Source of the DNA: Candidatus Saccharimonadota bacterium
GTDB taxonomy: Bacteria; Bacteroidota; Bacteroidia; Cytophagales; Amoebophilaceae
DNA length: 32,000 bases
Direction: 5' to 3'
NCBI RefSeq assembly: GCF_965196625.1
Contig: NZ_OZ239769.1
Span: 90,001 to 122,000, forward strand
Shown: piece by piece, positions 1 to 32,000 of the stretch
Numbering within the stretch: position 1 is the first letter of the stretch
Layout: each line of letters starts with the position of its first letter
Made by a program: the position numbers and the translations under genes
The notes under the pieces: model-generated
What the model was told of the DNA's origin: nothing
The model's input: the letters and a program-made list of their open reading frames with translations, nothing else
Databases searched by the model: none

Positions 1-429
1 CCAACCTGGCTCAGTAGGGTAATGCACCACCTCCTGAATCTTAACCAGATCAGCACTGCTCATAAAAGTTTTACGGTGCAACGAATGGTTATTATGGGTA
101 TGCCCATTGTGTAAATAATAGACGGCTCCCGTTGGGTAGCCAGCCTCTAACTCAGAAAGATTTAATGCTTGGCTATTTTTTAATGTCATGACAAAAGAGA
201 GGGTAATGCCCTCTGCTTTTTGCTGAAACAACGTCAGTGGATCATCATAGTGCTGTGAAAGCCATATCAATTCTATGCCATCTGGATGGTCCAAGAGGCG
301 CACCCTACGTGCTGTCAGCCAGGCAGCAGTAGACTGAGTAGGCTGAATGGCAAAATCATTCTGGACATTACCGGATTTATAATAATCATTCGAAATAGCG
401 ATCCGAAATAATTTGGTTGTAAATGCCAT
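1..429 (-). CDS. Hypothetical protein, N-terminal part only (runs off the left edge); co-transcribed downstream partner of the DUF4255 gene
   Basis: My own translation of the minus strand from the ATG at 429-427 gives MAFTTKLFRIAISNDYYKSGNVQNDFAIQPTQSTAAWLTARRVRLLDHPDGIELIW... It stays open for all 143 codons to position 1. The start lies 5 nt after the TAA stop (437-435) of the upstream ORF. I do not recognise a family. Confidence 0.55.
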   Translation of the reverse strand, partial: MAFTTKLFRIAISNDYYKSGNVQNDFAIQPTQSTAAWLTARRVRLLDHPDGIELIWLSQHYDDPLTLFQQKAEGITLSFVMTLKNSQALNLSELEAGYPTGAVYYLHNGHTHNNHSLHRKTFMSSADLVKIQEVVHYPTEPGW

Positions 430-434
430 AGCGA

Positions 435-995
435 TTACCTTTCACGTGATGAAAATGCAGATACTACCTTTAAACCCATTGTAGCATCTCCTATAAATAT
501 AAGCCCTACCTTATACAACAAAGAAGGACTATAAGGCGTATGTAACGTTTTCCAAAGGATAGACTTTTCTGATGGCGTCATTTTAACGAGCTCAACCGAA
601 AAACTTTCAATCCCGAGTTCTTGTAAAACAGGGGTATTGGAAGTATCAAAGTGTGACTTACTTTGAAAAAATGCTGCAACATAAGCCAGTAATTCTAAAT
701 TTTTTAATAGGTCAGATAGTTTATAATCAGTAGAAAATAAAAAATAAAGATTAAATGCTTCTGGCCTTTTGCGTAAGATAAAACCATCTGCCTGTGGCAC
801 ATATTGCGTAGGATTGCTGCACAACTCTACTGAAGTAATATCTACCAATCTCATAATAATTCCCTTTGAAGACTTACTTTCTACCTGAGAATTTCCTAAG
901 ATTGACAAAGATATAGCTGGCTCCTTTACATTCGATTTAGACTGAATGTATTGATTTACCTCAGACAATATAGTGTGCGTGCAATGATGTAGCAT
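435..995 (-). CDS. DUF4255 / Pvc16_N-like protein (Afp16/Pvc16-type component of contractile injection systems)
   Basis: 186 aa. The N-terminus (MLHH..ILSEVNQYIQ) and the C-terminal block FNLYFLFS...LELLAYVAAFFQSKSHF...ILWKTL..PYSPSLLYKVGLIFIG match my recollection of the DUF4255 pattern (LNLYxLF ... FFQ ... LW..LG..PS.lYKv). This rests on recall, not an HMM score. Confidence 0.65.
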   Translation of the reverse strand: MLHHCTHTILSEVNQYIQSKSNVKEPAISLSILGNSQVESKSSKGIIMRLVDITSVELCSNPTQYVPQADGFILRKRPEAFNLYFLFSTDYKLSDLLKNLELLAYVAAFFQSKSHFDTSNTPVLQELGIESFSVELVKMTPSEKSILWKTLHTPYSPSLLYKVGLIFIGDATMGLKVVSAFSSRER

Positions 996-1050
996 GTTTA
1001 GTCTCTTTATCGTTTGTACTGTATGCTCACACTAATGGCTACAAAAGCGC

Positions 1051-1072
1051 AAAAAACAGGCTTGCTAGCCTG
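1051..1072 (-). terminator. Possible intrinsic terminator downstream of atpC
   Basis: On the minus strand: CAGGCT-AGCA-AGCCTG (6-bp stem, 4-nt loop) followed directly by TTTTTT. It lies about 190 nt after the atpC stop and before the DUF4255 gene start. Confidence 0.4.
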
Positions 1073-1259
1073 GCAGTTTCTTTTTACCAATCTGTTCAAA
1101 TAAATGCAAGCAAGGAATAATGCCCAATATATCACATTTTTAGATTACTTTTTACTCAGAAACAAAAGAATCACTATTCTTTTACTTAAAAAGCGCAAAG
1201 CAAAACCAGCGCCAGCCGGCCTAAGCAGCAGCTGCTGCGCGCCAACTCGGCTATATAGC

Positions 1260-1514
1260 TTAATGGCCTTGTTCGATAGGGTCACAAACTACTATAAGCT
1301 GGTTGTCGGCTATTGAGGTAAAACCACCCTTTACTGCAACGGAGGATGACACTGCTCCAACGCTATAGGTGATCTGCCCAGCTACCAAACTGCTTAGCGT
1401 AGGTGCATGATGGGAAAGTACCTGAAATGGACCAAGCGCACCTGGCAACATTACATGATCCACCACTCCATTAAAAATGCTACCATTAGGCGCTATGATA
1501 GATAGATGCATCAT
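1260..1514 (-). CDS. atpC: F0F1 ATP synthase subunit epsilon (short Bacteroidota-type)
   Basis: 84 aa. The stretch SIIAPNGSIFNGVVDHVMLPGALGPFQVLSHHAPTLSSLVAGQITY is the typical epsilon N-terminal beta-sandwich pattern (..v.lPG..G.f.iL..HaP..s.L..G...). Confidence 0.85.
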   Translation of the reverse strand: MMHLSIIAPNGSIFNGVVDHVMLPGALGPFQVLSHHAPTLSSLVAGQITYSVGAVSSSVAVKGGFTSIADNQLIVVCDPIEQGH

Positions 1515-2099
1515 TCTAACTTATACTACTTTTACTACTTTACAGACCATCACCTACAACCTAAACAACTGATTGCTTTACTTACTTCTTATAAACGAAA
1601 GGTAACCAAAAGGTTTTTTAAAAGCAAATGCGCTTACACGATTGCCCATACAATTTAGATGCCGATTGATACGATTATTCGTTTATCGAGGGCTACCATA
1701 CCGCCTAATGGCCTCCTGAATTTGAAATAGATGGATCATGGCCATAAGCCCCTCCCTTAGAAGGTGCTTAAAGGCCCAATGTGTAGTGATATAGAAGCTA
1801 ACAGTAGCCGAAAAGGAAAACAATAAAGCTTGCCTTAAATCTTTACTTACTTACGAAAGTATTTGTCTCGTACGTAATGAAACAACAAATAATTCATTGC
1901 AATCATGTATAATGCTATTGCAATGGCAAAGCCAGTTTTAAATGATATCATAGACAAAAAACAATAAAGCATTCTATTAAAAGAAATAGAATGCTCTTAA
2001 TCTACAATTATTGTCGAAACAATCCAAAAAAATATCTAAAATAGCGCATGATACTAGGTTCCCTACTATGCTATAGGAAGGGATTTTATCTGTTCATGC

Positions 2100-2330
2100 A
2101 ATGGCGTCAACTTAAGGATTATATTGTATTGATTTTTATATAAAATATCATTTTAATGGGCGGGTTATGCCCATTGCGTGAAGTTAAAGCGCTAATGGGC
2201 ACGGATAAAAAGTTGGCGCGCAGCAAAAATATTAAGCGTTCAGAGTATATTGGTTCTGAACACTAAATCAGATTCTCCTCTTCTGCCTACTGGATCCACA
2301 AAGCTTTTATCGGTTAACTTGAAATTTGAC
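2100..2330. repeat. Copy A of a palindromic MITE-like repeat family (terminal motif AATGGCGTCAACTTAAGG)
   Basis: Starts with aatggcgtcaacttaagg (2100-2117). It contains attttaatgggcgg and ggataaaaagttggcgcgcagcaaaaat, which is near-identical to 12413-12440. There is a central hairpin gttcaga..tctgaac and a degenerate right arm aagcttttatcggttaac (2301-2316). Confidence 0.7.
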
Positions 2331-2470
2331 TGATCTATTGCACTAAATATCTCTATAGATAGGTTAGCAGCTAGAAAATCTAGCATAGCCTCCTTGTTAC
2401 AAAAAGTACTTTTAAACATACTATCGTGCGGCTTATCCGCTCCCTTTTTTCTTTCAAAAAAGGGCTGCTC

Positions 2471-3418
2471 TCAAATAAGCTTGTTTTGCTTTAAGCGATT
2501 CCATTCTCGAATAAACAGACCTGTTCTGAGCGAATTATCTGAAATAATGATTTCCTGTAGATTACATGTGGTAAGAATCACTTTAATCAAGCAGGCTGAC
2601 AATGGGATTAACTTTAAAAAAACAGGTTCAACAGAAAGCTTTTCTTGCCAAACAGATGCAGGGGTGGTTTGTATCACTTTGTAAATGTTAAAGAACTGCT
2701 CTGCAGATACTCTTTTTATGCTACCCTCTGTTTGCGTAGTGGAAAGGTTATAGTGGCATTTGTATAACATTAATAATGTGCGAAAAGCACCAGAGCTTCC
2801 AATGAGCTGACTAGGGCTATACAGTTTAGTTTGCGCAAAAAGCGGCGCCAAAGCAGTACAGTAATAATCTTCTAAAAGGGCTGCTTCAAGGGGGGTAATA
2901 GGGTCACTATAGGCAAACTGAGCAGCCACACGCCGTATGCCTAGTGCAAAACTTCTTTCCCATAATGGTTTTAAGTAGTTAAAGATGATGCACTCCACAC
3001 TCCCACCGCCTATATCCATAATTAAGCCATACGCATCTGTTAAGGTAAAGTAAGAGCTGATCCCATAATAAATTAGAGCAGCTTCCTCCATACCAGAAAT
3101 AACTTCTACTTGAATATCCGTTTTAAAACGAATCGCTTCAATGACCTCAGCTGCATTAGGTGCATCCCGTAAGAGGCTTGTAGCCTTGGCAACAATAAAG
3201 GGCACACCATCTATGTCTAACTTTTTTTTAATGGCTACCAAGGTATCTACAATATTTTTTTGTTCCTCTAATGAAATGTGCATGGCATAGAGGGGCTGTT
3301 GCACCATAGCTTTTGTAATTTTTTCTTCATAAAGCACGGTATATTTTTCTTGGTCAACTGCTCCTACTAAAACATTTATCACATTTGTACCTAAATCAAT
3401 GACAGCTAACTTTGACAT
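2471..3418 (-). CDS. Ppx/GppA family phosphatase (exopolyphosphatase-like)
   Basis: 315 aa. N-terminal AVIDLGTNVINVLV, then KATSLLRDAPNA, VISGMEEAALIYYG and MDIGGGSVE. These are the ASKHA-fold motifs typical of Ppx/GppA. Confidence 0.8.
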   Translation of the reverse strand: MSKLAVIDLGTNVINVLVGAVDQEKYTVLYEEKITKAMVQQPLYAMHISLEEQKNIVDTLVAIKKKLDIDGVPFIVAKATSLLRDAPNAAEVIEAIRFKTDIQVEVISGMEEAALIYYGISSYFTLTDAYGLIMDIGGGSVECIIFNYLKPLWERSFALGIRRVAAQFAYSDPITPLEAALLEDYYCTALAPLFAQTKLYSPSQLIGSSGAFRTLLMLYKCHYNLSTTQTEGSIKRVSAEQFFNIYKVIQTTPASVWQEKLSVEPVFLKLIPLSACLIKVILTTCNLQEIIISDNSLRTGLFIREWNRLKQNKLI

Positions 3419-3473
3419 GTTTATTTAAAATTAAAAGGCTGTTCTATGGCTTATTGGGTGTAAGCCGATACAA

Positions 3474-4331
3474 CTAAATCACTATTTTCTTTTCTAAGAA
3501 AAAGATACTCCATTTTAGATAAAATGTCATATCGAACATTACTTTATTTACCATTCTGCCATAACCTGGAACAAAATAGTTCGATATCCGACGGTCATTA
3601 TTTTTTTGGGCATGCAAAAGATGACCTACGCCAACCTGCATGCCTCCATAAATTTGAGGGAATAATCTAAGCTCAGATCCGCCAACGAGTTTGCCCCAAC
3701 CTACTGCAAGGCGATTGGAGGAGGGGGCTATGTGCGCATCATACGCAATAAACTCAAATTGGCTTTGCCCATACGCCACACCAAAATAGGCATTATTAAG
3801 CTGATTGAGGGGCATTACATACAAAAGGGCTACTACACCATATCCACCTTTTGACTTATATTTTAACTCATTTGGATGGATTATATCTTTGGGGTGATAA
3901 GCGGCATATCCGATGTCAAAAGATAACTGTATAGGGCCGGAAAAGTGAAAATCAACGCCTCCCCCATAGCTTTTTTTCTCATTGGACCACAAATTTCGTA
4001 AGCATTCCAACCAGTTTATTCTTACCCCAACCTGCTGTATAAAAGGAACATAATGAGGTATATCTATGGATTTTGGCAGCAAATAGAGGTACAAAAGGTC
4101 CATGACATCTCTATGTGCTACTTTGACCAATGGCAAGGCTTCTTTTTCCATTTGCACACCATCTTCTGCTAAAGATGGATGGTCCGATTCCAGAGGAGGA
4201 TCTGCTTTTTCCTCTTGAAGGAGCCTACTAACCGGAAGATTGCTATGCGGGTTTGCGCCAATGGCGGTAATGCCAAACCATGTATGGGCAACGATAGCGC
4301 CCAAAATTCTTATTTTTAATGCAGACTGCAT
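3474..4331 (-). CDS. Hypothetical secreted protein, possibly an outer-membrane beta-barrel
   Basis: 285 aa. Signal-peptide-like N-terminus (MQSALKIRILGAIVAHTWFGITAIGA). The C-terminal two thirds are rich in alternating aromatic and Gly segments (GVDFHFSGPIQLSFDIGYAAY, AYFGVAYGQSQFEFIAY). No family recognised. Confidence 0.5.
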   Translation of the reverse strand: MQSALKIRILGAIVAHTWFGITAIGANPHSNLPVSRLLQEEKADPPLESDHPSLAEDGVQMEKEALPLVKVAHRDVMDLLYLYLLPKSIDIPHYVPFIQQVGVRINWLECLRNLWSNEKKSYGGGVDFHFSGPIQLSFDIGYAAYHPKDIIHPNELKYKSKGGYGVVALLYVMPLNQLNNAYFGVAYGQSQFEFIAYDAHIAPSSNRLAVGWGKLVGGSELRLFPQIYGGMQVGVGHLLHAQKNNDRRISNYFVPGYGRMVNKVMFDMTFYLKWSIFFLEKKIVI

Positions 4332-4352
4332 AGTTAAAATACCAATATGATT

Positions 4353-5318
4353 TCAAGTGTACATTGAGCCATGCGGCTGATCTTCAAAGACAGCCATGAC
4401 CCATCTTTCTTTTTGATGCATATCTTTATGTATGCATATTTGCTTAAAATTTGCGCGATGTAGTAAATCTACAATCTTTTCACCGAATGCTTCATTGATT
4501 TCTACACATAGTATGCCATTTAGGTCTAAATGAAGCGCAGCAAGCTGGATAATCCGCCTGTAAAACAAGAGCGGATCATCATCAGGCACAAACAAGGCCA
4601 AATGGGGTTCATAGTCTAACACATTTGCATGCATAAACGACTGCTCTTGCATGCGCACATAGGGGGGATTGCTAACGATTAGCGACCAGCTAGATGGAGG
4701 CAATGGCGCTGTTAGGATATCAGCTTCTATAAAATGGACGGCTGCACCTAATGCGGCTGCATTATAAGCAGCAACGGCTAGTGCTTCTTTACTGATGTCA
4801 ATAGCATCTACTAAGGCCTGTGGAAATTGCTGCTTGAGCGTAATGGCAATACAACCACTACCAGTTCCTATATCTAGGATAGCGGTAGGATGTACAAGAT
4901 GATCCATTAAGAAAGTTACCCATTCTTCTGTTTCTGGCCGTGGAATGAGTACAGCAGGGGTTACTTTAAAAGAATTACCAGCAAAATAAGTAGATCCAAT
5001 CACATATTGAATGGGTTCATGCTGTTTTAATCTATTTACTCCATCTAAAAGCTGCTGCAGCAGCATAGGCGAAATGGTACAGCTTGGATTTAAAACATAG
5101 TCTGTTGCATCAACTTGTAAATGTGCCTCCAGCAATTGTTGAACGATAGCAGCGCATTCTGATCTATTTGGTAGCGCCAACGCTTGACAGCATAGATCTG
5201 ATAGCACGCGAAGCGGTATGACCACTTCAGAAGTTTCCGAATGAGACAATAGATTCATTAGATTTTTGCAATACACTTTGCTGGGTTGCTTAAACTGCTT
5301 ATGCGCTTTATCCTTCAA
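4353..5318 (-). CDS. prmC: Peptide chain release factor N5-glutamine methyltransferase (HemK/PrmC)
   Basis: SAM-binding LDIGTGSGCIAI and the catalytic NPPY motif (IVSNPPYV). The true start may be the internal Met at about 5258 (MNLLSH...). Confidence 0.85.
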   Translation of the reverse strand: MKDKAHKQFKQPSKVYCKNLMNLLSHSETSEVVIPLRVLSDLCCQALALPNRSECAAIVQQLLEAHLQVDATDYVLNPSCTISPMLLQQLLDGVNRLKQHEPIQYVIGSTYFAGNSFKVTPAVLIPRPETEEWVTFLMDHLVHPTAILDIGTGSGCIAITLKQQFPQALVDAIDISKEALAVAAYNAAALGAAVHFIEADILTAPLPPSSWSLIVSNPPYVRMQEQSFMHANVLDYEPHLALFVPDDDPLLFYRRIIQLAALHLDLNGILCVEINEAFGEKIVDLLHRANFKQICIHKDMHQKERWVMAVFEDQPHGSMYT

Positions 5319-5584
5319 ATATAAAAAGTTAATCTATAAACTAGCATAAAAATAGACGGCTTGCATAACCTATTTGTGATCAGCAACTTTTAGGAGAAAC
5401 ACAATCGAGCAGACTGTTTTACCCATCAAATGCTATGACAATAAACTGTTTTTATCAAATTATGGCTAAAGTTTATAAAAAAATCGTATAACACGCTATA
5501 AAAAAGCAATTTCTTAAGATTAAACAGAGCTAAAATTAGCAAGTTTGTATTGGTTTTTATAATTTTATTTTATAAAATTGTTGT

Positions 5585-6823
5585 TTGTATTTTTTAAAGG
5601 ATCTAGTCGTTATGTTAATGTATAGGCATAGTCAATCTAACCTAGTGGCCCATGAAGCGGGTAAAACGGCTATTCTAGTAGCCTTGGTTACCCCCCAGCA
5701 GCCTCTAACGAAAACAGAAGAGTATCTTACAGAGTTGGCCTTTCTGGCAGGTACTTGGGGGTTAAAAATTGTTAAATTGTTTATGCAAAGGTTGGATTAT
5801 CCACATGGTGCTACCTTTGTAGGTAAGGGGAAACTAGAAGAAATAGCTGCTTTTATAAAAGTAGAAAAGGTTGACTACGCTATTTTTGACGATGAGCTTT
5901 CTCCCTCACAAGCGCGCAATCTAGAAAAGTCACTGGCCTGCGAGATATTGGATAGAAGTTTATTGATCCTGAATATCTTTTCGATGCGTGCCCAAACCAA
6001 ACAAGCAAGAACACAGGTGGAATTGGCACAGTATCAATATTTATTGCCAAGACTTACGAGAATGTGGACCCACCTTTCGAGTCAAAAAGGGGGTAGTGCA
6101 GGTATGCGTGGCCCTGGGGAAAAAGAATTAGAGACGGATAAAAGAATTATTCAACATAAAATTACCAGGTTGCGTGAGAAGTTGGCCAGCATCACACAAC
6201 AATGTATGATTAGGCGTAAGGGGCGGGCTGATTTGGTTCGTGTTGCCTTGGTAGGGTATACGAATGTAGGAAAGTCTACTTTAATGAAGCTATTATCTAA
6301 GTCAGATATCTTAGCTGATAATAAATTATTTGCCACAGTAGATGCTACTGTACGCAAGGTAGTATTAAATAACCATCCTTTTTTACTAACGGATACGGTA
6401 GGCTTTATTCGTAAGCTACCCCATACCTTGGTGGAATGTTTTAAGTCTACATTAGCAGAAATTAAGGAGGCTGACTTGCTGTTACATGTCATAGATGCAT
6501 CGCATGAAAGCTTCCAAGAGCAAATGGCTATAGTGAATCAGACTTTAGCCGAAATAGGTGCAGAGGGCTTGCCAAGAATTTTAGTATTCAATAAGATCGA
6601 CATCATTGCACCAAGCAAGGAAGATATAACCAGGACTGCGCAAGCAATAGATACACCCGTAGAAGTTGCTTTAAGAACCGGAAGATATAGCCATTCATAT
6701 AATGGCCATCCTGCGGTTTTTATCTCCGCAACAAAAGGGCTACATATAGCACTTTTAAAAGAAAGTATTACCAAAGAAATAGAACGGGTGCAGGTAACCA
6801 GGTATATAAAAGCTAGTTATTAA
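5585..6823 (+). CDS. hflX: GTPase HflX
   Basis: HflX N-domain (LFMQRLDYPHGATFVGKGKLEEI, ELAQYQYLLPRL) followed by G-domain motifs: G1 GYTNVGKST, G3 DTVGF, G4 NKID. The ORF-track start is a TTG; the ATG at 5612 is an equally plausible start. Confidence 0.9.
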   Translation: MYFLKDLVVMLMYRHSQSNLVAHEAGKTAILVALVTPQQPLTKTEEYLTELAFLAGTWGLKIVKLFMQRLDYPHGATFVGKGKLEEIAAFIKVEKVDYAIFDDELSPSQARNLEKSLACEILDRSLLILNIFSMRAQTKQARTQVELAQYQYLLPRLTRMWTHLSSQKGGSAGMRGPGEKELETDKRIIQHKITRLREKLASITQQCMIRRKGRADLVRVALVGYTNVGKSTLMKLLSKSDILADNKLFATVDATVRKVVLNNHPFLLTDTVGFIRKLPHTLVECFKSTLAEIKEADLLLHVIDASHESFQEQMAIVNQTLAEIGAEGLPRILVFNKIDIIAPSKEDITRTAQAIDTPVEVALRTGRYSHSYNGHPAVFISATKGLHIALLKESITKEIERVQVTRYIKASY

Positions 6824-6839
6824 CTGTATCTATTCATCC

Positions 6840-7019
6840 AATGGCGATTGTCTTGATAGGCTGCTCCTATGCCCCCGCTTACAGCCCTCGATAAATGAAT
6901 TTTTACTGTGTGCCAAATTCCTTTATCGGCAACCGCAAGCGAAGAGAGGATAGGAACCATTCGTAAAATGCCTTTTGCACTTCTGTATTAGAATACTGTT
7001 TCCTTAAGTTGATACCATT
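6840..7019. repeat. Copy D of the same MITE-like repeat family
   Basis: The left end is aatggcgattg (6840-). Internally it has cctttatcggcaaccgc (compare ttttatcggcagccg at 17505 and tttatcggcggcc at 12571). The right end is ccttaagttgataccatt (7002-7019), the inverted terminal motif. Confidence 0.6.
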
Positions 7020-7035
7020 GCTTGAACAGATACCA

Positions 7036-8163
7036 TTAATCTAAAAGCTTATATCTCCAATGTGCTGCCTCACCATATTCTGCTATATGATCCATTCGTT
7101 CCGTACGGACTTGCATCTCTAATCGTCCATATTTGTAGGTCTCAAAGGTAAGATGAAGCGATTCATAGCTACTATCTCTTGGTATACTAATCCAGTCTCG
7201 CATAATATTACAGACCGGTTTATAAAGATCACTAACAATGCTAAGTACCCTCCAGCAGGCTATCTTTTCTTCTTGTAGGGTCTTGCCATCCATACTCCTT
7301 AAAATGATTCTAATAGCAGCAAGATCATGTATTTGATCAACATCAACATTTAACCTTTGAATCTTATGCCAAATAGAATAAATAGACTTAATACGCTTTT
7401 TTAATACGAAATCAATACCATGTGCTTGAACAGCCGAATGAATCTCCTCAGAAATAAGATCTAGCTTTTGCTGCCTTTGCAGCTTGGTCATGCCAATCTT
7501 GGCAGTAATGGAATAATAGGTCAAAGCATCTGTATACTTTAACCAAAAGTCTGCGAGTTTAGCTTGAATGTTATACAACCGCATTCTATGCGCAAGTGGG
7601 ATGTAAAAAGATTTTAAATCAAACAAAAGTTTATTACTAGAATAGTAGATCAATTCTGAATCTAAACTTTCCAATGGTACACCACTATAGTTTACGCGAA
7701 TGATGTCACAAATTTGTAATAAGATTGCTAAAACACGGGGCGCTGCCGTATCAGGCACATGGCGACAATTCAGCAGTGCACTACGACGCAACTTGCAACG
7801 CTTAAACCTATTCAACTCCACCAATATAGAAACTATCTTTAAACCAAAACGTTTTTGAATGGCTTCTTTGCGCACTAAGCCCTGCAAAAAAGAAGGCGCC
7901 AAGATGGCAGCAATAACAGCAGAAAGCCCCAAGGACATCTCCGTAGCAGCAATAACAGCTACCTCTATAGATGACTTTAGGGAAAGCTTGAACATTTTTG
8001 AATCTGCCTGCGTTTCAAAGCTTTCTGAAAATGCACAAGCCTCATGTATCTTCGACCAGGAATGTTTCATATCCTTTGGTGTTTCAGACACTACCTTTGC
8101 AAGCTGATGCAAATTCCAATCACTCAAATCAAGCATTTTATTTCTTTTCATGACGCTATACAA
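7036..8163 (-). CDS. Truncated RelA/SpoT homolog: degenerate HD domain plus (p)ppGpp synthetase domain, no TGS/ACT C-terminal region
   Basis: 375 aa. Synthetase motifs are present: KKRIKSIYSIWHKI, DLAAIRIIL, YESLHLTF, EMQVRTERMDHIAEYGEAAHWRYK. The ORF stops 4 codons after HWRYK. In the HD region the expected H..HD..ED residues read SSIEVA...AAILAPSFLQG. Confidence 0.8.
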   Translation of the reverse strand: MYSVMKRNKMLDLSDWNLHQLAKVVSETPKDMKHSWSKIHEACAFSESFETQADSKMFKLSLKSSIEVAVIAATEMSLGLSAVIAAILAPSFLQGLVRKEAIQKRFGLKIVSILVELNRFKRCKLRRSALLNCRHVPDTAAPRVLAILLQICDIIRVNYSGVPLESLDSELIYYSSNKLLFDLKSFYIPLAHRMRLYNIQAKLADFWLKYTDALTYYSITAKIGMTKLQRQQKLDLISEEIHSAVQAHGIDFVLKKRIKSIYSIWHKIQRLNVDVDQIHDLAAIRIILRSMDGKTLQEEKIACWRVLSIVSDLYKPVCNIMRDWISIPRDSSYESLHLTFETYKYGRLEMQVRTERMDHIAEYGEAAHWRYKLLD

Positions 8164-8499
8164 TCAAAAGTTTTTTACATAAACCTATTCCCGTAGCCTA
8201 CGGCATAGGCCCATGCCTCACTTCAAGTAAAGTTTATCACTTCGCTTCAAAGTTACAACTTTATTAAATTTGTATGGTACACAATAGAAGAAGCAATATT
8301 CCAACTCTTGGGAACCCTCTAAAACGAATGAATTATATATTTTAAATAAAGTCTATTAGAATTACAAAAAATAAAGCCAATATTTTTATAACTGCTTAAA
8401 TATTATTCTAATATCCAATAACAAAAAATATTTTACACAGTATTTTTAGCAAAATTTTTTACTTGACGCTTAGTCATTAAGTAGGCAGCAATTAATATG

Positions 8500-8583
8500 T
8501 ACCTGGGGCCGGAATCGAACCGGCACGATATCACTATCATTGGTTTTTGAGACCAACGCGTCTACCAATTCCGCCACCCAGGC
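8500..8583 (-). tRNA. tRNA-Leu (anticodon CAA), type II with long variable arm
   Basis: Minus-strand sequence GCCTGGGTGGCGGAATTGGTAGACGCGTTGGTCTCAAAAACCAATGATAGTGATATCGTGCCGGTTCGATTCCGGCCCCAGGTA. I folded it by hand: 7-bp acceptor, anticodon stem TTGGT/ACCAA with loop CTCAAAA, T-loop TTCGATT. Confidence 0.85.
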
Positions 8584-8590
8584 AAAAGAG

Positions 8591-8661
8591 AGGTCGCGAG
8601 TGGGTTCGAACCACCGTAAGAGGTTTTGCAGACCTCTGCCTAACCACTCGGCCACGCGACC
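8591..8661 (-). tRNA. tRNA-Cys (anticodon GCA)
   Basis: Minus-strand sequence GGTCGCGTGGCCGAGTGGTTAGGCAGAGGTCTGCAAAACCTCTTACGGTGGTTCGAACCCACTCGCGACCT. Acceptor GGTCGCG/CGCGACC, anticodon stem GAGGT/ACCTC with loop CTGCAAA, and a U73 discriminator as is typical for Cys. Confidence 0.85.
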
Positions 8662-8673
8662 CAAATAAAACCG

Positions 8674-10449
8674 TTACCCTTTATCTTCTCCTTTTGTATT
8701 TTGTTCCAGTTTTTCCTTCAAATCAGCAAAAGCTTCAAATCCTCTAGCAGATGGTGTCTTTTCTACTTTTTCTTTTGGATGATCTGCTTTTGTTTTACCC
8801 TCTACCTTCATCTCTATGTCTGGATTAAAAAGAATTTGATGGGATAAAATTATTTTTTTATCTCCTTTAGAAAATTTGATGACTTGCAAATCCAACTCTT
8901 CTCCAACTTCTGCTTCCCCGCCATCTGATTTGATTAAATGTTGCTGCGGCACATGACCTTCTATACCATGGGCCAGCTCAACAATAGCACCACGACCTGA
9001 AGTCTTTTTCAGAATAGCACCTTTGTGAAGTGTACCTACTTGGAAAATCTTTTCACAGGCATCCCATGGGTTTTCTTGCTTTAATCCCAATGAAAGGCGC
9101 CTATTTTCTCGATTAATACCCAATACAATGGCCTCTAGTTTTTCACCCAACTTTAAGACGTCAGCAGGGTGCGCCACACGTTTGGTACCGGAAAGACGAG
9201 AAACGTGTAACAGTCCTTCAATACCTGGCTCTAGCTCTATAAAGGCGCCAAAGTGGGTTAGATTGCGCACAACACCTTCATGCGTGGTGCCTACTTCATA
9301 AGTAGATAGAAATGCATCATGCTCCCACGGATCTCCAGTGAGCTGCTTGATGCCCAAAGATATTTTATGATTTTTTCGATCCAATGACAAAATACAGGTT
9401 TCAATGGTATCGCCTATTTTATAATGTTCATTGATGTCACGCAAATATTGCGACCATGAAATATCTAAGACATATACAAACCCCTCTACACCAGGCATCA
9501 ATTCTATAAACAGACCATAATCGGCAATATTGGTTATGGTACCCTTAATGGTAGATCCTACCTGAACGGTTTCTGGCAATGCATCCCATGGATGGTCTTG
9601 CAATTGCTTGATACCCAGAGAAATACGCTTTTTATCCTCATTGAAACCAATGACCACTACACGAACCTTCTGGCCAAGGGTAAAGAGCTCTTCTGGATGG
9701 TTGACCCTACTCCAAGCCATATCTAACTTATGCAGTAAGCCATCTACCCCTCCTAAATCAATAAAGGCACCAAATTTAGTGATATTTTTTACATAACCCT
9801 CTAGGATTTGACCTTTTTCAAGCTTACTCATGATTTCAAGCTTCTGCCCTTCTAGCTTCTTCTCAGTGAGTGCTTTATGGGAGACTACCACATTGTCATT
9901 GGTATGATTGATTTTAATAACCACTACATCAATGGTTTTGCCTACAAAAACATCAAAGTCTAAAACAGGTCTAATGTCAATTTGTGAACCAGGCAAAAAG
10001 GTTTCAATGTCACAAACTTCTACAATCAACCCTCCTTTCGTTCTGCGCTTTACGAGCCCTTCTAACACCTCTCCATGTTCCAATGCATGTTGAATTTTTT
10101 CCCAGGCCCTTACCAATTTTGCTTTTTTACGAGAAAGTACCAACTGACCTTTGGCATTTTCTGTTTCTTCTATGTATACCTCAACCTCATCCCCTGGCTT
10201 TAACTCAGGTAGATCTCTAAATTCAGAAGCTGCAATTAAACCATCGGATTTGTATCGAACACCGACAATAACATCTTTATTGGTGATGCTGATAATGGAT
10301 CCTGTTACTACTTCATACTGATTAATAGCGCTTAAGGTAGCTCCATATATGGCAGCTGTATCTGCTCTTTCTTGATCTGTATATGCACTGCCTAATTTAC
10401 CAGCGTGATCATATTGATCCCAGTTAAAAACTCCTTTTGATGCATCCAT
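8674..10449 (-). CDS. rpsA: 30S ribosomal protein S1
   Basis: 591 aa with six recognisable S1/OB repeats (e.g. GSIISITNKDVIVGV, GLVKRRTKGGLIVEV, GYVKNITKFGAFIDLGG, GTITNIADYGLFIEL, GVVRNLTHFGAFIELEPGIEGLLHVS). Confidence 0.95.
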   Translation of the reverse strand: MDASKGVFNWDQYDHAGKLGSAYTDQERADTAAIYGATLSAINQYEVVTGSIISITNKDVIVGVRYKSDGLIAASEFRDLPELKPGDEVEVYIEETENAKGQLVLSRKKAKLVRAWEKIQHALEHGEVLEGLVKRRTKGGLIVEVCDIETFLPGSQIDIRPVLDFDVFVGKTIDVVVIKINHTNDNVVVSHKALTEKKLEGQKLEIMSKLEKGQILEGYVKNITKFGAFIDLGGVDGLLHKLDMAWSRVNHPEELFTLGQKVRVVVIGFNEDKKRISLGIKQLQDHPWDALPETVQVGSTIKGTITNIADYGLFIELMPGVEGFVYVLDISWSQYLRDINEHYKIGDTIETCILSLDRKNHKISLGIKQLTGDPWEHDAFLSTYEVGTTHEGVVRNLTHFGAFIELEPGIEGLLHVSRLSGTKRVAHPADVLKLGEKLEAIVLGINRENRRLSLGLKQENPWDACEKIFQVGTLHKGAILKKTSGRGAIVELAHGIEGHVPQQHLIKSDGGEAEVGEELDLQVIKFSKGDKKIILSHQILFNPDIEMKVEGKTKADHPKEKVEKTPSARGFEAFADLKEKLEQNTKGEDKG

Positions 10450-10888
10450 AAGGGCGAGGTATTGACTTTATATTGTTACGTAAAAACAGCTACTCAACTA
10501 GACATTTGGCGCTGTTTACGTGGTTAAAAAATGAAATTAAATTACGACTTCTATGTAAAAACGATAGCTGAATGCAGCTAATCGTTCCTTACAAGTGATA
10601 AATTTACAAAAAAAAAAGAAATATCTAGCTTAATGTACCCCACTTGGCCACTACGCAAGATGGGGCCTCGGCTATATACGAGCTAAAGGCCTGATGTAGG
10701 GATAAACCATCATAACCAAAAAAGAGATAAAACGCTCAAGCAGTCTATTGAATAGAATGTCTTAGAGCTAAGCTATCCAACGCTTCTTTGTGGAAGCTTC
10801 TTCCATAGCACCATTTATTATTGCCCGCAACGCATTAAATCGCGTACAGCAGACTTTCAAAAATAAAAGAATTTTTCTAGATGGGTGT

Positions 10889-11803
10889 TTAGTTGTTTGC
10901 AAACAAACGTAGACCCATAAAAGTATATTGACCAACAGAGGCTGTAATAGAGGCACCTAAACGTGCACCGGCAACAGCACCAGAATAAACCACACTACTA
11001 GCCTTAAAAGCTTTAGTTATAAGATGAATGAAATCAGGATGAGGAAGATAAGCGTAGAACAACTTTCTGAGTTTCGCTGCTTCCTGCTTAAGAAAAAGCT
11101 TCACAACAGGGTCAGCCATATACAACATAAAAGCCGCCATCATTTGAGGCATTCTAGTATCCATAGAATCAGAACTGCAACTAGGCATATCAAACCCAAA
11201 GTCGAAAATGTACATGAAAAAACATGATAAAAGTTTAGCAGTATAATTGTCCATTATACGTAGGTATAATTTTTTAGTAGGCTCCATGAGATTAACATTA
11301 TTATTAATGGCAGCACCAGCACTAGAATCAGAGGCCTTACTAACAGTCTCACAACTTGCAATTAGCCTATTAATGAAATCATCAGGATTGGAGACGAAAT
11401 CATACAAAGCTTTCCTAAGCTCCGCTGCGTGATCCTTAAAAAAACTCTTCACAACAGGATCAGCCATATACAACATAAAAGCCGCCATCATTTGAGGCAT
11501 TCTAGTATCCATAGAATCAGAACTACAATTAGGCATATCAAATCCAAAGTCGAAAATGTACATGAAAAAATCTTTGAACACCTTGCAGAAAAATTTGTCT
11601 ATTTCACCTAGAAATGCTTTTTTGCACAAATCCGTGACATCAGCATTGCTTTCATTTTGATGAGTGATCGAACTTTTCTCTTGTTCTTTTTCTAACAGGC
11701 AACCTAATCGATTTTTTGCAACTCGATTGCATCCAGTTAATCCCAATACAAGGAAACAAAAAATTAAGTATTTTAAGTTATTATTTATTTTAATTTTATT
11801 CAT
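10889..11803 (-). CDS. Hypothetical lipoprotein with an internal tandem duplication
   Basis: The signal peptide with lipobox LVLGLTG|C is at the N-terminus. Residues 79-119 and 195-235 (FFMYIFDFGFDMP(N/S)CSSDSMDTRMPQMMAAFMLYMADPVVK) are almost identical, with weaker similarity continuing beyond them. No family recognised. Confidence 0.65.
   Translation of the reverse strand: MNKIKINNNLKYLIFCFLVLGLTGCNRVAKNRLGCLLEKEQEKSSITHQNESNADVTDLCKKAFLGEIDKFFCKVFKDFFMYIFDFGFDMPNCSSDSMDTRMPQMMAAFMLYMADPVVKSFFKDHAAELRKALYDFVSNPDDFINRLIASCETVSKASDSSAGAAINNNVNLMEPTKKLYLRIMDNYTAKLLSCFFMYIFDFGFDMPSCSSDSMDTRMPQMMAAFMLYMADPVVKLFLKQEAAKLRKLFYAYLPHPDFIHLITKAFKASSVVYSGAVAGARLGASITASVGQYTFMGLRLFANN
11099..11221. repeat. 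Intragenic direct repeat, copy 2 (pairs with 11447-11569)
   Basis: About 123 nt, with roughly five mismatches by eye against 11447-11569. The two copies are offset by 348 nt, so they are in frame. Confidence 0.85.
11447..11569. repeat. Intragenic direct repeat, copy 1 (pairs with 11099-11221)
   Basis: See copy 2. Both begin tcacaacagg(g/a)tcagccatatacaacataaaagccgccatcatttgaggcattctagtatccatagaatcagaact... Confidence 0.85.
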
Positions 11804-12141
11804 TACATATATGCATATTCAGGTTATATACTAGGCCATAGTCTATTGTATAGAGTTGAGACAATTCAATTTTTATTTAAAACAGAAAAAAATGCGCCTT
11901 AGAGAGGCTGCGGTTAACAAATGCAACTTACAGCTGGATAGGAAGGCCGCATGTTTTCGCTCAAAAAGGACTAGCATAATATTAGCAAAATAGTCACTTA
12001 CGCTTGATGGCATCGGCTCAACGTAGAACAGATGCATCATGTCGGGTTATACCTGCTTCAAATCAATGGCAAAAAAGGCACTTATGGCACGTTTTTTATC
12101 ATTTTACGGGTAGTTTGCCATATAGTTGAATGGATGCGCTA

Positions 12142-12680
12142 AATGGCCGCCGATAAAAAAATGTGTATGGCTCTCCCAATGGGGTCAACTTAAGGGTTTG
12201 CGTTCAGCACTGTGGTTAAAAACGGGTTTTTTCTAATTTTTTCCTAAAATTTGGGACAAACCTTGAACGTTTTTGCCAAAAATCGTCCTAAAACATGCCG
12301 AAAATACAATTCCAGCCACACTGCTGAACGCATAATGGCATCAACCTAAGGAAAATCCATTCTAGCAAAGAGATGCAAATAGATCGTCCGCATACTCCAC
12401 CACTGCTGACCGCCGATAAAAAGTTGGCGCGCAGTAAAAATAATGAAACGAGCAATTGTTCAGCGGGAAAAACAGAACTCGCCCGCTTCACGGGCTCGAA
12501 CAGGTTGTTTTTCTGATCCGCTGAACAATTGCTCGTCAGTAGACTACAAGCTTACTGAAGCGCCAGTTTTTTTATCGGCGGCCATTAGCTGCTTCAACTT
12601 GATGTAATGGAAGCAATCCGCCCATTAAAATGATGTTTTATTAGATAGTCAATAAAATAACCCCTTAAGTTGACGCCATT
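12142..12680. repeat. Compound/nested cluster of the MITE-like palindromic repeat family (copy B)
   Basis: The terminal motif occurs three times: 12178-12195 and 12334-12351 in direct orientation, and 12663-12680 inverted. An inverted pair gcgttcagcactgtgg/ccacactgctgaacgc lies at about 12200/12314. A long imperfect palindrome spans 12410-12581 and includes a perfect 19-bp inverted repeat (12448-12466 vs 12518-12536). Confidence 0.75.
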
Positions 12681-12809
12681 ACCTCCAATGAAAGAGTGCT
12701 TTTTTTGCTTATCGCTGCGATAGGGCCGCACAGAAGCATGCATAAGGCTAAAGGCCACCCTTTCGAAAACCAACCTGTGGTTGGATCAATTAGGCCTCAT
12801 CCAATAGTG

Positions 12810-13592
12810 CTATTTCATCTCTAGAAGCCCTTTTTTATCAACAATCTTCATGAGTTTTTCTTTCAGATCTACTGCTTTAAAACAATTGGCAAAACCATTT
12901 GCCTCTGTTTGAAAACCATTTTCATCTGGGTTTTCCGCTGCATTTACACAAGTTACCAACATGCCCAATGCTAAGTCTGCATTATTTGCAATAGAGGTAA
13001 GCCACTTTTTAGCTTTTTTAAGCATCTCTTCCTTATAGCTGACCACTGCACTAACCAGGCCCATCCGTTCTGCATCTTCTGCATCAATGCGCTTACCGGT
13101 CATTAAATACTCCAATGCTCTAGTCTTGCCCAATAATTGGGTCAACCGCTGGGTACCGCCGAAGCCAGGAATCACACCATAAGCAATTTCTGGAAAAGCA
13201 AGTATCGCATTCTCAGAAGCAAATCGGAAATGGCAAGCCAACGCTAGCTCAAAGCCAGAGCCTAACGCATAGCCATTAATAGCAGCTAAAATAGGCTTAG
13301 GACAGTTTTCTATAAAAGCCAATACCTCTTGACCATTTTCTGCAAACTTTCTTGCATTCAATTCACTTAACTTGAGTAATTCAGAAACCTCCGTGCCTAA
13401 GGAGAAGATTTCTTCCCCTTCTCCAGTAATAATTACACCCTCTATGGCATCATCGTCATAAACCTCTTGAATGACATTGCGCAATTCAATCAGTCTTTTA
13501 TCTGTCAAAGTAAAGGATTTTGAATCGGCTTTAAAGGTGATGGTTAAAATACCATCTTCTAAATTACTTTGTAATGATTCTGTTTTTTCCAT
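12810..13592 (-). CDS. Enoyl-CoA hydratase/isomerase (crotonase) family protein
   Basis: 260 aa. The crotonase signature region is ILAAINGYALGSGFELALACHFRFASENAILAFPEIAYGVIPGFGGTQRL. Confidence 0.9.
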   Translation of the reverse strand: MEKTESLQSNLEDGILTITFKADSKSFTLTDKRLIELRNVIQEVYDDDAIEGVIITGEGEEIFSLGTEVSELLKLSELNARKFAENGQEVLAFIENCPKPILAAINGYALGSGFELALACHFRFASENAILAFPEIAYGVIPGFGGTQRLTQLLGKTRALEYLMTGKRIDAEDAERMGLVSAVVSYKEEMLKKAKKWLTSIANNADLALGMLVTCVNAAENPDENGFQTEANGFANCFKAVDLKEKLMKIVDKKGLLEMK

Positions 13593-13814
13593 GCTGGACG
13601 CAAATTTGTTTTATAGCTTAATTAACCAACCAGTATGCAATACTAAACACATTGCAATTTTTCTATCTACACAACTTAATACCCCATTTTATTTCCAAAG
13701 CTAAAAACCATACTACCCAAATATACAGGATATTTAATATAGTTTCGAAAGCGGCCTAATCTTTTTTGAATAGTAACCTGGACCTTATAACAACCATGCA
13801 TAGCACACATATGA

Positions 13815-15209
13815 TTACAGGTGAATCACTTCTCCATAAGCAGCAGCTACTGCTTCCATAATGGCTTCTGACATAGTGGGATGTGGATGGGTGCTATTTT
13901 GAATTTCATAAGCAGTAGTTTCTAATTTACGTGCTACGACTACTTCTGCAATCATTTCTGTCACATGGGCACCGATCATATGTGCACCAAGCCATTGGCC
14001 ATACTGGGCATCAAAAATAACCTTTACAAACCCTTCTGGTGCACCAGCTGCCTGTGCCTTTCCAGAAGCAGAAAATGGGAAAACGCCTACTTTAATCTTA
14101 TAACCAGCCTCTTTTGCAGATTTTTCTGTATAACCTACGGAAGCTACTTCAGGCTGTGTATAGGTACAAGAGGGTAGATTATTGTAATCTAACGGCTCTG
14201 GTGTAAGCCCAGCTATTTTTTCTACACAAATGATGGCTTCTGCTGAAGCAACATGGGCTAAAGCAGGCCCTTTAATAAGATCTCCAATCGCATAGACGCC
14301 ACTACAATTGGTCCTATAATAGGCATCTACCGCAACTTTACCTGCTTCCATAAGAATGCCATTTTCCTCTAAACCTATGTTTTCTATATTAGGCTGGACA
14401 CCAACGGCAGAGAGGACTAGCTCACTTTCAATCTTCAAATGGCCTGATTGAGTAGCAATATGTAGGGTAGATGATGGATGACCTACCTCTACTTTGGTAA
14501 CTTCGGCAGCAGTATAGACTTGCATGCCTTTTTGTATAAAAGATTTTAGGATTTGTTTGGATATCGCTTCATCTTCAAGCGGCAGTAAATAGGGATTACA
14601 CTCTACCAGCGTAACTTTTGTGCCTATTGTATGATAAAAATAGGCGAATTCGCATCCAATCGCCCCCCCTCCTACAATCACTATAGAGGCTGGTTGGGTA
14701 GTACGTGCCAGTGCTTCCCTATAGCCTATAATATGGGAGCCATCGATAGGCAAATGGGGCAACTGACGGCTTCTGGCACCAGTTGCTAAGATAATATGTT
14801 GGGAACGGTAGAGCTCAGTAGCACCTGCTGGTGTGACAAGCGCGGCGGTACCATGAGGGAGTAGCTTGCCGCGCCCCTCCAGAAGTGTAATTTTATGCTT
14901 TTTAAAAAGATGATGAATGCCTTTGCACATAGTAGTTGCCACATCCCGACTGCGCTTGATCATAGCCCCCAAATTGGGTTTGGCTTCACTTGCTTCAATA
15001 CCATACGCTGCAGCATGGTTAAAATAATCAAATACCTGAGCACTTTTTAACAAAGCTTTTGTAGGAATACAACCCCAGTTTAAACAAACCCCACCAAGCG
15101 CTTCTTGCTCTATAACAGCGACTTGCATACCCAACTGAGCGGCTCTAATAGCGGCAACATACCCACCCGGACCACTTCCGATTACAATAAGATCATATTC
15201 CTGACGCAT
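13815..15209 (-). CDS. lpdA: Dihydrolipoyl dehydrogenase (E3)
   Basis: 464 aa. FAD-binding GSGPGGYVAAIRAAQLG, redox-active disulfide GGVCLNWGCIPTK, NAD-binding GGGAIGCEFA, and the C-terminal HPHPTMSE interface motif. Confidence 0.95.
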   Translation of the reverse strand: MRQEYDLIVIGSGPGGYVAAIRAAQLGMQVAVIEQEALGGVCLNWGCIPTKALLKSAQVFDYFNHAAAYGIEASEAKPNLGAMIKRSRDVATTMCKGIHHLFKKHKITLLEGRGKLLPHGTAALVTPAGATELYRSQHIILATGARSRQLPHLPIDGSHIIGYREALARTTQPASIVIVGGGAIGCEFAYFYHTIGTKVTLVECNPYLLPLEDEAISKQILKSFIQKGMQVYTAAEVTKVEVGHPSSTLHIATQSGHLKIESELVLSAVGVQPNIENIGLEENGILMEAGKVAVDAYYRTNCSGVYAIGDLIKGPALAHVASAEAIICVEKIAGLTPEPLDYNNLPSCTYTQPEVASVGYTEKSAKEAGYKIKVGVFPFSASGKAQAAGAPEGFVKVIFDAQYGQWLGAHMIGAHVTEMIAEVVVARKLETTAYEIQNSTHPHPTMSEAIMEAVAAAYGEVIHL

Positions 15210-15292
15210 ATAAGTTGTTTACTTTAAGAATATATATGAATGCAAAAACGCTATAGTTTCTGGTACGGTAGACAATTATAGTTAAAAACCCA

Positions 15293-16780
15293 CTAATGTA
15301 CTACACCTAGCTGCTCCTTTATGGTATGAATGGCCTGTTTTTTTTCTGCCATAATCATCAGCAAGTCAAAGGCAGTAATGACGGTATCACCCCTCGGAAT
15401 CACATATACACCATTCCGTTTTATCAGCACAATCAAGGCATTTTCTGGAAAACTCAACTGTACTATTCTTTTACCAATAGCGGGAGAATTTTCCGGGACA
15501 ATCACCTCTATCAATTCACTATCCACTTCTTTGGATAACTGAATACTAGGTTCATGTTTTTCTACTTTTGGCGCTTCTAATTGCAACCACTTGGCAAGAG
15601 GCGAAAGGGTTGTACCTTGAAACAAGATAGAAGTGAGCACAACAAAAAAAACAATATGGTATATTACATCTGCTTGGTGGATATTATCCAACAAAGGATA
15701 GGTAGCAAAAACAATGGGCACAGCCCCTCTAAGCCCTACCCAAGAGATAAAAATCTTGTGGTTTAATTTTAGTGTTTTAGAAAAAAACAATGAAACAAAA
15801 ACACTCAACGGGCGCGCTATAAACATTAAAAAGATGGAAAGCAAAAGGCCAATCCCTGCTATAGGTATGAGCTTAGCAGGGTAAACCAATAGGCCAAGGG
15901 TAATAAACATAATGATTTGCATCAACCAAGAAATCCCTTGGCAAAATTGAATGATGCTTTTTTTGTGTGGAAAATCTTTATTGCCTAAGATTAACCCTAC
16001 AAGGTAAACCGCTAAAAAAGCATTGCCATGTAAAAAATGTGTGGCTGAGTAGGTAAAAATCACTACAGCAAGCATCAAACCTGGGTAAAGCGAACAGTTG
16101 GCAAGACGCAGCTTATCAAGCAATACAAGCATGATTTTACCAACCAAGAAACCAGCTAACCCGCCTACAACCATTTCTTGAATAAAGGTCAAAATAGCTT
16201 CCATGGGACTAATGGCCAGGTTGGTGATCAGTAAAGTTTTAAATAAAAACATTAAAAACCACGCCATCGTATCATTGCTACCAGACTCTAATTCTAGCAT
16301 AGGGCTAAGATTGGCCTTGAGCTGCATGTTCTTAGCGCGAATAATGGCAAAGACGGCTGCTGCATCTGTAGATGCAACAATCGAACCCATAAGTAGGCCT
16401 TCTAATAAAGTGAATTGTATATTCCCCCCCCAGAGGGCTGTAATGCCCCAAATAAATAGCCCCACACTAAAAGTGGTAATAAGAATACCTACAGTTGCCA
16501 GTAATATACCATTCCACAGAATAGGCCGTATATGCTTATACTCAGTTTCTATCCCCCCTGTAAAAAGAATTAAACTTAAGGTAATGGCACCAAGTAATTG
16601 GGCAGCTATAGGATTGTGAAAATCAATATTCCCCAATTTTTCATGGCCTGCCGCCATACCTACCAATAAAAAAATAATCAACGCTGGAATACCTAATCTG
16701 GTAGATAGCTTGGTAATAACAATACTCAGGAAAAGTAAAAAAGAGCCAGCAATCAGTAAGCTTTCTGGGACTAAGTGCAT
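15293..16780 (-). CDS. Potassium/proton antiporter (CPA1, NhaP2/CvrA-like) with C-terminal RCK_C/TrkA_C domain
   Basis: 495 aa. It has a multi-pass Na+/H+ exchanger-type membrane domain (SIVASTDAAAVFAI, LELESGSNDTMA). A soluble C-terminal region of about 80 aa (VPENSPAIGKRIVQLSFPENALIVLIKRNGVYVIPRGDTVI) is typical of TrkA_C. Confidence 0.88.
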   Translation of the reverse strand: MHLVPESLLIAGSFLLFLSIVITKLSTRLGIPALIIFLLVGMAAGHEKLGNIDFHNPIAAQLLGAITLSLILFTGGIETEYKHIRPILWNGILLATVGILITTFSVGLFIWGITALWGGNIQFTLLEGLLMGSIVASTDAAAVFAIIRAKNMQLKANLSPMLELESGSNDTMAWFLMFLFKTLLITNLAISPMEAILTFIQEMVVGGLAGFLVGKIMLVLLDKLRLANCSLYPGLMLAVVIFTYSATHFLHGNAFLAVYLVGLILGNKDFPHKKSIIQFCQGISWLMQIIMFITLGLLVYPAKLIPIAGIGLLLSIFLMFIARPLSVFVSLFFSKTLKLNHKIFISWVGLRGAVPIVFATYPLLDNIHQADVIYHIVFFVVLTSILFQGTTLSPLAKWLQLEAPKVEKHEPSIQLSKEVDSELIEVIVPENSPAIGKRIVQLSFPENALIVLIKRNGVYVIPRGDTVITAFDLLMIMAEKKQAIHTIKEQLGVVH

Positions 16781-17462
16781 AGATGTTTATAATTAACAAC
16801 AAATCAGCCCAAACGAATGAACTACCATTGGTACAGGCGCATATGTTGGATGATGGTCTTTAAAAGCAACTTAAATTTAAGTAAATTTAGCGCATTATAC
16901 GCAATTATGGCTTATTATTATGATCCAATCAGCAAGCGGGTTAACTGGTCGGTTGTAGCAAAAAGCCTCGCTTATATCACCCTAAAGGCTTACGTTTATC
17001 AGATAAGCCAACCTATAATCCCCTCCTTTGTTCATTTATTTATAACCTTGATATGCCTTATATATGACCGTATTAACAGAAAAAAGGATTTAATTTGTAA
17101 TGATATCTATTTTTTTATCCTCTAAATCAATTGGTTAAGTGAATACCTTACTGCCATTACCCCTAGTTAAGGTTTGTTTTTTCCTTAATGAACTTAAGGA
17201 GCGCATTCAATCAATGGAGCAGATGATAACAAAACTGAATAAAGAAATCCAGCAGAGGAAATGTGGAACATCCCCTGTTAAGAGAAGGGGTTTTTGCTGA
17301 TAAAAATCTTCGTGCTTGCTTATATTCCCCAAACGATAGAACCCTAGTACAGGGCTAACATCGATCTATTACAACGACCTAAAAATTATAATAGCTATGA
17401 TGTGAACCGGTAAGCGCTAATACAACCAGCGGGAATAGGTGCTAGCTATACATAATGCGTCT

Positions 17463-17533
17463 AGAGACTACAAGTTTACTGAAGCACCAAGCTTTTTTAT
17501 CGGCAGCCGTTAACACCTTAAGTTAACGCCGTT
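17463..17533. repeat. Copy C (internally deleted right arm) of the MITE-like repeat family
   Basis: The sequence gactacaagtttactgaagcaccaagcttttttatcggcagccgttaacaccttaagttaacgccgtt parallels 12541-12680. It lacks the roughly 90 nt that lie between the atcggcgg and ccttaagtt segments there. Confidence 0.65.
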
Positions 17534-17568
17534 AGATGAACGGGAACAAACTTTCCTTGTTTACTGGG

Positions 17569-18416
17569 TCATTTTACGACCCCACCAAAGTTTCGCTGCT
17601 GCTTTTGGAAGAAATCCAAGCCTTCTATTAGATTCTCTTTTCTGAAATCTGGCCAGTATATACCTGTAAAATACAGCTCTGAATAAGCACATTGCCAAGG
17701 TAAAAAGTTACTTATACGTTGCTTCCCACCTGTACGTATCAGCAGATCAATATTGGGCAATTGCCCTGTATTTAAATATTGCTTATATGTAGCTAGTGTA
17801 ATTTTAGCACGATAATCATCTGCAAATTTTATAAAGTCTTCAAAACGAGAGTTAAGATTAAAGCCCTTATTTAGAAATGCATTAATGGTTTTAGTTAAGC
17901 AATCCTTTGCTACAGCCTCTGAGGCAGCTACTGCTTCTGCTTGTCCTCCATAGTTGATGGCAACCGTTAAGTGTAACGTAGTATTATCCTTTGTAAGCCC
18001 TACTGCCTCTTTTAATTTATTCCAGCAAAAACCAGGTATCCCCTCTGTATCTCCTACAACATGAAATTTAATGTTATGTTCAGTAAAAAGGTTGATATTT
18101 TCAGTAATACCCTCAGCGATCACGCTAAAAATAGTGCGTATTTCTTCCTTAGATCGGCTCCAATTTTCAGTAGAAAAAGCATAGAGGGTTAAATAGGAGA
18201 TTCCTTGCTCTAAACACCCAGTTATTACCTCATGTACAGCGTTTGTTGCATTCTTATGGCCATAGGATCTATCTCCTATTGCTTTTTTCCCCATCTGCCA
18301 TTACCATCCATAATAATGGCAATATGCCTTGGTTTTTTTTGCAAGTTGGGTGACGCATTTGCGCCATACTTATTTGAAGAAGAGGCACATCCAGGTGGTA
18401 GTGTAAATGGTAGCAT
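17569..18416 (-). pseudogene. uppS: Undecaprenyl-diphosphate synthase (isoprenyl transferase) split by a 1-nt frameshift in an A6 run
   Basis: The track ORF 17569-18294 starts at MGKKAIGDRSYGH..YLTLYAFSTENWSRS and lacks the catalytic N-terminus. In another frame upstream (ATG 18416) I read MLPF...QKKPRHIAIIMDGNGRWGKKQ*. The two frames join to give DGNGRWGKKAIGDRSYGH if the A6 run (T6 on plus, 18283-18288) were A7. Confidence 0.8.
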
Positions 18417-18741
18417 GCAAATTATAAAGGCTTTTCTAGATACAATTGCTGAATGTTTTTTTGTCTGCCATTACCAGGAATCAGGTTACGTATCTGGTAT
18501 TAAGGTAACAATTGCAATTTAAGCAAAAATATAATACGGTCAAAAGAGAAAGGGAACGGATATGTTTTCTTGCTTGATAAAAAAGAGTCACAAAATCAAG
18601 TCTTATTCAAAAACTTGGTACAAGCACCCCTTACGGCTATAAAGTGCACTTGCGCATCGTAACTTATTATCTTAAGTAATAAAGAATTTTTATCTTTTTA
18701 AGAGGACACTTCCGATATAAAAACACAAAAAATTCAAGCAA

Positions 18742-19995
18742 TCAATTACTGATACTCTTTCTAAACACCTTTAAACCGGTTAAATAAATCGTACCAATCA
18801 TAATTAATATAATTACAAAATAATACACCATAGGCAGCCAAACTATGTTAGCTTTATATAATAAAGCAGCAAAAAAGGCAGTAGAACCAGAAATTATTAT
18901 TGAGCCTACTGCATGTGCTAAATTAAATAGCCTATATCTTACTGCTGACGGAATAAACTGAGTAAAACTGAGTAGCCCTGATACATATAAACATGAAAAA
19001 ACAGCACAGATCAAGAAATATAAATTAATACTGATATAGCCCGTATTAATCATATATGACATCATCATAGTAGCTAATAGCAAACACAAAGCTGATATAG
19101 TAGCAATGCGTTTTTTACCAAAAAGATCAATTAAGTAGCCTCCTATTATACAAAATAATACTTCAACTACTGATCCAATTACATTATAGAATCTCATAAC
19201 ATGCACATCTACATATAACAACAAGCTAGAAGCATAGGTTGGAAAAAATACTGTAATAAATTGCCTGCTGCTACCAATAGATCCAGCTAATAATACTGCT
19301 ACAATAAAAAGCCTAAAATTTTCGCCAATAATTTTTAGAATAGAAATATTTTTATATTTGTGATAGTTGTTATTTTTTACCACATCATCATCTAGTAAAG
19401 CAGATCCTTTATTTATCATTAATACTATCAATGATAAAAAAGCACCTAAAGCAAATGCAATACGCCAGCTATACCGAGGGAACATATTTAAAGAAAATAT
19501 CCACACCGTACATGCAGCTATAACAGCCCCACATAATGTAGATGCAGCTACTAACCCTGCTCCTAAGCCTTGATATTTCTTATTAAGTTTTTCATAAACA
19601 TAAATTCTGACTCCGTCACTGCCAGAAGATGTTGCAGCACATATTATCATTCTTGTCACCAGCATAGCAAACGAAGCAAGCATACCAATTTTTTCATATG
19701 AAGGTAAAATAGCCATCAGCAATGAAGCTACACTTGTTGCAAGTAGCCCTAGGGTAAAAGCAGAGGCACGACCATAAATATCCCCTATTCTTCCTAAAAT
19801 TAGTGCGCCAATAGGTTTAGCACAATATGCTATAGCCATCATGAAATACACCTTCATTAATTGAACATTAGGATCACCTTTAGGTAAAAAATATTCTGAT
19901 ATTTGAGCAACTAATAGTCCAAACAGATAGTAATCATAATAGTGGGTTACAGTAACTAATATTGATAAAATCAATGACTTTGATTTATTAGCCAT
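18742..19995 (-). CDS. MFS transporter (metabolite:H+ symporter-like)
   Basis: 417 aa with about 12 hydrophobic segments. The MFS motif A-like GRIGDIYGR follows TM2. The region is visibly more AT-rich than its neighbours. Confidence 0.8.
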   Translation of the reverse strand: MANKSKSLILSILVTVTHYYDYYLFGLLVAQISEYFLPKGDPNVQLMKVYFMMAIAYCAKPIGALILGRIGDIYGRASAFTLGLLATSVASLLMAILPSYEKIGMLASFAMLVTRMIICAATSSGSDGVRIYVYEKLNKKYQGLGAGLVAASTLCGAVIAACTVWIFSLNMFPRYSWRIAFALGAFLSLIVLMINKGSALLDDDVVKNNNYHKYKNISILKIIGENFRLFIVAVLLAGSIGSSRQFITVFFPTYASSLLLYVDVHVMRFYNVIGSVVEVLFCIIGGYLIDLFGKKRIATISALCLLLATMMMSYMINTGYISINLYFLICAVFSCLYVSGLLSFTQFIPSAVRYRLFNLAHAVGSIIISGSTAFFAALLYKANIVWLPMVYYFVIILIMIGTIYLTGLKVFRKSISN

Positions 19996-20276
19996 AAGAA
20001 ATCAAGATTTAATATTATAAGGTATAGAAACTTAGTTTCTCCTGCAAGTTAATTTTAGTGCAGTATATCAGGTGAATTTGCAATTTACAAAATTTGATTG
20101 TTCTTAACAACAACGAATGAATGATAAGTTATTGCTGTACCGAACAGATTAATAAAAAAGCAAAAAGCTTGCTTCCAGCTCGGAATTAGCATAAATTGCA
20201 TCCTCAAACCAGAAAAAAGGAGCTTCTTCTCGTTGAAATAGAGGCTACATTCAGACTAAATTAAAACCATTAAATA

Positions 20277-20846
20277 ATGCTAGAATCTAAACATGTCGTA
20301 TTGGTCGATCATCGAGATAACGTATTGGGTATACAAAATAAACTAGAGGCGCACCATGCCAATACGCCTTTACATAGAGGATTTTGTGTATTCCTATTTG
20401 ACTACAACAAAAGACTTTTAATACAAAAAAGAAGCAGCATGAAAAAAACTTGGCCATTATATTGGTCTAATAGTTTCTGCGGACATCCTCAAGTTACTGA
20501 AACCTACGAACAAGGCGTACATAGACATAGTCAATTTGAACTAGGTATTAACCTACAGGAACTCTATCATGTAGCTAATTATCAATATCAATGCACTATG
20601 AAAGAAAGCAATATAATGGAAAATGAAATATGTCCTATTTATGTAGCACTATCAAATGAGCACATCACTATAAACAAAGCAGAAATCGAAGAAGTATTAC
20701 TTCTAGAATGGTCCGAATCTATTAACTTTCTAAATCAACATTTAACAAGCTTTACACCATGGTGCATAGAAGCATTCGATTTAGTAAAAAACGGTAACTT
20801 TTTAGATAAAGTCATAGGAGTAAGCAATGCAGTAGTCAAGGTTTAA
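20277..20846 (+). CDS. idi: Isopentenyl-diphosphate delta-isomerase, type 1 (Nudix fold)
   Basis: 189 aa. LHRGFCVFLFDYNKRLLIQKRSSMKKTWPLYWSNSFCGHP matches the IDI-1 pattern (LHRAFS.flF......LlQ.Ra..K.twP..WtNs.CgHP). A downstream ENE acidic motif is also present. Confidence 0.85.
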   Translation: MLESKHVVLVDHRDNVLGIQNKLEAHHANTPLHRGFCVFLFDYNKRLLIQKRSSMKKTWPLYWSNSFCGHPQVTETYEQGVHRHSQFELGINLQELYHVANYQYQCTMKESNIMENEICPIYVALSNEHITINKAEIEEVLLLEWSESINFLNQHLTSFTPWCIEAFDLVKNGNFLDKVIGVSNAVVKV

Positions 20847-20930
20847 TCTTACAGGCAGTAAAATTTAGACTTTAAGCTTGTCAGTTAAGTCTAGTGTGTC
20901 TGACAGGTATGCCTTTAAGATACAAGATTT

Positions 20931-21112
20931 GAGGCCGTTGCAATAGAAAATCTAGAGCCTGAAAACAACCATATGTCCCATCTATCTATTACTTTTTTAT
21001 CCTAAAAAGGATACGATTAACACTAATTTACGGTTGTAGAATTACAAAAAAGTATAAAAAGAGCATGTTTGTATCAAAATAAGCTTATTCAGTTTTCTAT
21101 TGCAATAGCCTC
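20931..21112. repeat. 182-bp element bounded by about 23-bp imperfect terminal inverted repeats (MITE-like), immediately upstream of truA
   Basis: The left end is gaggccgttgcaatagaaaatct (20931-20953). The reverse complement of 21090-21112 is gaggctattgcaatagaaaactg. They share a 13-nt perfect core, ttgcaatagaaaa. Confidence 0.5.
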
Positions 21113-21117
21113 ATCTC

Positions 21118-21879
21118 ATGCGTTATTTCATATATATCTCCTATTTTGGTACAGCCTATAGTGGTTGGCAAATTCAAAAAAATGCAATTACGGTACAGCA
21201 AGTAGTAGAAGCGGCACTTAGCAAGCTATTATCCACACCGGTTTCGGTTTCAGGCAGCAGTCGAACTGATAAAGAGGTGCATGCTGCGCAACAAGTAGCC
21301 CATTTTAACCTCATAGCGCCAATAGATCCTGCCTATTTGATCTATAAAGTGAACCGGATTTTGCCATCTGATATCAGCATTACCGCCATGCGCCCAGTAG
21401 TAGATGGAGCGCATGCGCGCTTTGATGCATGTTATCGTAGATATGCCTATACCATCGTTACACAAAAAGATCCCTTTTATAGAGACAGAGCCATTTGGCT
21501 GCGCCGTATACCCCCACTGGCCTTATTGAACCAAATAGCCGATTTGTTTGCTGTGCAAGCGGATTTTGAATTTTTTAGCAAAATAACGGATTCAACCAAG
21601 CGTTTTATTTGTAATATAGAGGAAGCTTTTTGGATGCAAATAGATCAAAAGATTGTATTTCAGATAAAAGCCGATCGTTTTTTACGGGGTATGGTCCGGA
21701 CGATTGTAGGTACGATCCTTAAAACAGCCACTGGCAAAATGGATGTAACTGCTCTAGAGCAGCTGATTAAGCACAAACCTGCCGTTCGTCCCATGCTCAC
21801 CTTAGTGCCACCACATGGTTTAACCTTGGTAGAAGTAGGTTATCCAGAAACCTTATTTATAAAAGAAAATGAATCATAA
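21118..21879 (+). CDS. truA: tRNA pseudouridine(38-40) synthase
   Basis: 253 aa. N-terminal YFIYISYFGTAYSGWQIQ and the catalytic-Asp motif GSSRTDKEVHA. Confidence 0.9.
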   Translation: MRYFIYISYFGTAYSGWQIQKNAITVQQVVEAALSKLLSTPVSVSGSSRTDKEVHAAQQVAHFNLIAPIDPAYLIYKVNRILPSDISITAMRPVVDGAHARFDACYRRYAYTIVTQKDPFYRDRAIWLRRIPPLALLNQIADLFAVQADFEFFSKITDSTKRFICNIEEAFWMQIDQKIVFQIKADRFLRGMVRTIVGTILKTATGKMDVTALEQLIKHKPAVRPMLTLVPPHGLTLVEVGYPETLFIKENES

Positions 21880-23230
21880 CCAAGATCCTATCATTGCACT
21901 AGCCACCCCACAAGGGGTAAGTGCCATTGCAGTAGTGCGTCTATCTGGACAAGGTGTCATTGGCATAGTTAACCAACTGTTTTGGGGCAGTGACTTGAGC
22001 CAGCAGGCCTCCCATACCATTCATTTTGGTATGATCAAAAAGGGTGATGTGACAATTGATGAAGTCTTAGTGGCTATTTTTATTGCGCCCCATTCCTTTA
22101 CGAAAGAAGATGCAGTAGAAATTTCTTGCCATGGTGCCCCTTTTATTATTGCACAGCTGATAGAACTGTTTGTCGCACAAGGTGTGCGGATAGCTGAGCC
22201 AGGTGAATTTACAAAAAGGGCTTTTTTAAATGGCCGGTTTGACCTAGCCCAGGCAGAAGCGGTAGCCGATTTGATTGCAGCTGATAGTATGCTGGCCCAT
22301 CAAACCGCCCTTCGTCAAATGCGTGGTGGATTTTCCTTAACCCTACAAGCACTACGTAAAAGATTGCGCCATTTTGCAGCTATGTTGGCATTAGAACTAG
22401 ATTTTGGAGAGGAAGACATTGCCTTTTTAGACAGAAAGGATTTACACAGATTAGCTGACGAGCTTATTACAACCTTAACGGAGCTGATAGATAGCTTTCA
22501 ACTAGGCAATGTGATTAAGCAAGGTGTTTCTGTAGCGATTGTAGGCAAACCCAATGTAGGCAAATCCACCTTATTGAATGCCTTATTACAGGAAGAGCGG
22601 GCCATTGTTTCGCCTATAGCTGGTACTACACGGGATACCATTGAGGGAACCCTACACTTAAATGGCATACGGTTTCGGTTTGTAGATACTGCTGGGCTAC
22701 GCGCAACCGCCTCAGATACGATAGAAGCAATAGGCATTGAACGGACCAAAACGCAATGCAGCAAAGCCTTTGTAGTACTTTATTTGATTGATCTATCTGA
22801 TATGACCCTTACACAAGCAGAAGACGACTTGGTTACATGGGAGTTAGAAGGCTTGCCTCTACTTAAAATTGGCAATAAAATGGATCTAGCACCAGCTAGT
22901 GCGCTAGAAAGCTTTAAAGACTATCTTTTGATTGCAGCACAAACAGGAAATGGCATCGCAACGCTTAAAGATAAGCTTGTGCAACTGGTAGCACAACAAC
23001 CTAGCGATGGGCTAGCCACTATTGTGATCAATGCACGCCATTGCGACCGGCTACAAAAAAGCAAGCAGGCATTAGCCGATGTGATTACAGGGCTGGCGCA
23101 AAAACGATCCAATGAATTACTCGTTGTAGATATAAACCGTGCCCTATATGCACTGGGTGAAATTACAGGAGAGATTACCACAGAAGAAATTCTAGGAGAA
23201 ATTTTTTCGAAATTCTGCATTGGAAAATAA
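21869..23230 (+). CDS. mnmE: tRNA modification GTPase MnmE (TrmE)
   Basis: 453 aa. N-terminal DPIIALATPQGVSAIAVVRLSG, G-domain GKPNVGKSTLLNAL / DTAG / NKMD, and the C-terminal FCIGK motif. It overlaps the truA stop by 11 nt. Confidence 0.95.
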   Translation: MNHNQDPIIALATPQGVSAIAVVRLSGQGVIGIVNQLFWGSDLSQQASHTIHFGMIKKGDVTIDEVLVAIFIAPHSFTKEDAVEISCHGAPFIIAQLIELFVAQGVRIAEPGEFTKRAFLNGRFDLAQAEAVADLIAADSMLAHQTALRQMRGGFSLTLQALRKRLRHFAAMLALELDFGEEDIAFLDRKDLHRLADELITTLTELIDSFQLGNVIKQGVSVAIVGKPNVGKSTLLNALLQEERAIVSPIAGTTRDTIEGTLHLNGIRFRFVDTAGLRATASDTIEAIGIERTKTQCSKAFVVLYLIDLSDMTLTQAEDDLVTWELEGLPLLKIGNKMDLAPASALESFKDYLLIAAQTGNGIATLKDKLVQLVAQQPSDGLATIVINARHCDRLQKSKQALADVITGLAQKRSNELLVVDINRALYALGEITGEITTEEILGEIFSKFCIGK

Positions 23231-23629
23231 AACAGGGCGCATTAAATTCTATAAAAGCCATTTATCTTACACTCTATATCGCGCTTATGCATCCCTATAT
23301 AATAAAGAACAGGATCTGGATACCAAAAAAGAAGATAAAAAACTAAAAAGAGCGGAACAACAAGGCAATTTTACCGAAAGTATGCAAATACCGGTTGGAA
23401 ACGCAAGTGTTAAGCAAATGATAAATGCTAGATTTTATGCAGATAAAACCGCTTATATTGCTAAACTTTTTAAGGGTTAGGGGACTTATTACTTCTTTAT
23501 AAGGCCGCGTAGATTTGGCAAATCTCTATTACTAGATACGATAGATCAAATCGCACAAGACAAAAAGTCTTTGTTTAAGGAGTGCGCTATTTACAAAGAT
23601 AAAAGTTATAAATGGGACAATATTTTGCT

Positions 23630-24060
23630 CTTTTTTACCCGAAATTAGTAGGAAAGCTAGCATCAAGGTTCAGAGAGTCATAAAATCATGGAGAATACAT
23701 CACATCACGTGGACCACGTTGGAGTCGATATCAAAGAAAATAAATCCCAAAGTCAGAGGCTGGTATCAGTACTACGGCAGGTTTTATAAATCGGCGATGT
23801 ACAGACCTCTCGTTAATATAGAGAGATATCTCGTAAGGTGGCTCCAGGCCAAGTATAAGAAACTACGAGGTCACGAAAATCTAGCAAAGCAATTTCTAAG
23901 AAAAGTGAGAGCTGATTCTCCATCTATATTCTATCATTGGACGCTTGGGTTGAGATTATGAGAGAGATCAAAGGCTAAATAATGGGAGCTGCATAAATCG
24001 AGAGATTTCCGTGCAGTTCTGCGAGGGGCTGGTGGGGAAGTTCCACCGGTCTACTCTCCT
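23630..24060 (+). mobile_element. 5'-truncated group II intron remnant (3' part of the IEP ORF plus ribozyme domains V and VI)
   Basis: The maturase/X-domain reading frame is ..PEISRKASIKVQRVIKSWRI..SISKKINPKVRGWYQYYGRFYKS..LVRWLQAKYKKL.., with its stop at 23959-23961. A canonical domain V and a domain VI-like hairpin follow. The 5' boundary is approximate (+/-15 nt) and the 3' boundary is about 24056-24062. Confidence 0.8.
23986..24019 (+). ncRNA. Group II intron domain V (34 nt)
   Basis: GAGCTGCAT-AAATC-GAGA-GATTT-CC-GTGCAGTTC. It has the AGC triad and a 9-bp lower helix that includes the G-U pair at position 3. It also has a 2-nt bulge, a 5-bp upper helix and a GNRA tetraloop. The architecture matches the classical GAGCCGUAUGCGAUGAAAGUCGCACGUACGGUUC. 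A domain VI-like helix follows (24021-24059), ggctggtgg/ccaccggtc, with a candidate bulged branch A at 24053. Confidence 0.85.
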
Positions 24061-25713
24061 GGTTGAATTTCTCAGAACTGGCCAAAGATAACCCAACGGA
24101 ATTAAAAAAGGGCCTGAACAGAAAATTGTATAAGATCGCCAAGGCGCATAAAGTTCATGATAAGATCAATATCGAAATAGATGAGGCTTGTGAAGATTAC
24201 TTATCAGAAGTATTTGATTTGTGCACCGAGCTGGACCACTACGAACCTACCCCTATTGTCTTAATCGATGAATACGACAGTCCACTCATTTCTTGCACAA
24301 AAGGGCAGTATGAGGAAGTGCTTTCTCTGTTTAGTTCATTCTTCAAAGTTTTAAAGAGTCGTCAAAAGGACTGTAAATTTATTTTTGTAACGGGTGTAAC
24401 CAAGTTTCATTTATCTGGCCTTACCTCAGGGGCTAACTCGGCCAATGACCTATCCTTGCATGAGGATTATGCAGAGATGCTAGGGTATACAGAAGAGGAT
24501 ATGAATAACCTGTTTTTTAATGGTAAGCAGCTATATGTTAATGAAATTATAACCAATTTACAAGAAAACTGGGATAAATCAGAAAACTATATAGCCGCAC
24601 AACTCAAACAAGCGTTAAAAGAATATTACAATGGATACTGTTTTAGCCGCAATAAGCGTACAAGACGGATGTATAACCCCGATTCTATATTAAAATTCTT
24701 TAGAGATAAATCATTTGGTAATTACTGGTCCAACTCTGGTAACCCTGCCATCTTACTACAACAAATCAAAAATAATATCGATAGATTTATGATCCTTTGG
24801 GATAGCTCTAGCTTTGCCATCCATCAGCTAGACTTTGAAACCTTGGCCAGTTCGCTCAACGAAATAGCCTTACTCCCTTTAATGTACCAAACCGGTTATC
24901 TTACCCTAGATCCTAATGGATTTAAAGAGGACACACAAAAAGATAAAAATGCAACGGACTATTATTTAAAGTTTCCTAACCAGGAAGTAAAATCCTCTTT
25001 AAAGCTGACCTTATCTAGGTATATAGCCGAAAAACAAGAAGAAACAGGAAGAGCATATAGCAATTCTATTTTAGATGCATTAAGAAATGAAAAATGGTGT
25101 GGCTTTTTAAATCTTATTAAAGGGGGTGTTTAGCGAAAGCAGGATACCATTTTCTAGATAAAACAGAGAGGTGTTTTCAGGGCGCTTTATATTCCTTTCT
25201 CAACGGGGTTTTTCATACTACGCAGGGTATGCAAGTGAATGCGGAATTAGCCAGTGGACTAGGCCGTTTGGATATTGCGCTAGAGGATAAACAGCACCAA
25301 ACTGCTTACATTTTTGAGTTAAAAGCAGGAAAATCGGTCTCAGAAGCTTTGCAGAAAATCTACGACAAAGATTATAGCACGCCATTCCATACATGCAACA
25401 AAAAAGTATTCGTAGGCTTAAAATATGATGCTGCAAAACGCAACATTACAGAGTCAACTATTGAAGTACATCAACGCAATGCGCAACATGCTTTTAAGGT
25501 GATGCCACGTAAAAGCTTTTCCGTTAATGCGATGGGGTATTTTCAAAAATAGGTTATGCAATAGGTCTCATAGAAAAGCATCTGTCGTTCAAGTCAATAG
25601 TAAAAATATAGCTAATAACATTTTATAAATTTGTGAATTTGACATTCCGAACTAAATTTGAATATAACTGTCAAGGTAGTGTAAATTTATTCCTAAATAA
25701 TTAATAGGCAAAG

Positions 25714-26589
25714 ATGTTTATGGTACAAAACATAACTTCCTCTAAACCATCTATTTTACGTAAATGGACCAGCCTTATAGCTATTCTATTGGGTTGTTAC
25801 ATACTTTATTCCATTATTGACTGTATAATCATTTCAGTCTGTTCAACGACAGAGTGCTTAAATAAATCAGTTATAGTACAATCTTTACGAATCATGATTA
25901 GTATGGTTCTTACATGTTTACTACCCACTTGCCTATACCTAAAAGCTGTTGAATCCATAACATTATGGAAGGCAATTAGCATTACACGTCCTACGCAAGC
26001 CGATCTGTATATAGCTTTTGGGTTAATATGTTGCGTGCTTTTCTCAACGCTTGTATTTTTTTATAGTAAACTATCGCTTTTGCCTGACTCCTTCCAGACA
26101 TTTAAACAATGGGCATGGGAAACGAGTAACGACATTTTAAATTCATACGATGCAAACTTTATTAAGGGTGGTGTTTATTTATTTATACAATTGATTAATC
26201 AGGTAATTATAGCTCCATTTTTTGAAGAATTTTTTTTCAGAGGCCTATTATTTTATATGTTATTCCAACAAGTAGAACATAGATGGGCGCTATTGATCAG
26301 TGCATTATTGTTTAGCTTATACCATTTAAATCTCTACTATCTAATCGGTTATTGTGGCTTAGGCTTAGTTTTCGGCTATCTATATTACGTAAAACAAAAC
26401 ATCGCATTAGCTATATTTGCACATGGATGCTATAATATTTTAGCAAATATAGTTAACTACTGTGCCTATAAAGGATATGCAGATATATTTCATTGGATCG
26501 CTCACCTAACCATTTTAGAAGCAATAGGTATAGAAGGGATATGTATACTTTTGATACATAAATTATGTAAAGTATTGGCTAATAGGTAG
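25714..26589 (+). CDS. CPBP family intramembrane glutamic endopeptidase (CAAX protease/Abi family; putative bacteriocin self-immunity type)
   Basis: 291 aa, multi-pass membrane protein. Motif 1 is FFEEFFFRGLLF, motif 2 is LLFSLYHL, motif 3 is FAHGCYNIL. Confidence 0.85.
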   Translation: MFMVQNITSSKPSILRKWTSLIAILLGCYILYSIIDCIIISVCSTTECLNKSVIVQSLRIMISMVLTCLLPTCLYLKAVESITLWKAISITRPTQADLYIAFGLICCVLFSTLVFFYSKLSLLPDSFQTFKQWAWETSNDILNSYDANFIKGGVYLFIQLINQVIIAPFFEEFFFRGLLFYMLFQQVEHRWALLISALLFSLYHLNLYYLIGYCGLGLVFGYLYYVKQNIALAIFAHGCYNILANIVNYCAYKGYADIFHWIAHLTILEAIGIEGICILLIHKLCKVLANR

Positions 26590-26926
26590 ATATCTGTTGC
26601 ACCTATAAGGCTTTCTATATTAGCATTGTAAGAAGATCAGGTTGTGTATGGCATGACCGTATTGAATAATAAAATTCCTCAAAAAGAGCGTTCCGTATTT
26701 ATTATGCTAATCCTGAACTCAGGTTAGTACTGATTATCAAAATCAAACACAATAGAATAATCCAAAACGCACGTTAATAGCACGATTTGCAGATGCAATA
26801 AAATCCCATAGCCACTTGCTTATATACTTTTTTATACTTAATATAAAAATTCGACCCAATAAATAAATAAAATTATTAAAAAAGTATTTTATGGGGATCG
26901 AATAGGTTTAAATTAATTAGATAATT

Positions 26927-32000: not shown

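Follow-up and report, generated by a model that had tools for sequence, protein, structure and literature searches.

What do the two minus-strand genes at the left edge of this stretch of DNA encode, and do they belong to a machine that still works? The window, the whole stretch of 32,000 nucleotides that was analysed, breaks off within the second of them, and the original prediction, made from the letters alone, took the pair for the first genes of a contractile injection system (CIS) operon running off the left edge. We put the probability at about 90% that positions 1–995 are the first two genes of the sheath–tube–cap module of a T6SS-iv-type (clade Ib) CIS of a Cardinium endosymbiont, encoding a short cap and the adaptor that goes with it. 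The features concerned are collected in Table 1.

Table 1. Features at the left edge of the window and the basis on which each is assigned
Feature	Position	Strand	Basis
Cap adaptor gene (Cis16B/Alg16B family), first 143 codons of 286, cut by the window edge	1..429	-	Profiles, fold, orthology, dN/dS
Spacer, cap stop to adaptor start	430..434	-	Read from sequence; same spacing in L001, L002, L003, L005, L006
CIS cap / tube–sheath terminator gene, complete (Cis16A, Afp16/Pvc16 N-domain type, 186 aa)	435..995	-	Pfam, PDB matches, orthology, dN/dS
Intergenic region atpC–cap, 264 bp, presumed promoter/5' leader of the operon	996..1259	-	Alignment A3, terminator-like match
atpC	1260-1514	-	

Read directly from the sequence, the cap ORF begins with ATG and ends with TAA at 437–435. 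In a Pfam search its product matches PF14065 (Pvc16_N/DUF4255) with E = 7.9e-21 and a score of 75 bits, where the curated Pfam cut-off for that family is 27 bits, and the alignment takes in nearly the whole domain, pairing cap residues 6–171 with profile positions 3–169 of 180. The original prediction had recognised the DUF4255/Pvc16_N pattern in a few motifs and had proposed a Pfam profile search of the ORF; the motifs are present, and that search yields a significant match. A sequence search of the PDB leads to solved cap chains, namely 9wt1_A (E = 2.1e-7) and 7adz_0A, the AlgoCIS cap (3e-7), with further matches to 9r9n_B from SalCIS (4.3e-4) and 7b5i_AA, the Anabaena cap (2.1e-3). The protein is 39% identical to Aasi_1072 over residues 1–170 of 186 (E = 1e-44) and is the orthologue of Aasi_1072 and CAHE_0456. 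Its nearest homologue in a protein database search is 89% identical, and every homologue of the cap or of the adaptor is from Cardinium or another member of the Amoebophilaceae (Bacteroidota).

The second ORF opens at an ATG at 429–427, reads MAFTTKLFRIAISNDYYKSGNV... and meets no stop over 143 codons to base 1, so that its earlier description, as starting five nucleotides past the cap stop and staying open for 143 codons to the window edge, is correct to the base. The full-length protein of the source genome, P0031, has 286 aa, and its residues 1–143 are identical to the window translation. It aligns over its full length with Aasi_1073 (34% identity, E = 3e-54) and is the orthologue of Aasi_1073 and CAHE_0457; the closest homologue to the window adaptor is ~76% identical. 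The same prediction had called this ORF a member of an unrecognised family and an uncharacterised component. The former holds in the sense that a Pfam search finds no match for the ORF; in addition, a Pfam search of 56 family members found no model that covers the family, a match to DUF5479 at E = 0.051 was set aside as noise, and looking up the clusters of distant members gave no names. The latter does not hold, as the protein is a cap adaptor of the Cis16B/Alg16B type.

This identity is assigned because three lines of evidence agree: a direct profile, the fold and a wider family profile. With the adaptor protein of the Cardinium locus L001 as query, we gathered homologues, and a profile of 24 of them from Cardinium and other Amoebophilaceae (A1) has only two matches in the PDB, 7b5i_AB, which is All3326 of the Anabaena CIS cap complex (E = 0.001), and 7adz_1A, the AlgoCIS cap adaptor (E = 0.0087, spanning query residues 18–188). 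These direct E values are marginal. An AlphaFold2 model of P0031 has a mean pLDDT of 69.6, with residues 92–142 below 50, and Foldseek places the same two chains at the top for this model, 7adz_1A at E = 1.2e-8 and 7b5i_AB at E = 1.3e-8, each with a probability of 1.00 and with TM-scores to the adaptor chains of 0.45–0.48. What the model shares with the solved adaptors by this comparison is an Ig-like N-terminal domain followed by a small C-terminal beta-barrel. Finally, an exhaustive HMM search collected 749 representatives of the adaptor family at E ≤ 1e-3 and 144 at E ≤ 1e-10, and a profile of 56 sequences drawn from these representatives (A2), which is iterated and so could in principle have drifted, has as its best PDB match SalCis16b (9r9n_C, E = 3.6e-28, full length), followed by Alg16B (7adz_1A, 1.7e-23) and All3326 (7b5i_AB, 1.5e-22), with nothing else significant in the whole PDB. 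In 7adz, 7b5i and 9r9n alike, the partner chain of the adaptor is a DUF4255 cap. The C-terminal motif YSDIVVYV of P0031 corresponds to YSEIFI at the C terminus of Alg16B.

The surroundings of the pair can be read from six related loci, five from Cardinium (L001, L002, L003, L005 and L006) and one from an Amoebophilaceae MAG (L004). In all of them, cap and adaptor are followed on the same strand, and in the same order, by a sheath, two ~150-aa proteins, a gp19-type tube, a small plug and CIS_tube, with sizes of 184–186 aa for the cap, 286–289 aa for the homologue of the second ORF, 495 aa for the sheath, ~149 aa for the tube, 57 aa for the ORF in the plug position and ~400–450 aa for CIS_tube. 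The sheath of these loci has Phage_sheath_1 and Phage_sheath_1C domains. The two ~150-aa proteins past it have no Pfam match; they are homologues of Aasi_1075/1076, and their genes lie between those of sheath and tube, at 12491–13473 in L005, 12489–13472 in L001 and 11618–12628 in the Amoebophilus locus L009. Single-sequence searches of the PDB with this pair and with the 57-aa protein gave no meaningful match, and the 57-aa protein is equivalent only in position to the DUF5908 plug of L009 and of the metagenomic locus L007. The adaptor stands directly after a short cap, with the sheath next, in L001–L007 and L009. The gap between cap and adaptor, which in both L001 and L005 is the 5 nt that separate 9995 from 10001, is 8 nt in L004. 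Because it is 5 nt in the window, co-transcription of the two genes is suggested, and possibly coupled translation. In the source genome, the sheath gene probably lies next to the adaptor gene as well, to judge from this synteny and from the contig itself, which encodes an intact 495-aa tail sheath protein, P0201, of the same 90% cluster as the sheaths of the relatives.

How far the operon extends past the window edge can be gauged from the same loci. Beyond the CIS_tube gene the neighbours vary by strain (gyrA, trypsin-like proteases, a transposase, a metallo-beta-lactamase, TatD), and in the loci of the Cardinium relatives no spike or baseplate genes (VgrG, PAAR, gp25) adjoin the module. Because the neighbours past CIS_tube differ between strains, we take the Cardinium module to measure ~6 kb and not the full 15–25 kb. 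To the left, the operon almost certainly continues for another ~5.6 kb and includes neither spike nor baseplate genes. The idea of a CIS operon that begins here and leaves the window on the left is therefore well founded, as sheath, tube and tube-initiator genes follow the pair in the six related loci, but the 15–25 kb locus with VgrG, PAAR and gp25 that the original prediction looked for in that direction is not to be expected, since the modules of Cardinium relatives stop after ~6 kb.

The T6SS-iv locus of Amoebophilus asiaticus 5a2 (L009, Aasi_1072–1082), an organism that belongs with Cardinium to the family Amoebophilaceae, has the same first eight genes in the same order, and the sheath of the closest complete relative is 77% identical to Aasi_1074. 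In that locus and in L007, however, the cluster continues into VgrG, PAAR, gp25, a ~830-aa protein and a CIS_TMP protein, whereas in Cardinium it breaks after CIS_tube and the remaining genes are elsewhere. Penz 2012 reported that Cardinium cEper1 has 16 AFP-like genes spread over five regions (PMC3486910), with CAHE_0456 to CAHE_0463 as the counterparts of Aasi_1072 to Aasi_1079 (PMC3486910) and with spike/baseplate genes at other loci, CAHE_0763, 0762 and 0037 (PMC3486910). Since publications already cover the locus, the order of its genes and the way it is fragmented in Cardinium, we claim no new system here; the injection system at the left edge of the window is one that earlier work on Cardinium and Amoebophilus has described.

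Between atpC and the cap gene, alignment A3 reveals an AT-rich block at ~1118–1150 (minus strand) that is conserved among the Cardinium loci. Downstream of it lies a GC hairpin with a T-run behind it, at 1072–1057 (minus strand) and only 62 nt before the start codon of the cap; it could either terminate atpC or act as an element in the leader of the CIS operon. A sigma-70 promoter scan found 11 matches against 7.7 ± 2.4 in the shuffled background; because this is not above background, we claim no promoter.

It is less straightforward to decide whether a machine is built from these genes and, if so, of which kind. In a reduced genome, the cap and adaptor ORFs could be degenerating relics of a prophage tail or of a CIS cluster that no longer build anything. 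Such decay would accord with the fragmentation of the Cardinium cluster, whose module ends after CIS_tube among neighbours that differ per strain, and with the mobile-element debris in the window, a transposase together with a fragment of a group II intron. At 186 and 286 aa, however, both genes have their full length, as do all their homologues, their order and 5-nt spacing are kept across strains at about 57–61% amino-acid identity, and high transcription has been reported (PMC12342168). Moreover, purifying selection acts on both genes: against relatives, the cap gives a dN/dS of 0.10–0.20 and the N-terminal half of the adaptor one of 0.14. Such low ratios favour a working machine. Decay therefore seems highly improbable. 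Hardly more can be said for the idea that the second ORF encodes another Ig-like protein, structural or adhesin-like, that is merely encoded beside the cap. The ORF has no Pfam family, the confidence of its model is moderate, and the lower Foldseek ranks are Bacteroides adhesin- and pilin-like Ig folds; yet these folds, which come next after the two adaptor chains, are about four orders of magnitude weaker, and no match other than those chains reaches a probability of 1.00. In addition, cap adaptors are all that the sequence profiles match in the whole PDB, and the position and length of the gene are as in Alg16B and SalCis16b. We give this reading very little credence.

A further alternative accepts both gene identities and concerns the mode of action. 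What the same genes build might be an AlgoCIS/MAC-type extracellular CIS, freed by cell lysis, and not a membrane-anchored intracellular T6SS-iv. Cap and adaptor are common to eCIS (AlgoCIS, SalCIS) and to intracellular clade Ib systems, and nothing in the window tells the extracellular mode from the intracellular one. Against lysis-dependent release, the nearest orthologues that have been characterised belong to the T6SS-iv locus of Amoebophilus, and the filament arrays of Cardinium have been described as attached to the inner membrane and attributed to T6SS-iv (PMC12342168). An extracellular particle is thus unlikely, and the membrane-anchored T6SS-iv-type machine is the reading that we prefer.

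For that T6SS-iv-type machine, the solved systems offer a model by analogy. A hexamer of the short Cis16A cap would close the distal end of the inner tube, at its last tube layer, and a hexamer of the Cis16B adaptor would surround the cap and, through a "handshake" in which strands are exchanged, tie it to the last layer of the sheath. This link from cap through adaptor to sheath may end sheath polymerisation and stabilise the extended, loaded state. The pair would be co-transcribed with the sheath, the two ~150-aa proteins, the gp19-type tube, the small plug and the tube-initiator CIS_tube, and the spike and baseplate genes would lie elsewhere in Cardinium genomes. Anchored in the membrane, the assembled system would fire from inside the bacterium into the host cell. 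An assembly role for the adaptor would be in keeping with what is seen in other systems, where deletion of Alg16B in AlgoCIS (PMC8894135) and of SalCis16b in SalCIS (PMC13266070) leads to mis-assembled particles, either particles in which cap and distal sheath layer are missing or tube–baseplate complexes only (PMC8894135, PMC13266070). According to a 2025 review (PMC12342168), every sequenced Cardinium has T6SS-iv homologues, whose transcription is high (also PMC3486910) and which probably make up the filament arrays characteristic of the genus (PMC12342168).

Among the characterised systems, AlgoCIS (PDB 7adz) likewise has a split cap, with Alg16A at 197 aa versus 186 aa here and Alg16B at 284 versus 286 aa (PMC8894135). 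Its cap and adaptor are the first two genes, as in Cardinium, and a C-terminal YS-I motif is common to both adaptors. The two adaptors differ in that Foldseek aligns them at an identity of ~13% and in the poorly predicted segment 92–142 of the Cardinium protein, and the systems differ in that AlgoCIS is extracellular and belongs to a marine bacterium that lives free, not to an endosymbiont such as Cardinium. SalCis16a/SalCis16b (9r9n) and All3327/All3326 of the Anabaena tCIS (7b5i) are, like the window pair, double-cap assemblies of clade Ib; they come from other phyla and have other anchoring, and All3326, at 399 aa, is longer. Afp16 of Serratia and Pvc16 of the Photorhabdus PVC, which belong to clade Ia eCIS, also act as caps and have the DUF4255 domain at their N terminus. 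Those proteins, however, are two-domain proteins of ~295 aa that act as the cap alone, whereas the window cap, at 186 aa, is the N-domain only and has a separate adaptor gene beside it. Assignment to the Afp/PVC type was rejected on these grounds.

The segment 92–142 of the adaptor, which is partly encoded in the window, appears to be specific to the lineage in Amoebophilaceae, and it is the poorly predicted part of the model. One could speculate that it gives the distal end a function that AlgoCIS and SalCIS lack, and that the separation of the cap–sheath–tube module from the spike and baseplate genes allows these two halves to be regulated independently. The segment might, for example, make lateral contacts that pack tubes into the parallel arrays of Cardinium, or it might serve in cargo docking. 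We regard this combined proposal as a long shot.

The rest of the window contains housekeeping genes, among them atpC, Ppx/GppA, PrmC, HflX, RelA/SpoT, S1 and lipoamide dehydrogenase, and Pfam annotation of its ORFs found no further CIS genes there, spike and baseplate genes included. Two ORFs of 495 and 417 aa, lengths that recall the sheath and CIS_tube, are a Na+/H+ exchanger and an MFS transporter. The housekeeping genes upstream of the pair are collinear with those of L005, the locus of the Cardinium of Philonthus spinipes and the closest complete relative. Window positions 1515–2470 hold no long ORF; the counterpart in L005 (6357–8666) holds an extra 2.3 kb with a gene for a 469-aa, alanine-rich, lipoprotein-like protein that has no Pfam match. 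Because this gene is absent from the window and from L001–L004, it is not part of the CIS. The RelA/SpoT homologue at 7036–8163 (minus strand) has 375 aa and consists of a synthetase domain and a weak HD match, without the C-terminal regulatory domains; that of L005 is of similar length, 371 aa. Between the RelA/SpoT and S1 genes lie tRNA-Leu(CAA) and tRNA-Cys(GCA), at 8499–8661 (minus strand).

Several other elements of the window deserve mention in their own right. An Rfam match to group II introns (RF00029, domain V/VI) at 23984–24059 (plus strand, 49.8 bits) directly precedes an N-terminally truncated PF09820 AAA-ATPase_like ORF at 24063–25133, and there is no ORF large enough for an intron-encoded protein in 23230–23984; the match looks like a remnant of a mobile element. 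An intact transposase of the Mutator/IS256 family (PF00872, E = 3.8e-120) lies at 27613–28827 (plus strand). At 29713–31902 (plus strand) we find an ABC exporter with a C39 peptidase domain, of the bacteriocin/T1SS type, which fits the prediction, in a review (PMC12342168), that some Cardinium strains carry a T1SS. ORFs at 10889–11803 (minus strand, 304 aa) and 28911–29327 (plus strand, 138 aa) have no Pfam match.

In general, naming the formerly "hypothetical" second gene as a cap adaptor allows better annotation of Cardinium and Amoebophilus genomes, and its identity makes it a testable assembly factor. The T6SS-iv-like machine to which it would contribute is thought to be the main route by which Cardinium delivers proteins into the cells of its arthropod hosts, and the filament arrays by which the genus is defined are likewise thought to be formed by it.
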